DNA from: Thermotogota bacterium
GTDB lineage: Bacteria; Thermotogota; Thermotogae; UBA12178
Direction: 5' to 3'
NCBI GenBank assembly: GCA_021161835.1
Contig: JAGGZV010000066.1
Span: 12,108 to 76,107, forward strand
Length of the DNA stretch: 64,000 bases
Positions 1-64,000 of this stretch are shown one piece after another (position 1 is the stretch's first letter; each line of letters opens with the position of its first letter). Both the position numbers and the translations under genes were made by a program. The notes under the pieces are model-generated. The model made no database searches. It was not told the origin of the DNA and worked only from the letters and a program-made list of their open reading frames with translations.

Positions 1-1032
1 AAAGAGAAATCGTTGCTCAGAAAACTCATCTCCACGAGCGCCGAACTTGTGGAGATGGCTTACGATGCTCAGGATGTAGATATGGTCCTGGATGTAGCAG
101 AAAGGAAGATCTTCGAGATAACGGAACAGCATGCTTCGGAATCTTTCAAATCTTTTGGTTCGATACTGCACGATGTATTCGATAATCTCGAAAAGATAAG
201 ACTTCGGGGAGGAGCAGTCACCGGGATTCCCACGGGTTTCAGACTGCTCGACAACGTAACCACCGGTTTTCATCCTTCGGACTTCGTCGTGGTGGCTGGA
301 CGTCCATCGATGGGAAAAACAGCCTTTGCGTTGACGATAGCAAGAAACATGGCTGTGAAATTCGATGTACCTGTGGGAATTTTTAGCCTTGAGATGTCCA
401 AGGATCAACTTGCCCAGCGATTGTTGTCTGCTGAATCCCGTGTGGAGCTGGCGCGGATAAGGAACGGGAAACTCAATGAGGAAGACTGGAACAGGCTGAC
501 CAATGCTGCTGGAAGACTCTTCAAGGCCCCGATAGTGGTAGACGATGAACCATCCCTGGATCCCAGGACATTGCGAGCTAAAGCGAGAAGAATGAAAAGG
601 GAGTACAACATACAGGTTGTGTTCGTGGACTATCTTCAGCTCATGCATCTGCGTCATAGAGAGCAGAACAGGCAGCAGGAGATCTCGGAAATATCCCGTT
701 CCATGAAACTTCTAGCCAGGGAGCTCGATGTGGTCGTGGTGGCGTTATCACAATTATCGCGTGCAGTGGAACAACGGGAGGACAAACGTCCCCGCCTGAG
801 CGATCTACGGGAATCCGGAGCCATAGAACAGGATGCCGATACAGTACTTTTTCTGTACAGAGAGAGTTATTACAAGCACAAAGGAGAACTGATCATGGAA
901 CCACATGAAACCGAGGTCTTAGTTGGGAAGCAACGAAATGGGCCTGTAGGTACGATAAAGGTTTCCTTCGATCCACGCTTTGTCACGTTCGCAGATCTGG
1001 AAGTGACGATAGATGTAGAAGGAGTGACATGA
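1..1032 (+). CDS. dnaB: Replicative DNA helicase DnaB, C-terminal ATPase part (5' end lies outside the window)
   Basis: The frame is open from nt 1, and track ORF 13..1032 is its in-window part. Motifs seen: Walker A GRPSMGKTAF, FSLEMS, Walker B VFVDYLQLM, SQLSRAVEQR...LRESGAIEQDAD and GKQRNGPVG. About 100 N-terminal aa are missing. Confidence 0.93.
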   Translation, partial: KEKSLLRKLISTSAELVEMAYDAQDVDMVLDVAERKIFEITEQHASESFKSFGSILHDVFDNLEKIRLRGGAVTGIPTGFRLLDNVTTGFHPSDFVVVAGRPSMGKTAFALTIARNMAVKFDVPVGIFSLEMSKDQLAQRLLSAESRVELARIRNGKLNEEDWNRLTNAAGRLFKAPIVVDDEPSLDPRTLRAKARRMKREYNIQVVFVDYLQLMHLRHREQNRQQEISEISRSMKLLARELDVVVVALSQLSRAVEQREDKRPRLSDLRESGAIEQDADTVLFLYRESYYKHKGELIMEPHETEVLVGKQRNGPVGTIKVSFDPRFVTFADLEVTIDVEGVT

Positions 1033-1061
1033 GTGATTGACAATCATGGGGGTATCGGAAA

Positions 1062-1754
1062 ATGGAAAATCTGAAGTTCACCTTGCCGAATTTTGAAGGT
1101 CCGCTGGATCTTCTGTTACACATGGTCAGGGAAAAGAAAGTGGATATAAGAAGTATTCCCATATCTCAGATAGCCGATGAATTCCTGCACTATCTGGAGA
1201 TGATGCGCGAGTTCCGCATTCACATAACAGCGGATTTTCTTAGAACCGCATCTACGCTGTTATTCTTGAAATCCAAGGCGCTTCTTCCCTCTCTCGAGGG
1301 TAAGGAAAAAGAGGAGTTCGAAAAAGAAAAAGAGAAGTTTTATGCGGAAGTGGAAGAGTATCAAAAATACAGGGAGTTGTGTGATACGCTCGAATCCTTT
1401 ATGAACAATGCCCGTTTCCTTCCGGCGAATGCGCGTGTGGATCCCTGGACGGAGAAGAGGCTGGCAGAAGCGCTGAAGAAGTCCTGGAAATTGTTCAGAA
1501 GTTTCGTAAAGGAATTTCGGCTTTCTGAGAGAGTCTACGAACTCAAGGCGCCGAAATACTCAGTACATAAAAAGCTGGAAGAGATACAACAATACGATGA
1601 AGTAGAGCTGATTTCGCTCCTGAAAAACTGTACTGACAAGATGGAAATGATAGTCGTGTTCCTTGCGGTTCTGGAGCTGGTTAAAAGGGGAATCTTCATC
1701 CTGGAAAGGGAAGGTATACTCAGGAAGGTGGAGAGCGGTGCGCCCACTCGTTGA
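1062..1754 (+). CDS. scpA: Segregation and condensation protein A (kleisin ScpA)
   Basis: The N-terminus FEGPLDLLLHMVREKKVDIRSIPISQIADEF is typical of ScpA. An RBS-like GGGGGTATCGGAAA precedes the ATG, and scpB follows with an overlap. Confidence 0.85.
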   Translation: MENLKFTLPNFEGPLDLLLHMVREKKVDIRSIPISQIADEFLHYLEMMREFRIHITADFLRTASTLLFLKSKALLPSLEGKEKEEFEKEKEKFYAEVEEYQKYRELCDTLESFMNNARFLPANARVDPWTEKRLAEALKKSWKLFRSFVKEFRLSERVYELKAPKYSVHKKLEEIQQYDEVELISLLKNCTDKMEMIVVFLAVLELVKRGIFILEREGILRKVESGAPTR

Positions 1755-2253
1755 GGCGTTACTTTTCTCTGCCCGACATGGTTTGACCATCGATGAAATG
1801 GCGAGGGCTCTGGACGTGGAAAAAGAGCAGATAGAAACCGTGGTGAATGCAATACGTGAGGAGTATGCTGCACCGCATCATGGAGTGGAACTCAGGAAAT
1901 ATGGAGATAAATGGCGATTTTATGTGAAAAAAGAATACGTTGTAGATACGTTGAAGATAGCCCGTCGTCTACCCAGAAGACTTTCCACCGCTCAGCTGGA
2001 AGTGCTAGCAGCGGTGGTGGTGAAAGGAGAAGCCACCAGCAGAGATGTGGAAGTTATGAGGGGCAAAGAATCTTCCCAGCATTTAAGAGAACTCACCAGA
2101 ATGAAGCTTCTAAAGCGTAAACGCAGGGGCAGAGGTTACGTGTATACTCCTTCAGATGAATTCTTTGAATATTTCCAGATCGAGAATCTTTCCCAGCTTT
2201 TCAAGGAGGTGGAGAATGAAGAAGATAGAAAGGGTAGTCAAGAGAATACTTGA
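1738..2253 (+). CDS. scpB: Segregation and condensation protein B (ScpB)
   Basis: GTG at 1738 gives VRPLVEALLFSARHGLTIDEMARAL, the canonical ScpB winged-helix N-terminus. The track start at 1663 adds a non-conserved extension inside scpA. Exact start is uncertain. Confidence 0.8.
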   Translation: MRPLVEALLFSARHGLTIDEMARALDVEKEQIETVVNAIREEYAAPHHGVELRKYGDKWRFYVKKEYVVDTLKIARRLPRRLSTAQLEVLAAVVVKGEATSRDVEVMRGKESSQHLRELTRMKLLKRKRRGRGYVYTPSDEFFEYFQIENLSQLFKEVENEEDRKGSQENT

Positions 2254-2809
2254 CGTTTTTTTCGCCTCCCTTCTTCTGGTTTTGTTGTCGCCCCTGATGT
2301 TAATAACAGCCGTGGCCATAAAGCTTGACTCTCCAGGTCCAGTGATATTCAAACAGGAAAGATTAGGTAAAGATGGTAAAACTTTCACGATGTACAAGTT
2401 TCGTAGCATGGTACATGGAGCCGAGAAAATAGGGATGGGTATATTTACCGCATCCAATGATCCGCGTATAACCAGAGTTGGACGCTTTCTTCGACAGTAC
2501 AGTATAGATGAACTTCCCCAACTCTGGAACATAATAAAGGGCGAGATGAGCTTCGTGGGTCCCAGGCCTCCTCTTCCCTTTTATCCCAAAAAGTATGAGG
2601 AGTATGAAGAATGGGTAAAGAAACGATTTGAAGTACTTCCGGGAATAACAGGATGGGCACAGGTTCATGGAAGAAACCTCATAGACTGGTACGAGAGGTT
2701 CAAACTGGATGTCTGGTATGTGGAAAACTGGTCGCTGGCGCTGGATGCCAAGATAATACTGCTAACGATCGTGAAGGTTTTGAAGAGGGAGGGAGTGTAC
2801 GATCGCTGA
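2216..2809 (+). CDS. Undecaprenyl-phosphate sugar phosphotransferase (bacterial sugar transferase family, WbaP/EpsL-like C-terminal domain type)
   Basis: ATG 2216 is preceded by GGAGGTGGAGA. One TM helix is followed by SPGPVIFKQERLGKDGKTFTMYKFRSM...DELPQLWNIIKGEMSFVGPRP, the signature of the PF02397-type family. Confidence 0.85.
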   Translation: MKKIERVVKRILDVFFASLLLVLLSPLMLITAVAIKLDSPGPVIFKQERLGKDGKTFTMYKFRSMVHGAEKIGMGIFTASNDPRITRVGRFLRQYSIDELPQLWNIIKGEMSFVGPRPPLPFYPKKYEEYEEWVKKRFEVLPGITGWAQVHGRNLIDWYERFKLDVWYVENWSLALDAKIILLTIVKVLKREGVYDR

Positions 2810-2813
2810 TCAT

Positions 2814-3044
2814 ATGAAGATCTTGATGTATGGGCTTATTCTACCTTTGATCCTCAGCTTTTCTATTTCTATATTTTTCGGGTTTCTTCTCATTCTTCCA
2901 TTTCTGGAGATCCTGCGGCGCACTTTCACTCTGCCTTCCATGAAATTCACCTCCACTTTGATATTTTTGATCCTCTACTTAAATTTTCTCATATCTAGTC
3001 ATAAATGTCAAGAGTATATTCAAATTTTCTCACATATTATTTGA
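2814..3044 (+). CDS. Possible small hydrophobic membrane protein (76 aa), unrecognised
   Basis: The ORF is from the track only. It has 2-3 hydrophobic segments, no clear Shine-Dalgarno and pyrimidine-rich AT-rich DNA that would encode Phe/Leu by chance. Confidence 0.25.
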   Translation: MKILMYGLILPLILSFSISIFFGFLLILPFLEILRRTFTLPSMKFTSTLIFLILYLNFLISSHKCQEYIQIFSHII

Positions 3045-3048
3045 ATAT
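3016..3048. repeat. Perfect 10-bp inverted repeat ATATTCAAAT-N13-ATTTGAATAT just upstream of the NTPase gene
   Basis: Read directly: 3016-3025 is the reverse complement of 3039-3048. No T-tract follows, so it looks more like an operator than a terminator. Confidence 0.5.
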
Positions 3049-3064
3049 TATGAGGTGATATGAA

Positions 3065-3559
3065 ATGATATTGATGCTGAGAGGACATCCCGGTGTCGGA
3101 AAAACCACAGTGGCAAAAAAAGTGATGGAGTTGTTCAATGCTAAAGGTTTTGTAACGGAGGAGATCAGAGAGGCTGGTAAAAGACTGGGATTTGATATAG
3201 TACTATGGAATGGCAGGCGATTATCCCTGGCGAGGGTAGGTGGCAAGGAACCAAAAATTGGAAAATACACCGTTTTCCTCGAAAATATTGAACTCGCTGT
3301 CAATGAACTGAAAGACCTGCACGCCGATTTCATGGTTGTGGATGAACTCGGTAAAATGGAAGCACTCAGTGTGTCCTTCAGGAAGTGGGTGCTGGAAGTA
3401 CCCCGACGATGCGCGAAAGTTCTTGTGACCGCACCCGGTAAAGATATACCAATAGTTAGAGAATTTCTGAATTCGTGGCCAAATACGCAGGTGTTGTGGG
3501 TGAATGTGGAAAACAGATCGAAACTCCTCGATGATATTTGCGAAATGATTGGGAAGTAA
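3065..3559 (+). CDS. Nucleoside-triphosphatase, THEP1-like P-loop NTPase
   Basis: RBS GAGGTGA precedes the ATG. It has the P-loop LRGHPGVGKTTV and a Walker B-like MVVDELGKME. The ~164-aa size matches the Aquifex THEP1 family. Confidence 0.75.
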   Translation: MILMLRGHPGVGKTTVAKKVMELFNAKGFVTEEIREAGKRLGFDIVLWNGRRLSLARVGGKEPKIGKYTVFLENIELAVNELKDLHADFMVVDELGKMEALSVSFRKWVLEVPRRCAKVLVTAPGKDIPIVREFLNSWPNTQVLWVNVENRSKLLDDICEMIGK

Positions 3560-3614
3560 CATTTCAGAGTAAAGTTATTCGTGTTACAGAAAAATCGAGA
3601 TGGGAGGAAAAGCG

Positions 3615-4838
3615 ATGAAGGCAGTGGTCTTCGGATTGCAGTGGGGAGATGAAGGAAAAGGAAAGATCACAACGTATCTATCCAGGGAGTACGATATAGT
3701 CGTGAGATACAGTGGAGGTAGCAATGCTGGACATACAGTGGAATACGGCGATGTCAAGATAATCCATCATCTCATACCATCCCTGCATCTAAACTCCAGT
3801 GTAAAGGGATACATAGGTCCAGGAGTGGTGATAGATGTTGAAGTGTTCATGAAAGAGCTTGAGGAGTTGCGTAGCATAGATCCTGTTGTTGACGAAAAGA
3901 TACGCGTTTCTTCTCTCAGTCACATAGTTCTCCCTCTTCACAAGGAGATAGATGGAAAACTGGAAGATATGAAAGGTGAAGCGCGTGTGGGAACTACCAG
4001 GCGTGGAATAGGTCCAGCGTACGCCGATAAAGCCAATAGATTGGGCATACGTGCGGGTGATTTCAGAAACCTTGAGCGTTTGATCGAGAAACTTGAATTG
4101 ATATCCCGTATTTCCGAAAAATTGTATGGAACAACTCCTATGAATTCAAGAGAGCTGATTCAAAAGTATGAAGTCATAAGCAGGTACGTGCTCGATCCGA
4201 TAGATATGAAAAGAGATATAGAAAACTCCAGGGTGCTTTTCGAGGGTACTCAGGGTGTTTTGCTGGATCTCGATGTGGGAACTTATCCATATGTTACCTC
4301 CGGGCATTGTAACACCACGGGTGTGTGGGTGGGAATAGGATTTCCGGTAAAGCTGGATAAATACATAGGGGTGTTCAAAGCGTACACAACTCGTGTTGGT
4401 GAGGGACCGTTCCCAACGGAAGTTATGGGTTCGGAAGCGGAAGAACTCAGAAACAGAGGCAAGGAATTTGGAGCTACGACCGGTAGACCCAGGAGATGCG
4501 GATGGCTGGATCTACCGTTGCTGCGTTATGCGGTGGAGGTGTCGGGATGCACTGAAATGATAATGACGAAGGCTGATGTATTAAATGGTATATCAGAAGT
4601 GAAAGTGTGCGTGGGTTACAGGTATAACGGTCGCATTCTGGATGTACCACCCAACCTTGATGTGCTGGACGATGTGAAGCCCATGTACGAAACGCTCAAA
4701 GGCTGGAAGGATCTGGATGATCCCAATTTCCATGAGTTCGTAGAGTATGTCTCGAAAATGGTGGGTGTAACCATGAGTCACGTTTCGACCGGTCCCAGGG
4801 TGGATGATATAGAGATCTGGAGTGGTGATGATGATTGA
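3615..4838 (+). CDS. purA: Adenylosuccinate synthetase
   Basis: Motifs seen are GLQWGDEGKGK, NAGHT, GTTRRGIGPAY and GATTGRPRRCGWLD. ATG 3615 has a GGGAGGAAAAGCG RBS, and the track start 3600 is probably 5 codons too long. Confidence 0.95.
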   Translation: MKAVVFGLQWGDEGKGKITTYLSREYDIVVRYSGGSNAGHTVEYGDVKIIHHLIPSLHLNSSVKGYIGPGVVIDVEVFMKELEELRSIDPVVDEKIRVSSLSHIVLPLHKEIDGKLEDMKGEARVGTTRRGIGPAYADKANRLGIRAGDFRNLERLIEKLELISRISEKLYGTTPMNSRELIQKYEVISRYVLDPIDMKRDIENSRVLFEGTQGVLLDLDVGTYPYVTSGHCNTTGVWVGIGFPVKLDKYIGVFKAYTTRVGEGPFPTEVMGSEAEELRNRGKEFGATTGRPRRCGWLDLPLLRYAVEVSGCTEMIMTKADVLNGISEVKVCVGYRYNGRILDVPPNLDVLDDVKPMYETLKGWKDLDDPNFHEFVEYVSKMVGVTMSHVSTGPRVDDIEIWSGDDD

Positions 4839-6138
4839 AAGGTATGCTCTGGAACCCATGAAAAGTCTGTGGGGGTTAAAGGCACAGTATGAAAGATGGT
4901 TGAAAGTGGAACTGGCTGTTGTAAAAGCTTATGAAGAGCTCGGACGTATACCCAAAGGTATCCACAAGCGATTGGCAGAGAATGCACGCATAGATGTGGA
5001 TAGAATACTGGAAATAGAGAAGGAAGTTGATCACGACGTAATAGCCTTCATAAAAGCTGTTACAGAGAAAATGGGGGATGAAGCACGCTATTTCCATTAC
5101 GGTTTGACATCTTCCGATGTGGTGGATACAGCTCTTTCACTGGCGCTGGTTGAGGCATGTGATATTCTGATCGACGATCTTGAGAAGCTACTCTTGGTTC
5201 TCATGAACCTCGCTGAAGAACACAGATACACGCCGATCATCGGACGTACACATGGTGTTCATGCGGAGCCCACAACGTTTGGTCTCAAAGTGTTATCCTG
5301 GTACGCCGAGATGGGAAGAAATCTCGAAAGACTCAAAGCGGTTCGTGAAGAGATAGCCGTTGGAAAGATAAGCGGTGCGGTTGGAAACTATGCGAACGTG
5401 GATCCAGAGGTTGAAGAGCTTGCCCTTTCTTATCTTGGGTTGAAACCCACTCCCGTATCCACACAGGTGGTCAACAGAGATGCACACGCATACTTCGTGG
5501 GCGTGCTCGCACTGGTAGCAGCGGGTATCGAAAGAATGGCTCAGGAAATAAGACATTTACAGAGAACCGAAGTACTCGAAGTGGAAGAACCTTTCAGGAA
5601 AGGTCAAAGAGGATCTTCTGCCATGCCTCACAAAAAGAATCCCATCCTGTGTGAAAGATTGACGGGTATGTCGAGAATCATGAGGGCTCATGTGATTCCA
5701 GCCATTGAGAATATTTCGTTGTGGCACGAAAGGGATATATCGCATTCGAGCGTTGAGAGGTTCATGTTTCCCGATGTAACGGGAGTACTGCACTACATGC
5801 TGGTCAAGGGAAAATATCTTGTAGAAAACCTGAAAGTCAACAGTGAAAGAATGAGAGAGAATATATATCTCACCAGAGGTTTGGTATTTTCGCAAAGGGT
5901 GATGCTGAAACTCGTTGAAAAGGGTATGAGCAGAGAGGAAGCATATAAATTAGTTCAGAAACACGCTCTTGAATGCTGGGAAAGCGGGAGGGATTTCAAG
6001 GAGTCCCTTCTGACGGATGAAAAGGTGAGAGAAAAGTTGAAAAGTGAGCTCGATGAAGTTTTCAACTTGTCCCAGTATTTCAGGCATGTGGACACCATCT
6101 TTGCCAGATTCCAGGGAGGTTGCGAAGATGGTAGGTGA
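4831..6138 (+). CDS. purB: Adenylosuccinate lyase
   Basis: The MIERY... N-terminus matches Bacillus-type PurB, and the fumarate-lyase signature [11 protein letters not shown] is present. The start overlaps the purA stop. Alternative starts are 4822 and 4828. Confidence 0.95.
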
Positions 6139-7165
6139 TTTTATAGATTTGAGAAGCGATACTGTGACCCTTCCTACTCCGGAGATGCGCAGGGCCATGG
6201 CCGAAGCTCCAGTCGGTGACGATGTTTATGGTGACGACCCCACGGTGGAAAAGCTGGAGAAACTGGCGGCTGAAATCCTTGACAAGGAGGCAGCTCTCTT
6301 TGTACCCAGTGGTACGTTTGGAAATCAACTTTCGTTGTTGACTCATACGACCAGCGGTGACGAGGTCATAGTGCCTGCCCGCGCACACGTTCTGATGCAC
6401 GAGGTCGGAGCAGCCGCTTTTATTTCGCGGGTTCAGCTCAGACCTCTTGAAGATCCGGGTGGAAAGATGGATCCGGATGAAATCAGGAGAACCATACGTG
6501 GGGACGACATCCACTTTCCCAGGACCAGTTTGATATGGCTGGAAAATGCTCATTCTCTAGGATGGGCCGTTCCATTGGAACACATAAAGGAAGTGAGACA
6601 GATAGCCATGGAACACGACCTGAAGGTTCATATGGATGGTGCTCGCATTTTCAATGCTGCTATTGCCTTGGGTGTGGAAGCTTGTGAATTGGCGAAATAT
6701 GCTGATTCTGTGATGTTCTGTCTTTCGAAAGGCTTGTGTGCACCGGTAGGTTCCATGGTTGTGGGCGATGAGATGTTCATAAAGCGGGCGCGCAAAAACA
6801 GAAAGTTACTTGGTGGTGCCATGCGGCAGGTTGGCGTGTTGGCTGCTGCCGGGATAATAGCCCTTACCAGAATGGTTGACAGACTCGTGGAAGATCATGA
6901 GAAAGCCAGGTATCTTGCCGAGAAACTGCGAACATTTCAGGAAATAGAAGTAGCATGGGATCGTCTGGACATCAACATGGTGTTCTTCAGGTTCAGAAAA
7001 GTTGTTGATCATGAAACGTTTGTGAAATACATGTTCCAAAATGGTGTGAAGATAAATCCACCGGATGATGGAGAGTACAGACTCGTGACACATTACTGGG
7101 TTGAAAAAGGTGAAATAGACAGTTTTGTGCGTATTCTGGAGAAGTTCCTGCTGGAGGTAAGGTGA
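6128..7165 (+). CDS. ltaE: Low-specificity L-threonine aldolase (PLP enzyme)
   Basis: It begins [18 protein letters not shown] and carries the PLP-lysine context [16 protein letters not shown] 6128 has a GGAGGTTGCGAAG RBS and overlaps the purB end by 11 nt. The track start 6044 is inside purB. Confidence 0.85.
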
Positions 7166-9757
7166 ATGAAGATAATAACTTCCCATAAAAATCCGGATTT
7201 CGATGCCTTTGCTTCATGCGTAGCGGCCAGAAAACTTTATCCAGATCATGAAATTGTCCTGAGTGGAACTCCATCCAAGAATCTCTCGCAATATCTTGGT
7301 ATATACAAAGAGTACTTCACTTTCAAGAAGGCCAGCGAGGTGGAAGGGGAGATACGATCTCTCGTGGTGGTCGATACCAGTTCGCGAAGCCGACTCGATG
7401 AGAAAATAGCTGCAGTCCTGGATAAAGTGGAGAAGATAGTGATCTACGATCATCATCCGGCGCTGAGGATACAAGACATACCAGGTGAATTCAGAGGACG
7501 CGAATGTGGAGCATGTGTAACCCTTTTGTTGGAAGAGATAATCAAAAGGAATATGAAAATGGATCCTGTCGAAGCCACCCTTTTCTTGATGGCAATACAC
7601 GAGGATACGGGAAATTTCCTCTATTCTTCAACCACCTCTGCAGACATGGAAATGGCCAAATTGCTGCTGGAGAGGGGAGCCAATCTCGAAGAGATAAGCG
7701 ATTTCGTCCACATAGATATGACCCCTGACCAACGGGCGATTTTCGAACAACTCATGGACAATACCAGGGTGATCGTTGTCAATTCCACACCGGTGGCTAT
7801 AGCCATGGCAGAATCGGAAAAGTTCGTAGGTGGGCTGAACGTGGTCATCGGGAAGATGTGGGAATTAACAGGTCACGATACCCTCATAGGTGTGATACGC
7901 CTTGGAAAGAAGAGTTTCATCATAGGACGTACGAGAAGCGACGATGTGGATCTTGCAGCTGTCATGAAGGAAATGGGTGGGGGAGGACATCACAAGGCTG
8001 CATCGGCAAAACTGGAAGAAAGGGATCTGGAAAAGGTTCTTAAACGACTGGTGACAGTGTTGCAAAAACATATAAAACCTTCGCTGAAGGCGAGGGATAT
8101 AATGTCCTCGCCTGTTCGAACTGTCTTTGCTTCCACCAGGATTTCCGAAGTTAACGATATCATGGAACGCACAGGTCACAACGGCTTGCCAGTTGTGGAA
8201 GGAGACAGGTTAATAGGTATAGTGGTCAAGAGTGATGTAGATAAAGCTATGAAACATGGACTCGGAGATAAGCCTGTGAAATCCATAGCCACGACGAAAT
8301 TGATAACCGTGGATGTGGATACCCCTGTATCCAAGGTTATATCTCTAATGAGAGACAAGGGGATAGGAAGGGTACCGGTTCTCGAAAATGGTATACTGGT
8401 GGGTATAATCACGAGAACGGATATTATCAGATCCCGTCACATTCCGAAAGCCATCGAGAAGAGGCTCGTATCCTGGGACGAGCCCAAAGAGTACGATGTT
8501 TCACATGTGCTGGAGCGCCTTCCGAAGCGATTGTTGAATCTTCTCATACTACTTGGGAACGTTGGCGAGAGGCTTGGTATGCCGACGTACATAGTGGGAG
8601 GGTTCGTCCGTGATCTCCTGCTTGGACGTGAGAATTACGATGTCGATCTTGTGGTAGAGGGAAGTGCTCTGGAATTCGCGAAGGCTTTGAAAAAGCATTT
8701 CAATGTGAAAATAGTGGAACATCCAGAATTCAACACCGCCGCGGTTTTCTTCAAGGATGGTTCACGTATAGACATAGCCACCGCGCGAACGGAGTATTAC
8801 GAGCGTAAAGCAGAGCTACCCAAAATAGAGCTGAGCACTATAAAAAAGGATCTCAGCAGGCGCGATTTTTCTATAAATGCCATGGCTATAAAATTGAATC
8901 CTGGTTCTTTTGGACGATTGCTGGATTTCTTCAACTGTCGTGAAGATCTGGAAAGGGGGATAGTGAGGGTTCTGTACAACCTCAGTTTCGTGGAAGATCC
9001 CACCAGAATCGTTAGAGCAGTACGTTTTGAGACACGTTTCAATTTCAGAATAGAAGAAAGAACGCTGGAGTTGATGAAGGATGCGCTTAACAATCATTTA
9101 CTCGAGAAGGTAACCGGTGCCCGGTTGCGTGAGGAAGTGGAAAAGATTCTTGAGGAGAAGAACGTGGTTAAAGCCATAAAGAGGATGGGCGAGCTGGATA
9201 TACTCCTGCATCTTTTTCCAACCGTCTATTACACCGATGTCATGCATAGAAAAGTGGTGAGCCTGTTCGAGTTCTTGCCATGGCTGGAAGAATTTTCCTC
9301 CAAGTCGGTGCGTAGATTCTACGCGTTGTTAATGGTACTGATGGAATATTCGCATAAAGCTGCATGGGATCACGTTGTTAAAAGATACGGCGTGGCCAAA
9401 AGGGTGTTGAAGGAGTTCAACATGGTGAAGGGGAAACTGAAAGATATACTCGACCTTATAGAGAGCGAGGCCCCGTTTTCCCAGTTACATCCGCATCTCA
9501 AAGATTTGATGCCAGAAACGATGGCTTTCATCGCTGCCCATATGGACAGTGAAGGTTTGTCCTATTTGAAGATGTATTTAAGGAAGCAGAAGGGTACTCG
9601 ACTGAAGACCGTGAATGGAGAGTACCTGAAGAAATTGGGAATACCAGAAGGACCAAAGATAAAGGAAATTCTCGATAAACTCTACTGTGCCAAGTTGGAT
9701 GATAAAGTGGCAGATGATGAAGAAGAACTGTTTCTGAGAAAAATCCTACATTTATGA
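7166..9757 (+). CDS. Multidomain tRNA nucleotidyltransferase/poly(A) polymerase family protein: DHH-DHHA1 phosphoesterase + 2 CBS + class II nucleotidyltransferase head and body
   Basis: DHH motifs are PDFDA, VVVDT, YDHHP and GGGGHHKAAS. Two CBS repeats follow (SSPVRTV..., TTKLITV...). The nucleotidyltransferase part shows GGFVRDLLLGRENYDVDLVV, RRDFSINAMA and EDPTRIVRAVRF. Confidence 0.85.
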   Translation: MKIITSHKNPDFDAFASCVAARKLYPDHEIVLSGTPSKNLSQYLGIYKEYFTFKKASEVEGEIRSLVVVDTSSRSRLDEKIAAVLDKVEKIVIYDHHPALRIQDIPGEFRGRECGACVTLLLEEIIKRNMKMDPVEATLFLMAIHEDTGNFLYSSTTSADMEMAKLLLERGANLEEISDFVHIDMTPDQRAIFEQLMDNTRVIVVNSTPVAIAMAESEKFVGGLNVVIGKMWELTGHDTLIGVIRLGKKSFIIGRTRSDDVDLAAVMKEMGGGGHHKAASAKLEERDLEKVLKRLVTVLQKHIKPSLKARDIMSSPVRTVFASTRISEVNDIMERTGHNGLPVVEGDRLIGIVVKSDVDKAMKHGLGDKPVKSIATTKLITVDVDTPVSKVISLMRDKGIGRVPVLENGILVGIITRTDIIRSRHIPKAIEKRLVSWDEPKEYDVSHVLERLPKRLLNLLILLGNVGERLGMPTYIVGGFVRDLLLGRENYDVDLVVEGSALEFAKALKKHFNVKIVEHPEFNTAAVFFKDGSRIDIATARTEYYERKAELPKIELSTIKKDLSRRDFSINAMAIKLNPGSFGRLLDFFNCREDLERGIVRVLYNLSFVEDPTRIVRAVRFETRFNFRIEERTLELMKDALNNHLLEKVTGARLREEVEKILEEKNVVKAIKRMGELDILLHLFPTVYYTDVMHRKVVSLFEFLPWLEEFSSKSVRRFYALLMVLMEYSHKAAWDHVVKRYGVAKRVLKEFNMVKGKLKDILDLIESEAPFSQLHPHLKDLMPETMAFIAAHMDSEGLSYLKMYLRKQKGTRLKTVNGEYLKKLGIPEGPKIKEILDKLYCAKLDDKVADDEEELFLRKILHL

Positions 9758-9763
9758 TAGAAT
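9755..9763 (+). promoter_or_regulatory. Putative extended -10 element TGaTAGAAT upstream of rrf2-coaD
   Basis: TG at 9755-9756 and TAGAAT at 9758-9763 lie 36 nt before the ATG at 9799. No good -35 is present. Confidence 0.3.
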
Positions 9764-9798
9764 ATTGAAGGATGTAAACGTGGACAGGAGAGAAAAAG

Positions 9799-10233
9799 AT
9801 GGGTTTAACTGTTAAGACAGGTTATGCTTTAAGAGCACTCTTGGAATTGGCCAAAGCTCAGAAGAATGGTGTGCGGTGGATGGCCGTCAAACAAATACTG
9901 TCTGTTCAGCCCATGCCAAGGGATTTCCTCGAAAAAATCCTCGGGGAACTCCGGGCTGCAGGAATAGTGCGCTCATCTCGAGGAAGAAATGGAGGATACG
10001 CGCTGGCAAAATCTGCTGGAAGAATAACCGTGAAATCCGTGGTGGATGTTCTGGAGAAACCCCTGAGGATGTTGAGATGTGTCGTGAGTGAAGAATGTCC
10101 GCGATTTGGTGATTGTGCTGTTAAATTTATATGGTACAGGGTCAACGACGTCATAAACAGAGAACTCTCGAAGCTCACGTTGAAAGACCTCATGGAAATG
10201 GAGAGGAAGATGAAGGAAGGGAAGAAACGTTGA
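9799..10233 (+). CDS. Rrf2-family transcriptional regulator with C-x5-C-x5-C (Fe-S type) motif
   Basis: The Rrf2 N-terminus is TGYALRALLELA, and the wing reads SSRGRNGGYALAK. The cysteines in RCVVSEECPRFGDC have IscR/NsrR spacing. Confidence 0.85.
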   Translation: MGLTVKTGYALRALLELAKAQKNGVRWMAVKQILSVQPMPRDFLEKILGELRAAGIVRSSRGRNGGYALAKSAGRITVKSVVDVLEKPLRMLRCVVSEECPRFGDCAVKFIWYRVNDVINRELSKLTLKDLMEMERKMKEGKKR

Positions 10234-10718
10234 ATTCAGGATTCATAGTGTATCCTGGTTCTTTCGATCCCATCACCTACGGGCACATAGATCTCATAGA
10301 AAGGGCCCTAAGAATATTTCCTCGGGTTCATGTGGTGGTAATGGAGAATCCCAGGAAAACTAGCCTCTTCACCCTGGATGAGAAGTACGAAATGATAGAT
10401 GAAAGTTTGAAAGGTCTTGAAGGTGTCACAGTGGAAAAATGGGAAGGTTTACTGGTGGATTATATGAGACAGACCGGTGCCAGAGTGGTACTCAGGGGAT
10501 TGAGAGCCTTTTCAGACTTCGATTACGAATTTCAAATGGCACTTGCCAATAAGTACATGTGTCCGGAAATAGAAATAGTCTTTCTGATGACGAATGTGAA
10601 GTATCATTTTCTATCCTCGTCGCTCGTCAAGGAAATATTCCAGATGGGAGGAGATGTTAGCCGCTGGGTTCCTCCCCCGGTTTTAAGATACCTTGAAAAG
10701 AAACTGGCAAAGAAATAA
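10230..10718 (+). CDS. coaD: Phosphopantetheine adenylyltransferase
   Basis: It carries YPGSFDPITYGHIDLIERA (the T/HxGH motif) and ISSSLVKE. The TTG start at 10230 overlaps the rrf2 TGA as TTGA. An alternative GTG lies at 10248. Confidence 0.92.
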   Translation: MNSGFIVYPGSFDPITYGHIDLIERALRIFPRVHVVVMENPRKTSLFTLDEKYEMIDESLKGLEGVTVEKWEGLLVDYMRQTGARVVLRGLRAFSDFDYEFQMALANKYMCPEIEIVFLMTNVKYHFLSSSLVKEIFQMGGDVSRWVPPPVLRYLEKKLAKK

Positions 10719-10724
10719 AACAAC

Positions 10725-10752
10725 GAGGGGGGTTCCACCCCCTCTGTTTATT
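10725..10752. terminator. Bidirectional rho-independent terminator between convergent coaD and gdh
   Basis: The 7-bp GC stem GAGGGGG/CCCCCTC spans 10725-10731 and 10738-10744. It is followed by TGTTTATT on the plus strand and by a T-rich run on the minus strand. Confidence 0.6.
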
Positions 10753-10765
10753 CCGTATCAAAATT

Positions 10766-12016
10766 TCATGGGTATATTCCTCGTTTTCGCGTTGCGTATG
10801 CCACTCTATCTATTGCCAGGATATACGCGGCCGTTCTCATATCTATGTTGTATTTTTCCTTGATCTTCATCACGTCCTCATATGCTTTGGTCATCATCTC
10901 TTCGAGTGCTGCCCTTATTTGATCTACTTTCCAGAAGAAGGCTTGAAGATCCTGTACCCATTCGAAGTAGGAAACTGTAACACCACCGGCATTGGCGAGG
11001 ATATCGGGAACGACGAGTATCCCTTTCTTGAAGAGTACTTCATCTGCTTCAGGTGTGGTGGGACCATTGGCCCCTTCCACGATTGCTTTTGCCCGTATAT
11101 TATCAACATTTCCTGCATGTATGGCGTTTTCCAGAGCAGCCGGAACCAGCACATCAACATCGAGTTCCAGCAGTTCTTCGTTGGTTATCTTCTGGCCTTT
11201 GGGATAAGTTACCACTGTACCCTGTGTTTTTTTGTGTTCGATTATGGCTTCCACGTCTATTCCTTCGGGATCGTAAATACCACCTTTACTGTCGCTTACA
11301 GCAACTATCTTACTGCCGAGTTCTTTGGCTATGAGGAGAGCACTGAACCGCCCAACGTTTCCAAAGCCCTGAACTGCTACCGTAGCTTTGCTGGTATCTA
11401 TACCCAGCGTCCTCATAGCCAGACCCGCACAAACTTTAACACCGCGGCCAGTTGCCTCTTCCCTTCCTCTCGATCCTCCAAGATCCACAGGTTTGCCGGT
11501 TACAACGCCCAGAGCGGTGTAACCAACGTTCATGCTGTAAGTGTCCATGTACCATGCCATTATGTCAGCATTCGTGTTGACATCCGGAGCGGGAATATCG
11601 TTGTGTGGACCTATAATGATCTGGATTTCCGAGAAGTATCGCCTGGATAATCTTTCTAGCTCTCTTTTTGAGAGTTTCTTGGGGTCAACCTTTATTCCAC
11701 CCTTTCCTCCACCGTAGGGTAGATTCATAACCGCTGTTTTCCATGTCATCCAGAAGGCCAGAGCTTTTACCTCGTCAAGGTTAGTGTCGGGATGATACCT
11801 TATTCCTCCTTTTGCAGGGCCTCGAGCTATGTTGTGTTGTACTCTGAAACCCGTGAAGACTTCAATGTGCCCGTCATCCATGACGACAGGAAATTCAACT
11901 ATGAGGCATCGTTTGGGTCTGCGAAGCACATCGGCAAGGTCAGGCTCCAGATCCATGATTTTAACTGCTTTGTTGAACTGTTCAACAGCGGTTTCGTACA
12001 GACTTCTTTCTGCCAT
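10766..12016 (-). CDS. gdhA: Glutamate dehydrogenase (Glu/Leu/Phe/Val dehydrogenase family)
   Basis: Motifs seen are GPAKGGIRYHP, LPYGGGKGGI and the Rossmann motif VAVQGFGNVG. A strong GGAGGGGG RBS precedes the ATG at 12016. Confidence 0.93.
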   Translation of the reverse strand: MAERSLYETAVEQFNKAVKIMDLEPDLADVLRRPKRCLIVEFPVVMDDGHIEVFTGFRVQHNIARGPAKGGIRYHPDTNLDEVKALAFWMTWKTAVMNLPYGGGKGGIKVDPKKLSKRELERLSRRYFSEIQIIIGPHNDIPAPDVNTNADIMAWYMDTYSMNVGYTALGVVTGKPVDLGGSRGREEATGRGVKVCAGLAMRTLGIDTSKATVAVQGFGNVGRFSALLIAKELGSKIVAVSDSKGGIYDPEGIDVEAIIEHKKTQGTVVTYPKGQKITNEELLELDVDVLVPAALENAIHAGNVDNIRAKAIVEGANGPTTPEADEVLFKKGILVVPDILANAGGVTVSYFEWVQDLQAFFWKVDQIRAALEEMMTKAYEDVMKIKEKYNIDMRTAAYILAIDRVAYATRKRGIYP

Positions 12017-12066
12017 CGTTTAACCCCCTCCTAATGATTTCGGGCTTTGCCCCTCCCAATGTGAAT

Positions 12067-12075
12067 TTTATACCA
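12067..12075 (-). promoter_or_regulatory. Putative extended -10 (TGgTATAAA on the minus strand) for gdh
   Basis: The reverse complement of 12067-12075 reads TGGTATAAA, about 55 nt upstream of the gdh start. No convincing -35 is present. Confidence 0.3.
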
Positions 12076-12220
12076 TGTTTCTTTACGATTTCTTGACAGG
12101 AACACTCATCGAATAGAACAGATCACGCTTACAGCGGTGAAGTCATAGAATGTGTCGAGATGTTCGTATGTCTATGATCTCGAAATGTGGGAAAATTGTG
12201 GAGTTGTTTTTAAACCAATA

Positions 12221-12229
12221 TGCTAGAAT
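12221..12229 (+). promoter_or_regulatory. Putative extended -10 element TGcTAGAAT for the Omp-alpha-like gene
   Basis: TG at 12221-12222 and TAGAAT at 12224-12229 lie 33 nt before ATG 12262. Confidence 0.3.
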
Positions 12230-12261
12230 CAAAGGAGAAAAACGTGTGGGAGGGATACACG

Positions 12262-13758
12262 ATGAGAAAATTGACGATTGTTTTGATATTTCTGGGATTC
12301 GTGGTGATGGTCGTCGCACAGCTTTCAGACGTTCCCATAAATCATTGGGCGTATGAAAGCGTTAAAAGACTTGTGTCCTTGAAGATATTGAGTGGATATC
12401 CAGATGGAACTTTCAGGGGAAACGAGAATCTCACAAGATATCAAGCGGCTGTGGCGCTGGATAGATTGATGAAGTATCTCGAGGCGAAGCTGCCGGCAGC
12501 CGTGGATCTCAGTGGTGTGAATTCCAAAATAAACGCTCTGAGCTCGGATCAGAAAGATTTGAAGAAACGTGTGGAAACTATAGAAGCGGTTCTAGAAGGT
12601 ATAGTTACAACGTTAAAAGATGTGAACGATTCGGACAAGGAGTTGCGTGAAGAGCTGGCGAACATAAAAAACGATTTGAAAGCTCTCAAAGATCAAGTGT
12701 TTGGTGGAATAGCGTATGGAGAAGTGGACAAGAGGATAGCTGAGAAGGTGACTCCCATGATACAAAAACTGGATTCCAACCTTTCTCGACTCGAGACCCA
12801 GCTGCAAAACTCCGTATCTCAGCTTCAGGCTACGCACGATAAGGATATCGCGGCTCTTTCTGCCAGATTGGCCGATCTTGAGAGTAAGACGGATAACATG
12901 TACACAACTCTGAACAGGAACGTGGAAGAAACAGCGAAGGCTGTGGCCGGTGTTGAAGAGCTCAAAAAGAACGTCGTCACATTGCAGGGATCGGTGACCG
13001 AATTCGAAATGAAGTTAAGATCCATAGAAGCGGGTGGTGTATCAGCCAATGTGGCGGATCAACTCAAAAAGTTGTCGGCAGGCGTGGCGAAGTTGGAGAG
13101 TGTGCAGAATGCTCTTCTGGATAAGGTTCAGAAGTTTGAAAAGCAGCTCAACGATATCAATGGAAAGTTCTCGGATCTTGAAATAAAGGACATGGAATTG
13201 GAAACACGCATAGCTGCTATTGAAGCGACTCCTTTTGCCTCCCAGATAGATGTGGTGAAGAAAATGATAGTCGATGTGAGTGCACGCCTGGATGCGCTGG
13301 AAGGAAAACAGCAGAATATAGAGAGTAACCTCGCTGACGTCGCCATGTTAAAGTCGGAATTGAACACGCTTCGTTCCATTCTCCAGGTTGATGAAGGCAA
13401 GATGGCCAACATGGAGGTAACTCTGCGCAATCACAGTTCGAAGATCTCCGAGATGGGTTCAAAAGTGGAGGAACTCGATGTCACCCAGAAGAAATTGAGT
13501 TCACGGGTTTCCGAGCTACAGAATCTTCTGGCAACTTCGGTTAGCGCCCAGGACACGCTGGTAAAGCAGCTGGAAGAGACCAGAAATGAAGTGAACAGCG
13601 TAAAAGAGATGGTTACCTCGAAGCCCTGGATGGAGGATATAAGCAGCTCCGCTACAGAAGTAACCGAGAAATTGACGGGTAAGGTGAATATGGCGATGCT
13701 TGTGGGGTTCCTCGGTATAGTTGTGGGAGCTGTTGCTCTGGTGCTCAGTTTCCAGTGA
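12262..13758 (+). CDS. Omp-alpha-like toga anchor: signal/TM, SLH domain, ~400-aa coiled coil, C-terminal membrane anchor
   Basis: ATG 12262 has a GGGAGGGA RBS. The SLH motif is DVPINHWAYESVKRLVSLKILSGYPDGTFRGNENLTRYQ. A long heptad-rich Glu/Lys/Leu region follows, then the C-terminal hydrophobic MAMLVGFLGIVVGAVALVLSFQ. This is the architecture described for Thermotoga maritima Omp-alpha. Confidence 0.75.
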   Translation: MRKLTIVLIFLGFVVMVVAQLSDVPINHWAYESVKRLVSLKILSGYPDGTFRGNENLTRYQAAVALDRLMKYLEAKLPAAVDLSGVNSKINALSSDQKDLKKRVETIEAVLEGIVTTLKDVNDSDKELREELANIKNDLKALKDQVFGGIAYGEVDKRIAEKVTPMIQKLDSNLSRLETQLQNSVSQLQATHDKDIAALSARLADLESKTDNMYTTLNRNVEETAKAVAGVEELKKNVVTLQGSVTEFEMKLRSIEAGGVSANVADQLKKLSAGVAKLESVQNALLDKVQKFEKQLNDINGKFSDLEIKDMELETRIAAIEATPFASQIDVVKKMIVDVSARLDALEGKQQNIESNLADVAMLKSELNTLRSILQVDEGKMANMEVTLRNHSSKISEMGSKVEELDVTQKKLSSRVSELQNLLATSVSAQDTLVKQLEETRNEVNSVKEMVTSKPWMEDISSSATEVTEKLTGKVNMAMLVGFLGIVVGAVALVLSFQ

Positions 13759-13774
13759 TGGAGGAGGTTTCAGG

Positions 13775-15070
13775 ATGGAGTGGGTGTACATCGAGGATCT
13801 CTCTGCTCACATCGGAAAAGATGTCGAGATACGTGGATGGGTGTGGCGAAGACGTAGCAGTGGAAAGATAGCTTTTCTGAATGTTCGAGATGGAACGGGT
13901 TTTGTGCAATGTGTTCTGGAAGAAAAGGATGATCCTGACCTTTTCCAGCGCGTTTCCAAGCTGGATATCGAAACCAGCATAATTGTCAGGGGCAGGGTGG
14001 TGTCGGATCCTCGATCACCTGGTGGTTTCGAGATAAGGTTGAATGGGGTAGAAGTGATTCACGAACCCATCGACCTCTTTCCCATCAGAAAGAAAGATCA
14101 TGGTGTTGACTTTCTCATGAATCATCGTCATCTCTGGATACGTTCCAAGAGACAGTTCCATGTTCTCAGGATACGCCACAGGATAATAAGAGCAATAAGA
14201 AACTTTTACGATGAGAAAGGATTCGTGCTCGTGGATACCCCCATCTTCACCGGGGCGATAGGTGAATCAGCAGGTAACACTTTCGAACTGGACTACTTCG
14301 ATTATGGGAAAGTTTACCTCGCTCAAACGGGACAACTCTATTTGGAAGCTGCCTGCATGGCGTTGGGACGTGTGTACAATTTCGGCCCGACGTTCAGAGC
14401 AGAAAAGTCGAAGACCAGAAGGCATCTCATAGAGTTCTGGATGAACGAGGCAGAAATGGCTTATTATGAACACGAAGACAACATGCGCTTGCAAGAGGAG
14501 CTGGTTACCTATGTGGTGAGAGACGTGCTTGAAAATGCCCTGGAACATCTCGAAGCTATCGGACGTGATGTGAGAAAGCTGGAGAAGGTGACCACACCTT
14601 TTCCACGTATAACGTACGACGATGCCATAAAACTGCTCAAAAAGAAAGGTTTCAATGTGGAATGGGGAGATGACATAGGCGGTGATGAAGAAACGGCCAT
14701 AAGCGAAGAATTCGATAAACCGGTGATCGTGGAGAAATATCCACGAAAAATAAAGGCCTTTTACATGCAACCTGATCCACAGAGACCTGAGGTGGTCCTG
14801 TGTGATGATATGCTGGCTCCCGAAGGATACGGGGAGATAATCGGTGCTTCTCAACGTATCCACGATTACGATCTTTTGAAAGAACGTATAGAAGAATTTG
14901 GATTGCCCCTTGAAGCTTACGACTGGTATCTGGATCTCAGAAAGTATGGTAGCGTACCTCATAGTGGATTCGGATTGGGATTGGAAAGAACGGTAGCATG
15001 GATATGTGGTTTGGAACACGTGAGGGAAGCTATACCTTTCGCGAGAACGTTGTACAGGGTATACCCGTGA
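13775..15070 (+). CDS. asnS: Asparaginyl-tRNA synthetase (class IIb)
   Basis: ATG 13775 has a GGAGGAGG RBS. The OB-fold N-terminus is IRGWVWRRRSSGKIAFLNVRDGTG. Motif 2 is FGPTFRAEKSKTRRHLIEFWMNEAEMA and motif 3 is GFGLGLERTV. The 432-aa size fits AsnRS, but an archaeal-type AspRS is not fully excluded. Confidence 0.85.
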   Translation: MEWVYIEDLSAHIGKDVEIRGWVWRRRSSGKIAFLNVRDGTGFVQCVLEEKDDPDLFQRVSKLDIETSIIVRGRVVSDPRSPGGFEIRLNGVEVIHEPIDLFPIRKKDHGVDFLMNHRHLWIRSKRQFHVLRIRHRIIRAIRNFYDEKGFVLVDTPIFTGAIGESAGNTFELDYFDYGKVYLAQTGQLYLEAACMALGRVYNFGPTFRAEKSKTRRHLIEFWMNEAEMAYYEHEDNMRLQEELVTYVVRDVLENALEHLEAIGRDVRKLEKVTTPFPRITYDDAIKLLKKKGFNVEWGDDIGGDEETAISEEFDKPVIVEKYPRKIKAFYMQPDPQRPEVVLCDDMLAPEGYGEIIGASQRIHDYDLLKERIEEFGLPLEAYDWYLDLRKYGSVPHSGFGLGLERTVAWICGLEHVREAIPFARTLYRVYP

Positions 15071-15082
15071 TGGAGGGATAAC

Positions 15083-16096
15083 ATGTCGGAGATTCTGTCG
15101 CCCCGTGCTATGGAAGGCGACGATTTCATGGTAAGTTTGAGACCGAGATGGTTGAAAGAATACGTGGGTCAGAGTAAGGTGAAGAAACGACTCGAAATAG
15201 CGATTGAAGCTGCGAGAATGCGCAACGAAGTTATAGATCATGTGTTGCTGGCTGGGCCTCCTGGTCTGGGCAAAACAACTCTGGCGCATGTTATAGCCAA
15301 CGAAATGGGAGCGACGATTCATACCACCAGTGGGCCGGTGATAGAAAGACAGGGAGATTTAGCTGCTATAATAACGAGTTTGGAATACGGCGATATCCTG
15401 TTCATAGATGAGATCCACAGATTGAGTCGCTCGGTGGAAGAAATACTTTATTCTGCGATGGAGGATTTCAGGATAGATATAATGATCGGTAAAGGGCCAG
15501 GCGCTCGTTCCATACGGGTGGATGTGCAACCGTTCACGTTGATAGGTGCAACCACTCGAAGCGGTTTGATAAGTTCTCCTCTGCGAAATAGATTCGGTAT
15601 GATCTTCGAGCTGGAATTCTACACGGTTGAAGAGCTGATGCAAATAGTGATGCGTTCAGCCAGAGTGCTGGGTATAGAGATAACAGAAGAGGGTGCCAAT
15701 TTCATAGCCTCACGGGCACGTGGAACTCCAAGGATAGCCAACAGATTGGTGAAACGCACTCGCGATGTGGCCACGGTACGCAAGATCGATAGGATAACCG
15801 TGGAAGTTGCCAGAGAGACCATGGAACTTTTCGAAATAGACGATCATGGGCTGGATGCCATGGACAGAAAGATACTCCGTACCATGATAGAACTCTACGG
15901 TGGTGGTCCCGTAGGATTGAAGGCTCTGGCCGCCAGTCTCGGTGTGGAACCGGATACCATAAGTGAGGTTTACGAACCCTACCTGCTACAGTCAGGTTTC
16001 ATAACCAGGACGCACAGAGGCAGGGTGGTGACCAGGAAAGCCCTGGAACATCTGGGTTACAAAACCAACTTTGGGCCCTTATGGGGTGAAGAATGA
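15083..16096 (+). CDS. ruvB: Holliday junction branch migration helicase RuvB
   Basis: Motifs seen are [23 protein letters not shown], Walker [17 protein letters not shown] and [10 protein letters not shown]. Confidence 0.95.
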
Positions 16097-16794
16097 GAGT
16101 TGAAGTGCTCAAATGTAATTATGAAAGAGTGTTAAAGGAGATAAAGGTTGCCTGTGAAAACGTTGGAAGATCACCGGATGAGATAACCATCGTGGCCGTT
16201 ACCAAGAATGTCGATGTAAATACCATGATGCTTGCCCACAGTGTGGGGATAAAACATTTTGGTGAGAACAGAGCACAGGAACTGCGTGACAAGTATCCGG
16301 AGCTGGAGGATCTCGATGTAACATGGCATTTCATAGGGCGGATACAGACGAACAAGGTGAAATACTTTGTGCCAATTTGTGAGTATGTGCACTCACTCTG
16401 GCGCATCGAGGAAGCGAAAGAAATCCAGAAAAGGGCCGATAAACTGGGCAAGAACATCAAGATTTTTGTGGAGGTCAATATCGCGGGTGAAAGTACCAAA
16501 GCAGGATTGAACGAAGTGGAGTTGAAAGGATTCTTGAAAGAACTGAGGGTATACGATAGGCTGGAGATCATCGGACTCATGACCATGGCACCTTATGTAG
16601 AAAATCCGGAAGAGGTGAGGTGGGTTTTTAGAAGGTTAAGAGAGAAGCTGAATGAGCTGAAGAATCTGAACGGTGGAAATATAAAACTCGAGCATCTTTC
16701 GATGGGGATGAGCAACGATTACAGGATAGCGGTGGAAGAGGGAGCAACCTTCGTGAGAATAGGTACCGCAATATTCAGGGGAGGTGAAAAATGA
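16093..16794 (+). CDS. yggS: YggS-family pyridoxal-phosphate homeostasis protein
   Basis: It has the PLP lysine context VAVTKN, plus [19 protein letters not shown] and SMGMSNDY. It overlaps ruvB as ATGA. Confidence 0.88.
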
Positions 16795-17096
16795 TGTTCG
16801 TTCTATCCAATTTCATAAATGCGATAGCAGTAATATTGCGGATAATCATAGATTTCGAGATTTTCATGATAATAGTATCGGTGATACTGAGCTGGATAAT
16901 GCATATGAACTATCATCCCGTGCGTCAGTTCTTTGATTCCATGGCGGAGCTGGTTGTTGGCCCTATCAGACGCTGGTTGCCGTTCTTGCATATAGGGTTG
17001 GTGGATCTTTCGCCCATGGTTGCCATTCTACTGCTGATATTCCTCGATTCTTTCGTGGTTGAAACACTTTTCGACCTTGCGAGGGTTCTGAGATGA
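16791..17096 (+). CDS. yggT: YggT-family integral membrane protein
   Basis: It is a 101-aa protein with hydrophobic segments and lies in the conserved position after yggS. It has 4-nt overlaps on both sides. Confidence 0.75.
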   Translation: MMFVLSNFINAIAVILRIIIDFEIFMIIVSVILSWIMHMNYHPVRQFFDSMAELVVGPIRRWLPFLHIGLVDLSPMVAILLLIFLDSFVVETLFDLARVLR

Positions 17097-17902
17097 AAGC
17101 GGGTATCGCGTATAACCCCAAGATTCCCAATGCATTGAATAAGTGTGAGTTGATACGTGAGGAACTCAAAAAGAAGGGTGTTGAACCTTCTTTTATGGCC
17201 ACCATTTTCAATCTTCCTCCTGAAGCAAAATGTGATGTCCTGGTGATCGTAGGTGGAGATGGTTCGATGCTCCACTCGGTAAGGTGGTTGATGGAGCATG
17301 ATGTCCCTGCACTGGGTTTGAAGCTTGGTAGATTGGGGTTTCTCATGGCTTATTCCTTTGAGGAGCATGAGAGGGCGATTCTGGATCTGGTGGAGGGACG
17401 CTTGAAGGAAACAAAGTTGGATCTCATGAGCGTTGAGTACGGCAACATCCGGGAATGGGCACTCAACGATATGGTTGTGGAGCGGTTCGATTCTTACAGG
17501 ACCCTGGAAGTTTGTGTTGAAACTTCCGAAGGTGAACTGTGTTTTCTTGGTGATGGCGTTGTCGTTTCCAGTGCCGTAGGTTCCACTGCATATAACCTGG
17601 CTGTTGGTGGTGCCATAGTGATGCCACACCTGAGAGTTTTGCAGATAGCTCCAATGAACGTGCACGGGACGTTGAGAACATCGGTGGTGATAGGAGAACA
17701 TGAAAAGCTTTCTGTTAGATTGCGGGATGGAACGGCCAAAATGGTGGTGGATGGTTACAGGGTCTACAAATTGGATAAGGATGAGGAAGTGCTGGTTTCC
17801 CTTTCCACACGAAGCGTGAGGATTCTCGGAAATGCGAATAGAACGTTTTTCGAACTTTTGAAGAGAAAGTTCAATTACGGTGTCGGTAAATTGCGCGGAT
17901 GA
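17093..17902 (+). CDS. nadK: NAD kinase
   Basis: Motifs seen are VIVGGDGSML, GLKLGRLGFL, NDMVV and the GDGVVVSSAVGSTAYNLAVGG signature. Confidence 0.9.
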   Translation: MKAGIAYNPKIPNALNKCELIREELKKKGVEPSFMATIFNLPPEAKCDVLVIVGGDGSMLHSVRWLMEHDVPALGLKLGRLGFLMAYSFEEHERAILDLVEGRLKETKLDLMSVEYGNIREWALNDMVVERFDSYRTLEVCVETSEGELCFLGDGVVVSSAVGSTAYNLAVGGAIVMPHLRVLQIAPMNVHGTLRTSVVIGEHEKLSVRLRDGTAKMVVDGYRVYKLDKDEEVLVSLSTRSVRILGNANRTFFELLKRKFNYGVGKLRG

Positions 17903-18594
17903 AAGTGGAAGGTGATGGAATGGCCGGTACAACGGCACAGAAGATTCTCGACGGTTATTTTGATGAGTGTGCGGATTTTCTGAGAATGGGAGAAACCATC
18001 TTCGATCTATGGCTTGAAGCTCTGGAAACATACGATCGTCAACTGTTTGAAGAGGTTATAAATTCTGCTCCCAATGTAGAAAAGCAATATTCGAAGGTTT
18101 TAACTGCGTTCTTGACCACCATTTCTCTTGTCTTACCCGTTGGAAAAACTCTGAGAAAGATAACGGGATTTTACGACATGGTGAACGATACCTTCAACCT
18201 CATGGCGAATCTGAGAAAAGCTTCGGAACTCATCGTGATATTACCTGATCTCCATAGAGCTATCCCCGCAGATATTGTGAAGATGGCACGGTTGGTACGC
18301 AGGATGTACGACACGGCTTTGATAGTTGCTTTTGCTGCCGATGATCATCTTGAAATGGCTAAGCAGATATGTGCTCTGGACAACAAGGTGGATGTTTACG
18401 AACGTGCAATATCGTCTGAACTTTTGAAAACCCAGACGGAGAGAAGTTTTAATCTTCTGAAAGCCGTAGGACACATCGAAGAAATGGGGGATATATGTAC
18501 AGACATAATTTGTAAAGCTGTGTTCGCCGTTGACGACATTCTGTGCTTCTGTTATAACGACACGCTGATAATATCGGAGGGCCATAATTTGTGA
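17899..18594 (+). CDS. PhoU-domain-like protein (divergent)
   Basis: It looks like a two-repeat helical protein. The second repeat, KQICALDNKVDVYERAISSELL...LLKAVGHIEEMGDICTDI, resembles the PhoU D-x-x-x-D / ERIGDHA pattern. The assignment rests on pattern similarity only. Confidence 0.5.
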   Translation: MKVEGDGMAGTTAQKILDGYFDECADFLRMGETIFDLWLEALETYDRQLFEEVINSAPNVEKQYSKVLTAFLTTISLVLPVGKTLRKITGFYDMVNDTFNLMANLRKASELIVILPDLHRAIPADIVKMARLVRRMYDTALIVAFAADDHLEMAKQICALDNKVDVYERAISSELLKTQTERSFNLLKAVGHIEEMGDICTDIICKAVFAVDDILCFCYNDTLIISEGHNL

Positions 18595-21500
18595 AGATTC
18601 TGGACAGATACGTGATCAAGGAATCGATCCTCCCGCTTTTGATAGGACTTGGGGGATTCGTGGTTTTTGTCAGCGTTGAACTCCTTTATCAACTTTCTGA
18701 CATAATAGTGCGTTACAGGGTGGGGTTTGACAAACTGCTGATACTTCTGTATTATCAACTACCTTACTTTCTGGTAATGGGGATACCCGTCGGTGTGCTC
18801 TTCTCCATCTTCTGGGTCATATCGCGCTTTGCGACCAGCAACGAGATCGTTGCCATACAGGTGCACGGGATAAACTTGAAACGTTTGGTTGTTCCGTTCA
18901 TGATTCTTTCGTTCATATTATCGGGTGTTGCGTACCTCTTAAACGATTTTGTAGTACCGAAATCCAACAGGAAGTTTGAAGAAGCGAGAATGCGTTACAT
19001 TTTCCGTCGCAATCCCGAAGATGCGTTAAAAATGATAGAAACGGATACATTTGTCAAGATAGGGAATGACAAGTATTTCTACATCAAAAGGTTCGACAAA
19101 AAGACGGATACCTTTTACAACGTTCTGATATATGACCTGTCTTCCGGGCGAACCAGTGTGATTCACGCCGAAAGAGCCTACAGGAAGAACAACAGATGGT
19201 ATCTGGAGAAAGGCAGAACCTACACGGTCAGGAGAGACGGACTGCTCACCTTCGATATGAGTTTTGAGGAGATGGAACTGGACATAGCCAAAGAGATAGA
19301 AGAATTTGTGCGTGCCGCGAAAACTCCTTGCAGTATGACGAGCAGGGAATTGAAGAAAAAGATAGAGATTTTCAGGAAACTTGGTGTTCGTACATGGGCT
19401 TTGGAAGTGGAATATCAGGAAAAATTTTCCACCTCGTTCGCTCCTGTAATAATCGTGATACTGGGTGTTCCGGTTTCCCTCTTTTTCAATGTACGCAGCA
19501 AATCCTGGAGTGTGATCCTTACTTTTATCCTTGTGGTATTGTATCAGGGGAGTGACGCCTGGATTTCTGCTCTCGGGAAGGAGGGGATGATCAAGCCTGC
19601 TCTGGCTCCGTGGATTCCGAACATCGTTTTCGGCATTGTCGGTACTTTTCTCTTTATGTTGATAAGCACGAAGCTGATGTACGTGATAAAAGAATTTTTC
19701 AGTTATTTCCGCGGCATCATCCTTCTTCCTCTGTTGCTGATGATGTTCATACCTGTGGGTGTTCAGGCTACCGAATTGGTGAGCATTGAAGCCTCCAGTT
19801 TGATCCAAGAGGAGGAAAATATGGTATTTCTGGGAGGGGTAAAAGCACGGTTTGAAAACATGGAAGTTAGTGCATCCATCGCCACCGTAACAGAGAAAAC
19901 TTTCGTGTTTTCAGGTCGTGTGGATGTGATGGGGTTGGAAGATGTGGAGAGTATAAAATCAGAACTCCTGTGCATTTCTGAAGATAGGGCAACTTTCACA
20001 AATGCCACATTGACCACAAGTTCAGAATTTCAAGTGCTCTCCAGTAGTCTCGTGGTTACCTTCGAACGAGAGGAAGAGAAACGAAAGGTGAAGGAAGCGT
20101 ATTCGGAAAACCCTTCAACCGTCCTGATATCCCCGGATAGATGGTATAGAGTGGAAAAATTCATTTATCAGCCCGGTGAAAGCAAGTTCGAAGCGTTTTT
20201 CTTCAGAGCCAAGGAGAAGATGAGAAGAAGCGATGGTCAGGAGAAAACAGTATGGATTGGAGGCCCTTTTCTATCGGCTCAGTTGATGGAAGGGAAAGTC
20301 GCCACCGTTACTTTCTTTGCTTCTTATTTCACCAACTGCGATTACATTCCCCCACATTACGAACTTGAAACGAAGAAAATGGTGATAACTCCTGACAGAT
20401 TGCTGGTGGGTGAGGATGCACACTTTGAAGTCCTCGGATTTCCCCTTTTTTATTATCCCGTTTATTTCACGAATCTGGAAAGGAGAAGACAACCCATGGA
20501 AGTGTCATTCGGGTTGAGTAGGGACAAAGGGTTTGGTTTTGCTTTGAAACACAACTTCGATCTTTGGGCGGGGAACGGATACATGCTCTATGAATACAGA
20601 GGGGAAAGTAGTGTGAGAGTCAATTATGAAAAGGTTGTGAAAGACGATTATACTTTCAAATTCAACTGTGGTCTGCCTCAAGGTAACATCACGATGCTCA
20701 TGAACAAAAAGTTCCCTGATGGTATAAACGCACGCTTGAATGTGAAATCCAGTGTTTACGAAGAGGGATGGAGAAACGATTATCTTTTGAGTCTGAGCAG
20801 AAAAAGTGGTTTCTCCGATTATACGAACTTTTCTTTAAGCTTTCTGCCTGGTGGAAAGAAAACACTTCGTTTCCCGGACTATACTCTCAAGAATTTCAAA
20901 ATGAGTGTGTTCGATATCCTGGGTATCACGATCACGTATTTGAAGTTCACGAACCTGATTTACGCGTCCGGCGGTATGTCTGTTCTGGACCCTCAGGCCG
21001 ACGTTCGAAGAGATATGACTTTGAAAGGCAAATACAACTTCTCCAAATATGGTGCTCTTGAAAACAAAGGTGATTACCGTTTCAGCTTTGAAGATAGGAA
21101 TGGTGAAACCACCTCCAAATTCTTCCTCGATCATGAAATCAGGTATGCCTTAATGGATTCAAAAGTGGAAGGAAGCTGGGGTAAAACTTTTCAGAAGATC
21201 AATCTATATGCGCGGGCTGGTGTGAATACTGGTGATGAAGCCACCAGAGTTGGTATGGGACTGGACTGTTCCCTGAAATACGGTGCTCCCACCGGAAATC
21301 TTTCGATGGAACTGGGATATTCTTTTCACAGGGTCAAAGGTGAAAATCTTAGAGCTTTTCGGTACCTCACGGGAGATCTTCATACCCTCACCCTGCGTAC
21401 AACTTTGAAACCCTTGCCGTTCGTTACCCTGGAGGTAAGAGACATCAAATACGATGTGGAAAAGACTGAACTCCTCACCGATCCTCATTTTGTAACCAGC

Positions 21501-22163
21501 AGTACATGGCGAGATGGAAACTGGAAGATGAGTCTCAAAACGAATTCGGTACTGTCACGATTGGATGGAGTGTTGAAAAGCACGATGTTAGATACCTCGC
21601 TGAGTTATACTGGTGAACCTGGCAAATTTTCCTATTCAATAGCTTTCAATGTCGCGTGGGATCGTGATCCCCTCGTCGACAAGATGGTGAGCAGGTTCAG
21701 TTTAAAATTGTCGAAAAAATGGTATTTTATAAAGAGTTTGACGTTGAATGGAAGTTATGTGGTGAACACTCCATTCACCGATCCTGAGTTTTATACCTTC
21801 AACATGAAGGGAAAAATCAAACTGGACGATGGGGAAGTAAACGTGAAAGGTGTCAGGTATACTTTGGGAAGGGGTTGGACTTTGAAACTGGAGAAGAAGC
21901 TTCATCATGATGTGTACGATTTTGGTGTTGGTGAAACCCTATATTACAGTGACGGTGTATGGAAACTGGTGGGTGGGAAGGCTTTCGTGGAGAGGGAACT
22001 CCACAAATGGAAGGGAAGGTTGAATCTGGAATTTGCATATGATGGCAAGGAGTGGCATTTCGATAGCTGGACGTTGAAATTCTGGTTGAAGGATTTCCCG
22101 GAGAAATTCGTAGAGTTTTTTGTTTCAGAAGAAAAGTTTGGTTTGAGTGTTGGTATATTTTGA
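18591..22163 (+). CDS. LptF/LptG (YjgP/YjgQ) permease domain fused to a ~800-aa beta-rich envelope domain (OstA-like start, OMP-like C-terminus)
   Basis: The N-terminus MKILDRYVIKESILPLLIGLGGF and a 6-TM pattern with a large TM3-TM4 loop fit LptF/G. A seventh hydrophobic helix sits near aa 365-385. Beyond it there are no further helices. The segment IEASSLIQEEENMVFLGGVKARF looks OstA-like, and the protein ends ...FGLSVGIF. Confidence 0.75.
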   Translation: MKILDRYVIKESILPLLIGLGGFVVFVSVELLYQLSDIIVRYRVGFDKLLILLYYQLPYFLVMGIPVGVLFSIFWVISRFATSNEIVAIQVHGINLKRLVVPFMILSFILSGVAYLLNDFVVPKSNRKFEEARMRYIFRRNPEDALKMIETDTFVKIGNDKYFYIKRFDKKTDTFYNVLIYDLSSGRTSVIHAERAYRKNNRWYLEKGRTYTVRRDGLLTFDMSFEEMELDIAKEIEEFVRAAKTPCSMTSRELKKKIEIFRKLGVRTWALEVEYQEKFSTSFAPVIIVILGVPVSLFFNVRSKSWSVILTFILVVLYQGSDAWISALGKEGMIKPALAPWIPNIVFGIVGTFLFMLISTKLMYVIKEFFSYFRGIILLPLLLMMFIPVGVQATELVSIEASSLIQEEENMVFLGGVKARFENMEVSASIATVTEKTFVFSGRVDVMGLEDVESIKSELLCISEDRATFTNATLTTSSEFQVLSSSLVVTFEREEEKRKVKEAYSENPSTVLISPDRWYRVEKFIYQPGESKFEAFFFRAKEKMRRSDGQEKTVWIGGPFLSAQLMEGKVATVTFFASYFTNCDYIPPHYELETKKMVITPDRLLVGEDAHFEVLGFPLFYYPVYFTNLERRRQPMEVSFGLSRDKGFGFALKHNFDLWAGNGYMLYEYRGESSVRVNYEKVVKDDYTFKFNCGLPQGNITMLMNKKFPDGINARLNVKSSVYEEGWRNDYLLSLSRKSGFSDYTNFSLSFLPGGKKTLRFPDYTLKNFKMSVFDILGITITYLKFTNLIYASGGMSVLDPQADVRRDMTLKGKYNFSKYGALENKGDYRFSFEDRNGETTSKFFLDHEIRYALMDSKVEGSWGKTFQKINLYARAGVNTGDEATRVGMGLDCSLKYGAPTGNLSMELGYSFHRVKGENLRAFRYLTGDLHTLTLRTTLKPLPFVTLEVRDIKYDVEKTELLTDPHFVTSSTWRDGNWKMSLKTNSVLSRLDGVLKSTMLDTSLSYTGEPGKFSYSIAFNVAWDRDPLVDKMVSRFSLKLSKKWYFIKSLTLNGSYVVNTPFTDPEFYTFNMKGKIKLDDGEVNVKGVRYTLGRGWTLKLEKKLHHDVYDFGVGETLYYSDGVWKLVGGKAFVERELHKWKGRLNLEFAYDGKEWHFDSWTLKFWLKDFPEKFVEFFVSEEKFGLSVGIF

Positions 22164-22184
22164 ACGATAAAGGGAGGGTTCAGG

Positions 22185-22619
22185 ATGAGAGTACAGGGGA
22201 TCGATCACATAGGGGTAGCTGTCCAATCAGTGGATAGCGCTCTGGAGCTTTATTCCGGAGTCATGGGTTTGAGGGTAAAAAAGGTGGAAATTCTGGAAGA
22301 CAGAAGGTTGAAGGTGGCATTTCTGGAGATCGGTGAGATCAGTTTTGAACTTCTTGAACCTCTTGAGGGTGAAGAGGTGGTGAGCAAGTTCCTGGAAAAG
22401 CGTGGGGAAGGTTTGCATCATGTGGCCTTATTGGTTGATAATCTGGAAGAATGTGTGAAATACCTGCATGCAAAAGGTTTACGCACACTGGGAACCCAGC
22501 CCCAGAAGGGGGCAGAAGGAAAGAGAATCATGTTCCTTCATCCAAAGGATACGCATGGCGTACTGCTGGAACTGGTGGAAAGGATGAAAGGAGGAGAAAC
22601 CGGTGAAATCCATGAGTGA
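22185..22619 (+). CDS. mce: Methylmalonyl-CoA epimerase (VOC/glyoxalase fold)
   Basis: It starts IDHIGVAV and shows ...FELLEP... and GEGLHHVAL, with HPKDTHGVLLELVE at the end. It lies directly upstream of the carboxyltransferase. Confidence 0.8.
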   Translation: MRVQGIDHIGVAVQSVDSALELYSGVMGLRVKKVEILEDRRLKVAFLEIGEISFELLEPLEGEEVVSKFLEKRGEGLHHVALLVDNLEECVKYLHAKGLRTLGTQPQKGAEGKRIMFLHPKDTHGVLLELVERMKGGETGEIHE

Positions 22620-24153
22620 AAGAATCGAGGAGTTACGCGGAAGATCTCAGCTGATCGAACAGGGTGGTGGTAAGGAGAAGATAGAAAAGCAGCACAAAAG
22701 TGGAAAGCTTACGGCAAGAGAACGTCTGGAATTGCTGCTGGATAAGGGAAGCTTTGTGGAACTCAACAAATTTGTAAAACACAGGTGTACGTTCTTCGGC
22801 CTGGACAAGATGGATCTCCCGGCGGATGGTGTGATAACCGGAATAGGTACCATAGATGGGAGACAGGTTGCTGTATTCGCCCAGGATTTCACGGTGCAGG
22901 GTGGTTCACTTGGAGAGATGCATGCAAAGAAGATCATGTTTCTGCAGGATATGGCCATGAATCTGGGTATACCCATAGTGGGAATAAACGACTCGGGTGG
23001 AGCCAGGATACAGGAAGGTGTGGATTCCCTGTTCGGATACGGTGGAATATTCTACAGAAATACACTGGCTTCAGGCGTGATTCCTCAGATCACAGTGATT
23101 GCCGGCCCTTGTGCGGGTGGTGCGGTGTACTCGCCCGCGATAACAGATTTTGTGATAATGGTTGACAAAATAGCCAGGATGTTCATAACGGGTCCCAACG
23201 TAATAAAGGCGGTTACAGGAGAGGAAGTAACACAGGAAGAGCTTGGGGGTGCCATGGCGCACAATAAGATAAGTGGTGTTGCACATTTCATGGCTCAGAA
23301 TGACGAGGCGGCACTTCAACTGGTCAGACGGTTATTGTCTTATCTCCCTCAGAACAACATGGAGGAACCTCCAGAAATTACAGGAGATTACGATCTTTCG
23401 GTTTCCGATGATATAAACGATCTGGTTCCGGTGGATCCCAAGAAGGCTTACGATGTGCGAGATGTGATAAAACGTGTGATGGACAAGAACAGTTTTCTGG
23501 AAGTTCACGAGTACTTTGCACCCAACATGGTGATAGGGTTCGCCAGAATAACGGGTAAAGTGGTGGGTATCGTGGCCAATCAGCCCCGTATATACGCAGG
23601 TGCAATAGATATAGATGCCTCCGATAAAGCCGCAAGGTTCGTGAGATTCCTCGATGCCTTCAACATCCCCATAATAACCTTCGTTGACACTCCCGGTTTC
23701 CTGCCCGGAGTGGCGCAGGAACACGGTGGGATAATACGTCATGGAGCCAAGTTGTTGTATGCTTACAGTGAAGCCACCGTTCCAAAGATAACCATAATTC
23801 TGCGCAAAGCTTACGGTGGAGCTTACATATGTATGGGCAGTCAACATCTGGGGGCGGATATGGTGGCAGCCTGGCCCACGGCGGAGATAGCAGTTATGGG
23901 TCCGGAAGGAGCGGTGAACATAGTATTTCGGAAAGAAATAGAGAAGGCGGATAATCCCGAGGAACTCCGACAAAAGCGTATAGAAGAATACAAGGAAAAA
24001 TTCGCCAATCCATACATGGCAGCGCAGCGTGGATACGTTAACGATGTCATTGAACCCGTTTCAACCAGAGCATGGCTGGCAAAGGCTCTGGAGTTGACCC
24101 GAACGAAAGTGGAGGCTCGGCCAACCAAAAAGCATGGGAACATCCCTCTATGA
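22603..24153 (+). CDS. mmdA: Methylmalonyl-CoA carboxyltransferase / decarboxylase alpha subunit (propionyl-CoA carboxylase beta family)
   Basis: It shows the carboxyl transferase family pattern: KLTARERLELLLD, AQDFTVQGGSLGEMHAKK, GGARIQEG, VDTPGFLPG and KAYGGAY. GTG 22603 has an AGGAGGAG RBS. Confidence 0.9.
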   Translation: MKSMSERIEELRGRSQLIEQGGGKEKIEKQHKSGKLTARERLELLLDKGSFVELNKFVKHRCTFFGLDKMDLPADGVITGIGTIDGRQVAVFAQDFTVQGGSLGEMHAKKIMFLQDMAMNLGIPIVGINDSGGARIQEGVDSLFGYGGIFYRNTLASGVIPQITVIAGPCAGGAVYSPAITDFVIMVDKIARMFITGPNVIKAVTGEEVTQEELGGAMAHNKISGVAHFMAQNDEAALQLVRRLLSYLPQNNMEEPPEITGDYDLSVSDDINDLVPVDPKKAYDVRDVIKRVMDKNSFLEVHEYFAPNMVIGFARITGKVVGIVANQPRIYAGAIDIDASDKAARFVRFLDAFNIPIITFVDTPGFLPGVAQEHGGIIRHGAKLLYAYSEATVPKITIILRKAYGGAYICMGSQHLGADMVAAWPTAEIAVMGPEGAVNIVFRKEIEKADNPEELRQKRIEEYKEKFANPYMAAQRGYVNDVIEPVSTRAWLAKALELTRTKVEARPTKKHGNIPL

Positions 24154-24166
24154 GGAGTGATGATCT

Positions 24167-25209
<1,043 letters not shown>

Positions 25210-25212
25210 ACC

Positions 25213-25812
25213 ATGAACGTAAGACGTGTACTGGTGAGTGTGAGTGAGAAAGAGGGACTGTGTGGATTTGTCAAGTACCTGAAAGATCGCGACGTAGAAG
25301 TTGTGGCAACTGAAGGCACCGCGAATTATCTCCAAAATAACGGTATCGATGTACTGAGGGTAAGTGAACTGACGGGTTTTCCTGAAATCCTGGGTGGCCG
25401 GATAAAAACGCTTCATCCAGAAATATTCGGTGGAATACTGGGGTCCAGAAGGGATGGAACCCACCTTCGGGAAATGGACGTCAGAGGAATAAAGCCCATT
25501 GACATGGTGGTGATTAACTTCAGGCCTTTTCTCAAAGTTGCCGAGCGTACCATGGACGAGAACGAGCTGCTCGAAAATCTGGATGTGGGCGGACTGGCGC
25601 TCCTTCAAGCTGCTGTGAAGAATTACAGAGATGTGGTAGTGGTATGTGATCCTGAGGATTACAGGATAATAATGGATAGCCTGGAACAATGCGGGGATAT
25701 ACCACTCCAGTTGCGCAGAAGATTGGTTTTGAAGGCCTTGAAAATGCTGGTGGATTACGAGAAGAAGATTTACGAGGTTCTAAAAGAATTGTTTGGAGAA
25801 CCTCTGGAGTGA
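25213..25812 (+). CDS. Stand-alone MGS-like / PurH N-terminal (IMP cyclohydrolase-type) domain protein, no AICAR transformylase domain
   Basis: The 199 aa align by eye along their whole length to PurH residues 1-199. Matching segments are VLVSVSEKEG, ATEGTA, GGRIKTLHPEIFGGIL, IDMVVINFRPF, ENLDVGGLALLQAAVKNY and VVVCDPEDY. A stop at 25810-25812 is followed by apt. Confidence 0.75.
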   Translation: MNVRRVLVSVSEKEGLCGFVKYLKDRDVEVVATEGTANYLQNNGIDVLRVSELTGFPEILGGRIKTLHPEIFGGILGSRRDGTHLREMDVRGIKPIDMVVINFRPFLKVAERTMDENELLENLDVGGLALLQAAVKNYRDVVVVCDPEDYRIIMDSLEQCGDIPLQLRRRLVLKALKMLVDYEKKIYEVLKELFGEPLE

Positions 25813-25834
25813 CACAGAAAGGAGTGAGTGTAGG

Positions 25835-26347
25835 GTGGATCTCAAGAAGTGGATAAGAGACATACCAGATTTTCCCGTCAGAGGTATCATTTTCCGCGAT
25901 ATTACCCCCTTGCTTAAAGATCCAGAGGCGTTTCGTGAAGCCATAAACATGATGAAGGAGAAAGTATCCGACATCAAGATAGATCTTCTCGTTGCACCTG
26001 AAGCTAGGGGCTTCATATTTGCGGCTGCTCTGGCTTACGATATGAAAAAGGGATTCGTTCCCATCAGGAAACCGGGAAAATTACCATACAAAACTGTATC
26101 CATAGAATACGATCTCGAATATGGAAAGGCGGAACTTCACATGCATGAAGATGCGATCAGGCAGGGAGACAAGGTACTCATTGTGGACGATGTTCTGGCA
26201 ACTGGAGGAACGGTGAGCGCCATAGCGAAACTGGTGGAAGAACAGGGAGGTGTTGTTGCAGGAATACTCGCGCTGGCTGAATTGAGTTATTTGAATCCCA
26301 GGACCAGGATAGGGAATTACAGGGTGGAAACGCTGATCGTTTATTGA
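25835..26347 (+). CDS. apt: Adenine phosphoribosyltransferase
   Basis: GTG 25835 lies 10 nt after AAGGAG. Motifs seen are IRDIPDFPVRGIIFRDITPLL and the PRPP motif VLIVDDVLATGGT. The track start 25793 overlaps the upstream gene. Confidence 0.92.
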   Translation: MDLKKWIRDIPDFPVRGIIFRDITPLLKDPEAFREAINMMKEKVSDIKIDLLVAPEARGFIFAAALAYDMKKGFVPIRKPGKLPYKTVSIEYDLEYGKAELHMHEDAIRQGDKVLIVDDVLATGGTVSAIAKLVEEQGGVVAGILALAELSYLNPRTRIGNYRVETLIVY

Positions 26348-26368
26348 TGTTAGAGGGGGAGTGAGACG

Positions 26369-27709
26369 ATGCTCAAATTGAATGTGAAACCCGCTCTCCT
26401 ATTGCTGGAAGACTCAAAAATCTCTGCTGTTAAGGGCGAACTCAAAAAGTGTATTAAAAAGTTTCATGGTTCGCCACCCGGTTTCGTGCGAATACTCTAC
26501 GACGATCGTGTGGTGCGGGAAATTGAGGAATACTCGGAAAAGCTGAAAAAATATGAAAACTTCGTTGTTGTTGGAATAGGTGGTTCTGCGCTCGGTAATC
26601 AAGCCCTGCAGAATGCTTTGCGACCCATGGATTGGAATTTTCTTACGTCTAAGGATAGAGAGGGGTACTGCAGGGTTTTTGTAATTGACAACGTGGACCC
26701 CGATCTGGTACGTACCACCCTGAAAATGGTCGAACCCGAGAAAACGATTTTCAATATAATATCAAAATCCGGTGGTACGGCAGAGGCACTTGCCAATTAT
26801 TTGATAGTACGTGGTGTTCTGGAAGATGCGGGTCTGGATCCCAGGGATCACCTTGTTTTCACCACCGATCCCAAAAAGGGATTTCTCAGGGAACTGGCCA
26901 ATCGGGAGGGAATAGATGCTTTCGAGATACCACCCGATGTCGGGGGTAGATTCAGCGTATTGACCAGCGTGGGGCTTCTTTCAGCGAAAGCCGCGGGTAT
27001 AGACATAAGGGCATTGCTGGAAGGAGCCAGAAGTATGGTGGATAATTCGAAATTGGAGGAAGTAAATGAAAATCTCCCCGCCTTGTTGGCGCTGGTACAT
27101 TATTTGCACCTCGAGCAGGGCCGCAATATAGCCGTGATGATGGCTTATTCCAATAGATTGCTTACTCTGGTTGATTGGTTCAGGCAGCTGTGGGCAGAAA
27201 GTTTGGGAAAGAGGAAGGATGGACAGTGTGGGGTTGGGCAGACTCCTGTTAAAGCTCTGGGCAGTGTTGACCAGCATTCACAGTTGCAACTGTACAACGA
27301 TGGGCCGGATGATAAGATCATAACTATGCTCAGGATCAGGGAGTTTCATGATGATGTAGAGATTCCTTTGATACATGATGATGAAAGCGTACGGTATCTG
27401 GGTGGCAAGAAGCTTTCCGGGTTGTTGAACACGGAATTCGTGGGTACCGCTCTTTCGCTGGTGGAGAGCAATAGACCGGTGGTAATTCTGGACTTTGAGA
27501 AACTCGACGAGGAGCATGTAGGGCGGTTTTTCCTGTTGTACGAGATAGCAACGGTGTTCATGGGTGAACTGCTGGGTGTCAATCCCTTCGATCAACCCGG
27601 TGTCGAAAGAAGTAAAGTAATAACGAAAGCTCTGATGGGTATGAAAGGTCTTGAGAAGGAAAAGGCTAAAATACTGGCGCGTTTAAAAGAGCTGGAAATG
27701 GAGGCGTGA
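26369..27709 (+). CDS. pgi: Glucose-6-phosphate isomerase (short bacterial/Thermotoga type)
   Basis: It has the SIS-type VVVGIGGSALGN, plus ISKSGGTAE, GGRFSVLTSVGLL, DQHSQLQLYNDGP and NPFDQPGVE. Confidence 0.88.
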   Translation: MLKLNVKPALLLLEDSKISAVKGELKKCIKKFHGSPPGFVRILYDDRVVREIEEYSEKLKKYENFVVVGIGGSALGNQALQNALRPMDWNFLTSKDREGYCRVFVIDNVDPDLVRTTLKMVEPEKTIFNIISKSGGTAEALANYLIVRGVLEDAGLDPRDHLVFTTDPKKGFLRELANREGIDAFEIPPDVGGRFSVLTSVGLLSAKAAGIDIRALLEGARSMVDNSKLEEVNENLPALLALVHYLHLEQGRNIAVMMAYSNRLLTLVDWFRQLWAESLGKRKDGQCGVGQTPVKALGSVDQHSQLQLYNDGPDDKIITMLRIREFHDDVEIPLIHDDESVRYLGGKKLSGLLNTEFVGTALSLVESNRPVVILDFEKLDEEHVGRFFLLYEIATVFMGELLGVNPFDQPGVERSKVITKALMGMKGLEKEKAKILARLKELEMEA

Positions 27710-27966
27710 ACTCCATGGATCCTTACGTAGCGTGGCTGCTGGATGGGGTGGAAACGAATGGTGTATACCTTGTGGAAGAGGACCTCCCAACTTACATAAT
27801 CGTTACTCGGCGAGACGAAGTGATCGTGTCCAGAATGAAGATCAGCGATCCTCCTGTGATTTCCGATGTCAACGTGGTGGTTTTAACACCTGATGAATGG
27901 GAAAATCTGGAGACGTTGAATCCCGGGTTGAAGAAATTGCTTGAAATTTCGCGAAGAGTGATATGA
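27706..27966 (+). CDS. Hypothetical 86-aa protein, translationally coupled to pgi and coaE
   Basis: It has GTGA overlap with the pgi stop and ATGA overlap with the coaE start. I recognise no motif. Confidence 0.4.
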   Translation: MNSMDPYVAWLLDGVETNGVYLVEEDLPTYIIVTRRDEVIVSRMKISDPPVISDVNVVVLTPDEWENLETLNPGLKKLLEISRRVI

Positions 27967-28541
27967 GCAGGAAAGTGATAGGTGTAACCGGTACGGCAGG
28001 GAGTGGTAAAACCCTGCTGACTCGTTTCCTGGCAGCAGAGGGTGCTGTGATCATCGATGTGGATGGTATTGGACACGAGGTGCTCGATGAAATCAAAGAA
28101 CAACTGGTGGAAAGCTTTGGAGATGGTATAATTTCAGATGGTGAAGTATCAAGGGAAAAATTGGGTGAACTTGTTTTTTCCGATATCACCAAGCTTCATC
28201 TTCTCAACAGCATGGTTCATCCCCGTATTAAAGAGAAAATCAGAGATAAATTGCGTAAATTCGAGAATGATGGGATTGTTCTTCTAGATGCGGCGCTTCT
28301 GTTCAAAATAGGTCTGGATGAATTCTGTGATAAGGTTGTGTGTGTCCGGGCGAGTAAGTGGAAATGTTTTGAACGTTTGAAGGGACGCTGGTCAGATCCC
28401 AGGAAAGCACTGAGGATTATAACCCTGCAGGATGATGAGGAGATCTACAAGCATTGCGATATTGTTGTGTTGAACAATGGGACGAAGAAGAAGCTGAAGG
28501 AAAAAGCTAGAGAAATATGGAGATTGCTGGTAAATCAATAA
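27963..28541 (+). CDS. coaE: Dephospho-CoA kinase
   Basis: It has the P-loop IGVTGTAGSGKT, followed by IIDVDGIGHEVL and HPRIKE. Confidence 0.88.
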   Translation: MSRKVIGVTGTAGSGKTLLTRFLAAEGAVIIDVDGIGHEVLDEIKEQLVESFGDGIISDGEVSREKLGELVFSDITKLHLLNSMVHPRIKEKIRDKLRKFENDGIVLLDAALLFKIGLDEFCDKVVCVRASKWKCFERLKGRWSDPRKALRIITLQDDEEIYKHCDIVVLNNGTKKKLKEKAREIWRLLVNQ

Positions 28542-28562
28542 AACTTCGGGGAGGTGTGTAAT

Positions 28563-29822
28563 GTGAAAAAGCTACTCATTCTATTGCTGGTGGGCATTCT
28601 AGGGGTTTCCCTCTTTGGCAAAGTGGTGGTGGAGTTCTGGCATGCCATGGGTGGAGGGCATGGAGAAGCGCTCAAGGAAATCATAGCCTCATTCAACAGA
28701 GCACATCCGGATGTTGAAATCAAAGGTGTGTACGTGGGGAATTATGGAGTGCTGTCTCAGAAGCTTCTGGCAAGTGCTCAAAGTGGAACCTTACCGGTTC
28801 TGTCACAGGCATACTCGAACTGGACGGCGAAATTGATCGAAGGAGGTTATGTACAGGATCTGAATGTCTTCATAAATGATCCTGCTGTTGGGTTCACGAA
28901 GGAAGAATGGGAGGATATCTTCGAACCTTTCAGGAAGAACGTTACCTGGGGTGATAAAGTATACGCTCTTCCATTCAACAAGAGCACTTACGTGTTATTT
29001 GTGAACACCGATGCCCTCGATCTGGAGGGACTTGAGCCTCCGAAGGACATGACCGATCTTCTCGTTACCGCGTTGGCCCTTACTCAGGATCTGGATGGCG
29101 ATGGGGAAATAGATCAATACGGTTTTGGTATCAGACCTACCGTGGACACCTTCCAGATTTTCCTGCGACAGAATGGAGGTCGCATACTCACACTGAAGGA
29201 TGATGGAATGTACGAGATCACAGTTAACTCACCTGAAGCTGTGGAAGCTCTCCAGTTTATGGTTGACCTGGTTCACAAGTACAAAGTTGCTTACATGCAG
29301 GGAGGATATCTCAGCGGTCCATTCGGAGACGGGAAGGTAGCAATGTACATTGGAAGTACTGCCGGAAAACCTTATGTGGCCAGAGCCTGTAAAGGCAAAC
29401 ATGGATGGACGTGGGTGCAGCTTCCAAAATGGAAGACATTTGCTCCTCCATTCGCCGGTACAGATGTGATAATGTTCAACACTGCTACTGATGAGCAGAA
29501 GAAAGCTGCTTGGGAATTCATGAAATATCTGATGTCTCCTCAGATAACGGTTTACTGGGCAATAAAGACAGGTTACATGCCTGTGAGGAAATCTGCACTC
29601 GAAACCGATGCCTGGAAAGCTTTCGTATCGCAAGATGAGATGAATTCCGTCCCGGTGAGTCAAATTCCCTACGGCACGCTGGATCCACAGCTGGGAGTAT
29701 GGTACGAGATAAGGACGATCGTCGGACGAGCTGTTAGTGATGCCATGTATCTCAAAAAGAGTGTGAAGGAAGCACTGGATTGGGCCTATCAAGAGATAAG
29801 GAAAGTCCTAGAAGAAGGATGA
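28563..29822 (+). CDS. ABC-transporter extracellular solute-binding protein (family 1, sugar type), with no permease or ATPase genes adjacent
   Basis: The signal peptide is KKLLILLLVGILGVSLFG, followed by FWHAMGGGHGEAL and a typical SBP_bac_1 pattern. GTG 28563 lies 9 nt after GGGGAGG, and an alternative GTG is at 28554. Confidence 0.85.
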   Translation: MKKLLILLLVGILGVSLFGKVVVEFWHAMGGGHGEALKEIIASFNRAHPDVEIKGVYVGNYGVLSQKLLASAQSGTLPVLSQAYSNWTAKLIEGGYVQDLNVFINDPAVGFTKEEWEDIFEPFRKNVTWGDKVYALPFNKSTYVLFVNTDALDLEGLEPPKDMTDLLVTALALTQDLDGDGEIDQYGFGIRPTVDTFQIFLRQNGGRILTLKDDGMYEITVNSPEAVEALQFMVDLVHKYKVAYMQGGYLSGPFGDGKVAMYIGSTAGKPYVARACKGKHGWTWVQLPKWKTFAPPFAGTDVIMFNTATDEQKKAAWEFMKYLMSPQITVYWAIKTGYMPVRKSALETDAWKAFVSQDEMNSVPVSQIPYGTLDPQLGVWYEIRTIVGRAVSDAMYLKKSVKEALDWAYQEIRKVLEEG

Positions 29823-29887
29823 AAGATTTGCGAAAACATTGAGAAAATTATTGCGTCATCTTAATTGTTCGACATTCTCAGAAATGT

Positions 29888-29944
29888 AAGCCCTGCATCC
29901 TCAAAAAATCACGCAATATTAAGGATGCAGGGCTTTTATCTTTT
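29888..29944 (+). terminator. Hairpin terminator after the solute-binding protein gene
   Basis: A 14-bp perfect stem AAGCCCTGCATCCT / AGGATGCAGGGCTT spans 29888-29901 and 29922-29935. The 20-nt loop is unusually large, and TTATCTTTT follows. Confidence 0.55.
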
Positions 29945-30044
29945 ATATATGACGATTGTTTTGCACTATTGTGTATATAGTCGCACTTAGAGTTTTTCGC
30001 ACTATAACCGCAACAGACCCGTAATTTTTTTAATACTTATCAAG

Positions 30045-30050
30045 TATAAT
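30045..30050 (+). promoter_or_regulatory. Consensus -10 hexamer TATAAT upstream of the Cys-rich protein gene
   Basis: TATAAT at 30045-30050 lies 36 nt before ATG 30086 and is preceded by an A/T-rich tract. No good -35 is present. Confidence 0.3.
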
Positions 30051-30085
30051 CATTTAAAAATCCTATGTTCAAGGAGGGATATGGT

Positions 30086-30484
30086 ATGTTTAGAAGATTT
30101 TTAACAGTAGTGTTGTGTTTGGTCGTGATTTCTTCCATGGTTTCCGCTTTCACGGTTGCTTCCTTTATGGTGAACCTGAGTGAACCAGGAGATGCACTGA
30201 CATTTGGTAAAACGCCACCACGTCTTTTGAGGGAATGTGATGAATCCCTGACTGAACCGATCACCAGGTGTGTATGTGTCAAGAAAGAATGTAAAGGTGG
30301 TTACATGGATTATGTATGTCTCGATATTTGTAAACTGGGGTGTGAAATTGCCAAAAAGAAATATGGTAGTGTAGCGTATTGGGTATGCGTAGCAGGTTGT
30401 TATGCAGGCTGCTGGGTTCCGAAAAGGTGTACGTGCGTCGATTATGATTGTGTGACAATTTATCCGTGTAATTGGGGAAATTGA
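30086..30484 (+). CDS. Exported cysteine-rich protein (132 aa, 14 Cys in the last ~75 aa), family not recognised
   Basis: ATG 30086 lies 7 nt after AAGGAGGG. The signal-like N-terminus is MFRRFLTVVLCLVVISSMVSA. The C-terminal part contains YVCLDICKLGC and WVCVAGCYAGC, a duplicated VC-x3-C-x3-C motif. Confidence 0.6.
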   Translation: MFRRFLTVVLCLVVISSMVSAFTVASFMVNLSEPGDALTFGKTPPRLLRECDESLTEPITRCVCVKKECKGGYMDYVCLDICKLGCEIAKKKYGSVAYWVCVAGCYAGCWVPKRCTCVDYDCVTIYPCNWGN

Positions 30485-30549
30485 ATAATAATGAAATAAA
30501 TAATGCTAAAAACATATATTTCAATGACAAAACGGAGAGGGGGGTAAAC

Positions 30550-31491
30550 ATGAAGAAATTGCTTTTATTCACCATATTGGTAATTTCAATAATCTGTATT
30601 GCGGAAAATATGACCTTTATAGTTGGGAAGGACGAGGGAAGCATTGAGAGTATACAGGAGGCCATAGATCGTGCGAGCGATGGTGACACGATATACATAA
30701 AACCAGGTGTTTACCAGGAAAATATAGTGATAAAAAACAAAGCGGTGAAGATAATAGGGGAATCTCCAGATGTAAGGCTAGAGGTAGAAGGGTCCGAAGC
30801 AAGTCCTGTTGTATACATAGAAGATTCGGAAATTGAGCTCGCCAATTTAACGATCTTTGCCTCAGGTACAATAGCGGTCATGGCGATGAATTCAACGGTT
30901 GTTTTCAGGGATATGAATCTAATTTTGGGAGATGCCGTAGGTGTTTTCTTAATAGCAACTGGTACCATAGCCACGGAAAACCAAAATGTGGCTTGTTTCA
31001 AGAATGTTAACATGACAGGAGTGAAAACAGAAAAAAGAGTTGGAGGAAGCCGACGGATTGAAGTTCACGATAATCGTGGAATAATCTCCTTGATGGATTA
31101 CCAGCTTTATGTTTTCAATTCTCGATTTTCCTATTTACAAGTGGGTATTACCACATCGAGCAGAAAAACTCTTATAAGTGATTCGGAATTTCTTTACGAT
31201 GTTAATGCCTTGGTGCTAGTATCTGGGAACAACCTTGTGTTATCCAACAAGTTTCATAAAGCAATTGAAAGAGCTATTGTGTTGATGGGAAATTGCAGGG
31301 TAGAGTTAACCAACAATTCGTTTGCGGACAATACGGTGGATCTTTTCCTTTTAAACGAATCGTGTGATTGTTGTCCTTCTGCTAAGAAATTCACCGGGAG
31401 TATTGAGGGAAAGTTTAACATTTTCAAGCACACATTCATCGTTCAGCCAGAAGATACTGTTTTGCCTTCTCACTTCATACGTGGTGAGTAA
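30550..31491 (+). CDS. Exported right-handed parallel beta-helix repeat protein (pectin-lyase fold / NosD-like)
   Basis: ATG 30550 follows GGAGAGGGGGG. The N-terminal hydrophobic segment is KKLLLFTILVISIICIA. Next comes SIQEAIDRASDGDTIYIKPGVYQENIVI, typical of beta-helix proteins, then repetitive short beta-turn units. A C-terminal CDCC cluster is present. Confidence 0.65.
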   Translation: MKKLLLFTILVISIICIAENMTFIVGKDEGSIESIQEAIDRASDGDTIYIKPGVYQENIVIKNKAVKIIGESPDVRLEVEGSEASPVVYIEDSEIELANLTIFASGTIAVMAMNSTVVFRDMNLILGDAVGVFLIATGTIATENQNVACFKNVNMTGVKTEKRVGGSRRIEVHDNRGIISLMDYQLYVFNSRFSYLQVGITTSSRKTLISDSEFLYDVNALVLVSGNNLVLSNKFHKAIERAIVLMGNCRVELTNNSFADNTVDLFLLNESCDCCPSAKKFTGSIEGKFNIFKHTFIVQPEDTVLPSHFIRGE

Positions 31492-31644
31492 CCATTAAAA
31501 CTAATCCTTGCCATTTGACATCGGATCTGGCTGAGACCGAGCGTTTCAAAATTGGTGAAAGCAGTAAATTCAAACACAGGGAAAGCCAATAAATATGGAA
31601 TATCGATTTGAAATAGTGTTCCAAACTGCAAAGAGGGTGAAAAG

Positions 31645-32067
31645 GTGAAAAAGTGGTGTTTAGTGAGTATATTGGTGCTTTCACTGGTAGTGTTACCTGG
31701 TGGTGCTGCTAAGTACAAAACGTTGGCAGATATCCTTCAGGAGGCTTTAAATGTTGTAACAGAAATAACTCCTGTGGAAGCTGCTGCAAAAGTAGGGGAA
31801 AAAGATGTTGTGTTTTTAGATGTGAGGGAACCTACCGAAATAGAGAATGGCAGGATACCCGGTGCAGTGGTGTTGCCGCGAGGATTACTTGAGTTTAAGA
31901 TCGAAAAAATGTATCCCGATAGGGATGCGCAGTTGTTTGTGGTCTATTGCAAAGCAGGTGGTAGAGGCTTACTTGCAACTAAAACACTCATTGAAATGGG
32001 ATACAAAGCTGTAAACATAAAAGGTGGTATAACAGCGTGGAAAAAGGAAGGTTTACCTCTCGAATAA
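31645..32067 (+). CDS. Exported single-domain rhodanese (sulfurtransferase)
   Basis: GTG 31645 follows AGAGGGTGA. The signal-like N-terminus is KKWCLVSILVLSLVVLPGGAA. It has FLDVREPTEIENGRIPGA and the active-site loop YCKAGGRG. Confidence 0.85.
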   Translation: MKKWCLVSILVLSLVVLPGGAAKYKTLADILQEALNVVTEITPVEAAAKVGEKDVVFLDVREPTEIENGRIPGAVVLPRGLLEFKIEKMYPDRDAQLFVVYCKAGGRGLLATKTLIEMGYKAVNIKGGITAWKKEGLPLE

Positions 32068-32070
32068 TGC

Positions 32071-32103
32071 AAAACGGCCCTTCTCAGAAAGAGGGGCCGT
32101 TTT
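32071..32103. terminator. Bidirectional rho-independent terminator between the rhodanese gene (+) and the sigma-54 regulator gene (-)
   Basis: AAAACGGCCC at 32071-32080 pairs with GGGCCGTTTT at 32094-32103, and 3-4 more inner pairs are possible. The A-run and T-run flanks allow function in both directions. Confidence 0.7.
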
Positions 32104-32109
32104 ACTTGT

Positions 32110-33441
32110 CTAAGGATCTTCGTTTTCCTTTCTCCATTTTTTCAATTTTTCATGCAACGTGGTACGTGATATACCCAAAATTCTGGACGCTTCTTTTTTA
32201 TTACCTTTACATTTTTTCAGAACCATGTTGATGTATCGTTTTTCCATTTCCTCAAGTGTGGGAAGTTCTCTGTCGGTTTCATCGAGATGTTCTTCATTGA
32301 GATGGTTCATAACATGGGCTGAAGTTATCATACTGCCTTCTAATTTGACAACGAGAGAATACAGAAAATTTTTCAGTTCACGTACGTTTCCACGCCACGG
32401 GAGATTTTTCAGAAGTTCCACGGCATCGTCGGATATTTCCACCCCATGCAAGCCGAACTCTTCTTTCGCACGTTCCACGAAGTAGTAGGCCAGATCTTCG
32501 ATATCTTCAGGACGAGCCCTCAGGGAAGGAATTCTTATTTCCATAACTTTCAATCTGTAAAAAAGATCTTCGCGAAATCTACCTTCTTCCACCATCTCTT
32601 CCAGGTTTCTGTTGGTGGCGCATATGATGCGTACATCGACTTTTATCGTTTGAGTACTACCTATCTTTTCAAGTTCTGAAGTTTCAAGGAACCTGAGCAG
32701 TTTTGCCTGTACGCCTGGTGGAAGTTCTGCGATCTCATCGAGGAATACTGTACCACCGTCCGCTATCTCAAGTTTTCCCGGTTTTGGAGTATCTGCTCCT
32801 GTGAATGCCCCCTTTTCGTATCCGAAGAGTTCGCTTTCGAAGAGAGTATCGGGTATGGCACCACAGTTGACGACCACAAAAGGTTTGCGGCCGCTGACTT
32901 CGTGTATGGCTCGTGCCACCAGTTCTTTACCCGTACCGCTTTCGCCCGTTATCAAAACATTTATTTTTTTGGGTCCAACCTTCATTATGGTTTCCTTCAA
33001 CTTCTGCATGTGAACCGATCTGCCAATAAGTTGGTTGAGAACACTCCGAGATTTCATGAAATCTGCAATTTTTTTATTGAGTTCACGTTTTTCCAGGACC
33101 CTTTCTACTTCCGTTATCAATTGATCTTTCTCGACGGGTTTGGTGAAGAAGTTGTACGCACCCTGTTTTATAGCCTTCACCGCGTCTTGAACATCACCGT
33201 GTGCCGTGAGTATCAAAACATCTGCTCCCCGGCTCCTGAATTCAGGTACCAGACTAAGACCATTACAATCTGGAAGTTTCAAATCCAGTATAACCAGATC
33301 GAAGAACGATTCGATTTTTTCAAGAGCAGTTCTACAATCGGCAACTACTTCTACCTCGAGATTTCTGGATGTCAGGAGTTCTTTGAGCAATTTGGCGAAG
33401 GTTGCATTATCTTCCACCACCAGTATTCTTCCTGTCACCAC
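32110..33441 (-). CDS. Sigma-54-dependent response regulator (NtrC family: REC + AAA+ + Fis-type HTH)
   Basis: The REC domain shows ILVVEDN...DLKLPD. The AAA+ domain shows Walker A GESGTGKE, the sigma-54 contact loop EKGAFTGA, and FLDEI and FREDLFYRL. The C-terminal HTH is ASRILGISRTTLHEKLKK. A GTG start follows GGAGGTG. Confidence 0.92.
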   Translation of the reverse strand: MVTGRILVVEDNATFAKLLKELLTSRNLEVEVVADCRTALEKIESFFDLVILDLKLPDCNGLSLVPEFRSRGADVLILTAHGDVQDAVKAIKQGAYNFFTKPVEKDQLITEVERVLEKRELNKKIADFMKSRSVLNQLIGRSVHMQKLKETIMKVGPKKINVLITGESGTGKELVARAIHEVSGRKPFVVVNCGAIPDTLFESELFGYEKGAFTGADTPKPGKLEIADGGTVFLDEIAELPPGVQAKLLRFLETSELEKIGSTQTIKVDVRIICATNRNLEEMVEEGRFREDLFYRLKVMEIRIPSLRARPEDIEDLAYYFVERAKEEFGLHGVEISDDAVELLKNLPWRGNVRELKNFLYSLVVKLEGSMITSAHVMNHLNEEHLDETDRELPTLEEMEKRYINMVLKKCKGNKKEASRILGISRTTLHEKLKKWRKENEDP

Positions 33442-34705
33442 CGCACCTCCTGATCTCCAGAGAGATTATCGTACCTTTGTTGGGTTTAGAACGTAACCTG
33501 AGCCTGGCCCCACAGGTATTCATGAATCTTTCTATCAGAACCGTGCCAAGTCCCGTACCATCGGGTTTGGTACTGAAAAAAGGTTCGCGCCAGCGCTTTT
33601 GAACTTCCTCGTCCATTCCTCTACCGTCATCGCATATCAGCAATCTGACGTGTTTTTTTCCTTTCCTGACCACTACTCTTACCTTTCCTCCGCTGGTACA
33701 TGCATCCACAGCATTCTTCACCATATCTTTTATGGCTTCCGTGAAGAGCGAGGGTGAAATGTATCCCCTGATGTCGTTATCTTCTATGTCCAGGTGTAAC
33801 TTCACTCCTCTGTTTTCAGCATAATGACCGATTTCCTCCATAACTTTTTCAAGATATTGAAGAATTTTGGAACATCTCGGTGTACCTTCTATCTTGTATA
33901 TGGTGAACATACTGTTGAGAGTCCGTTCGATCTTACGAAGTTCCGATAGTATGGTCTTCAGATGAGGCTCATCCGGGTACTCCTCCTCCAACAATTGCGC
34001 GGACAGCTTCGCATTCGCTATAGGGGTTTTCAAACTGTGTGCAAGTCCTGAAAGCATGCTCGATAGAGCTGTCAAACGTTGCGTAATCTCCAGCTTCCTC
34101 CTCAATTCTGTCAACTCTGTTATGTCCGTTAATGTGTGAAAAACGTAAGTACCCATTTTTCTGGTGGTTATAAGCAACCAGTGCCCCGAACCGGAGAAAA
34201 CTATTCTTTTTCCTTCATTGGTACGTGGGAAGGACAGATCCAGCACATTTTCCAATCTGAAAAAGTGTTTACCTATCCACTCTTTGGGATCCACCTGCAG
34301 AAGGTCCTTGCAACGCGAGCTCACATAGTTCACCCGACCATCATCGCCAACGGTTATTATGCACGCATCGATTTCATCCAGAAACCTCTGAAACCTTCTC
34401 GCCAGTTCCCTGAATGCCAGAGACTCCCGGGAAAAGCGCATGATTATCGAATTCACAGCGTTTATCAAACTGAATATCTGCGAATCTCCGGACATATTGA
34501 GTGGCGTGAAACCATGTGGTCGGTTCAATCTGTGAATGGTGTCGTTTATGGGTTTCACAAACCTGTACCGAACGAAAAGTGCGGTAAAGATTCCGCCTAC
34601 CAGGGCTCCCAGCAACACGCCAAGGAAACCGCCGTGGATAAGGTAAAGAATGATGGGCATCGAAGAGGCAACGATGAACGTCAGTAGCAGAGTATTACGC
34701 CTCAT
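33407..34705 (-). CDS. Sensor histidine kinase (two N-terminal TM helices with almost no external loop, PAS-like region, HisKA, HATPase)
   Basis: The H-box is LSGLAHSLKTPIAN and the N-box is VKNAVDA. The G-boxes are DDGRGM and GTGLGT. The 3' end overlaps the regulator start by about 35 nt. Confidence 0.88.
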   Translation of the reverse strand: MRRNTLLLTFIVASSMPIILYLIHGGFLGVLLGALVGGIFTALFVRYRFVKPINDTIHRLNRPHGFTPLNMSGDSQIFSLINAVNSIIMRFSRESLAFRELARRFQRFLDEIDACIITVGDDGRVNYVSSRCKDLLQVDPKEWIGKHFFRLENVLDLSFPRTNEGKRIVFSGSGHWLLITTRKMGTYVFHTLTDITELTELRRKLEITQRLTALSSMLSGLAHSLKTPIANAKLSAQLLEEEYPDEPHLKTILSELRKIERTLNSMFTIYKIEGTPRCSKILQYLEKVMEEIGHYAENRGVKLHLDIEDNDIRGYISPSLFTEAIKDMVKNAVDACTSGGKVRVVVRKGKKHVRLLICDDGRGMDEEVQKRWREPFFSTKPDGTGLGTVLIERFMNTCGARLRLRSKPNKGTIISLEIRRCGGDRKNTGGGR

Positions 34706-35493
34706 CGTGATCTTATCCTCACTTCTTCCCCACCTGTAGCTTTGAAAACGGAAGCCGCATTCCCTTGATTTATGGATATTTCCAGGTATCCTGAGCTATC
34801 TTCATGTACCAGTAGTTGCCCTTTTTTGACGTCACCGAATGTTCTGCAGTAAACGGCCTTTTCGATGTGTTTACCAATCTTCACCACCAGTTGAGAATCC
34901 AGTTCCACATTCATCTTTTTTAGAAGATCAGCTTCTATGTTCGTCTCTATGTTGCCAAAAGTATCGATGAACGCTACTTCTCCTATTATTTCGTTGCTCA
35001 TCGAGGTTGCGCGCATGTACTTCAATTCTTCGTATCCCATTATCAGTGGTCCAACATCTTCAACCGGGTATCCCATATCCAGATAAGCAGCCGTAGGTGC
35101 AAAGATATCTCTCCCATGAAAGCTATGTGAAACTTCACGGCGCATGAAGGAAGGATTTGTAATTTCTCTGATCTCGCGAACTCCATATTTTTCAGCCACG
35201 AGTGTGAATATACCGTTATCAGGTCCCACGAATATAAAATCGTTCGTCGTTTTCATGACGATCGATTTTCTCGACGTTCCCACGCCGTAATCCACCACGC
35301 AGAGAAAAACGGTATTTTTCGGGAAATCCCGGGAAGCTCTGTACAGAATGTGCATGGCTTCCCTTACGTTGAAAGGGGTAATTTCATGTGTCAAATCCAC
35401 CACCACGGCCGATGGATTTATGGAATATATTATGGCCTTTGCAACACCCACATAGTAACTTCTGGTTCCCCAATCGCTCAGAAAGCCGATCAT
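34702..35493 (-). CDS. SAM hydrolase / SAM hydroxide adenosyltransferase family protein (DUF62)
   Basis: The N-terminus MIGFLSDWGTRSYYVGVAKAII and the segments VVDYGVGT, FVGPDNG and IDTFGN match the DUF62/fluorinase-like fold. It has ATGA overlaps on both sides. Confidence 0.85.
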   Translation of the reverse strand: MIGFLSDWGTRSYYVGVAKAIIYSINPSAVVVDLTHEITPFNVREAMHILYRASRDFPKNTVFLCVVDYGVGTSRKSIVMKTTNDFIFVGPDNGIFTLVAEKYGVREIREITNPSFMRREVSHSFHGRDIFAPTAAYLDMGYPVEDVGPLIMGYEELKYMRATSMSNEIIGEVAFIDTFGNIETNIEADLLKKMNVELDSQLVVKIGKHIEKAVYCRTFGDVKKGQLLVHEDSSGYLEISINQGNAASVFKATGGEEVRIRSR

Positions 35494-36119
35494 ATCTCGC
35501 TCTCCTCGATGGCCTCTTCAATGTTTTTGCCGTTCTTGAGAGCGTCGTACACTTTCCGTAACTTCCTTATGTCTTCCCATGTCTGATATTTTGGTGATCC
35601 CGGAGCTTTGGAAGGGACGCGCAGGAGATAGCTTGGATGATACATCGCGAAGAGTTTTATCCCCGCCTTCCAGTCAAAGAATTTCCCCCGTGCTTCTTTC
35701 ATGGAGATGTTGCCACCATTGAAGAATGAAAATGCCGTACCTCCCAGACAAACTATGACCTTCGGGTCTATTATAGCCACCTGGGCAAGCAGAAAATGCG
35801 AACATGCTCTTTGTTCTTCGGGTTTTGGTGCACGATTACCCGGTGGCCTGCATTTCACGACATTGGCTATGTAGACATCCTCCCTTTTAAACCCTGCTGA
35901 TTCAAGGATTTTATCCAGCAATCTTCCTGCCTTGCCAACGAACGGTCTGCCCGTCAGGTCCTCTTCTTCCCCCGGCCCTTCTCCCACGAAGATTATGGGT
36001 GAATCCAGAGAACCTTCTCCCGGAACAACATTGGTTCTACCTGTATGAAGAGGGCAGGCTTTACATTTTGCTATCCTCTCTTCTACTTCTCGCATCAACA
36101 CGTTTTTATCCATCGGCAT
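35490..36119 (-). CDS. udg: Uracil-DNA glycosylase, family 4 (Fe-S type)
   Basis: Motifs seen are CKACPL, VPGEGSLDSPIIFVGEGPGEEED, VVKCRPPGNR and HPSYLLR. Confidence 0.9.
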   Translation of the reverse strand: MPMDKNVLMREVEERIAKCKACPLHTGRTNVVPGEGSLDSPIIFVGEGPGEEEDLTGRPFVGKAGRLLDKILESAGFKREDVYIANVVKCRPPGNRAPKPEEQRACSHFLLAQVAIIDPKVIVCLGGTAFSFFNGGNISMKEARGKFFDWKAGIKLFAMYHPSYLLRVPSKAPGSPKYQTWEDIRKLRKVYDALKNGKNIEEAIEESEI

Positions 36120-36129
36120 TCATTCCTCC

Positions 36130-37197
36130 CTAATAATTGGTTGAAGAGCGTTTCACAAGATTGTCCAATGTTCTTCGTATCATCGAGGCGCGGGTATCGC
36201 CTATACCATCAACGTTCTTGAGCATTTCGTGTGAAGCTTTAGAGAGATTGGTGATGTTTCCGAAGGTTTTCACAACGTTGAAGGCCACACTCATGGGGAT
36301 TCGTGTACTGCTTCGCAGTACTCTGAATCCTCGCGATTCCACTATTATCTCCGAAAGCTGTTGTGAGGAAGAAACATCGTAATTCAGGGTTCGAGCTATT
36401 GCGAGCATCCCCAGTATTTCCTTTTCCGAGAGTTCGAGAATCCTATCAAGTACTTCTGAAGGTTTGAAATCATCGGTGATGGTGTTGTAATAATCCATAA
36501 TCAGCAATTCCGTGGTTTCTTCCAGGCCTTCTGACATCTCATCCAGCATCAGTTGTGAAAGTCTACCTTCTACTCCCAATTCCACGAGGTATCGTCTAAC
36601 TTCTTCTTCTATTTTCATGGCCAGAATGGCTCTACTGAATATCTCACACACATCCTTCAGCGTTACCCTGTTTTCTACTTCCAGAATGTCCAGCTGAAAC
36701 AGAAGTTTGTCGAAATTCTGTCTGTATTTTTCGTAGGTGTTAAGAGCTTGATTGACACGTGTCATCAGTGAGGCAACGTCACCCAGAGTATGCTTTTCTT
36801 CTCCATAATAAACGGTTATGGTTTTACGACGCCGGGAAATGGCAACAACCAGCTTTTTCAATTGCTTGGCCAGCCGTTCAGCTGTCCTGTGTCTGGTACC
36901 TGTTTCCAACGTGGGAATGGTTGGATCGGGTACCAGGTGCACATTCGCTGCAAGTATCTTGCTGCCATCGTCACTTAGGATGATGGCGCCATCCATTTTC
37001 GCCAGTTCGTAAAGTCTTTGAGGGGTAAAATCCGAATGGAGTCTGAATCCACCCTGGAAAACATAGCTGTAGCTCTCGTAGTCATCCACAAAAACGAGTA
37101 ATGCACCGCCTGAGGCATTCATTATGTTGTCTATACCCTTCCTCAATTCTGTTCCAGGTGCTATCAATTTTAACTTTGATAGAAATTCGTTTGTCAT
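36130..37197 (-). CDS. disA: DNA integrity scanning protein DisA (diadenylate cyclase + HhH DNA-binding domain)
   Basis: The DAC domain shows GALLVF, DGAIILS and GTRHRTAER. A linker and a C-terminal helix-hairpin-helix (VDGIGDTRASMI) follow. The 355-aa size matches DisA. Confidence 0.93.
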   Translation of the reverse strand: MTNEFLSKLKLIAPGTELRKGIDNIMNASGGALLVFVDDYESYSYVFQGGFRLHSDFTPQRLYELAKMDGAIILSDDGSKILAANVHLVPDPTIPTLETGTRHRTAERLAKQLKKLVVAISRRRKTITVYYGEEKHTLGDVASLMTRVNQALNTYEKYRQNFDKLLFQLDILEVENRVTLKDVCEIFSRAILAMKIEEEVRRYLVELGVEGRLSQLMLDEMSEGLEETTELLIMDYYNTITDDFKPSEVLDRILELSEKEILGMLAIARTLNYDVSSSQQLSEIIVESRGFRVLRSSTRIPMSVAFNVVKTFGNITNLSKASHEMLKNVDGIGDTRASMIRRTLDNLVKRSSTNY

Positions 37198-37201
37198 ATT
37201 T

Positions 37202-37669
37202 CTATTGCACCCCTTCGATGCTTTTGACGATGATAAAGGGGGTTTCTTCCAGGCATCCTTTTTTGAAAATACTCACTATGTCTGCAAGAAACACTTTTGT
37301 TCCTCCCAGCTCAATAACGGTAACATCCCTTATACCTGTCAATCCCATGATGAATACGGTGAAGTTCCCATGGCGTGATTCCAAATGTCTGTAATCATTC
37401 GAGAGAACCTTTACCGTTTTCTCCTTTATGCGTGCACCCTGTTCTTCCCACGCAAGTTTTAACCTGTCCAGAAAGGGTCTGTTCATCGCTTTCACGAGTT
37501 CCTCTTCTTTTTCAAGAGGTAGATTCAGGACCTTCCGGTAAGCTTCGAAGACTTCCCGAAAGGTTCGAGCATAAAACATCCAGTGCTGCCACCAGTCGTT
37601 TTTATCATGTTCGAGAATTTTGAAGAATAGATTGGTTTTATCCTGCACTATACTCCTCATATCACTCAA
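37202..37669 (-). CDS. Hypothetical 155-aa protein between the MBL hydrolase gene and disA
   Basis: It is an ORF with tight coupling: it overlaps the MBL gene stop and ends 4 nt before disA. I recognise no motif. The start is either TTG 37669 or ATG 37660. Confidence 0.5.
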   Translation of the reverse strand: MSDMRSIVQDKTNLFFKILEHDKNDWWQHWMFYARTFREVFEAYRKVLNLPLEKEEELVKAMNRPFLDRLKLAWEEQGARIKEKTVKVLSNDYRHLESRHGNFTVFIMGLTGIRDVTVIELGGTKVFLADIVSIFKKGCLEETPFIIVKSIEGVQ

Positions 37670-38304
37670 AGTCTCACGATATCCTTGAAGATCAGCACAT
37701 CAATGGGTTTTGAGAGAAATTCTCCGAGATCAATCGTTCCACTCACGTATTCGATACGCTCGAAATGTTTTGCAAATTCATCGACGGATGCTATCTCGAA
37801 TTTCAGGTACGTTGTTCTATAATGCATGGGAATCACCAGTTTCGGTTTCAGGATTTCCACTATTTCAACGGCTTGTTCGGCGTCCACTGTAAACGTACCA
37901 CCTACGGGTATCATGAGAACATCCACAGGTTTCATAAGATCCGTGATATTCTGGCCGGGCACATGACCAATATCTCCCATATGTAGAAGAGTGTATTCAC
38001 CATCTGATATTTTGTAAACGATGTTTTTGCCTCGATATCTTCCTCTCTCGCTATCGTGGAAGGTTTCTATACCTGTGATTTTCAAATGTTCGTATTCGAA
38101 TTCTCCAATAGAATCAATTATTTTGGGATTTCCCTTCACGAATTTGTGGGCATTGTGATCGAAATGCTGATGACTTTCCGTCACCACATCTGCTTTCACA
38201 TCGTATGGAGGATAACCTATACTGGGATCGTAAGGATCTGTAACCAGTTTGACACCCTTGGTTTCTATCAGGAAACACGCGTGTCCTAACCAGGATATTC
38301 GCAT
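37666..38304 (-). CDS. Metal-dependent hydrolase, metallo-beta-lactamase fold (UPF0173-like)
   Basis: It starts MRISWLGHACFLIE and carries the degenerate HxHxDH motif ESHQHFDHN. The ~212-aa size is typical. An RBS AAAGGGGAGAAAAACA precedes the ATG. Confidence 0.85.
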   Translation of the reverse strand: MRISWLGHACFLIETKGVKLVTDPYDPSIGYPPYDVKADVVTESHQHFDHNAHKFVKGNPKIIDSIGEFEYEHLKITGIETFHDSERGRYRGKNIVYKISDGEYTLLHMGDIGHVPGQNITDLMKPVDVLMIPVGGTFTVDAEQAVEIVEILKPKLVIPMHYRTTYLKFEIASVDEFAKHFERIEYVSGTIDLGEFLSKPIDVLIFKDIVRL

Positions 38305-38320
38305 TGTTTTTCTCCCCTTT

Positions 38321-38351
38321 CAAAAAAAGTATAGCATGTTAAAGCTATACT
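38321..38351 (-). terminator. Rho-independent terminator after the mannose-1-phosphate guanylyltransferase gene
   Basis: On the minus strand the 8-bp stem AGTATAGC / GCTATACT (38328-38335 and 38344-38351) has an 8-nt loop and is followed by TTTTTTTG. Confidence 0.65.
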
Positions 38352-39363
38352 AGTCTAATGAACGTTCTCGCAGTTTCCTGACAACTTCCCGCACCTTCTG
38401 TAATTTCCCTTCATGAGCTATCAACAACCCTTTTTCAGTGTCTATAACTATAACGTCACTCAATCCCACCACTGCTACAGGCTTCCCCCTGCTTCTGACG
38501 TATACCCTTTCTCCATCCACTATGACCACGTTACCTCTATCTGCGGTATAACCTTCTATTTCTCTTATGGATGCCCAGTTACCAACATCGGACCAATCGA
38601 AACTGGCTTTAACCATACGTACTCTTCTGGATCTTTCCATAACCGCGTAATCAACACTTATTGGTGTTACATTTTTGTATATTGCTTTCAGGACTTCTTG
38701 ATTTCTAAGATTCCGTCCTTCGAACTGGTGGTATAACTCTGGAGCGTACAACCTGACTTCTTCCAGGAAATCTTTTGCCTTCCACACGAACATCCCGCTG
38801 TTCCAGAAGAAATTCCCCATTTCCAGAAATTCCATGGCTGTTTCCAGATTGGGTTTTTCTCTGAATTGTTTGATCTTGAAAATTCCTTCTTCCAGTTCCT
38901 CGTCGGCTTCTATATAGCCATATCCCGTTTCAGGACGTGATGGAACAATACCGAAAGTGAATAGTCCCCCATACTTTTTAACACCTTCCACCGCCTTTTC
39001 AACATCGTTCCAGAACTTTTCAACTTCCATGATCCTGTGATCAGCGGGAACCACCAGCACGATTTCGTCGGGTTCCAGCACCAATGTCCCGAATACGCAT
39101 GCGGCCGCTGTGTTTCTTTTATATGGTTCTCCCAGCACGTTACCTGGTGGTATTTCAGGAGTTTCCTGCCTCGTCTTGTCTGTATAATCACTCAGGGTTA
39201 CTATGTATATATCGTCAGGATGAAGACGGTGCAACAATCGTTCAAGCGTTAGTCGCAGGAGAGATTTGTTGTTGAAAAGCTTCAAAAACTGTTTCGGTGT
39301 ATCAAAAGTTGAAAGTGGCCAGAACCTTTCTCCCGATCCTCCAGCCAGTACAAGTGCCTTCAC
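38350..39363 (-). CDS. manC: Mannose-1-phosphate guanylyltransferase (nucleotidyltransferase domain type)
   Basis: GTG 39363 follows AAGGGGGTGGAAGAA and gives VKALVLAGGSGERFWPLS. FNNKSLL and VVPADH are also present. The track start 39465 adds 34 non-conserved codons. Confidence 0.85.
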   Translation of the reverse strand: MKALVLAGGSGERFWPLSTFDTPKQFLKLFNNKSLLRLTLERLLHRLHPDDIYIVTLSDYTDKTRQETPEIPPGNVLGEPYKRNTAAACVFGTLVLEPDEIVLVVPADHRIMEVEKFWNDVEKAVEGVKKYGGLFTFGIVPSRPETGYGYIEADEELEEGIFKIKQFREKPNLETAMEFLEMGNFFWNSGMFVWKAKDFLEEVRLYAPELYHQFEGRNLRNQEVLKAIYKNVTPISVDYAVMERSRRVRMVKASFDWSDVGNWASIREIEGYTADRGNVVIVDGERVYVRSRGKPVAVVGLSDVIVIDTEKGLLIAHEGKLQKVREVVRKLRERSLD

Positions 39364-39455
39364 TTCTTCCACCCCCTTTGAAAGCTTAACATGAAACTGG
39401 TCGATTTGAGAGATTCGGCGATGCATACTTCCAGAAACCTTTAAAAACGTGAATG

Positions 39456-39471
39456 TTATAATCATTATAAT
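39456..39471. promoter_or_regulatory. Palindrome TTATAAT-C-ATTATAA giving a TATAAT -10 box on each strand (divergent manC / HTH promoters). The plus-strand copy is an extended -10 TGtTATAAT.
   Basis: Read directly. Plus-strand TG is at 39454-39455 and TATAAT at 39457-39462, with a second TATAAT at 39466-39471. The minus strand reads TATAAT from 39469 to 39464. Confidence 0.35.
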
Positions 39472-40105
39472 GATGAATCCAGAGGAATTTGGGAACTATT
39501 TGAAACGCAGGCGTGAGGAACTCGGTTTGAATATCCGGGATGTGGCCTGGCAGCTTTTTGTTACACCCGAAACGTTGATCAGGATCGAGGAGGGAGATTT
39601 CAAAGGTGTCAGGCTGTATATTCGTGAGCTTTTATTGAGGTACTGCAGGTTGTTGAAACTGGACGAGAAATGGTGCCTTGAAATTTTCGAAGAAATGGAG
39701 AAGGCGTATACCGTACCTGAACAGCAGGAGGAGGAAGAAATAGTTGAAAAGGAAAGGAACGTTTTTGATCTTCTTGTTCTTGGAATACTTTATGGTTTGG
39801 TTGTACTCCTTTTAATAGCAGGATTCTATCTTTTTGCCAATTTGAAACACTTTGAAGAATATAATTCGCTGAAAGTACAGAATCTGGGAGATAAGGAAGT
39901 GCGATTGAAGATAGATGGTCTCGGAGCATCGTATTTTGTGGTGAAACCCGATGAAACTTTGAAGTTGAAGGTGAGGAACGGCATGACACTCAATGTGGAC
40001 AATCCTGCAGGAATGGTCAGGATAATCCTGGGTGATAAAGCGTGGGAAATACGGATGAAGAGATTCGTTCTGGAGGTGGAGTATGGGGGAAGTAAAGGCG
40101 GCTGA
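39470..40105 (+). CDS. RodZ-like membrane protein: XRE-type HTH, one TM helix, C-terminal extracytoplasmic domain
   Basis: The HTH reads FGNYLKRRREELGLNIRDVAWQLFVTPETLIRIEEGDF and the TM helix is LLVLGILYGLVVLLLIAGFYLFA. The start could be ATG 39470 or 39473, or GTG 39449. None has a Shine-Dalgarno. Confidence 0.6.
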   Translation: MMNPEEFGNYLKRRREELGLNIRDVAWQLFVTPETLIRIEEGDFKGVRLYIRELLLRYCRLLKLDEKWCLEIFEEMEKAYTVPEQQEEEEIVEKERNVFDLLVLGILYGLVVLLLIAGFYLFANLKHFEEYNSLKVQNLGDKEVRLKIDGLGASYFVVKPDETLKLKVRNGMTLNVDNPAGMVRIILGDKAWEIRMKRFVLEVEYGGSKGG

Positions 40106-40628
40106 TTACGTCAATCTTGTGGCCCTGATATTCGCCGCCAATCTGGATTATTGGTTCGATATAGTGAAAAAACGTCTGGAAGAGGAATTCGGACCGATGG
40201 ATTACGTATCCGATGAACTGGAATTCGAAAAATACACGCTTTACTACTCCCGGGAAATGGGTACGGGCATAAAGGCCCGTCTGGTAAGTTTCGAGCAGTT
40301 GATACATCCTTATTCGTTACCAGATATAAAGTTGAAGACAAACGCAGTGGAGAATGAATACAGAGTCGAAGGTAACAGACGGGTGAACATAGATCCTGGA
40401 TACGTGCATCATGCTCAATTCGTGTTGGCCACGACCAAATACTGGGCCAACAGAGTATATCTGAGGAACGGAATATACGCCGATGTAACGATGACTTACG
40501 TGAAGGGAAAGTTCCAGCCCGGCCCGTTTGCTTATCCAAATTACAGAGATCCGTCCTATATCGAACATCTTGAGCACATCAGGGAGCTGTACCTGAGAAA
40601 AAGGCGACGATTCCTGGGTGGGAGGTAA
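40083..40628 (+). CDS. DUF4416-family protein
   Basis: A GGAGGTGGAGT RBS precedes the ATG. The pattern ...LEFEKYTLYYSREMG...RRVNIDPGYV...FVLATTK...RVYL..GIYADVTMTY resembles DUF4416. Assignment is by memory of the family pattern only. Confidence 0.6.
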   Translation: MGEVKAADYVNLVALIFAANLDYWFDIVKKRLEEEFGPMDYVSDELEFEKYTLYYSREMGTGIKARLVSFEQLIHPYSLPDIKLKTNAVENEYRVEGNRRVNIDPGYVHHAQFVLATTKYWANRVYLRNGIYADVTMTYVKGKFQPGPFAYPNYRDPSYIEHLEHIRELYLRKRRRFLGGR

Positions 40629-40635
40629 GCGTGAG

Positions 40636-41931
40636 TTGAAACTGTACTTTCATGTGCTGGGGTGTCCAAAAAACGAAGCAGATGTTGCTATTGCCAAAGG
40701 TTTAGCTGTTTCCAGGGGTCATACGGTGGTGGAAAACCTGCAGGATCTGGGTGATGATGGAATTGTGGTTGTGTACACATGCGGGTTCGTGGAAGCTGCC
40801 AAACGGGAATCTATAGAGGAGATTCTGACGCTGGCCCAGGAATACAGGGTTGTAGGAGTCGGTTGTCTGGTACACAGATATTTTGACGAGTTGAAGAGGG
40901 AGCTGCGAGAAGTGGATGGTCTGATTGGAATGGTAACCCCTGGACATTTGGTGGAATTGCTGGAAAGAGGAATCATGTTCTATAAACCTCTTGACCCTGA
41001 GACCATATATGTGGATACCGCGAGATGTCCTGTGACACGAGTTTACGAATATGTGAAGATCGCCGATGGTTGCAGTAGAAAATGCTCCTTCTGTGCTATT
41101 CCCTCTTTTAAGGGAGCGTTCAGGAGCCGTCCGATGGAAGTGATAGTGGAGGAAGTTAGAAAGCTTCTGGATTTTGAGGTCAAAGAGATTATACTCGTTT
41201 CCCAGGATAGTACTGCGTTTGGAGTGGATCTCTATGGAGAACCCAGACTCCCCGAGTTGCTGGGCCGGTTATCCAGATTATCGGGTGATTTCTGGATAAG
41301 GGTCATGTACCTTCACCCAGATCACATAAACGATGAGATTATCGACGCCATTGCTTTGAGTGATAAGGTTGTACCCTATTTCGATCTACCGGTGCAGCAT
41401 GGAAGTGACAAAGTTCTGAAACTTATGGGAAGAAAAAAGGGAAGGCGCGAGCTGGAAAAATTGGTGGAATCGATCCGCTTAAAGAATCGTGAGGCGGTGA
41501 TCAGATCCACCGTTATGGTTGGACATCCAGGGGAAGGAGAGAAAGAGTTTCTGGAACTTCTTGAATTCCTGGATAACTGCAAATTTGACAGGTTAGGAGT
41601 TTTTCGATATTCAGAGGAAGAGGGAACCGTTTCCGCAACCCTGAATGAAAAGGTCGATGAAAATGTGGCTTCGGATCGTCTGGAAGAGGTGATGAAGAGG
41701 CAGGCGCTTATTTCCAGTGTGAGGAACAAAGCTCTTCTTGGAAGGCAATTCCGCGTTCTCGTGGAATCCAGATATAACGGTGTCTACATAGGCAGAACTT
41801 ACAGGGATGCACCGGAAGTGGATGGTGTGGTGATGGTGAAAGCGAACGGTAAAATGGAGATAGGAAGGTTCATAAATGCCAGGATTGTTCAATGTGACGA
41901 TCACGATTTGGAGGCGGTGGTTGTGGAATGA
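40636..41931 (+). CDS. rimO: Ribosomal protein S12 methylthiotransferase RimO (radical SAM, MTTase N-domain + TRAM)
   Basis: TTG 40636 lies 10 nt after GGGAGGT and gives MKLYFHVLGCPKNEAD. The radical SAM motif is CSRKCSFCAIP, and a C-terminal TRAM-like domain is present. An alternative start is GTG 40618. Confidence 0.85.
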   Translation: MKLYFHVLGCPKNEADVAIAKGLAVSRGHTVVENLQDLGDDGIVVVYTCGFVEAAKRESIEEILTLAQEYRVVGVGCLVHRYFDELKRELREVDGLIGMVTPGHLVELLERGIMFYKPLDPETIYVDTARCPVTRVYEYVKIADGCSRKCSFCAIPSFKGAFRSRPMEVIVEEVRKLLDFEVKEIILVSQDSTAFGVDLYGEPRLPELLGRLSRLSGDFWIRVMYLHPDHINDEIIDAIALSDKVVPYFDLPVQHGSDKVLKLMGRKKGRRELEKLVESIRLKNREAVIRSTVMVGHPGEGEKEFLELLEFLDNCKFDRLGVFRYSEEEGTVSATLNEKVDENVASDRLEEVMKRQALISSVRNKALLGRQFRVLVESRYNGVYIGRTYRDAPEVDGVVMVKANGKMEIGRFINARIVQCDDHDLEAVVVE

Positions 41932-42446
41932 CGCTCGCTTCATGGATTACATTATCCAGAATAATATTGGTTATTCCAACAGTGTGGTTACTGGGTGCCG
42001 GACATTATGGATGGGTTCTTTGTTTGATACTGATATCGGCTCTGACAGATTACCTGGATGGATTGGCGGCTAGAAAACTGAATCAAATAAGTGATGTGGG
42101 GAAAGTGCTGGATCAGGTGGCGGATAAGATTTTCGTGAACTCCGTGTTCATAGTAATGGCTGTCATCGGTTCAATACCATCCTGGTTCGCTGTGGTAACA
42201 GTTGGAAGAGATTTTCTCGTCAACGGTTTTCGTACATTGTGCGCTTCAAAGGGTGTTGTAGTACCGGCCGATATCTGGGGTAAACTCAAAACAGTTTTTC
42301 AATTTGTTTTGATGATATCCCTGCTTCTCATGCCCGCTTATAACTGGTTCGTGAAGACAGTGTTGTGGCTTACTCTGGTTCTGATACTGTTTTCCGGGGT
42401 TTCATATGTGAGAAAGATGGTTCGAATAATGGAGGGGATAAGATGA
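41928..42446 (+). CDS. pgsA: CDP-diacylglycerol--glycerol-3-phosphate 3-phosphatidyltransferase
   Basis: The CDP-alcohol phosphatidyltransferase motif DYLDGLAARKLNQISDVGKVLDQVADK is present. The protein is multi-TM and 172 aa long. Confidence 0.88.
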   Translation: MTLASWITLSRIILVIPTVWLLGAGHYGWVLCLILISALTDYLDGLAARKLNQISDVGKVLDQVADKIFVNSVFIVMAVIGSIPSWFAVVTVGRDFLVNGFRTLCASKGVVVPADIWGKLKTVFQFVLMISLLLMPAYNWFVKTVLWLTLVLILFSGVSYVRKMVRIMEGIR

Positions 42447-43012
42447 GAACATTCATCGGCATCGATGTCAATCGAAGGGTGATGGAATTGGTTGAAGAAC
42501 TCACCAATTCCCTGGTGAGAATGGGTTTCAAGGGAAACTGGGTGAAACCCGAAAATGTACATATGACGATGGTGTTTCTGGGTGAGCTCGCGGAAAAAAA
42601 GGTCGAGGAAATAGCTCAACACTTATCGAAAAGATTGCGAGGTTTTCCGTCTTTTTCCTTCATGGTGAAAGGCATGGGGTACTTCAAGGGTAAGAACGGT
42701 ATGCCCAGGGTTCTCTGGCTGGGGGTGGAGGCGCCTGAGGCTCTCTACAAATTGTACGATGAGATAGTTGCGGAGCTTAAGCAACACAGTGTTACTTTCG
42801 ACGAGAACAAGTTCAAACCACATATAACCCTGTGCAGATTGAAGTGGGTACCACAGTACTGGGAGAAACTGCTGAACGACGTCAATTTCGAAGACGAGAT
42901 AGTCGTGGTGGATGATGTGAAGATATATTCCTCCATCCTCACGCCCCGGGGTCCCATATATAATGTAGAATACGTATGCGATTTTGAAGGAGGTTTGATC
43001 ACCAATGGCTGA
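42443..43012 (+). CDS. thpR: RNA 2',3'-cyclic phosphodiesterase (2H family, LigT/ThpR)
   Basis: ATG 42443 overlaps the pgsA stop as ATGA and gives MRTFIGIDV. Two HxT motifs are present, HMTMVFLG and HITLCRL. Confidence 0.85.
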
Positions 43013-44048
43013 GGAGAAGGATCTTAACAAAGAAAAATATCAAGCTCTGGATCGCGCTATCAAGCAAATCGAAAGAAAATTCGGAAAAGGTTCAATAATG
43101 TTCCTTGAAGAAAAAGGCCCCATCACATCCGTAGAGGTCATACCCACCGGTAGTATAGCTCTGGATATAGCACTGGGGGTTGGAGGATATCCGAAAGGAA
43201 GAATAGTTGAAATATTCGGTAATGAAGGAAGCGGAAAGACGACGTTGTGTTTACATGCAATAGCCGAAGCACAGAAACAGGGTGGAATAGCCGCTTTTGT
43301 CGATGCCGAACATTCCTTCGATCCGGTGTACGCCAGGGCTATAGGAGTGGATCTGCACAAGTTGCTCCTCTCTCAACCAGACTTTGGAGAACAGGCGTTG
43401 GAGGTAGTGGATGAGCTGGTTCGCAGTAACGCTGTGGATATGGTGGTGATAGATTCCGTTGCCGCGCTGGTGCCGAGACTGGAAATAGAAGGTGCCATGG
43501 GAGACATGCAGGTAGGGCTCCAGGCACGGTTGATGTCCCAGGCTCTCAGGAAGCTGGCCAGCAGTGTTAACAAGTCGAAAACGGTGGTAATATTCACCAA
43601 TCAAATCAGGATGAAGATCGGTGCATCTTACGGGAGTCCGGAAACCACCACAGGCGGAATGGCTCTCAAATTCTACGCATCGATACGTCTGGATGTTCGC
43701 AGGGGTACTTCTATAATGACCGGTAAAGATACGGTAGGGCATGAGACACATATAAAGGTTGTGAAAAACAAGGTAGCTCCACCTTTCAAAAAGGTTACTG
43801 TTGACATCATATTCGGTAAAGGTATAGTGAGAGAGAACGAAATTTTCAATCTGGGTGTGGATATGGGATTGATAAATCGCAGAGGTTCATGGTTTGCATA
43901 TACGACACAGGATGGCAAAGAGGTGAGCCTTGGACAGGGCAAGTTGAATGCTGTGGGATTTCTTATGGAACATCCAGACATTGCCGAAGAGCTGGAAAAG
44001 CGTATAAGACAGGCTCACTTACCTTCCGGTGTCGAAGATGGTGAATGA
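43005..44048 (+). CDS. recA: Recombinase RecA
   Basis: Motifs seen are FGKGSIM, Walker [32 protein letters not shown] and [11 protein letters not shown]. Confidence 0.97.
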
Positions 44049-44484
44049 GGAAAAAATAGAGGAGGCTTTAAGAAGCCTCTCCCGATTTCTGCGACATCGT
44101 ATGCGCAGTAAAGAAGAGATTCGTCGTCATCTCGTGAAAAAGGGTTATTCTGGCGACGTTGTGGAAGAAACCATACAGATTCTCGAGCGTTCAGGTGTTT
44201 TAAACGATGAGCTTTTCGTGGAAATGTACATGCATGATGCGCTGATTCTGAAATTCAAAGGTCCACGATTGATAGAATCAGAGCTGTTGAGGTTGGGAGT
44301 CGATCACGATATCATACGCAGAAAAATGAATGAGGTTCTTGAAAAGATCGATTTGAATACGATCGTGAAGGAACAGTTGAGGTTCAAGAAGTTCGGAAGT
44401 AAAGAAGAATTGCGTAAATACCTGTTTCGAAGAGGCTTTGATCTACATCTGTTGAATCTGGACGATCTCCAGGGAGGTGAATGA
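44029..44484 (+). CDS. recX: RecA regulator RecX
   Basis: It is a 151-aa helical-repeat protein directly after recA. Segments such as [24 protein letters not shown] fit the RecX pattern. The start is GTG 44029 or ATG 44038. Confidence 0.8.
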
Positions 44485-44488
44485 AGGC

Positions 44489-46033
44489 ATGATATACACG
44501 GTTGTTGGTGTACTCGCCGGTGTGATAGGTGTGTTGATGGGATATCTGGTGGGCGCTTCAAGAACACGTCGAACCATGGAAAGGGAATTGCGAAGAAAAG
44601 GCCAGGATGCGGAAAGTCTTATAGAAAAGGCGAAAAAAGAAGCCGAAGAATTGAAAAAGAAAGCCATAGTTGAATCCCGGGAAGAAATACACAGAATGAG
44701 AGAGGAATTCGAGAAGGAGACCAGACGGAAGTACGAGGAGTTGAAGCATCGAGAAAGCGAGTTGAAAGGTTTTGAACAACGATTGATGCGTAAAGAAGAG
44801 AATCTTGAGAAAAAAGAGGAAAATCTTGAGAGGCAAAAGGAGCAGCTGGAACGACGTTTAAAGGAAGTTGAGAGGAAAGAGAAGGAGATAGAGGAGGAGG
44901 TCACAAAGCTCGCGGGTATGACTGTTGAAGAAGCACGCGACATCATTCTAAAACAGGCGAGGGAAAGATATGAACACGAGCTTGCGCAGATATACAAGGA
45001 GTTGAAAGATGAGTATGAAAAGGAAGCGGAGAAGCATGCCAAAAACATAATAGCTACCGCCATTCAGAAGTATGCCAGTGAAATAACAGGGGAACTCACC
45101 GTGAGTACGGTGAGTCTACCCTCCGATGATATGAAAGGAAGGATCATAGGTCGAGAGGGCAGAAATATACGAACTTTCGAAAAGGTAACCGGTGCTGATC
45201 TTATCATAGACGATACCCCTGAAGTTGTGGTGGTATCATGTTTCCATCCTTTGAGACGTGAAGTGGCGAGGATAACTCTTGAAAAACTTGTGGCCGATGG
45301 AAGGATACATCCCGCACGCATAGAAGAAATGTACGAAAAAGCCAAGCAGGAAGTGGAGCGAGTGGTGCGAGAAGCGGGAGAGGATGCGCTGTATAGGCTG
45401 GGAATAACCAAGATGCATCCAGAACTGGTGAAACTCATAGGGAGATTGAAATACAGAACGAGTTATGGTCAAAATGTTTTGGAACACTCAGTTGAGATGG
45501 CGAAGATAGGAACTCTAATAGCCAGTGAACTGGGGCTCGATGTAGATCTGGTAAAGCGGGCTGCTCTCCTTCATGATATAGGCAAGGCAGTCGATCATGA
45601 AGTCGAGGGTTCACACGCAATAATTGGAGGAGAGCTGGCTAAACGATATGGCGAGAAACCGGAGATAGTCAACGCCATAATGAGCCATCACGGAGAAGTG
45701 GAACCTTTGACCCCTGAGGCTGTTATAGTGGAAGCTGCCGATGCCATTTCAGCTTCCCGGCCGGGTGCAAGACGTGAAACCCTGGAACTGTATATGAAAA
45801 GACTGGAAAAGCTCGAGGAGATAGCCACAAGTTATAATCATGTAGAGAAAGCTTACGCTGTTCAGGCGGGTCGAGAGGTACGTGTGATAGTGGAACCCGA
45901 TAAAGTTGATGATGCAACGGCAGATTGGCTCGCTCATGAAATAGCCAGACGTATAGAAGAGGAAGTACAGTATCCAGGAGTTTTGAAGGTAACGGTTATA
46001 AGGGAGCGGAGAAGCACAGCCTATGCTTCTTGA
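44489..46033 (+). CDS. rny: Ribonuclease Y (N-terminal TM anchor, coiled coil, KH, HD)
   Basis: ATG 44489 lies 9 nt after AGGGAGGTGA. The anchor is MIYTVVGVLAGVIGVLMGYLVG. The KH domain shows GRIIGREGRNIR and the HD domain shows LLHDIGKA...HH. Confidence 0.93.
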   Translation: MIYTVVGVLAGVIGVLMGYLVGASRTRRTMERELRRKGQDAESLIEKAKKEAEELKKKAIVESREEIHRMREEFEKETRRKYEELKHRESELKGFEQRLMRKEENLEKKEENLERQKEQLERRLKEVERKEKEIEEEVTKLAGMTVEEARDIILKQARERYEHELAQIYKELKDEYEKEAEKHAKNIIATAIQKYASEITGELTVSTVSLPSDDMKGRIIGREGRNIRTFEKVTGADLIIDDTPEVVVVSCFHPLRREVARITLEKLVADGRIHPARIEEMYEKAKQEVERVVREAGEDALYRLGITKMHPELVKLIGRLKYRTSYGQNVLEHSVEMAKIGTLIASELGLDVDLVKRAALLHDIGKAVDHEVEGSHAIIGGELAKRYGEKPEIVNAIMSHHGEVEPLTPEAVIVEAADAISASRPGARRETLELYMKRLEKLEEIATSYNHVEKAYAVQAGREVRVIVEPDKVDDATADWLAHEIARRIEEEVQYPGVLKVTVIRERRSTAYAS

Positions 46034-46068
46034 CCCCTTATGAAATCTGGGGTATAATAAAGGAGCGT

Positions 46069-46144
46069 GGGGTCGTGGCGCAGCTGGGAGCGCGCTACCA
46101 TGGCACGGTAGAGGTCGTGGGTTCGAATCCCATCGACTCCACCA
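46069..46144 (+). tRNA. tRNA-Ala (anticodon GGC), CCA encoded
   Basis: I folded the cloverleaf by hand. The acceptor stem GGGGTCG/CGACTCC has the G3:U70 alanine identity pair. The D-stem is GCGC/GCGC. The anticodon stem CTACC/GGTAG carries the loop A-T-GGC-A-C. The T-arm is GTGGG-TTCGAAT-CCCAT. The discriminator is A, followed by CCA. Total length is 76 nt. Confidence 0.95.
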
Positions 46145-46180
46145 GCGGGAGCATAAAGCTCCCGCTATTGTTTATTTTTC
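46144..46180 (+). terminator. Rho-independent terminator immediately after tRNA-Ala
   Basis: The 9-bp stem AGCGGGAGC / GCTCCCGCT spans 46144-46152 and 46158-46166 with a 5-nt loop. ATTGTTTATTTTT follows. Confidence 0.7.
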
Positions 46181-47085
46181 TCCTTTTTCTATCCCTGGCT
46201 TTTGCAGGATGGCAAGTTGTGTTCGATGAAGAGATTTTAAGCACCACCCTTTCCATGATCGAGTCAGCCAGATGGGAAGTATTGATGGTCTCTTTTGGGG
46301 TAGATCATCCTGAAGTGATCGAGGCGCTGAAAATGGCGAAGAGAAGGAATGTTGATGTCTGCGTGGTGACAGATGATAGAGCTTTTTGTTCACTGGAACA
46401 CCTTGTTGATGCAAAACCTGATTCTCTCATGCATGAGAAGTGGTTGCTTGTGGATAGAAGGGTGGCCCTTGTATCCACGGCCAATTTCACCTACAGGGGT
46501 TTGAAGGAAGACAGAAATGTGGCCCTGGTGATGGATGAGGAAGGCATTGTGGATGCGCTTCTGGAAGAATTTATCAATTTCTCGAAAGGCCTCTTTTCGC
46601 GCGAGAAGACACCTGTTGTTAGATCCGGTAAAAATTGGAAGATATTTTTCGCACCTGGCTATGATCCTCTTTTGGAAATAGTAAGAGTTTTCGAGAAGGC
46701 CAGATGGAGGATTCTACTTTGTGGTTACTCCTTCACCGATCCGCAGATGACGTTGTTACTCAAGCTTCTGGCTTCAAGAGGATTGGACGTGAGACTGATA
46801 CTCGATGCTCACTGGTGTGAGAGATACGCCCACGAGGAGTTGAGCATACTCAGGAGTGGGTTGAAAGTGAGAACGTTCGATGGCGAAGGAATATTACACG
46901 CTAAGTCTATCGTAGTGGATGGAAAGTGGTTGATCCTGGGGTCTGCGAACTTCACCAGAAGTGCACGTTTCAAGAATGATGAGGTGGTTGTGATACTGGA
47001 GGATGAGGAAATAGCCGCGAAAGTTGAGAAGTGGTTCATGGAAATTTGGGAAAAACTACATGAAAAAGCATGCATCGCCGAATGA
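46168..47085 (+). CDS. Phospholipase D-like (two HKD motifs) protein, possibly membrane-anchored
   Basis: The HKD motifs are MHEKWLLVDRRVALVSTANFT and LHAKSIVVDGKWLILGSANFT. The track ORF start 46030 reads through the tRNA and is rejected. TTG 46168 would give the hydrophobic N-terminus FIFLLFLSLAFAG, but it lies in the terminator T-tract. ATG 46254 is the alternative. Confidence 0.7.
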   Translation: MFIFLLFLSLAFAGWQVVFDEEILSTTLSMIESARWEVLMVSFGVDHPEVIEALKMAKRRNVDVCVVTDDRAFCSLEHLVDAKPDSLMHEKWLLVDRRVALVSTANFTYRGLKEDRNVALVMDEEGIVDALLEEFINFSKGLFSREKTPVVRSGKNWKIFFAPGYDPLLEIVRVFEKARWRILLCGYSFTDPQMTLLLKLLASRGLDVRLILDAHWCERYAHEELSILRSGLKVRTFDGEGILHAKSIVVDGKWLILGSANFTRSARFKNDEVVVILEDEEIAAKVEKWFMEIWEKLHEKACIAE

Positions 47086-48060
47086 GAAGAATCTGTACCT
47101 CTTCTCTATCGCTTCACTGTAGGCTTTCATAACAAGTTCTCGTCCTGCGAATGCCGACACCAGGACCATAAGGGAAGACTTCGGAAGATGGAAATTGGTT
47201 ATGAGTGCATCAGTCAACTTGAAATCGAATGGCGGATATATGAACAACGATGTTCTACCTTTATAATGTCTTTTTCTTGGTTGTCTTGCTATAGTTTCCA
47301 GAACCCTTACAACCGTCGTTCCTACTGCTATGATCCTTCTCCCCGCCTCTCTGGCTTTGAAGATTTTCTCGGTGTTTTCTGTATCTATCTCGTAGTGTTC
47401 TTCGTGCATTCTGTGGTCTTCCACATTCTCCTTTTTTATGGGTCTGAAGGTACCAACTCCTACATGTAGCACCACTTCTGCTCTTTCTACACCCATTTCA
47501 TCTATTTTCCGAAGCAATTCTTCGGTGAAGTGAAGGCCTGCAGTCGGTGCTGCCACCGCTCCCGGCACCTTTGCATACACCGTTTGATAACGTACAGGAT
47601 CAACTTTTCCATGGATGTAAGGTGGCAGGGGAACTTCGCCATGTTTTTGCAATATTCCGGCCACATCGCGATCGAAACGTATGGTACGTGTACCGTCTGC
47701 ATGACGTTCTATGCATTCGCATGAAAAATCTTTACCATGCATTATAGTGCCAACTTTTACTTTGTTTCCTGGACGTACCATACACTTCCAAGTTTTCGGA
47801 TCCAGTTCTTCAAGTAACAAAAGCTCTATGCGTGCTCCGGTAGATTTGCGAAGATGCAAACGCGCAGGAATAACCTTTGTTATGTTGAAAACAAGCAAAT
47901 CACCTTTTTTGAGATATGCGGTTATATTCCTGAAAATGGCATGATGTATCTCACCGTTTTTCCTGTTTATAACCATCAATCTGGATTTATCACGTGGTTC
48001 AACAGGTTTTTGAGCTATGAGTTCTTCGGGCAACCTGTAGTCGAAATCCGAGAGTTTCAC
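47056..48060 (-). CDS. queA: S-adenosylmethionine:tRNA ribosyltransferase-isomerase
   Basis: GTG 48060 gives VKLSDFDYRLPEELIAQKPVEPRDKSRLMV, the canonical QueA N-terminus. GAVAAPTAGLHFT is also present. The 3' end overlaps the convergent PLD-like gene by 30 nt. An alternative start is TTG 48096. Confidence 0.92.
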   Translation of the reverse strand: MKLSDFDYRLPEELIAQKPVEPRDKSRLMVINRKNGEIHHAIFRNITAYLKKGDLLVFNITKVIPARLHLRKSTGARIELLLLEELDPKTWKCMVRPGNKVKVGTIMHGKDFSCECIERHADGTRTIRFDRDVAGILQKHGEVPLPPYIHGKVDPVRYQTVYAKVPGAVAAPTAGLHFTEELLRKIDEMGVERAEVVLHVGVGTFRPIKKENVEDHRMHEEHYEIDTENTEKIFKAREAGRRIIAVGTTVVRVLETIARQPRKRHYKGRTSLFIYPPFDFKLTDALITNFHLPKSSLMVLVSAFAGRELVMKAYSEAIEKRYRFFSFGDACFFM

Positions 48061-48099
48061 TCGATCAACTCCAGACCTGAAGTCTGCACCATTCAAATT

Positions 48100-49293
48100 T
48101 TACCTGAGGATTGTGAATATCAGTGCACTCACTATACCGGCCAGCGGGACCGTCAGCAACCAGGATAAAGCTATGTTTTTCAGAATTCCCACGTTTACCA
48201 CTTCCACACCTCGTGCCAATCCTACACCTGTGACGGCTCCAACCACTGTGTGGGTTGTGGAAACAGGCATACCGGTTGCCGAGGCTATGAGAACCGTTGT
48301 TGCCGTTGCAAAATCTATGGAAAAACCACGTGTGTTGTTGAGTTCGGTTATGTCCTCACCCACCGTCTTCATCACCCTGTATCCCATCAGTGATATACCG
48401 AGCGCTATACCCAATCCTCCGAATATCAAAAGGTATACCGGTATGTTAACAGCCCCGGAAAATCTTCCATATCTCAGTATAACGTAGATCAATGCCAGAG
48501 GTCCCACAGCGTTGGCAACATCGTTGGCACCGTGAGAGAAACTCACGTAACACGAAGTCATCACCTGGGCGTTTTTGAAAACCTTTTCCACGGTTTCATA
48601 GGATCTGCCATTCTTCCTTATAAATCGTCTTACCGTGAACCATGATATGAGAAAGGCCAGAATCGCTATAGGCAGGGAAACGTACACAGCTACAGAAAGA
48701 GGTTTTTTGAGAGTTTTCGCCACGAAGAGAGAAGCCATGGTGAAGAACGCTATGCCTATGAACACCGGTGCCGTGAATTTCGCTGCGTTTGCCGGTTCCT
48801 TTCTATGCAATGTTGTAAAGGTGAGGACTTTGAATATCACAAAAGAGAGAAGTCCTCCCACCAGTGGGGACACAATCCATGTGGTCACTATCTGTATCAT
48901 CTTGAACCAATTTATGGCTTCCCAACCCGCCGCCACTATACCGAAACCTATCATCCCTCCAACTATGGAGTGTGTGGTGGATACCGGTAGACCCCATAAC
49001 GTTGCGAATATTATCCATATGGCCGAGGATATCAGCGCGGCGAAGGCACCGTACACTATCAGACGAGGTTCTCCTATTTGATTGAGGTCCACTATTCCTT
49101 TAGCTATGGTGGTGGTAACGTGAGCACCGAAAAGGGAAGCACCGAGGAATTCCAGTATAGAAGCTATGAACACCGCCTGACGGGGGGTTATGGCACGTGC
49201 TCCAACAGCTGTCGCCATACTATTTGCCACATCGTTTGCTCCTATTGCAAAGGCCATACCAAATCCAACAGCAAACGCTGTGAAGATCAGCAT
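48100..49293 (-). CDS. pit: Inorganic phosphate transporter, PiT family
   Basis: Two PHO4 repeats are present, GANDVANSMAT and HGANDVANAVGP. The protein is multi-TM. A GGAGGGAG RBS precedes the start. Confidence 0.92.
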   Translation of the reverse strand: MLIFTAFAVGFGMAFAIGANDVANSMATAVGARAITPRQAVFIASILEFLGASLFGAHVTTTIAKGIVDLNQIGEPRLIVYGAFAALISSAIWIIFATLWGLPVSTTHSIVGGMIGFGIVAAGWEAINWFKMIQIVTTWIVSPLVGGLLSFVIFKVLTFTTLHRKEPANAAKFTAPVFIGIAFFTMASLFVAKTLKKPLSVAVYVSLPIAILAFLISWFTVRRFIRKNGRSYETVEKVFKNAQVMTSCYVSFSHGANDVANAVGPLALIYVILRYGRFSGAVNIPVYLLIFGGLGIALGISLMGYRVMKTVGEDITELNNTRGFSIDFATATTVLIASATGMPVSTTHTVVGAVTGVGLARGVEVVNVGILKNIALSWLLTVPLAGIVSALIFTILR

Positions 49294-49310
49294 TGCCTCT
49301 CTCCCTCCTC

Positions 49311-49985
49311 TCAGCTATGGACTATGGTGTTTATCCTTTCAACAACGTTTTCAGCATTATCCGCTATCTTCATGAGGATGATCACTAAATTGTTCAGGTA
49401 CACCACGTCCGCAGGATTCATTGAGTTTTTGAGTGCATACAGTTTCTTTCCTATTTTTATCCCTGAAACATCTGTGGCTGTTTCATCCTTTTCGACTTTC
49501 CTCGTTTCCTCTTCTTCATGCTTCAATTCTGAGGGTGAGAAAGCCGATTCCACAACATATTGAAGTTCATCTATCGCCTCCATAACTACTTCCACTGCAT
49601 CCACTGCTTCTTTCATCAGTTCTTTCATGTCTTCTACTATATCGGTTGGGCAGTTCTCTACTCTGTTCATGGTGAGCATCTTGGTGAAATCGTCGGTGAG
49701 GTCTATCAGGGCATCCTGTTCGTGTATGAGATCAGAGATATCCGGTTTACTGAAATATCCCCATCGCAATTTCGAAGAGATCATCCGGATTTTCATCTTT
49801 ATTTCGTCTGCTTTTTCTTCTAATCTGTCCACTTCATTAGCCAGTGAGGAGATATCTTCACCTTTGAAGTAATCATCCAGTGCCTGACTAGCCAGCTCAA
49901 TGGCTTTCTTGCAGTAATTGCCGTGTTCTTTTAATAACTCAACAGGCGAACTTTTCGGGAAGAGCTTCTCAAGAAACCCACTCAA
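49311..49985 (-). CDS. DUF47 / PhoU-like Pit accessory protein
   Basis: It is helical and acidic and lies directly upstream of pit, which is the usual pairing. TTG 49985 lies 6 nt after GGAGGTG. An alternative is ATG 50000, and the track start 50057 is probably too long. Confidence 0.8.
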   Translation of the reverse strand: MSGFLEKLFPKSSPVELLKEHGNYCKKAIELASQALDDYFKGEDISSLANEVDRLEEKADEIKMKIRMISSKLRWGYFSKPDISDLIHEQDALIDLTDDFTKMLTMNRVENCPTDIVEDMKELMKEAVDAVEVVMEAIDELQYVVESAFSPSELKHEEEETRKVEKDETATDVSGIKIGKKLYALKNSMNPADVVYLNNLVIILMKIADNAENVVERINTIVHS

Positions 49986-50067
49986 TTTGTACACCTCCAT
50001 GATCACGGGGTTTTCGTTTGCAATTATCGAAAGCACCCACCAAATTTTACCGTACAATTTTTAAAGG

Positions 50068-50076
50068 TGGTAGAAT
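50068..50076 (+). promoter_or_regulatory. Putative extended -10 element TGgTAGAAT upstream of proS
   Basis: TG at 50068-50069 and TAGAAT at 50071-50076 lie 40 nt before ATG 50116. Confidence 0.3.
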
Positions 50077-50115
50077 TAAGTGATTTCTCAACTCGACACG
50101 GAGGTGATAACACAC

Positions 50116-51843
50116 ATGCGCTTTTCGCAGTTGTATGCACCCACCAGAAAAGAGAAACCTGCAGATGCGGAGCTGATAAGTCAAGAATTGTTACAACGTG
50201 GTGGATTCGTCAGGCGGGTTGCTTCGGGTATATTTTCTTATCTTCCTCTCGGCTGGCGTGTTATAAGAAAAGTGGAAAATATTGTGCGTGAGGAGATGGA
50301 AAACATCGGAGCTCAGGAAATCATGATGCCCATAATCCAACCCGCAGAAATATGGCAGATCACCGGCAGATGGGACGATTACGGTCCCGAGATGATGAAA
50401 CTGCACGACAGGCACGACAGATTGTTCACTCTGGGCCCTACTCATGAAGAGATGATAACGCATCTCGTGAGAGATGAATTGGTATCTTACAAGCAGCTTC
50501 CCGTCACTCTCTACCAGATAGCCAACAAGTATAGGGACGAAATACGTCCGCGTTTTGGCATAATGCGTGCAAGAGAATTTATCATGAAGGATGCGTACAG
50601 TTTTCACGATTCATGGGAGAGTCTCGATGAAACCTATGGGGAGTTTTACAGGGCTTATTCGCGGATAATGGAAAGATTGGGATTGAACTACGTGGTGGTG
50701 GAAGCTGCCACCGGTGCCATAGGCGGTAGTGAGTCGCACGAGTTCAGTGTTCTGGCGAATACCGGTGAAAGCACTATTTTGATTTGCGATAAATGCGGGT
50801 ATTCCGCTACCAGCGAGAGAGCCGAATACAGGGTGGATTACGACGAGGTCGGTGAAGAGGAGAAACCTCTTGAAAAGGTTCCCACACCAGGTGTCAAAAG
50901 TATTGAAGAAGTTTCCAGTTTCCTGGGTTGTTCACCATCGCGAATAGTTAAGTCACTGTTGTTCAAAGGAAAAGATGGAATGGTAATGGCTCTCATAAGA
51001 GGAGACCTTGAATTGAACGTGGACAAGTTGAAAGCGGTGCTGAAGGATCAAACGCTGGAACTTGCTGACCAGGATAGCGTTCTTGAAGAGGTTGGAGTGC
51101 CTGTAGGGTTTGTGGGTCCTGTGGGCATGAGTGGTAAAGTTGTGAAGATAGTGGGCGATCTGAGTGTCAAGGGCATGAAAAACTATGTGGTCGGTGGCAT
51201 GGAAGAAGATACACATTATGTGAACGCCAATCATGGTCGTGATTTTAAGGTGGACGAATGGGTCGACATAAAATTGGTGGTGGAAGGAGATCCCTGTCCC
51301 AGATGTGGGGCACCTTTGAACGGTACCAGAGGGATAGAACTCGGGCACATCTTCAAGCTTGGAACCAAATATTCTGAATCGATGCAAGTTTATTTCACGG
51401 ATAAAGACGGGCAACGTAAGCCTTTCATAATGGGATGTTACGGCTGGGGTATTTCCAGAACCATGGCTGCAGCTGTTGAGCAACTTCACGATGAAAAAGG
51501 GATAATATGGCCACTTTCCATTGCACCGTATAGAATTGTAGTGACGATTGTCAACATGGGCGATGAGGAACAAGTACGAGCAGGTGAAAGGGTGTATGCT
51601 CATCTCAAAGGCGCGGGTTTAGATGTTGTACTCGATGATAGACAGGTAAGTGCGGGCTTCAAATTCAACGATGCGGACCTCATAGGTTTTCCTGTACGTG
51701 TGACGGTAGGTAGGAAGATCAGAAAAGGTCTTGTGGAAATAAAGAAAAGGTACGAGCGAGAAGGAGCGGAAGTATCAGCGGAAAGTGTGGTACAGGGGGT
51801 TCTAAATGCTCTGGAAACATACGATCCACATTCAGGGAAGTGA
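50116..51843 (+). CDS. proS: Prolyl-tRNA synthetase (bacterial type with INS editing domain)
   Basis: ATG 50116 follows GGAGGTGA and gives [19 protein letters not shown]. Motif 2 is [26 protein letters not shown] middle insertion domain is present, and GCYGWGISR lies near the C-terminus. Confidence 0.95.
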
Positions 51844-51847
51844 GAAC

Positions 51848-52747
51848 ATGAGTTTACTGGGTTTTCTCCGTACGGGTTTGACCAAAAGTAGAAATGCTTT
51901 TTTCAGAAAGATAGGGGAATTGTTGAAAGGATCAAAAGGTATCGATGAGGTGCGGGAAGATCTGGAAGAAACTTTGATTCTTGCAGATGTAGGGGTTGTC
52001 ACCACCGAGAAAATACTCTCTGAACTGGAAAACAGGTTGAATGGGGCAGGTGAAAAGGATCCCTTGGAAGAGCTCAAGGATATCCTCGTGGACATACTCG
52101 GAGGGGAAGATGTACCCGATATCGATACGTGTATCCGCCCCTATGTGATTTCGGTGGTAGGTGTGAACGGTACAGGGAAAACCACCACCATAGCTAAACT
52201 GGCTCACATGTTGATCAGGAAGGGAAAAAAAGTGGTTCTCGCCGCTGCTGATACGTTCCGCGCTGCGGCGATAGAGCAATTGAAAATCTGGGGGGAGCGT
52301 GTTGGAGCAACGGTAATAGCTCACGATTTGGGAGCAGATGCTGGTGCAGTTGCCTACGATGCTGTGAACCATGCCAGGGCTCGCGGCAAGGATGTGGTGA
52401 TAATAGATACGGCAGGACGATTACACACCAAACACAATTTGATGGAAGAATTGAAGAAAATACACAGGGTTGTTGGTAAGGTGGTCAACGGGGCTCCCCA
52501 TGAAGTGTTGTTAGTTATAGACGCGACAACTGGACAGAACGGTCTGATGCAGGCAAGGGTTTTCAAAGACGAAGTTGGTGTGACAGGTGTGGTGGTCACG
52601 AAGCTGGATGGAACGGCGAAAGGAGGGATTGTTATACCCATAAGATACGAGCTGGGTGTACCCATAAAACTCGTGGGTTTTGGAGAAGGACTTGAAGATC
52701 TTAAACCTTTCTCACCGAGGGACTATGTGGAGGCGCTTCTGTCATGA
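51848..52747 (+). CDS. ftsY: Signal recognition particle receptor FtsY (short N-terminus + NG domain)
   Basis: Motifs seen are [33 protein letters not shown] and [13 protein letters not shown] 51848 lies just after the proS stop. Confidence 0.93.
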
Positions 52748-53406
52748 AGGAATTCTGGTTCAAGACATTCAAATGTCCCATATGCAAAACTCTGTTCGAG
52801 GCTCCAATGGTCTTCAGCGAAGCCATCAAGATAAAGAAAAGGGATGATGATCTTCGTCCGGTGTATCAGGGTATCAACGCGATATACTACGGTTTGATAA
52901 CATGTCCTAATTGTCTTTTCACCGCCTTTGAACATGACTACGATGGACTCTCAAAGGAGATAGCCGGGGATCTGAAAGACAAGATCGAAAAGGTACTGGA
53001 GAGAGCCAAGGTTCAATATGGAGATATAAATCTGGGAACAGATCGAACGGCTGAAGATGCCGTGATGTTGCATGTTATAGCTGCGGCCATATATACCCTT
53101 TTGAACAAACCGAATCGTCTGGCAGAGATTTACCTCAGACTGGCATGGCTGTACAGGGAGCAGGGTAACAAAAAGAAAGAGTTGCATGCTCTTGGCAGAG
53201 CGCTGGTCAATTTCAACAGAGTGTACGATACGGCAGAAGATTACGAACAGATACAACGCTGTCTCTTCTACATGGGGGAGATAAACAGAAAATTGGGGAA
53301 GCGTGATGAGGCGGTGAAGTATTTCTCCATTCTTCTGAGCAAATACAGAAGTGGGGGGAATTCCATCTATGTACGAACAGCTCAATTGAACAGGAGGGAG
53401 ATTTGA
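52744..53406 (+). CDS. DUF2225-like protein (N-terminal zinc-ribbon CxxC...CxxC + TPR-like helical domain)
   Basis: The zinc-ribbon cysteines are FKCPICKTLF and ITCPNCLFTAF. A helical C-terminal half follows. It overlaps ftsY as ATGA. Confidence 0.6.
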   Translation: MKEFWFKTFKCPICKTLFEAPMVFSEAIKIKKRDDDLRPVYQGINAIYYGLITCPNCLFTAFEHDYDGLSKEIAGDLKDKIEKVLERAKVQYGDINLGTDRTAEDAVMLHVIAAAIYTLLNKPNRLAEIYLRLAWLYREQGNKKKELHALGRALVNFNRVYDTAEDYEQIQRCLFYMGEINRKLGKRDEAVKYFSILLSKYRSGGNSIYVRTAQLNRREI

Positions 53407-53409
53407 AGT

Positions 53410-55494
53410 ATGAAGGAGTACCCCCTCGCTCTTTCGGTGTTGATTTTGATCTTTCTGCTCTTCGGGTGTTCAGCGTTTGAACCTTCAAATACGCATCAGA
53501 CCCTTACCAGTGTGGTTGAGGATCTGACGCTTTTGAAAAAACAGTTGGAAGATGTAATGAACGACATCAAGGAATTGAAAGGGCGCATTGAAGAGCTGGA
53601 AAAAGCTGGAAGGCTTGAAAACGACGAACTTCAGAGTTTGAAAAAAGACGTAAAAGAAGTTGAAAAACAGCTTTCCATGAGTCAGGCGACTTTAACCATC
53701 CTTTCATCCCGTTTCGATATCTTTCAAGAAAAAATGAAAACCCTGGAATCAAAATACGGTAAGCTGAGTTTTGATCTTGTGACCACACATGAAAACCTAT
53801 CCGGCGAGTTGCTGGAATTGAAGAGAGAGCTGGAAGATATGCAGACACGACTTGAGGGTATCTCAGAGGACTTCTCCGGATTGAAGAAGAGTGTGACCGA
53901 ACTCAACGTTGAGGTTTCCAAGCTGCGTTTACAACCGTCTTTTTTGGAGACCATCAAACCGGTTTTCGATAGACTGCAGAGCATAGAAAAACAGCTTAAC
54001 TTGCTGAAGTTTGAAAACGCCCGATTCACCGAGGATATGAAGAAGCAGTACACGGTGATAGACGCGGAAGTGCAGGAGTTGATGAGCCGTGTCGAAAAGG
54101 TGGAAACGGAGTTACGCAGCTCTCAGGAACTCATAGGTAAACTCACGGCAACCAACACAACTGCCTCGGTCGATGTGGAAAGTATTATAAGATACATCAC
54201 AAAACTTCAAGAAAGAGTCAAGAGTGTGGAGGAGAAATATTCGAAACAGGAGATGAAGTATGAATCCCTGGAGGAGAGTATATACAATTACATGACAAAT
54301 CAGATTACTTCTTTGAAAAACACCGTCGATTCCATGCACAGAACCCTCGCCTTTTCATCGGATACGATAGTGCGCTTCAAAGATGAAATCAAATCGATCA
54401 AAGCGGAGCTGAACACTCTGAAAATGGAACTTCCCGCTTTGAAAGCTTCCAATCATTCGACGATGATCGTCGTTGGAGAATCCAAAAAAGTGGAAGAGCT
54501 GGAAAAAGCATTGGAGAGTGTAACGGAAGAATTCGCTCTCAAGCTACGCGATTTGAGAGCATCTTTCAAGCAACTGGAGCTGGTGATCAAAGATACGGAT
54601 GTTAGCGATATTTTTCCGATAGACGGAGGAAGGATAAAGTACCAGATACAAAAAGGCGATACACTTGCAAAGATAAGCGAAGCTTTTGGGATGGGACCAA
54701 GTGGTGTTGAGACCCTGATACGCATCAACAAGATTGCCGACCCCAGACGGTTGCAGATAGGACAGGTTATAGAGATTCCCATAAAAGATATGGCTTCCAT
54801 TTTTACCTGGCCCTTGAGTTCTCGAAAAAGAACGGATTTCAAGAGCATATTGAGATTTTTCGGTGAGCGTATGGGTGTGGGTGTATATCCGGGTGTGGAT
54901 ATAAAGGTGGACATAGCTGACGTGGTGCGCACAATACTGCCCGGTAAGGTTATATCGGTTTCATCGGTTAATGGCCTTTTGAGCGTGAAGGTGTATCATG
55001 GTGAAGATCTCGTATCCGTCTATTCCAACATGAAGATAGTGTATGTACGCGAGGGTGATTTCGTCAGAACGGGTCAACCATTGGGCAAGCTGGGAAGAAC
55101 ACGTGAAGGGTATGTACTCCATCTGGAATTGTGGAAGGATGGTGAGCCGAAAGATCCGGTAAGGCTTCTGTATAAATTGGCTGGCAGTTTCGAAATAACT
55201 TTCTATACTGAATGGGAAGATGGAAAAACCTACTATGATCCGGATTTCAGGGTTACCAAATCGGGGAAGATACCACGCCCTTGGTTAACCGTTGCGGCGG
55301 ATCCCTCTATCTTCCCGTTGGGAACAGTTCTCTACATTCCCGATCTTGCTCCCTATGTGGATGGGCCTCCTTTCTTCGTGGTGGAGGATGTTGGGGGCTC
55401 CATAAAAGGTAACAAGCTGGATATATATGTGGATGATATAAACTTCGCTCTCACCAATAAGTTTGAATGCAGAGTGTACTACTGGGGACTTTGA
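53410..55494 (+). CDS. Lipoprotein with long coiled coil, LysM, degenerate LytM/M23 domain and C-terminal 3D domain
   Basis: The lipobox is LLFGC. About 330 aa of heptad-rich sequence follow. LysM is YQIQKGDTLAKISEAFG...INKIADPRRLQIGQVIEIP. The M23-like block is YPGVDIKV...VLHLELWKDGEPKDP. The 3D block is VAADPSIFPLGTVLYIP...VVEDVGGSIKGNKLDIYV. Confidence 0.8.
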   Translation: MKEYPLALSVLILIFLLFGCSAFEPSNTHQTLTSVVEDLTLLKKQLEDVMNDIKELKGRIEELEKAGRLENDELQSLKKDVKEVEKQLSMSQATLTILSSRFDIFQEKMKTLESKYGKLSFDLVTTHENLSGELLELKRELEDMQTRLEGISEDFSGLKKSVTELNVEVSKLRLQPSFLETIKPVFDRLQSIEKQLNLLKFENARFTEDMKKQYTVIDAEVQELMSRVEKVETELRSSQELIGKLTATNTTASVDVESIIRYITKLQERVKSVEEKYSKQEMKYESLEESIYNYMTNQITSLKNTVDSMHRTLAFSSDTIVRFKDEIKSIKAELNTLKMELPALKASNHSTMIVVGESKKVEELEKALESVTEEFALKLRDLRASFKQLELVIKDTDVSDIFPIDGGRIKYQIQKGDTLAKISEAFGMGPSGVETLIRINKIADPRRLQIGQVIEIPIKDMASIFTWPLSSRKRTDFKSILRFFGERMGVGVYPGVDIKVDIADVVRTILPGKVISVSSVNGLLSVKVYHGEDLVSVYSNMKIVYVREGDFVRTGQPLGKLGRTREGYVLHLELWKDGEPKDPVRLLYKLAGSFEITFYTEWEDGKTYYDPDFRVTKSGKIPRPWLTVAADPSIFPLGTVLYIPDLAPYVDGPPFFVVEDVGGSIKGNKLDIYVDDINFALTNKFECRVYYWGL

Positions 55495-55508
55495 AGGGGG
55501 ATGATTCC

Positions 55509-57008
55509 GTGAAAATACTCAGCGTTGATGAAATGAAGGAGGCAGATACCAGAACCATAGAGGAACTTGGTATACCTTCACAGTTGCTCATGGAGCGAGC
55601 GGGTTTGTCTGTGGTACAGGTCATGATAGAGGAAATCCCCGATCTTTTCAAGTTGAACGTTGTGGTACTATGCGGAAGAGGAAACAACGGTGGAGATGGA
55701 TTGGTGGTTGCCCGTGAACTTCTGCGGAAAGGTTCCAGAGTAACGGTGGTACTCGTGGGAGAACCGCGGAGTGAGGAAAGTGCCAGCAACCTGACGTGGT
55801 ATAGAAGGCTTGGGGGAAAAGTGATAGTACCGGAGAATATCGAGGATCTCAAGGATACCATTGTTGAAGCTCCTGTACTGGTGGATGCGGTTTTCGGCAT
55901 TGGTTTTCGCGGTAATCTGGGAGATGAGTACAGAAAGCTATTCGAATATGCGAATATGTCAAGAGCTTTCAAAGTAGCCGTCGATATTCCATCCGGGGTG
56001 AACGCCGATACAGGTGAAATGGACTTTGCTGTCCATTGTGATGTTACCGTGACTTTTGGAGCTCCAAAACTGGGTCATGTACTCCCACCCGGCCGTTTCG
56101 CATGTGGACGTTTGAAGGTGGCGGACATAGGCATTCCAGAAGAGTACATGACTTCATCCAGATATCTGATAACCGCTTCAAAAGTACGGGCTCTGGTTCC
56201 TCCACGTTATCCCGATTCGCATAAAGGAACCTATGGAAGTGTGCTTGTGGTAGCCGGTTCGCACGAGTACAGTGGTGCCCCACTCCTGACTGTTCTTGGG
56301 GCTCTAGCAACCGGTGTTGGATTGGTATACGCGCTGGTACCTGAAGGAGTCAATTTCGTGCTGACTTCCCGTGCACCTGAAGTCATCGCTCTTCCAGTAC
56401 CTGGCAAACATCATAATCCTGAAGGATTGCGTCTACTGGATGGTATAGAACATAGAATAAAAGCGGTGGTCGTTGGGCCAGGGTTGGGCAGACATGAGGA
56501 AACCCTGAAATTCATTATGGGTTTGTTCGAACGTTTCAAGGATCGCGCCTTCGTCGTGGATGCGGACGCGCTCAACCTGCTTGCAGAGGTGGGTACCGTT
56601 CTCGAGCTATCGGATGCCGTTTTTACACCACATCCTGGTGAGTTCGCGCGACTCACGGGGATGAACGTATCCGAGGTTAAAAATAATTACCGTGTTGCGG
56701 AAGCCTATGCCCTGGATAACGGGGTGAACGTTCTTTTGAAAGGACCCACAACCATCATCACCAATGGAAGGGAAAGCTGGTTCAATATAACGGGTAACTC
56801 CGCTCTGGCAAAGGGAGGAGCGGGTGATGTGTTAAGCGGCTTGATAGGAGGGTTTGCTGCTCAGGGACTTGATACGCTGACAGCTTCGGTGGTTTCAACA
56901 TTTTTACACGGTCGGTGTGCCGATGTGGCAGATGTGAATCCCAGAACTTTCCGTGTTTCCAGCATCGCTGAAATCCTCAGCAAGGTGATGAACGAACTCA
57001 ATCTCTGA
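55509..57008 (+). CDS. nnr: Bifunctional NAD(P)H-hydrate repair enzyme Nnr (epimerase + ADP-dependent dehydratase)
   Basis: GTG 55509 follows GAAGGGGGA. The YjeF-N domain shows VLCGRGNNGGDGLVVAREL. The C-terminal carbohydrate-kinase-like domain shows HKGTYGSVLVVAGS, GPGLG and AKGGAGDVLSG. Confidence 0.9.
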   Translation: MKILSVDEMKEADTRTIEELGIPSQLLMERAGLSVVQVMIEEIPDLFKLNVVVLCGRGNNGGDGLVVARELLRKGSRVTVVLVGEPRSEESASNLTWYRRLGGKVIVPENIEDLKDTIVEAPVLVDAVFGIGFRGNLGDEYRKLFEYANMSRAFKVAVDIPSGVNADTGEMDFAVHCDVTVTFGAPKLGHVLPPGRFACGRLKVADIGIPEEYMTSSRYLITASKVRALVPPRYPDSHKGTYGSVLVVAGSHEYSGAPLLTVLGALATGVGLVYALVPEGVNFVLTSRAPEVIALPVPGKHHNPEGLRLLDGIEHRIKAVVVGPGLGRHEETLKFIMGLFERFKDRAFVVDADALNLLAEVGTVLELSDAVFTPHPGEFARLTGMNVSEVKNNYRVAEAYALDNGVNVLLKGPTTIITNGRESWFNITGNSALAKGGAGDVLSGLIGGFAAQGLDTLTASVVSTFLHGRCADVADVNPRTFRVSSIAEILSKVMNELNL

Positions 57009-57029
57009 AAGATCGAGGGGGTGTACAAA

Positions 57030-57710
57030 GTGGATTTGAGTCAGCTGGATCATATGACTGCTTACCTGCTGGATTACTGGTGGGTAGCTCTCCCTCTTGC
57101 TATCTTTCTGCTGGTGGGACACAAATTGGCTCCCAAAATCATAATCTCGCTTTTCGGATTTTATGGTGGTATCACTCTCATTGTTCCAATGCTCAAGGGT
57201 TTCGAAAAGTTCAGGAGCTTCGTTGAAGCGCATCCTAACATTGAAATGGGAGTCTATTTGCTCATCGGTCTCATCATGGCGGCTCTTCTTTATACCCTTT
57301 ACAGAACGGCAATAATAGTACTGGGATTTCTTGGAGGAGGTATGCTGGGCATAGGTGTATGGTACGTGGTGGGGCTGGTAGCACCGCAGCTGTACGAAAA
57401 GATACCTGTGGACGATATATACGTGGAACTGGTGTTCTTCGGTATCTTCGGTTTCATAGGAGCTGTGGTGGCAGCCAAGAGAGATGAAGCCGTTTCATCC
57501 GCTCTGGCTCTCATAGCCGGTGCAGGTGGAGTTGCATTCATATTGGTGGGACTGTTTCAGATCTATGTGTTGAAGCTGGAGAAACCTTCACTCACACCCT
57601 TGACGGTTTTCGCCATCCTGTGTATTTTTGTCGGTTTGCTGCTTTGCGTGTCTTGGATAACCGGCAGGGTTAGGGCACGAAAGATCGATACAGGTGAAGA
57701 GGAGGGGTAA
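57030..57710 (+). CDS. Polytopic membrane protein, unrecognised (about 6-7 TM, Gly-rich helices)
   Basis: It has hydrophobic periodicity throughout. GTG 57030 lies 8 nt after GAGGGGG, and an alternative GTG is at 57021. Confidence 0.5.
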   Translation: MDLSQLDHMTAYLLDYWWVALPLAIFLLVGHKLAPKIIISLFGFYGGITLIVPMLKGFEKFRSFVEAHPNIEMGVYLLIGLIMAALLYTLYRTAIIVLGFLGGGMLGIGVWYVVGLVAPQLYEKIPVDDIYVELVFFGIFGFIGAVVAAKRDEAVSSALALIAGAGGVAFILVGLFQIYVLKLEKPSLTPLTVFAILCIFVGLLLCVSWITGRVRARKIDTGEEEG

Positions 57711-57760
57711 TTACGAGATCGAAACTCGTTATTTTTGGTGTTCTTCTGTGTTTCGCGATC

Positions 57761-59485
57761 ATGGAAGCAGCTGTATTCTTTGGCAATATACATGCCCACA
57801 CTTCGTATTCCGATGGAGCTGGGGATCCTTTCTATGCTTTCGAATACGCTCGTAAAGTGGCTGGATTGGATTTTCAAGCTGTAACCGATCATGCTTATTA
57901 CCTTGCGCAACCATTGCCCGATGGAAAAGATCGGTATCTTCAGACTTTACAAGCTGCGGCTCTGAAAACCGTCGATGGCGATTTCGTGGCCATAGCTGGC
58001 TTCGAGTGGACAGGAGGCGTGGGCCATATAAATGTGTACGAATCGAAAAAGTGGGTTTCGAGAAACGAATTGGGACTCTTCGATCTTTATCGCTGGATCG
58101 CTAAGAACAGGGTGTTGGCTCAATTCAATCATCCCATTCGCAGGTTTGGCACCTTTTACGATTTCGAGTATGTACCTGCAGCGGACAGATACCTGAACCT
58201 AATGGAAGTTGGGAACGGTAACTGGGCTTCGGGAGATATCATAACATCCGAGATGGAAATGGCATACCGTAAAGCCTTGACCAAGGGCTGGCACGTTGGA
58301 GCAACAGCGAATCAGGACAACCACAGACCCAACTGGGGCACCGCCAACGAAGCTCGAACTGCTGTTATAGCCGAGAAACTAACGAAATCGGATATTTTGA
58401 AAGCTCTGATGGCCAGGCACACCTACGCTACTGAAGATTCCAATGCTTCCGTTACCTTCGCATGTGATAAGGCGATCATGGGTGACATAGTCTACGATGT
58501 GGATACTGCCACGTTAACGATAAAGTTCCGTGATCCCATGGATCCGGCGGAAAAGGTGTGGTTGGTGAGCGAAAAGGGTGAGAATCTCCTGCCGGTATCC
58601 GGAGATGCTTTCGTTTACACCGTAAAAGTGCCGGTGAAAGAATCGTACGAGTGGTACTATGTAAAAATCCGCGAAGCGGATGGTGATGAGATAATAACCT
58701 CTCCCATATGGTTTCAAAGTTCCTCGAAGGTGTATCTGCTGGCTCCCCGACTTGTTCCTTCCAAACCCACCAAGGGAGAAAAGATCAGGCTTTTCTTCGA
58801 TGTGGTGAATCACTCTCACCGAGCGAAAAGGGTTGAGATGGAACTGCGTAGTTCCCAACGGATTGCCAGCACGCTTTTCATTTCCCCTCTCTCTGTGATT
58901 TCAACCTCCGTGGAATTCGTCGCTGAGCAACCCCGGATAGAGGTTTTCCTGAACGATGAAAGGGCTCTGGCGATGGATGTGAAGCTGGTGGATTACGTGG
59001 TGAAGATCGATACAACGCATGAAAACTACCATTCATTGTTTGAACCCTTGCTCGAGGAGTGGGAAAAGCACAGCGTCCGTATCGAAAAGATAGAAAGACT
59101 GATGAGAAAGTCCGATATCGTGAACGCCGATGTTTTGATACTACCACTTCCCGGGAAAGAAGGGTTTTTCCCCTTGAAAAAGCTGAAGAAAACGCAGATA
59201 GAAGCTATCGCTGGATTCGTTAGAGCTGGAGGAATTCTATTGGTGGTATCTTCGTCTGACGGAGTGGAAGAAGATGTCTTGGACACTTACAGAAAACTGT
59301 TTGAAAACCTGAATTTAAGAGTACAAATGGGTGAAGCGGGGAAAAATCTTGAAACAGGTGAATACGAAGTGGATAAGGGTTTGGTGTTCATAGTGAATTT
59401 CGAGGAGCTTGAAAGTAGAATGAAAATATCCGATGTTGTGGAGAAAATATTTAACCGGCTTGATGAACACAGGAGAGGAGGATAA
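57761..59485 (+). CDS. PHP-domain metallohydrolase (CehA/McbA-like) with ~300-aa unrecognised C-terminal region
   Basis: The PHP signature GNIHAHTSYSDG...FQAVTDH...EW is present. The first canonical start is ATG 57761, but the open frame upstream encodes a signal-like peptide (see findings). Confidence 0.7.
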   Translation: MEAAVFFGNIHAHTSYSDGAGDPFYAFEYARKVAGLDFQAVTDHAYYLAQPLPDGKDRYLQTLQAAALKTVDGDFVAIAGFEWTGGVGHINVYESKKWVSRNELGLFDLYRWIAKNRVLAQFNHPIRRFGTFYDFEYVPAADRYLNLMEVGNGNWASGDIITSEMEMAYRKALTKGWHVGATANQDNHRPNWGTANEARTAVIAEKLTKSDILKALMARHTYATEDSNASVTFACDKAIMGDIVYDVDTATLTIKFRDPMDPAEKVWLVSEKGENLLPVSGDAFVYTVKVPVKESYEWYYVKIREADGDEIITSPIWFQSSSKVYLLAPRLVPSKPTKGEKIRLFFDVVNHSHRAKRVEMELRSSQRIASTLFISPLSVISTSVEFVAEQPRIEVFLNDERALAMDVKLVDYVVKIDTTHENYHSLFEPLLEEWEKHSVRIEKIERLMRKSDIVNADVLILPLPGKEGFFPLKKLKKTQIEAIAGFVRAGGILLVVSSSDGVEEDVLDTYRKLFENLNLRVQMGEAGKNLETGEYEVDKGLVFIVNFEELESRMKISDVVEKIFNRLDEHRRGG

Positions 59486-59488
59486 AAA

Positions 59489-60643
59489 GTGAGACTGTTG
59501 CTTAAAGGCGGCAGGGTGTATCCCATAACCTCAAAACCCTTTGTTGGAGACGTTTTGATCGAGGATGGAAAGATAAAGGCATTGGGTGAGAATCTGAGGG
59601 ATTCGAACGCTGAGATCGTGGATGTATCAGGAAAATACGTGTTTCCCGGTTTCGTGGATGCTCATTCTCATATCGGAGTGTTCGAGGAAGGAGTGGGATA
59701 TTACTATCAGGATGGTAACGAGGCCACCGATCCTGTTACCGCTGAAGTGAGGGCGCTAGATGCTTTCTACCCGGAAGACAGCGCGATAGAACGTGCCCTT
59801 TCCGGTGGTGTCACCACCGTGATGGTACTCCCGGGCAGTGCGAATCCTGTGGGTGGACAGGGGGTTATTCTGAAATTCCGTTCCCGGATAGTGGATGAGA
59901 TGGTTGTGAAAGAACCGGCAGGTTTGAAGATGGCCACGGGTGAAAATCCCAAAAGGGTGTATGGAGAAATGAAGAAACAGCCTGGCACGAGATTGGGTAT
60001 AGCAGCCATAATAAGAGGATATTTCCAGCGAGTCCAGAATTACATGCGCAAGAAGGAAGAAGCAGAAAAGGAAGGCAAGAGATTCACGGAGGTGGATCCG
60101 AAACTGGAGATAGGAGAGAAAGTGTTGAAAGGCGAGATACCAGCACGAATACATGCTCACAGGGTGGACGACATTCTCACCGCCGTTCGCATTTCAGAAG
60201 AGTTCGGATTCAGACTGGTCATAGAACATGCAACGGAAAGTTACAAGATAGCTGATTATCTGAAAAGGCGTGGAATTCCCGTGGTGCTTGGACCCTTATT
60301 TGGATTTCGTACAAAGCTTGAGCTGAGGGATATGACATATGAAGCGGTTCGTATCATCAACGAGAAAGGTGTACTGGCTGCCATGATGTGTGATCATCCG
60401 GTTATACATCTGGAGCACATGAACGTTCATCTGGGTGTAGCTCTCAGATACGGTGCTCGGGAAGAAGATCTGTTGAAGATGGGAACCATAAACGCTGCGA
60501 AAATACTCGAAATAGAAGATAGAGTGGGTTCAATAGAAGCAGGTAAGGATGCCGACATCGTCATATGGAGTGGACATCCTTTCGAATTTCGCTCCAGAGT
60601 TGAAAGAGTGTACATAGAAGGCAGGGAAGTTTTCAGGAGATGA
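59489..60643 (+). CDS. Amidohydrolase-superfamily metal-dependent hydrolase
   Basis: It has PGFVDAHSHIG (the HxH metal site), an internal HA...H, and GSIEAGKDADIVIW, typical of the family C-terminus. The GTG start follows GGAGAGGAGGA. Confidence 0.8.
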   Translation: MRLLLKGGRVYPITSKPFVGDVLIEDGKIKALGENLRDSNAEIVDVSGKYVFPGFVDAHSHIGVFEEGVGYYYQDGNEATDPVTAEVRALDAFYPEDSAIERALSGGVTTVMVLPGSANPVGGQGVILKFRSRIVDEMVVKEPAGLKMATGENPKRVYGEMKKQPGTRLGIAAIIRGYFQRVQNYMRKKEEAEKEGKRFTEVDPKLEIGEKVLKGEIPARIHAHRVDDILTAVRISEEFGFRLVIEHATESYKIADYLKRRGIPVVLGPLFGFRTKLELRDMTYEAVRIINEKGVLAAMMCDHPVIHLEHMNVHLGVALRYGAREEDLLKMGTINAAKILEIEDRVGSIEAGKDADIVIWSGHPFEFRSRVERVYIEGREVFRR

Positions 60644-60689
60644 TCGCAGAGACATAGATGTTATATTAGTACGATGGAGGGAAAAATCG

Positions 60690-61502
60690 ATGTACGAGGT
60701 TGTCAGGGAAACGGTAGATTTTCTGAAATCGAAAATCCATGATGTACCTGAAGTCGGTTTGATTTTAGGATCTGGACTGGGTGGTGTGACCGAAAGTTTC
60801 GACGACCCGGTAATCGTGGACTATGAGAACATTCCTAACTTTCCGCGGAGCACCGTCGAGGGACATCCTGGAAAGATGGTGTTCGGTTACTTTGGTGGAC
60901 GAAGCGTGGTTGCTTTGAGTGGTCGATTCCATCTGTACGAGGGACATCCTGTATCCAGGGTGGCCTTTCCCGTTTACGTTTTCAAAATGCTTGGTGTTAG
61001 AGGGTTGATCGTGACGAATGCTGCCGGGGGGATCAATCCGAAGTTCAAACCTGGTGATATAGTGTTCATAAAAGATGTGATAAATCTGGCTTTTTGCAAT
61101 CCACTCCGGGGTCCCAACGATGAGAGGTTGGGTCCAAGATTTCCGGATATGTCCACCCCGACAGACAGAAGATGGTGGGAAAGAATACGAGAAGCTGCTC
61201 AGGCCAAAAGGCTTGAAATCAAGGAAGGGGTCTACGTCTGGGTACGTGGTCCCAGTTACGAGACACCCGCTGAAATAGCCATGATGCGTAAAATGGGCGC
61301 GGATCTTGTGGGAATGTCAACGGTTCCAGAAATAATAGCCGCTTCACATGTGGGTATAAGAACGGTTGCCTTTTCACTGGTTACGAACTATGCATCCGGC
61401 ATAGCGGAAAACAAGCTGAGCCAGGAAGAGGTCATAGAAGTGGCCAACAGAATGAAGGTACGTTTCACCAAGGTGATCTCGATGGCCGTGAAAACTCTTT
61501 GA
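60690..61502 (+). CDS. punA: Purine nucleoside phosphorylase (trimeric PNP-I / PunA type)
   Basis: Motifs seen are LGSGLG, GHPGKMVFG, SGRFHLYEG, TNAAGG, GPSYETPAE and VGMSTVPE. Confidence 0.9.
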   Translation: MYEVVRETVDFLKSKIHDVPEVGLILGSGLGGVTESFDDPVIVDYENIPNFPRSTVEGHPGKMVFGYFGGRSVVALSGRFHLYEGHPVSRVAFPVYVFKMLGVRGLIVTNAAGGINPKFKPGDIVFIKDVINLAFCNPLRGPNDERLGPRFPDMSTPTDRRWWERIREAAQAKRLEIKEGVYVWVRGPSYETPAEIAMMRKMGADLVGMSTVPEIIAASHVGIRTVAFSLVTNYASGIAENKLSQEEVIEVANRMKVRFTKVISMAVKTL

Positions 61503-61516
61503 AGGGGGGATCCGTT

Positions 61517-62356
61517 TTGAGAAAGATCGTGGTGTTGTTGTTGCTGTCGATGATAGGCATGATGGGGCTCGCTTTTTTCGATGAGGCAAGGATTAAAACA
61601 GGTGGTAACATGGTTCTCGAAACCTTTGGTGTACCACCTGACACCACGAACCTTGCTAACATGGTGAATTTCCCGAACTGGTATTTGAGCATGAATGTGG
61701 ATGCATTGCTGACTCAGGCTTCTACGCCCCTTAATGTTTTTAGTTTTACGGTGTTTCAACCGTATTCTCAGGGCTTTGCTGGCTATATAAAGCTCAGGAA
61801 AACTTTGCAGGCCAGTGAAGGATATGAATTCACGTATGCAGTCATGGGTTACATCAGGGAGAACATCTCGTACGGTCTGGCGATATCGTGGTGCAGGGAA
61901 CCTACCGCTTCCTCAACACCTGTTGATGCCCTTGAACTGGATTTCGGGCTTCGTGGTATGGTAGGAGGGGTGACAGCTTACCATGTCTACATCAAAAATT
62001 TCACTTTGTGGTCGTCGCGGGGCATGGTTGAAATAGGTGATGTTGGAGCGGCGGCCGAGCTGGTTGAGCCGGTTAACCTCGTAGCCGAGCTGGGAGTTAA
62101 AAGAGGTGATGTGTGGTACGCCGGGGCGGCAGGTGGTTTCAACATTGCAAAAATATTGTATGCACAGTTTGGGGCTACTGTAAACGTTTCTCTGAGCTCT
62201 CCAAATAAATCCACCATATTGCTGGGTGGTGGTGTTGAACTTCTTCTGGGCGGATTCGATATGTCACTTGGTATTACCGGAGCTGTCAGCGAGAGTGGAG
62301 GAGGTTGTATCCCCTATAAAAGGGCCCTCACTTTTGGGGTGAAGACGATTTGGTGA
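61517..62356 (+). CDS. Exported beta-rich protein, candidate toga/outer-membrane beta-barrel (unrecognised family)
   Basis: TTG 61517 lies 6 nt after GAAGGGGGGA and gives a signal peptide RKIVVLLLLSMIGMMGLA. The body is Gly/aromatic-rich with an alternating pattern. The C-terminus ...ALTFGVKTIW ends in an aromatic residue. Confidence 0.45.
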   Translation: MRKIVVLLLLSMIGMMGLAFFDEARIKTGGNMVLETFGVPPDTTNLANMVNFPNWYLSMNVDALLTQASTPLNVFSFTVFQPYSQGFAGYIKLRKTLQASEGYEFTYAVMGYIRENISYGLAISWCREPTASSTPVDALELDFGLRGMVGGVTAYHVYIKNFTLWSSRGMVEIGDVGAAAELVEPVNLVAELGVKRGDVWYAGAAGGFNIAKILYAQFGATVNVSLSSPNKSTILLGGGVELLLGGFDMSLGITGAVSESGGGCIPYKRALTFGVKTIW

Positions 62357-63546
62357 GATATCAAAAAAGATTGTTCCTGTTTCTTATGATCTTTGTGGGT
62401 TTTTCCGGCAATCTGTTTGGTTTACCATTGCTGGGGGTGAATTACTGGTATTTTGAGCCGCTCACTCCCTCCCAGAAAGAGCTGATGGTGAAGACCTTCC
62501 AGGATCTTCAGCTGGATATCGTGCGCATAGGTGGTTTGTGGTATGACGCACACGGAATAGATGAAAGTGTATTGAAAAGCTTTTTCGAATTCTGTGAAGC
62601 TCTGAATGCCACTCCTCTTGTTCAGGTTCCCTTCAACAGATACGATGTGGACAAAGCGAGAAAATTCGTGAAGAGGGTAAAGACACTCTGGCCCAGGGAA
62701 ATATGGTGGTCCATAGGTAACGAGATGGACATATACACCGATTTGTGGAAAAACAGGGTGTTTTCCTGGATAGAACCCATGAGTATGCGGGAAGCTTTCA
62801 ACAGATTCGATGAGTTCCTCAAGCTCCTGGAAGATTCAGGTGTGAGTACTATATTCGCACCTGACTATTCCTGGAAATGGAGACCCTGGTGGAAAAGACA
62901 CGACTGGATATCGCCGTTCCTGGAAAGGTTTTCAAACAGGATAAGTATCCTGGCCGTTCACAGGTATCCTTTCGATGAAGCTGGTAGTATAAAACAGATC
63001 ATGGATGATGTGGAAGCATTCACGGAAGAAATGTCGAGATTGCGCAGGGTTTTCCCTCAGCATCCGATTTCCCTGACCGAGGTTAATCTAACCTGGAATT
63101 GGGAATACAAAGGCAGGTTCGATGGGCAAAGTTATTGGGCGGGGTTGTGGTTCATAGCGATATACGGCAGAGCAGCGTACCTTGGTTTACACAGTGTGTT
63201 GTTCTGGAGCGTGGTGAACGACAAAACGCTTTCGTTGGTGACTATGAAAGGAAGTCAGATCGAACTTCATCCAACCTACTACGCTCTGAAATTCTGGAGC
63301 GATGTGGAAGGTGAATTGACAAAGCACGAATTATCGAAAACGCTGGATTATTACGTGTTCGAGTCACATGATTCAAGGATTGTCGTGATAGTGAACAAAT
63401 CACCGAAAGAAATGATCGTCGATGTGGATGAAAACATTTCGTTACCCGTTAGACCCTTCACCGCCGTGAAACTGACGATCGACAGGAAAAGTGGCACGAT
63501 AAGACGTAAAGAGATCTTTTCGCAGCAAAATCTACTTCAACGATAG
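62350..63546 (+). CDS. Exported TIM-barrel glycoside-hydrolase-like protein (clan GH-A pattern)
   Basis: The signal-like N-terminus is RLFLFLMIFVGFSGNLFG. WWSIGNEMDIY is a candidate acid/base NE, and ISLTEVNLTW is a candidate nucleophile E. It overlaps the upstream gene by 7 nt. The GH family is not identified. Confidence 0.5.
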   Translation: MVRYQKRLFLFLMIFVGFSGNLFGLPLLGVNYWYFEPLTPSQKELMVKTFQDLQLDIVRIGGLWYDAHGIDESVLKSFFEFCEALNATPLVQVPFNRYDVDKARKFVKRVKTLWPREIWWSIGNEMDIYTDLWKNRVFSWIEPMSMREAFNRFDEFLKLLEDSGVSTIFAPDYSWKWRPWWKRHDWISPFLERFSNRISILAVHRYPFDEAGSIKQIMDDVEAFTEEMSRLRRVFPQHPISLTEVNLTWNWEYKGRFDGQSYWAGLWFIAIYGRAAYLGLHSVLFWSVVNDKTLSLVTMKGSQIELHPTYYALKFWSDVEGELTKHELSKTLDYYVFESHDSRIVVIVNKSPKEMIVDVDENISLPVRPFTAVKLTIDRKSGTIRRKEIFSQQNLLQR

Positions 63547-63589
63547 GGAAGGATGACTCTCAACAAAATATCCTGCGGGGGGATGATAC

Positions 63590-64000
63590 ATGAAAATGTG
63601 GGTCATATTTGTGATGCCGTTGGTGTTACTAACTGCCTGTATACACTTTCTGGGTGAAGAAGATGGGATCCCGGTTGATCTTCCTGAACCATCCGTGCAT
63701 TGCATCGCTTCCGTAGAATATGACAAACTTTTTATCATCGATGCTTTAAATCCGCTTGATATGAAGATCGTCAAAAAAAAAATAAAGAGCGAAGATCGCC
63801 TCTACCGTTTGGAAATGAATGGAACGTATCTATACACATTCCACGAAAATCATGATCTCGCGATTTTCGACATTTCCGAACCTTCATCGCCTGTTCCTGT
63901 GAAAACTGTTAAGAATTTCACATTGGAAGATTACGTCAATGCCGCAAAAATCGTCGGCGATTACATGTACATGAAGTTAAGCAGTGAACAAATGTGGATC
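63590..64000 (+). CDS. Lipoprotein with LVIVD-like beta-propeller repeat (3' end outside the window)
   Basis: It is absent from the ORF track because no stop lies in the window. I read ATG 63590, after GGGGGG, through to nt 64000 with no stop (137 codons). The lipobox is LLTAC, and LAIFDISEPSSPVPV resembles an LVIVD repeat. Confidence 0.55.
   Translation, partial: MKMWVIFVMPLVLLTACIHFLGEEDGIPVDLPEPSVHCIASVEYDKLFIIDALNPLDMKIVKKKIKSEDRLYRLEMNGTYLYTFHENHDLAIFDISEPSSPVPVKTVKNFTLEDYVNAAKIVGDYMYMKLSSEQMWI

Follow-up and report, generated by a model that had tools for sequence, protein, structure and literature searches.

The NosD and NosL proteins of N2O reductase CuZ assembly are an exported beta-helix protein and a small exported partner, often a lipoprotein, encoded beside it; NosL, whose gene belongs to nos clusters, is a lipoprotein that chaperones Cu (PMC8457098). 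Plant alpha-hairpinins, such as nigellin-1.1, the vicilin-buried peptides and VhTI, are antiparallel helix-loop-helix proteins carrying Cx3C on both helices, with the motif C1X3C2-Xn-C3X3C4 and the connectivity C1-C4/C2-C3 (PMC7191063). Among the periplasmic rhodaneses, such as E. coli PspE and Wolinella Sud, PspE together with DsbC is reported to partly substitute for DsbA/DsbB in disulfide formation (Chng et al. 2012, as cited in PMC5403849). In the ArsR-ArsP-ArsE-ArsF-ArsG organoarsenical resistance clusters, ArsEFG is assigned a role in detoxifying organoarsenicals (Chen, Zhang and Rosen 2019, as cited in PMC9144182).

The locus described here lies in a 64,000-nucleotide stretch of Thermotogota DNA, which was analysed as a whole and is referred to as the window. 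It contains the following features:

29888 to 29935, plus strand: left-edge hairpin, intrinsic-terminator-like, closing the upstream solute-binding-protein gene
30045 to 30050, plus strand: candidate -10 box (TATAAT) of the cassette, a sequence reading with putative promoter function
30086 to 30484, plus strand: gene of the Cys-rich exported protein, 132 aa (139 aa from an alternative ATG at 30065)
30550 to 31491, plus strand: gene of a 313-aa exported protein, a NosD-like right-handed beta-helix, conserved as partner of the Cys-rich gene
31645 to 32067, plus strand: gene of a 140-aa exported rhodanese with a single domain and the active-site loop CKAGGR, a lineage-specific passenger
32071 to 32103, no single strand: right-edge terminator-like hairpin, common to the rhodanese gene (plus) and the convergent sigma-54 response-regulator gene (minus)

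All three proteins are probably exported, as had been proposed from their signal-like N-termini. Each has an n-region of charge +2, a hydrophobic core of 12 residues with a mean Kyte-Doolittle value of 3.0-3.2, and candidate cleavage sites with small residues, the features used by the heuristic that was applied here instead of SignalP.

A conserved pair of genes

Judged by sequence comparison and gene neighbourhood, the Cys-rich and beta-helix genes are a conserved two-gene cassette, which was missed by the initial annotation. A homologous beta-helix gene of about 300 aa lies 8-68 nt downstream of the Cys gene, on the same strand, in 9 of 10 lineages: the window with L001/L002/L027; L007; L008-10/L028; L011-13/L021; L016/17; L018/19/L030; L023; L024; and L025/26. 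The neighbour is missing in a single lineage (the P0009 type: L014/15/22/31/32). The beta-helix partners are homologous to each other (20-61% identity), and their pairwise identities correlate with those of the Cys-rich proteins (r = 0.68; 3 of 5000 in a Mantel test); two close pairs account for part of this mirror-tree signal. Among the hosts are cultured Thermosipho (T. africanus, T. melanesiensis, T. ferrireducens and T. globiformans) and uncultured high-GC anaerobes. One lineage has a 79-aa ORF and an ABC exporter after the pair.

The third gene is not part of this arrangement. The three genes had been suggested to form one module, but the rhodanese gene adjoins the pair in the window lineage only, being found in 0 of 9 other lineages, and in L027, a 98%-identical contig, a CGA to TGA change at codon 79 introduces an in-frame stop. 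A three-gene system was therefore rejected.

The Cys-rich domain

The Cys-rich protein consists of a signal peptide, a variable linker and a C-terminal domain of about 80 aa with 14 cysteines. The earlier view that the first gene falls outside recognised families was borne out: neither Pfam nor NCBIfam gave a match, and an exhaustive phmmer search recovered a rare family of only 17 representatives among 1.84 billion, all annotated as hypothetical proteins. All 17 share the motif ECDESxTEP...CWVP...TIYPC. The domain is 30-60% identical across phyla whose GC content ranges from 26 to 62%, with cysteines and motifs kept.

The cysteines behave as pairs. There are 12 core cysteines in the family and exactly two extra in the window copy; those in alignment columns 16 and 78 are jointly present or absent in 18 of 18 sequences, those in columns 43 and 51 were gained jointly in two sequences, and those in columns 32 and 63, the outer rung of an antiparallel helical hairpin, are jointly lost in P0012. 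Together with the AlphaFold fold, this pairing suggests six core disulfides or dithiol pairs, and seven in the window copy. Paired variation would also be expected of dithiol metal ligands.

In the AF2 model of the Cys-rich protein, per-block mean pLDDT is 89-98 for residues 51-130 and 94-98 for residues 61-120. The predicted fold runs from a beta-hairpin through a Cx3Cx3C helix and a second Cx3Cx3C helix to another beta-hairpin, the two motifs (C78x3C82x3C86 and C101x3C105x3C109) lying on helices 76-93 and 95-108. It is confidently predicted and hydrophobically packed, with conserved W, Y and I. A Foldseek search of PDB with this model gave no match at E <= 1e-3, while its non-significant matches include a vicilin-buried alpha-hairpinin peptide (rank 20, E 7.8, TM 0.52 to the target). 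The sole PDB sequence match of the family profile is the alpha-hairpinin nigellin-1.1 (E = 1.2e-3 over 33 residues), and it is largely driven by the Cys pattern. With no match in Pfam, NCBIfam, PDB sequences (nigellin-1.1 apart) or Foldseek, the domain is an undescribed family.

The predicted helical hairpin fits the alpha-hairpinin motif on two antiparallel helices, and the cysteine pairs are probably disulfide staples of that type, pairing outer to outer and inner to inner; P0012, which has lost both outer-rung cysteines, lends this arrangement indirect support. Nevertheless, the bacterial domain would have three rungs (Cx3Cx3C twice) where the plant peptides have two, its helical hairpin is set between two Cys-bearing beta-hairpins to give the 12 core cysteines, and it is Sec-exported or fused to a lipoprotein and gene-paired with a beta-helix protein. 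The resemblance is at the level of motif and fold, with homology undemonstrated.

In the high-GC bacteria, the domain occurs in long forms, as the C-terminus of a lipoprotein (lipoboxes in 6 of 6 checked), while the short forms have signal peptides. The N-terminal domain of the long forms had no match in Pfam, NCBIfam or PDB.

The beta-helix partner

The start of the second gene is most likely at 30550 and not at TTG 30472. The description of its product as a NosD-type beta-helix protein holds at the superfamily level, as PF13229 (Beta_helix) matched at 26.0 bits against a cut-off of 25.9, but not for NosD itself. PF05048 (NosD) scored 17.2 bits against 23.6, and TIGR04247 (NosD) 40.6 bits against 300, over the N-terminal 70 positions only. 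Among the partners compared, 6 of 11 matched PF13229 (best 7e-13), 8 of 11 matched Pfam NosD and 10 of 11 matched TIGR04247 far below its cut-off. NosD is the best curated match of these proteins, and the pair resembles NosD/NosL in coupling an exported beta-helix protein to a small exported partner. It differs in the far lower scores, the length of about 300 aa, the lack of conserved Met, His or Cys, and in the partner, which is an unrelated Cys-rich domain. Genes nosZ, nosF, nosY and nosL are absent from the flanks of the block in the window and no nos genes were found in the related loci; no NosD chain was among the PDB profile matches. NosD orthology was ruled out on the sub-threshold scores and the gene context.

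Invariant columns among the partners hold only G, S and F. Because no catalytic-type residue is invariant, a scaffold or binding role is more likely than an enzymatic one. Its gene has a dN/dS of 0.14 in comparison with L027. The AF2 model, built on a 3-sequence alignment, is poor (mean pLDDT 48), with successive short strands and confidence only for residues ~20-120; the scaffold role therefore draws solely on the missing conserved catalytic residues. Matches to pectinesterase N-termini are weak (E about 1e-4) and, like a match to a PHROG 'neck protein', cover only the generic N-terminal cap. A scan of the genome collection with this protein as query gave no match. For its closest homologues, P0003 and P0004 (58-61% identity), ~250-550 bp of upstream sequence could be inspected, and a Cys gene was not seen there.

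The rhodanese

The assignment of the third gene to the rhodaneses was confirmed, as PF00581 matched at 61.3 bits (gathering threshold 22.2) and the six-residue CxxGx[R/T] loop with its catalytic Cys is intact (VVYCKAGGRG in the translation, aligned to solved rhodaneses). Like PspE and Sud, the protein combines a signal peptide with a single rhodanese domain that carries a CxxGxR loop. However, it scores 36.4 and 35.4 bits with the PspE NCBIfam models, whose cut-offs are 102 and 126, and its closest solved relative is the uncharacterised rhodanese-like 6mxv (3.6e-30), ahead of Sud (1qxn, 4.4e-10) and PspE (2jtq, 2.7e-6). By sequence, it is a generic exported rhodanese and not a PspE/Sud equivalog. 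In contrast to the pair, it is a dispensable, functional-looking local add-on outside the conserved cassette.

Borders and expression signals

The description of the block as hairpin-bounded was upheld, with strong hairpins at both edges (z -5.2 to -6.7). The left one has 17-nt arms (94% complementary) that form 14 perfect pairs around a loop of 20 nt; its tail is U-rich, and UUUUAUCUUUUAU follows on its 3' side. It folds with dG -25.3 kcal/mol (z -5.75; 0 of 200 shuffles folded equally well), and its stem is retained in the strain-level relatives L001/L002 through an A-U to G-U change. The right one has 14-nt arms (93% complementary), with dG -22.9 kcal/mol and z -5.2 on the plus strand and dG -24.3 kcal/mol and z -6.7 on the minus strand; as an A-run lies on one flank and a T-run on the other, it could act in both directions. 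An alternative pairing of the terminator loop with an upstream segment (I4) is unconserved in L001/L002 and was therefore counted as chance.

The TATAAT box reported as the block's own is present and unchanged in L001/L002, but lacks a good -35: a two-hexamer promoter scan found no acceptable partner and consequently did not list it. Putative RBSs, as had been noted for all three ORFs, can be read as AAGGAGGG 5' of ATG 30086, GGAGAGGGGGG 5' of ATG 30550 and AGAGGGTG 5' of GTG 31645. Sizeable non-coding gaps had also been described on both sides of the block, which was not the case. The largest gap in the 28-40 kb region lies upstream of the block (about 242-263 bp), the second largest is internal, between the beta-helix and rhodanese genes (153 bp), and the downstream one is only 42 bp. 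The internal gap shows no unusual structure (z -1.16), and searches of the block's intergenic regions for a riboswitch or known RNA gave sub-threshold chance matches only.

In the window, the neighbours of the block are PGI, CoaE and the SBP on one side and, among others, the sigma-54 regulator and a histidine kinase on the other. Control of the cassette by this adjacent two-component system through sigma-54 was rejected, there being no TGGCAC-N5-TTGC-like site upstream and the genes being convergent; such sites occur at chance level across the window (28 against 26 expected).

Composition and origin

The lower G+C of the block was confirmed by sliding-window, GC3 and codon-usage calculations, which agree that it is atypical. 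Its GC is 39.5% against 45.9% for the window, ranking 3 of 1235 same-size windows; those ranking lower overlap it, making this the lowest-GC 2.3-kb stretch. GC3 is 0.368 for the Cys-rich gene, 0.401 for the beta-helix gene and 0.355 for the rhodanese gene, all below the background of 55 ORFs (0.490 +/- 0.035, minimum 0.403). Codon-usage z for the beta-helix gene is -3.3, the background minimum being -2.0.

Lateral acquisition, argued from this deviating composition, is plausible. The unusual codon usage and low GC3 would fit arrival of the block from a lower-GC Thermotogota lineage; Thermosipho ferrireducens has the nearest relatives of the pair (46-47% identity). The block is not marked by mobility genes, by flanking repeats or by a tRNA (the window's only tRNA is at 46069), and no viral, phage or plasmid relatives of it were found. 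L001, L002 and L027, strain-level relatives and the only close ones recovered, carry it at the same place. A phage, plasmid or defence-system link was also considered and dropped, as PADLOC matched none of the three proteins and the Cys-rich domain had no plasmid or phage match.

Possible functions

On balance, we favour a reading in which the two genes are one functional unit and their products form an extracytoplasmic complex, made of a mini-domain stapled by cystines and a beta-helix that is a scaffold without catalytic activity. The genes would be co-transcribed and both products exported, and beneath the toga or outer membrane the proteins would act as a complex, with the mini-domain docking on the beta-helix. 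In other phyla, the Cys domain would be membrane-tethered as the C-terminus of a lipoprotein. The rhodanese could at most assist in persulfide chemistry or in the oxidation of thiols. The hosts of the cassette are strict anaerobes, and many are sulfidogenic. Organisms of this kind generally have no DsbA/DsbB and tend not to use structural disulfides, a point in favour of reduced, metal-binding thiols over the disulfide reading; no Dsb-type oxidase was seen near the short forms.

The main rival, tentative but tenable, refines the initial annotation's idea of sulfur, thiol or metal handling into an extracytoplasmic module for soft metal(loid)s or sulfane sulfur. The six or seven Cys pairs would stay reduced in these anaerobes and chelate thiophilic species, among them As(III), Cu(I), Cd, trivalent organoarsenicals or polysulfide, the beta-helix would be a docking or transfer partner, as NosD is with the lipoprotein chaperone NosL, and the rhodanese in this genome would supply or remove persulfide sulfur. 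The paired cysteines and the neighbours of the lipoprotein forms lend the thiol/metal theme independent support, while the three-gene module with a rhodanese does not stand. In three long-form lineages (L018, L025/26 and L033), the pair lies just downstream of an ars-like cluster encoding an ArsR/SmtB metalloregulator, a PF03773 efflux permease, an ArsE-family thioredoxin and members of the ArsF and ArsG families (the ArsE, ArsF and ArsG matches being above NCBIfam cut-offs), sometimes with an AhpD-like gene. The organoarsenical role of ArsEFG (cited in PMC9144182), the NosD-like scores of the partner, the lipoprotein nature shared by the long forms and the Cu chaperone NosL (PMC8457098), the anaerobic hosts and the intact rhodanese adjoining the pair in the window also favour this reading. 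However, the cassette is not a known ars gene and is apparently a separate transcription unit, as an intergenic region of its own precedes it and, in L025/26, a gene on the opposite strand stands between it and the cluster. No ars or metal genes were found near the short Thermotogota forms, the window included. The beta-helix lacks invariant Cys, His or Met and NosFY neighbours, the rhodanese is dispensable, and the confident, packed predicted fold with its conserved W, Y and I is unlike metallothionein-type binders. With the pairwise Cys variation, it tends to speak against a place among the metallothioneins or the Cys-lined metal-storage proteins, which are Cys-rich, lack a defined fold in the apo state and carry metal-thiolate clusters.

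A bolder form of this idea, which we hold doubtful, is a hitherto unrecognised extracytoplasmic two-protein system of anaerobes in which a six-rung Cys ladder, free or tethered by a lipoprotein, docks on the NosD-like beta-helix and reversibly captures thiophilic metal(loid)s or sulfane sulfur, with the rhodanese servicing the thiols here. If true, it would add a new periplasmic buffering or hand-off step to soft-metal(loid) resistance, with the trivalent arsenicals exported by neighbouring ArsP/ArsG-type permeases as possible cargo.

It is unlikely that the cassette makes a secreted, hyperstable effector, a disulfide-knotted antimicrobial or enzyme-inhibitor mini-protein analogous to the plant alpha-hairpinins and possibly released by cleavage at a basic residue before the first Cys. 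Such a residue (R or K, 1-3 positions before the first Cys) is found in most family members after the variable linker, but the lipoprotein-tethered long forms speak against a diffusible toxin, and the domain is not cationic overall, ECDES/TEP being acidic. Pectin methylesterase and its inhibitor PMEI pair a beta-helix protein with a helical-hairpin, disulfide-bonded protein, and the beta-helix could by analogy be a target, immunity or processing partner of the small, predicted helical Cys protein. The weak pectinesterase matches would agree with this, except that they are limited to the generic cap and conserved pectinesterase catalytic residues are lacking. The Cx3C helical hairpin resembles those of alpha-hairpinins, which include antimicrobial peptides and trypsin inhibitors (PMC7191063), and the patchy, island-like distribution and atypical composition would also suit an effector; the ABC exporter is seen in one lineage only, and the PADLOC, plasmid and phage searches found nothing.

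That three unrelated exported-protein genes meet by chance in a low-GC patch, or that the Cys-rich ORF is spurious or a RiPP-type precursor, is very improbable and largely ruled out by the conservation data. In its favour, the trio is unconserved, all members are annotated as hypothetical and the Cys gene as a whole has a dN/dS of 0.74 in comparison with L027, but every Cys is conserved in that comparison, 8 of 11 changes in the Cys protein precede the domain, the substitutions lying mostly in the signal peptide and linker, the domain is kept across phyla beside its partner, and a RiPP (SCIFF or ranthipeptide-like) or bacteriocin precursor is contradicted by Sec or lipoprotein signals at the N-termini and by the lack of a radical-SAM or other maturase in any locus.

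To summarise, what looked like an oddity of a single genome is a defined gene pair, present in cultured Thermosipho and uncultured high-GC anaerobes. The Cys-rich domain, which neither Pfam nor NCBIfam contains and which lacks a relative of solved structure, is therefore a candidate for a new domain family, and its fold is predicted with confidence. If the 12-14 cysteines are oxidised, as in the stapled complex we favour, the question arises of how anaerobes generally without Dsb fold a six-disulfide exported protein; if they are reduced, the domain would be a new periplasmic thiol-based binder linked to ars-type clusters. In either state, the pair provides a first functional context for a subgroup of small NosD-like beta-helix proteins outside nos clusters.

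Organisation and composition of the block

The block at 29823-32103 is flanked by ordinary housekeeping genes, with PGI, CoaE and a solute-binding protein (SBP) on the left side and an NtrC-type regulator, a histidine kinase, a SAM hydroxide adenosyltransferase, UDG and DisA on the right side.

Genes of the block and its immediate neighbours
28554-29822: SBP gene (SBP_bac_8 / SBP_bac_1), left neighbour
30086-30484, +: Cys-rich protein gene, 132 aa; alternative upstream ATG at 30065
30550-31491, +: beta-helix protein gene, 313 aa
31645-32067, +: rhodanese gene, 140 aa
32110-33441, minus, convergent: sigma-54 NtrC-type response-regulator gene, right neighbour

The initial annotation described this block as bounded by hairpins and lower in G+C than its surroundings, and both observations were confirmed by calculation. 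The hairpin at 29888-29935 (14 perfect pairs, 20-nt loop, U-rich tail; dG -25.3 kcal/mol, z -5.75) and the one at 32071-32103 (dG -22.9 and -24.3 kcal/mol, z -5.2 and -6.7 on the two strands) fold far more strongly than shuffled sequence. The GC content of the block was 39.5%, compared with 45.9% for the window, making it the lowest-GC stretch of such size in the 64 kb. GC3 was 0.368, 0.401 and 0.355 for the Cys-rich, beta-helix and rhodanese genes, respectively, against a background minimum of 0.403 (55 ORFs), and the codon-usage deviation of the beta-helix gene (z -3.3) was also outside the background (minimum -2.0). The flanking of the block by the large non-coding gaps of the 28-40 kb region held for the upstream gap, but the second gap is internal (153 bp, before the rhodanese gene) and the downstream one is just 42 bp. 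The TATAAT box attributed to the block is present at 30045-30050 and invariant in three strain-level relatives; however, as there is no acceptable -35 element, its function as a promoter can only be inferred.

Upstream of this candidate box, T(T/C)GCACT occurs three times in 29954-30005 (at about 29961, 29982 and 29998), partly inside a 16-nt direct repeat (GATTGTTTTGCACTAT / GAGTTTTTCGCACTAT, 36 nt apart). The copies are only partially conserved in the strain-level relatives L001 and L002 and could represent a candidate operator. The SBP gene closes at its own strong terminator (gene and terminator together, 28554-29935) with no ABC permease or ATPase genes after it, and is therefore an orphan SBP. 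On the other side, the genes of the sigma-54-dependent NtrC-type response regulator and the histidine kinase (32110-34705, minus) overlap by 35 nt and adjoin the block; sigma-54-type -24/-12 elements did not exceed chance anywhere in the window, including upstream of the cassette.

The N-termini of all three proteins look signal-like, as previously proposed: by a heuristic, each combines a +2 n-region and a very hydrophobic stretch of 12 residues with small residues at the candidate cleavage sites. The third protein is clearly a rhodanese (PF00581, 61 bits) with a CKAGGR active-site loop; its closest solved relatives are 6mxv, 1yt8, 2hhg, Sud (1qxn) and PspE (2jtq), and it scored under every NCBIfam equivalog cut-off. 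The 313-aa protein, which GenBank contains with 100% identity under locus tag J7L52_06475 of a 'Thermotogae bacterium' MAG, reached PF13229 just at threshold, indicating a right-handed beta-helix protein, and NosD models matched only below threshold (TIGR04247, 40.6 vs 300 bits). The Cys-rich protein had no Pfam, NCBIfam, PADLOC or PHROG match, in agreement with its earlier description as lying outside recognised families.

A rare family of Cys-rich proteins

A word-indexed search with the Cys-rich protein returned one 93%-identical strain variant and nothing else, while an exhaustive phmmer search of 1.84 billion representatives yielded 17 proteins of the Cys-rich family. They have in common a C-terminal domain of ~80 residues (ECDESxTEPxTxCxC ... 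D..C...C...C ... C...C...CWVP..C....C.TIYPC), which is built into proteins of two kinds. The first kind, short secreted proteins (116-143 aa) all annotated as 'hypothetical protein', was found in cultured Thermosipho (T. ferrireducens, T. africanus, T. melanesiensis and T. globiformans) and in Thermotogaceae MAGs. In the long forms, located on metagenomic contigs of ~61% GC, the domain is the C-terminus of ~255-280-aa proteins, with N-terminal lipoboxes in the 6 checked. None of the 18 members (0/18) matched Pfam, and by these searches the Cys-rich proteins are a rare, undescribed family.

The N-terminal lipoprotein domain of the long forms (P0010, P0011, P0014-16, P0019 and P0020) comprises ~170 residues with a conserved YPYVMFLVD...RVTPxLSER motif (L018:6001-6500, L025:6001-6500). 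It had no Pfam, NCBIfam or PDB-sequence match and, on this basis, can be regarded as a second undescribed domain.

Cysteine pairing and predicted fold

The 18-sequence alignment contains 12 core Cys columns, and the cysteines behave as pairs. Columns 16 and 78 agree in 18/18 sequences (both Cys in 11, both non-Cys in 7), Cys at columns 43 and 51 were gained jointly in two sequences, and those at columns 32 and 63 were lost jointly in P0012. With exactly two cysteines beyond the core (C69 and C115), the window protein reaches a total of 14.

The AlphaFold model built with this alignment had per-block mean pLDDT values of 89-98 over residues 51-130 and 94-98 over residues 61-120. It consists of a beta-hairpin (59-70), a helix (76-93, with C78/C82/C86), a second helix (95-108, with C101/C105; C109 just after) and another beta-hairpin (114-127). 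In the model, C78-C109, equivalent to columns 32/63 lost jointly in P0012, would form the outer rung of an antiparallel helical hairpin. The full predicted pairing would be C62-C122, C78-C109, C82-C105, C86-C101 and C69-C115, plus two pairs among C51, C64, C117 and C128. Foldseek returned no match in the PDB at E <= 1e-3, its non-significant matches including a vicilin-buried alpha-hairpinin peptide (rank 20, E 7.8), and the sole PDB match of the family profile was nigellin-1.1, also an alpha-hairpinin (E = 1.2e-3). Alpha-hairpinins carry C1X3C2-Xn-C3X3C4 on two antiparallel helices, with C1-C4 and C2-C3 disulfides (PMC7191063); compared with these, the modelled bacterial domain resembles a three-rung version placed between two Cys-bearing beta-hairpins. 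We infer that the Cys pairs are disulfides.

A conserved two-gene cassette

In nine lineages, the Cys-rich gene is followed after 8-68 nt, on the same strand, by a gene encoding a 265-316-aa exported homologue of the window's beta-helix protein, confirmed by HMM on all loci.

Lineages with the gene pair and their loci
Window group: window, L001, L002, L027
P0005: L007
P0006: L008-10, L028
P0007: L011-13, L021
P0013: L016, L017
P0015: L018, L019, L030
P0011: L025, L026
P0020: L024
P0022: L023

Identity of the beta-helix partners to the window protein ranges from 20 to 61%. Pairwise identities among the Cys-rich proteins were correlated with those among the beta-helix proteins (r = 0.68; Mantel 3/5000), partly due to two close pairs. 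In the P0009 lineage there is no beta-helix gene near the Cys-rich gene, and a gene for a 385-aa secreted protein is upstream instead (L022:6715-7872, L031:4715-5872); this protein has no family match and contains a CIQC (CxxC) motif. No Cys gene was present in the short sequence available upstream of the closest beta-helix homologues, P0003 and P0004 (58-61% identity). An apparent frameshift breaks P0004 (L006:211-1184) into overlapping ORFs at 211-534 and 531-1184.

Pfam NosD matched 8/11 of the partners (best 1e-8) and TIGR04247 10/11, the latter far below its cut-off. Their invariant columns are Gly, Ser and Phe only; no His, Cys or Met and no acidic residue of catalytic type is conserved, which suggests that the partner may be a scaffold rather than an enzyme. 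The AF2 model of the beta-helix protein was poor (pLDDT 48). Near the C-terminus, Thermotogota-type partners (window 30550-31491 and homologues; columns ~305-312 of the partner alignment A7) carry a CxxCP motif (SCDCCPS, SCDSCPF, ICNSCPH or DCSSCPK) that is absent from L008/L028 and the high-GC partners and might serve as a redox or disulfide site particular to that lineage. The end of contig L001 (1940-1984) translates as ...CLLYTSPSPRD*, which looks like Nextera adapter read-through and gives that record's beta-helix protein a false C-terminus.

Lateral acquisition of the pair is plausible, given that its composition is often unlike that of the host locus, that its genomic context differs in each genome, that its nearest relatives (46-47% identical) are in the low-GC T. 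ferrireducens and that its GC3 is low in the window. Neither mobility genes nor a tRNA target or flanking repeats were found at the block, and a search for phage, plasmid or viral relatives found none.

The rhodanese lies outside the conserved unit

The initial annotation took the three genes together as one candidate system; however, a rhodanese gene adjoins the pair in no other lineage examined. In the strain-level relative L027, which has the same synteny as the window and 98% identical DNA across the rhodanese region, the rhodanese gene (L027:2113-2538, window 31645-32067) has an in-frame stop (CGA to TGA, codon 79) upstream of the catalytic Cys, which could reflect gene decay or an assembly error, and a G128D change in the conserved GG motif. 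From small numbers of changes, dN/dS against L027 was 0.04 for the SBP, 0.14 for the beta-helix, 0.75 for the rhodanese and 0.74 for the Cys gene; in the last, 8/11 changes affect the signal peptide or the linker, and no Cys is lost. The picture is of a dispensable passenger, with the reservation that the numbers are small and the stop may be an assembly error. As cited in PMC5403849, PspE and DsbC partly replace DsbA/DsbB in disulfide formation (Chng et al. 2012), which could, speculatively, be one rationale for a local rhodanese.

Functional context and interpretation

The neighbours of the Thermotogota pairs are variable and unrelated: a GntR/ABC operon and Era; PAP2 and an MFS transporter; a methyltransferase and EamA; or an ABC exporter. 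In a Thermotogaceae MAG lineage (L008:2983-4943, L009:1458-3418), a 79-aa ORF without family match and a fused ABC_membrane/ABC_tran exporter come after the pair, with transposase fragments just downstream in L009.

In three long-form lineages (L018/19, L025/26 and L033), the pair follows an ars-like cluster encoding an ArsR/SmtB metalloregulator, a PF03773 permease (SO_0444/SaoE-like efflux), an ArsE-family thioredoxin, an ArsF-family protein, an ArsG-family transporter and sometimes an AhpD-like CxxC protein; the ArsE, ArsF and ArsG matches exceed NCBIfam cut-offs. ArsEFG detoxify aromatic arsenicals (Chen, Zhang and Rosen 2019, as cited in PMC9144182). This cluster places the long forms in a soft-metal(loid), thiol-redox neighbourhood. 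The main rival explanation is that the cysteines are reduced and have a soft-metal(loid)-binding role.

The data are best explained by a conserved cassette of two exported proteins, in which a cystine- or dithiol-paired mini-domain would be combined with a NosD-like beta-helix scaffold, the rhodanese of the window genome being a probable dispensable attachment. Of the sulfur, thiol or metal module first envisaged, the atypical block and its signal-bearing proteins stand, while the three-gene unit does not. The Cys-rich family and its gene pair are newly defined and can be tested directly in cultured Thermosipho.

Follow-up and report, generated by a model that had tools for sequence, protein, structure and literature searches.

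The open reading frame at positions 30086-30484 of the window, by which we mean the whole 64,000-nucleotide stretch of a Thermotogota metagenome-assembled genome (MAG) analysed here, is a genuine gene and the first of a two-gene operon. Its product is a small exported protein whose cysteine density lies far above chance: 14 cysteines fall within 82 residues (about 17%), as against 0.93% cysteine in those ORFs of the window that reach 200 aa or more, and the next-richest 82-residue stretch of any window ORF, spurious ones included, holds seven. Judged by sequence comparison, the protein belongs to a rare and unnamed family found mostly in Thermotogota. The second gene of the operon encodes a right-handed parallel beta-helix protein, and we tentatively propose that the cysteine-rich domain is a disulfide-locked binding partner of this operon-mate; the oxidation of its cysteines in vivo, the binding of the two proteins to each other and the role of their complex are each points that we infer.

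Gene, signals and upstream context

The ORF is regarded as a gene because it has a ribosome-binding site, because 17 homologous clusters keep its cysteine pattern, because its cysteine domain is constrained and because the orthologous cassettes of Kosmotoga olearia are transcribed. The constraint is visible at close range: between the window and strain variant L001, pN is 0.005 in the cysteine domain and 0.066 in the linker that precedes it, and the intergenic spacer 5' of the gene differs from the strain variants by a few percent, as estimated by eye. In the NCBI record of the MAG the ORF seems to be unannotated, as accessions run from the solute-binding protein to the beta-helix protein and the rhodanese without a gap.

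Both strain variants (L001 and L002) retain the putative -10 box unchanged, and both keep a terminator-like hairpin farther upstream (Table 1). This hairpin, overlooked by a simple scan because its loop exceeds 8 nt, marks the end of the upstream solute-binding-protein gene and parts that gene from the cassette formed by the cysteine-rich and beta-helix genes. A sequence scan upstream of the cysteine-rich gene found no sigma-54 type -24/-12 element, and sigma-54 control by a nearby NtrC-type regulator was ruled out on this ground; the regulator gene forms the end of a convergent housekeeping operon.

Table 1. Features of the cysteine-rich/beta-helix cassette and its surroundings (window positions)
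Feature	Positions	Strand	Remarks
Terminator-like hairpin, GCCCTGCATCC ... GGATGCAGGGC then TTTTATCTTTT	29890..29933	+	read in sequence
Putative -10 box, perfect TATAAT	30045..30050	+	putative cassette promoter, consensus match; 36 nt 5' of ATG
Shine-Dalgarno AGGAGG	30072..30077	+	8 nt 5' of ATG 30086; read in sequence
Cysteine-rich exported protein, CDS	30086..30484	+	132 aa plus stop; ATG 30086, TGA 30482-30484
Sec-type signal peptide MFRRFLTVVLCLVVISSMVSA, residues 1-21	30086..30148	+	possible cleavage VSA/F (before F), read from sequence
Variable linker, predicted disordered, residues 22-47	30149..30226	+	pLDDT <50 for residues 26-40 (AF2)
Conserved cysteine-rich domain, residues 48-132	30227..30481	+	only region matched by every homologue
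First long beta strand, residues 59-70, with C62, C64, C69	30260..30295	+	predicted; DSSP on AF2 model
Helical hairpin, residues 76-109	30311..30412	+	predicted; AF2 helices 76-93 and 95-108
Second long beta strand, residues 114-127, with C115, C117, C122	30425..30466	+	predicted; AF2
Partner ribosome-binding site GGAGAGGGGGG	30534..30544	+	read in sequence; kept in L001 and L002
Partner gene, right-handed parallel beta-helix, 313 aa, signal peptide	30550..31491	+	NosD-like or pectin-lyase-like

A rare family with short and long forms

The original prediction, made from the DNA letters alone, had described an exported, very cysteine-rich protein that could not be placed in any family, and both points are borne out. 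The window protein matched nothing in Pfam and NCBIfam (E<=1), PADLOC (E<=1) or PHROGs (E<=0.1), and Pfam likewise had nothing meaningful for eight further members of the family. Word-indexed protein searches returned near-identical relatives only, and an exhaustive phmmer search of 1.84 billion representatives was required for the wider family: it recovered only 17 clusters (at 50% identity), all of which match the cysteine domain alone. Homologues thus exist and keep the cysteine pattern, the outcome on which the original prediction had staked itself. A scan of a genome collection with the single window protein yielded no loci, the same scan with a six-sequence alignment yielded three, all in Thermotogota, and a metagenome scan added eight, every one from clades already known.

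Short forms occur in Thermotogota, namely in K. olearia (Kole_0781 and Kole_1057), Thermosipho and Mesotoga. Long forms, fused to a lipoprotein, lie on high-GC sediment contigs; they carry a lipobox of the form L-[SA]-G-C and hold the cysteine domain at the distal end of a tether. The original description of the host as an anaerobic thermophile fits the Thermotogota MAG of the window but applies only in part to the family, members of which are also found on mesophilic Mesotoga-type contigs. Distribution is patchy, with paralogous cassettes, one pseudogenised copy and flanking transposases. We found no relevant account in the literature of a NosD-like protein paired with a cysteine-rich one, or of cysteine-rich exported proteins in Thermotogae, and no relevant mention of the Kole locus tags in main texts; NosP and NosQ are unrelated.

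Protein layout

An N-terminal signal peptide is common to every homologue. In the AF2 model of the window protein a single helix spans residues 2-27, and because the hydrophobic run reaches about residue 29, the segment may also persist as an uncleaved signal anchor. Export by the Tat route was ruled out: the RR of MFRRF is RK in the strain variants and missing in other clades. The linker that follows is fast-evolving and unalignable between clades.

In total the protein has 15 cysteines, with C11 within the signal peptide and the others at residues 51, 62, 64, 69, 78, 82, 86, 101, 105, 109, 115, 117, 122 and 128. The 14 originally counted are therefore those after the signal peptide; they span 78 residues rather than about 75, and the cysteine-free stretch before them, put at about 35 aa, has 29 (residues 22-50). 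The motifs quoted at the time are all present, namely VCLDICKLGC (77-86), VCVAGCYAGC (100-109), RCVCV, RCTCV and YPCNWGN. Across the family the domain is marked by R-E-C-D-E-S-x-T-E-P, D75, C-W-V-P and T-I-Y-P-C-x-W, in this order. It is rich in aromatic residues (many Tyr and Trp) and in regular secondary structure, and the surroundings of its most conserved motif are acidic, not cationic. In the family alignment neither His nor Met is conserved alongside the cysteines.

Predicted fold and cysteine pairing

AF2 folds the domain with high confidence (pLDDT 90-98 over residues 50-125) and needs no metal to do so. Between the two long strands lies a hairpin whose cysteines are arranged as C78-x3-C82-x3-C86, 14 residues, and C101-x3-C105-x3-C109; C128 directly follows the second strand. 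An independent model of one long form (P0012) has the same topology. Foldseek searches with the window model gave nothing below E=1 in the PDB and nothing below E=0.38 in BFVD, and no PDB match of the long-form model fell below E=0.08; the long forms' N-terminal domain is therefore likewise unplaced and not NosL-like. The two C-x3-C-x3-C units had first been taken for an internal duplication. As a repeat of spacing, with its 14-residue gap, the observation holds family-wide with few exceptions, but the units correspond to the two antiparallel helices of one predicted hairpin, and since its arms share almost nothing outside the cysteines, duplication within the gene is unsupported.

Gain and loss of cysteines in pairs points to disulfides. 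Where C62 or C122 is missing, so is the other (five of five sequences), C69 and C115 are both present only in the window clade, and joint loss of C78 and C109 in P0009 supports the outer rung of a three-rung ladder (78-109, 82-105, 86-101) that is predicted to cross the hairpin. The two cross-strand pairs share one antiparallel register (62+122 = 69+115 = 184), and C89 and C97 were gained jointly in the Kosmotoga/Mesotoga clade. Twelve cysteines make up the family core. From these patterns it is most likely that the 14 cysteines form seven disulfide bonds in the window protein and six in the family core. Parity is a weak test of this, the mature cysteine count being even in 10 of 16 members and odd in six, and paired loss is also what one would expect of cysteines that share a metal. 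Because the protein leaves by the Sec route, a pre-assembled Fe-S cofactor can be ruled out. The hosts are anaerobic and a motif search of the window for thiol oxidases or thioredoxin-like CxxC proteins found nothing credible, so oxidation in vivo is not assured; we know of no Dsb-type oxidases in strict anaerobes of this kind (Thermotogota). Among the three functions first suggested, a disulfide-knotted domain nevertheless fits best, given the cysteines gained and lost in pairs.

With a 14-residue loop, residues 78-109 conform exactly to C-X3-C-X3-C-X4-20-C-X3-C-X3-C, the motif of the 6C alpha-hairpinins of plants (PMC11591084), peptides that are antimicrobial or trypsin-inhibiting (PMC11591084, PMC7191063). 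The AF2 model of the window protein predicts the same helix-loop-helix with pLDDT >90, and the family profile aligns all six cysteines with those of nigellin-1.1 (PDB 2NB2), at an E-value of 0.0014 that is marginal and driven by the cysteines; as the match is carried by these residues, convergence is as likely as homology. Foldseek gives only a local, non-significant likeness to the alpha-hairpinin VBP-8 (6O3Q; E=8.7, rmsd 1.9 A over 33 columns). In plants, members of this class are separate peptides of some 35-40 aa (30-45 aa as class limits) with a defence function, cut from vicilin-type or modular precursors, whereas the window hairpin would lie at the heart of a bacterial domain of 80 aa that also has a beta ribbon and six to eight more cysteines. 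The conserved CDES-TEP and TIYPC motifs of the bacterial family are absent from the plant peptides.

The beta-helix partner

In 11 of 12 clades a beta-helix gene lies on the same strand, 8-70 nt downstream of the cysteine gene; in the window it starts 65 nt after it. The original prediction had overlooked this near-obligate operon-mate (30550-31491), whose start codon is probably mis-set in the NCBI record. Only the P0006 clade has the cysteine protein without the partner gene, which indicates that the cysteine domain can function, or at least persist, alone. No other neighbour of the cassette is conserved across the loci examined. In K. olearia, RNA-seq puts Kole_0781 at 102-352 RPKM (temperature averages), similar to dnaA (PMC5674127 Table S4), and Rockhopper predicts the bicistronic units Kole_0780/0781 and Kole_1056/1057, with parallel RPKM (PMC5674127). 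Pairwise identities of the cysteine protein and of the partner correlate (r=0.80, Mantel p=0.0002), and in Thermosipho ferrireducens each of two cassettes is nearer to cassettes of other genomes than to the other; such co-divergence can stem from plain linkage.

The partner matches Beta_helix (8.2e-6), NosD (0.0037) and Pectinesterase (1.7e-4) in Pfam and carries a C-terminal C-x-C-C-P ... F-x-G motif. Its match to the NosD family TIGR04247 (1.2e-10) covers the N-terminal cap only and scores 40.6 bits against a cut-off of 300 bits. Against PDB sequences the partner profile gave weak N-terminal cap matches to the PL6 alginate lyase 7DMK (3.8e-7) and to pectinesterases, and matched no NosD chain. 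As its alignment holds no invariant acidic or basic residue and no conserved catalytic residues, we do not call the partner an enzyme.

The wider neighbourhood varies. An exported rhodanese gene (31645-32067) lies 153 nt downstream of the window cassette and is missing from every other family locus examined. Radical-SAM genes occur in some related loci, at varying distances, and are missing from most; an ABC exporter directly follows the cassette in one clade only, and ABC-2 transporter genes are near it in only two of about 12 contexts. Two long-form loci have a Thioredoxin_3/DsbD_2 cluster, a reducing pathway, 1.6-2 kb upstream. NosZ appears in no gene list of the loci examined, nor does a consistent NosFY-type transporter.

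Proposed function and alternatives

The function that we favour, tentatively, is that of a partner protein. After Sec export, the protein would be released into the periplasm or toga space or retained by its uncleaved N-terminal helix, and a compact domain of about 80 residues would fold at the end of a flexible tether some 26 residues long (22-47). The two-helix hairpin, cross-linked by the ladder of the 6C alpha-hairpinin motif, would be clamped by the long two-stranded beta ribbon with disulfides 62-122 and, in the window clade, 69-115, the last two disulfides falling among C51, C64, C117 and C128. The resulting hyper-stable module would be dedicated to the co-transcribed, co-exported NosD-like protein, either as a docking or anchoring subunit or as a tight regulator or inhibitor. 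Contact would probably be made through the conserved acidic and aromatic face (CDES-TEP, D75, W-V-P and T-I-Y-P-C-x-W), which lies where the hairpin is open; the loop of the hairpin is variable. That the long forms are lipoproteins with the cysteine domain at the tether's far end fits a docking module.

Two known arrangements resemble parts of this proposal. In the plant pair of pectin methylesterase inhibitor and pectin methylesterase (PMEI-PME) a small disulfide-braced helical protein is bound to a right-handed beta-helix protein, and the window partner has weak pectinesterase matches at its N-terminus; PMEI, however, is a four-helix bundle with two disulfides, and the window partner lacks conserved catalytic residues. 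Twin CX3C or CHCH proteins (small Tims, Cox17 type) have antiparallel helices with disulfides between their CX3C motifs, as is predicted for the window hairpin, but they are eukaryotic, have two rungs and are residents of the mitochondrial intermembrane space, with Mia40 as the protein that oxidises them, and PDB searches detected no sequence relation between them and the cysteine-rich family.

An alternative that we consider unlikely, yet worth weighing, is a thiolate metal carrier, in which cysteines kept reduced by an anoxic periplasm would bind Cu(I) or Zn(II) and exchange it with the NosD-like protein, in the role of the lipoprotein NosL towards NosD; the cysteines would then line helix-helix and strand-strand interfaces, as they do in Csp-type copper storage proteins or metallothioneins. 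There is a genomic parallel: the gene of a small exported protein or lipoprotein neighbours that of a periplasmic beta-helix protein of the NosD/Beta_helix Pfam families, and NosL and the long forms alike have a lipobox. Yet gene order differs from that of the NosL-NosD pair of nitrous-oxide reductase maturation, the family has neither a NosL (PF05573) sequence match nor a NosL chain among its Foldseek results, the partner's match to the NosD model is confined to the N-terminal cap, with no NosD chain matched in the PDB, and the loci lack NosZ and a consistent NosFY-type transporter. In favour of a metal carrier, cysteines on i, i+4, i+8 helix faces are also found in Cu(I) storage bundles, the hosts are anaerobic with no Dsb-type oxidase visible in the window, a reducing cluster lies near two long-form loci and six of 16 members have odd cysteine counts; against this, no His or Met is conserved beside the cysteines, and disulfides better explain the cross-strand pairs in one register and the match to a hairpin of three disulfides whose structure is solved. 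Metallothioneins have few aromatic residues and Csp is a four-helix bundle, whereas the window domain, with its many Tyr and Trp, is predicted to consist of a beta ribbon and a two-helix hairpin and folds confidently in AF2 without metal.

We judge it quite unlikely that the domain is a secreted peptide of defence or offence, that is, an antimicrobial, a protease inhibitor or a cell-wall binder released by a possible cleavage before R-E-C-D, with the beta-helix protein as an accessory, immunity or targeting factor. The hairpin core has the 6C alpha-hairpinin motif of plant peptides with such activities, but the nigellin match is the marginal, cysteine-driven one given above, and the domain's most conserved motif has acidic, not cationic, surroundings. 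Rare and patchy spread, paralogous cassettes, a pseudogenised copy and transposases are typical of accessory or conflict genes, and one clade has the ABC exporter directly downstream; even so, linkage to ABC genes is inconsistent, the loci have no small membrane immunity gene in common, and neither PADLOC nor PHROGs gave a match. The haloarchaeal bacteriocin halocin C8 is made as a very stable, cysteine-rich segment of about 76 aa at the C-terminal end of an exported precursor that is longer, a layout that the long forms resemble; no search returned a sequence match to it, and family signals are of the Sec or lipoprotein type, not Tat. Unlike bacteriocins and RiPPs, the family has Sec signal peptides or lipoboxes as leaders and no conserved maturation, export or immunity genes, and the lipid-anchored long forms speak against a diffusible toxin.

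Polysulfide chemistry or thiol modification, also raised in the original prediction, gained no support. It is very improbable that the protein is a sulfur or polysulfide carrier working with the exported rhodanese encoded downstream in the window, or a substrate for thiol modification by the radical-SAM enzymes encoded in some related loci: the linkage of either gene is not conserved, which refutes the idea weakly, the K. olearia cassette is a predicted two-gene transcription unit, and Sec export parts the protein from cytoplasmic maturases. The reading of the ORF as spurious, or of a 139-aa ORF on the minus strand (30279-30698) as the true gene, could appeal to the apparent omission from the NCBI annotation and is already refuted by the strong ribosome-binding site before the 30086 ATG, the 17 clusters with the cysteine pattern, the confident AF2 fold, purifying selection on the cysteine domain and the annotated, transcribed K. 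olearia orthologues.

Implications

The cysteine-rich domain defines a new family of some 17 clusters among 1.84 billion representatives, with a predicted fold that has no significant match in the PDB or BFVD, and calls for an annotation fix in the MAG's NCBI record, from which the gene seems to be missing. Its tight two-gene linkage offers a lead on a subgroup of uncharacterised NosD-like beta-helix proteins. It is possible, if rather doubtful, that the pair is an undescribed two-component extracytoplasmic system of Thermotogota and a high-GC sediment lineage, in which a non-catalytic NosD-like scaffold would have the novel fold as its obligate subunit, chaperone or inhibitor. Because K. olearia is cultivated and expresses both of its cassettes, these ideas are directly testable. 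The domain may also provide an extremely heat-stable mini-protein scaffold.

The six-cysteine alpha-hairpinin motif, so far described from plants, lies here within a bacterial domain and, if the seven disulfides do form, would no longer be plant-specific. With six or seven disulfides outside the cytoplasm, a protein of Thermotogota would prompt one to ask how exported proteins are oxidised in anaerobes: if all seven are true, strict anaerobes would need an unrecognised route to dense disulfide networks outside the cytoplasm.

A cysteine-rich gene under selection

The predicted open reading frame is present exactly as first reported, and its product carries 15 cysteines, one in the N-terminal hydrophobic segment and 14 within residues 51-128; this stretch is 17% Cys versus 0.93% in window ORFs of at least 200 aa, and other 82-aa stretches, across all window ORFs, reach a maximum of 7 Cys. 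Every motif quoted in the original prediction was found in the product, and the Cys-free linker it described exists, but spans 29 aa rather than about 35. The direct repeats upstream of the gene are doubtful as an operator because they are partly mutated in the strain variants L001 and L002. No sigma-54 promoter was found in the sequence upstream of the cassette (the Cys-rich gene plus the beta-helix gene that follows it).

Features of the window and of related loci
Feature	Locus	Position	Strand	Remarks
86-aa ORF	window	27706-27966		between glucose-6-phosphate isomerase and dephospho-CoA kinase genes; overlaps pgi stop, abuts coaE; no Pfam match
Terminator-like hairpin	window	29890-29933		ends upstream solute-binding-protein gene
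Three direct T(T/C)GCACT(A/T) copies	window	29960-30010		spaced 16-20 nt, between upstream terminator and -10 box
TATAAT, perfect	window	36 nt 5' of ATG	+	read from sequence
Shine-Dalgarno AGGAGG	window	8 nt 5' of ATG	+	read from sequence
Cys-rich gene	window	30086-30484	+	132 aa
Partner gene	window	30550-31491		beta-helix protein
Partner C-x2-C(-P), then F-x-G-x-[IL]-x-G-x-x-N	window	31280-31400		residues about 268-290; also L003, L004, L011, L014
Rhodanese-domain gene	window	31645-32067		GTG start at 31645
Cys-rich gene P0015	L003	10001-10360		Thermosipho ferrireducens CP071446, second cassette
Long-form N-terminal domain	L008	10151-10531		P0012 residues 51-177
ArsP_1/Thioredoxin_3/DsbD_2 cluster	L008	6509-9668		
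Same cluster	L031	3204-6351		with ArsR-type regulator
P0003-clade cassette, 79-aa ORF and exporter	L005	2983-4943		
Same arrangement	L006	1458-3418		transposase fragments after exporter
Kole_0781/0780 region	L033	5961-16432		Kosmotoga olearia CP001634

A spurious-ORF reading is excluded. Against three strain-level variants, pN is 0.005-0.010 in the domain versus 0.066-0.075 in the signal peptide plus linker; the intergenic spacer preceding the gene differs by a few percent among strain variants, as judged by eye from the alignment. Kole_0781 and Kole_1057, both annotated in the cultivated Kosmotoga olearia, also belong to the family, and RNA-seq gave Kole_0781 a mean RPKM of 102, 352, 283 and 145 at 30, 40, 65 and 77 °C, with dnaA comparable (PMC5674127, Table S4); this transcription in a relative is the sole experimental element in the whole case. 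The gene appears to be missing from the NCBI record of this MAG, since MCD6463318-20 leave space for one gene only in the interval from the solute-binding protein to the rhodanese.

Family and architecture

The protein could not be placed in any family from the sequence by eye, and the curated libraries agree: it has no match in Pfam, NCBIfam or PADLOC (E<=1) or in PHROGs (E<=0.1). A word-indexed search of 5.8 billion proteins returned a single 93%-identical variant, and exhaustive phmmer against 1.84 billion cluster representatives recovered 17 proteins at E<=0.001, all matching within residues about 45-132. Their alignment gives the consensus R-E-C-D-E-S-x-T-E-P-x-T-x-C-x-C ... D-x-x-C-x3-C-x3-C ... 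C-x3-C-x3-C-W-V-P ... C ... E-C-x-T-I-Y-P-C-x-W.

Short forms (116-143 aa) consist of a signal peptide, a variable linker and the Cys domain, and their hosts are Thermotogota: this MAG, Thermosipho ferrireducens (two copies), Thermosipho species, Kosmotoga, Mesotoga/Kosmotogaceae contigs and Thermotogaceae MAGs. Long forms (~260 aa), from sediment-metagenome contigs of 58-63% GC, start with a lipobox (L-[SA]-G-C) and a disordered tether, followed by a domain of ~125 aa that is well predicted and, at the C-terminus, the Cys domain. That N-terminal domain, predicted in P0012 and other long forms as two helices, a six-stranded sheet and a helix (pLDDT 86-96), has no match in Pfam or, by Foldseek, in the PDB, and is a second unplaced domain. 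In T. ferrireducens, P0015 is annotated as 83 aa, because an in-frame TGA stands where the Thermosipho orthologue has TGG, a conserved Trp codon. Past this TGA the reading frame still encodes the remainder of the domain intact, every Cys included, and closes with a proper stop 13 nt ahead of the partner gene; the TGA may reflect a recent nonsense mutation, sequencing error or read-through.

Linkage to a beta-helix partner

The next gene is the sole conserved neighbour, lying 8-70 nt downstream on the same strand in 11 of the 12 clades with downstream sequence; the P0006 clade has the Cys-rich gene without it. Partner proteins (265-317 aa) have a signal peptide and a right-handed beta-helix, matching Pfam Beta_helix and NosD, a NosD-family N-terminal cap and, weakly, pectinesterase and PL6 caps. 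In K. olearia, Kole_0780/0781 and Kole_1056/1057 were predicted as two-gene units by Rockhopper, with RPKM parallel within pairs (PMC5674127). Across 11 cassettes, pairwise identities of Cys domain and partner are correlated (r=0.80, Mantel p=0.0002), and each of the two T. ferrireducens cassettes is nearer to cassettes of other genomes than to its sibling; the pair is therefore inherited or transferred as a unit.

Most partners carry a C-terminal C-x2-C(-P) motif, a candidate capping disulfide or candidate redox-active site, which the P0003-clade partner lacks. NCBI annotates the window partner (J7L52_06475) as 336 aa, a length that would put its start at a TTG at 30481, on top of the stop of the Cys-rich gene; the real start looks like the ATG at 30550, with its strong ribosome-binding site and signal peptide.

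Paired cysteine changes and predicted fold

The family core comprises 12 Cys (51, 62, 64, 78, 82, 86, 101, 105, 109, 117, 122 and 128), and changes come in pairs: C62 and C122 are jointly missing in five sequences, never one alone; C69 and C115 are restricted to the window clade, always together; C78 and C109 are both lost in P0009; and C89 and C97 are both gained in the Kosmotoga/Mesotoga clade. Strand pairs 62/122 and 69/115 share a single antiparallel register (i+j=184). This is the pattern that structural disulfides give; an even number of Cys, in 10 of 16 members, is only mildly positive.

A reduced thiolate carrier of Cu or Zn, serving the NosD-like partner, is an unlikely alternative. 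Against metal ligation the paired changes count for less, as ligands to a common metal might be lost two at a time as well. Sec export excludes a pre-assembled Fe-S cluster, and the RR of MFRRF in the signal region is not conserved.

AlphaFold2, run on an 18-sequence alignment, predicted residues 50-125 at pLDDT 90-98 as a long strand (59-70), two helices (76-93 and 95-108) and a second long strand (114-127), with residues 26-40 disordered; an independent model of P0012, from long forms only, matches in topology. Foldseek found nothing significant for the window model in the PDB or BFVD, and the helical hairpin is the only recognisable piece of the fold. The family profile aligned all six helix Cys with those of nigellin-1.1 (2NB2), a solved six-Cys alpha-hairpinin, at E=0.0014, and residues 78-109 fit the published 6C motif C-X3-C-X3-C-X4-20-C-X3-C-X3-C (PMC11591084). 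Because of these two matches, the proposed internal duplication reads as the two arms of one hairpin: the paired Cys spacings exist, but the arms are dissimilar outside the Cys and duplication is unproven. The hairpin ladder would presumably be 78-109, 82-105 and 86-101. A released alpha-hairpinin-like peptide, antimicrobial or inhibitory, is an improbable alternative.

Other neighbours

None of the other neighbours in the window, whether the exported rhodanese, the housekeeping genes or the convergent operon of a histidine kinase and a sigma-54 regulator, is conserved at other loci. The rhodanese start, with a good ribosome-binding site, gives an N-terminal signal peptide that the 114-aa NCBI version drops. 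That a rhodanese and a Cys-rich protein, both exported, are encoded so close together is suggestive, yet no other locus conserves this arrangement, making joint sulfur chemistry very improbable.

In K. olearia, an rve-type transposase gene lies upstream of the Kole_0781/0780 cassette; downstream, an ABC/ABC-2 operon of five genes is succeeded by a pair of Peptidase_S41 genes, both with a 54-57 aa ORF in front, and a radical-SAM/SPASM gene, a set resembling a RiPP-type cluster. A transposase pseudogene (Kole_1055) adjoins the other copy, Kole_1057/1056. Immediately downstream of the P0003-clade cassette come a 79-aa ORF and the gene for an ABC exporter of 572 aa that combines ABC_membrane and ABC_tran. 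Two of the three long-form lineages have, 1.6-2 kb upstream of the cassette, a cluster of ArsP_1 permease, Thioredoxin_3, an uncharacterised protein and DsbD_2 (CcdA-like), with an ArsR-type regulator in L031 only; together with a CMD/AhpD-like gene directly upstream in L008-L010, it may be envelope thiol-redox machinery.

Proposed function

Disulfide-braced helical-hairpin mini-proteins are already known as a general kind; no description of this family, its predicted fold or the two-gene module was found in the libraries or literature searched. Both the predicted structure and the linkage are solid, and for an anaerobe they are unusual. When compared with the PDB, the partner matched no NosD chain, and no acidic, basic or His position is invariant in its alignment; it gives the impression of a scaffold more than an enzyme. 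The conserved CDES-TEP, D75, WVP and TIYPC-W are all found at the hairpin's open end, and its loop is variable. We tentatively favour a model in which the exported protein would fold into a very stable module, with six or seven disulfides, on a flexible tether. Its function, at somewhat less than an even chance, would be to bind specifically the beta-helix protein expressed with it, whether to dock or anchor that protein or to regulate it tightly, probably contacting it through this acidic and aromatic face.
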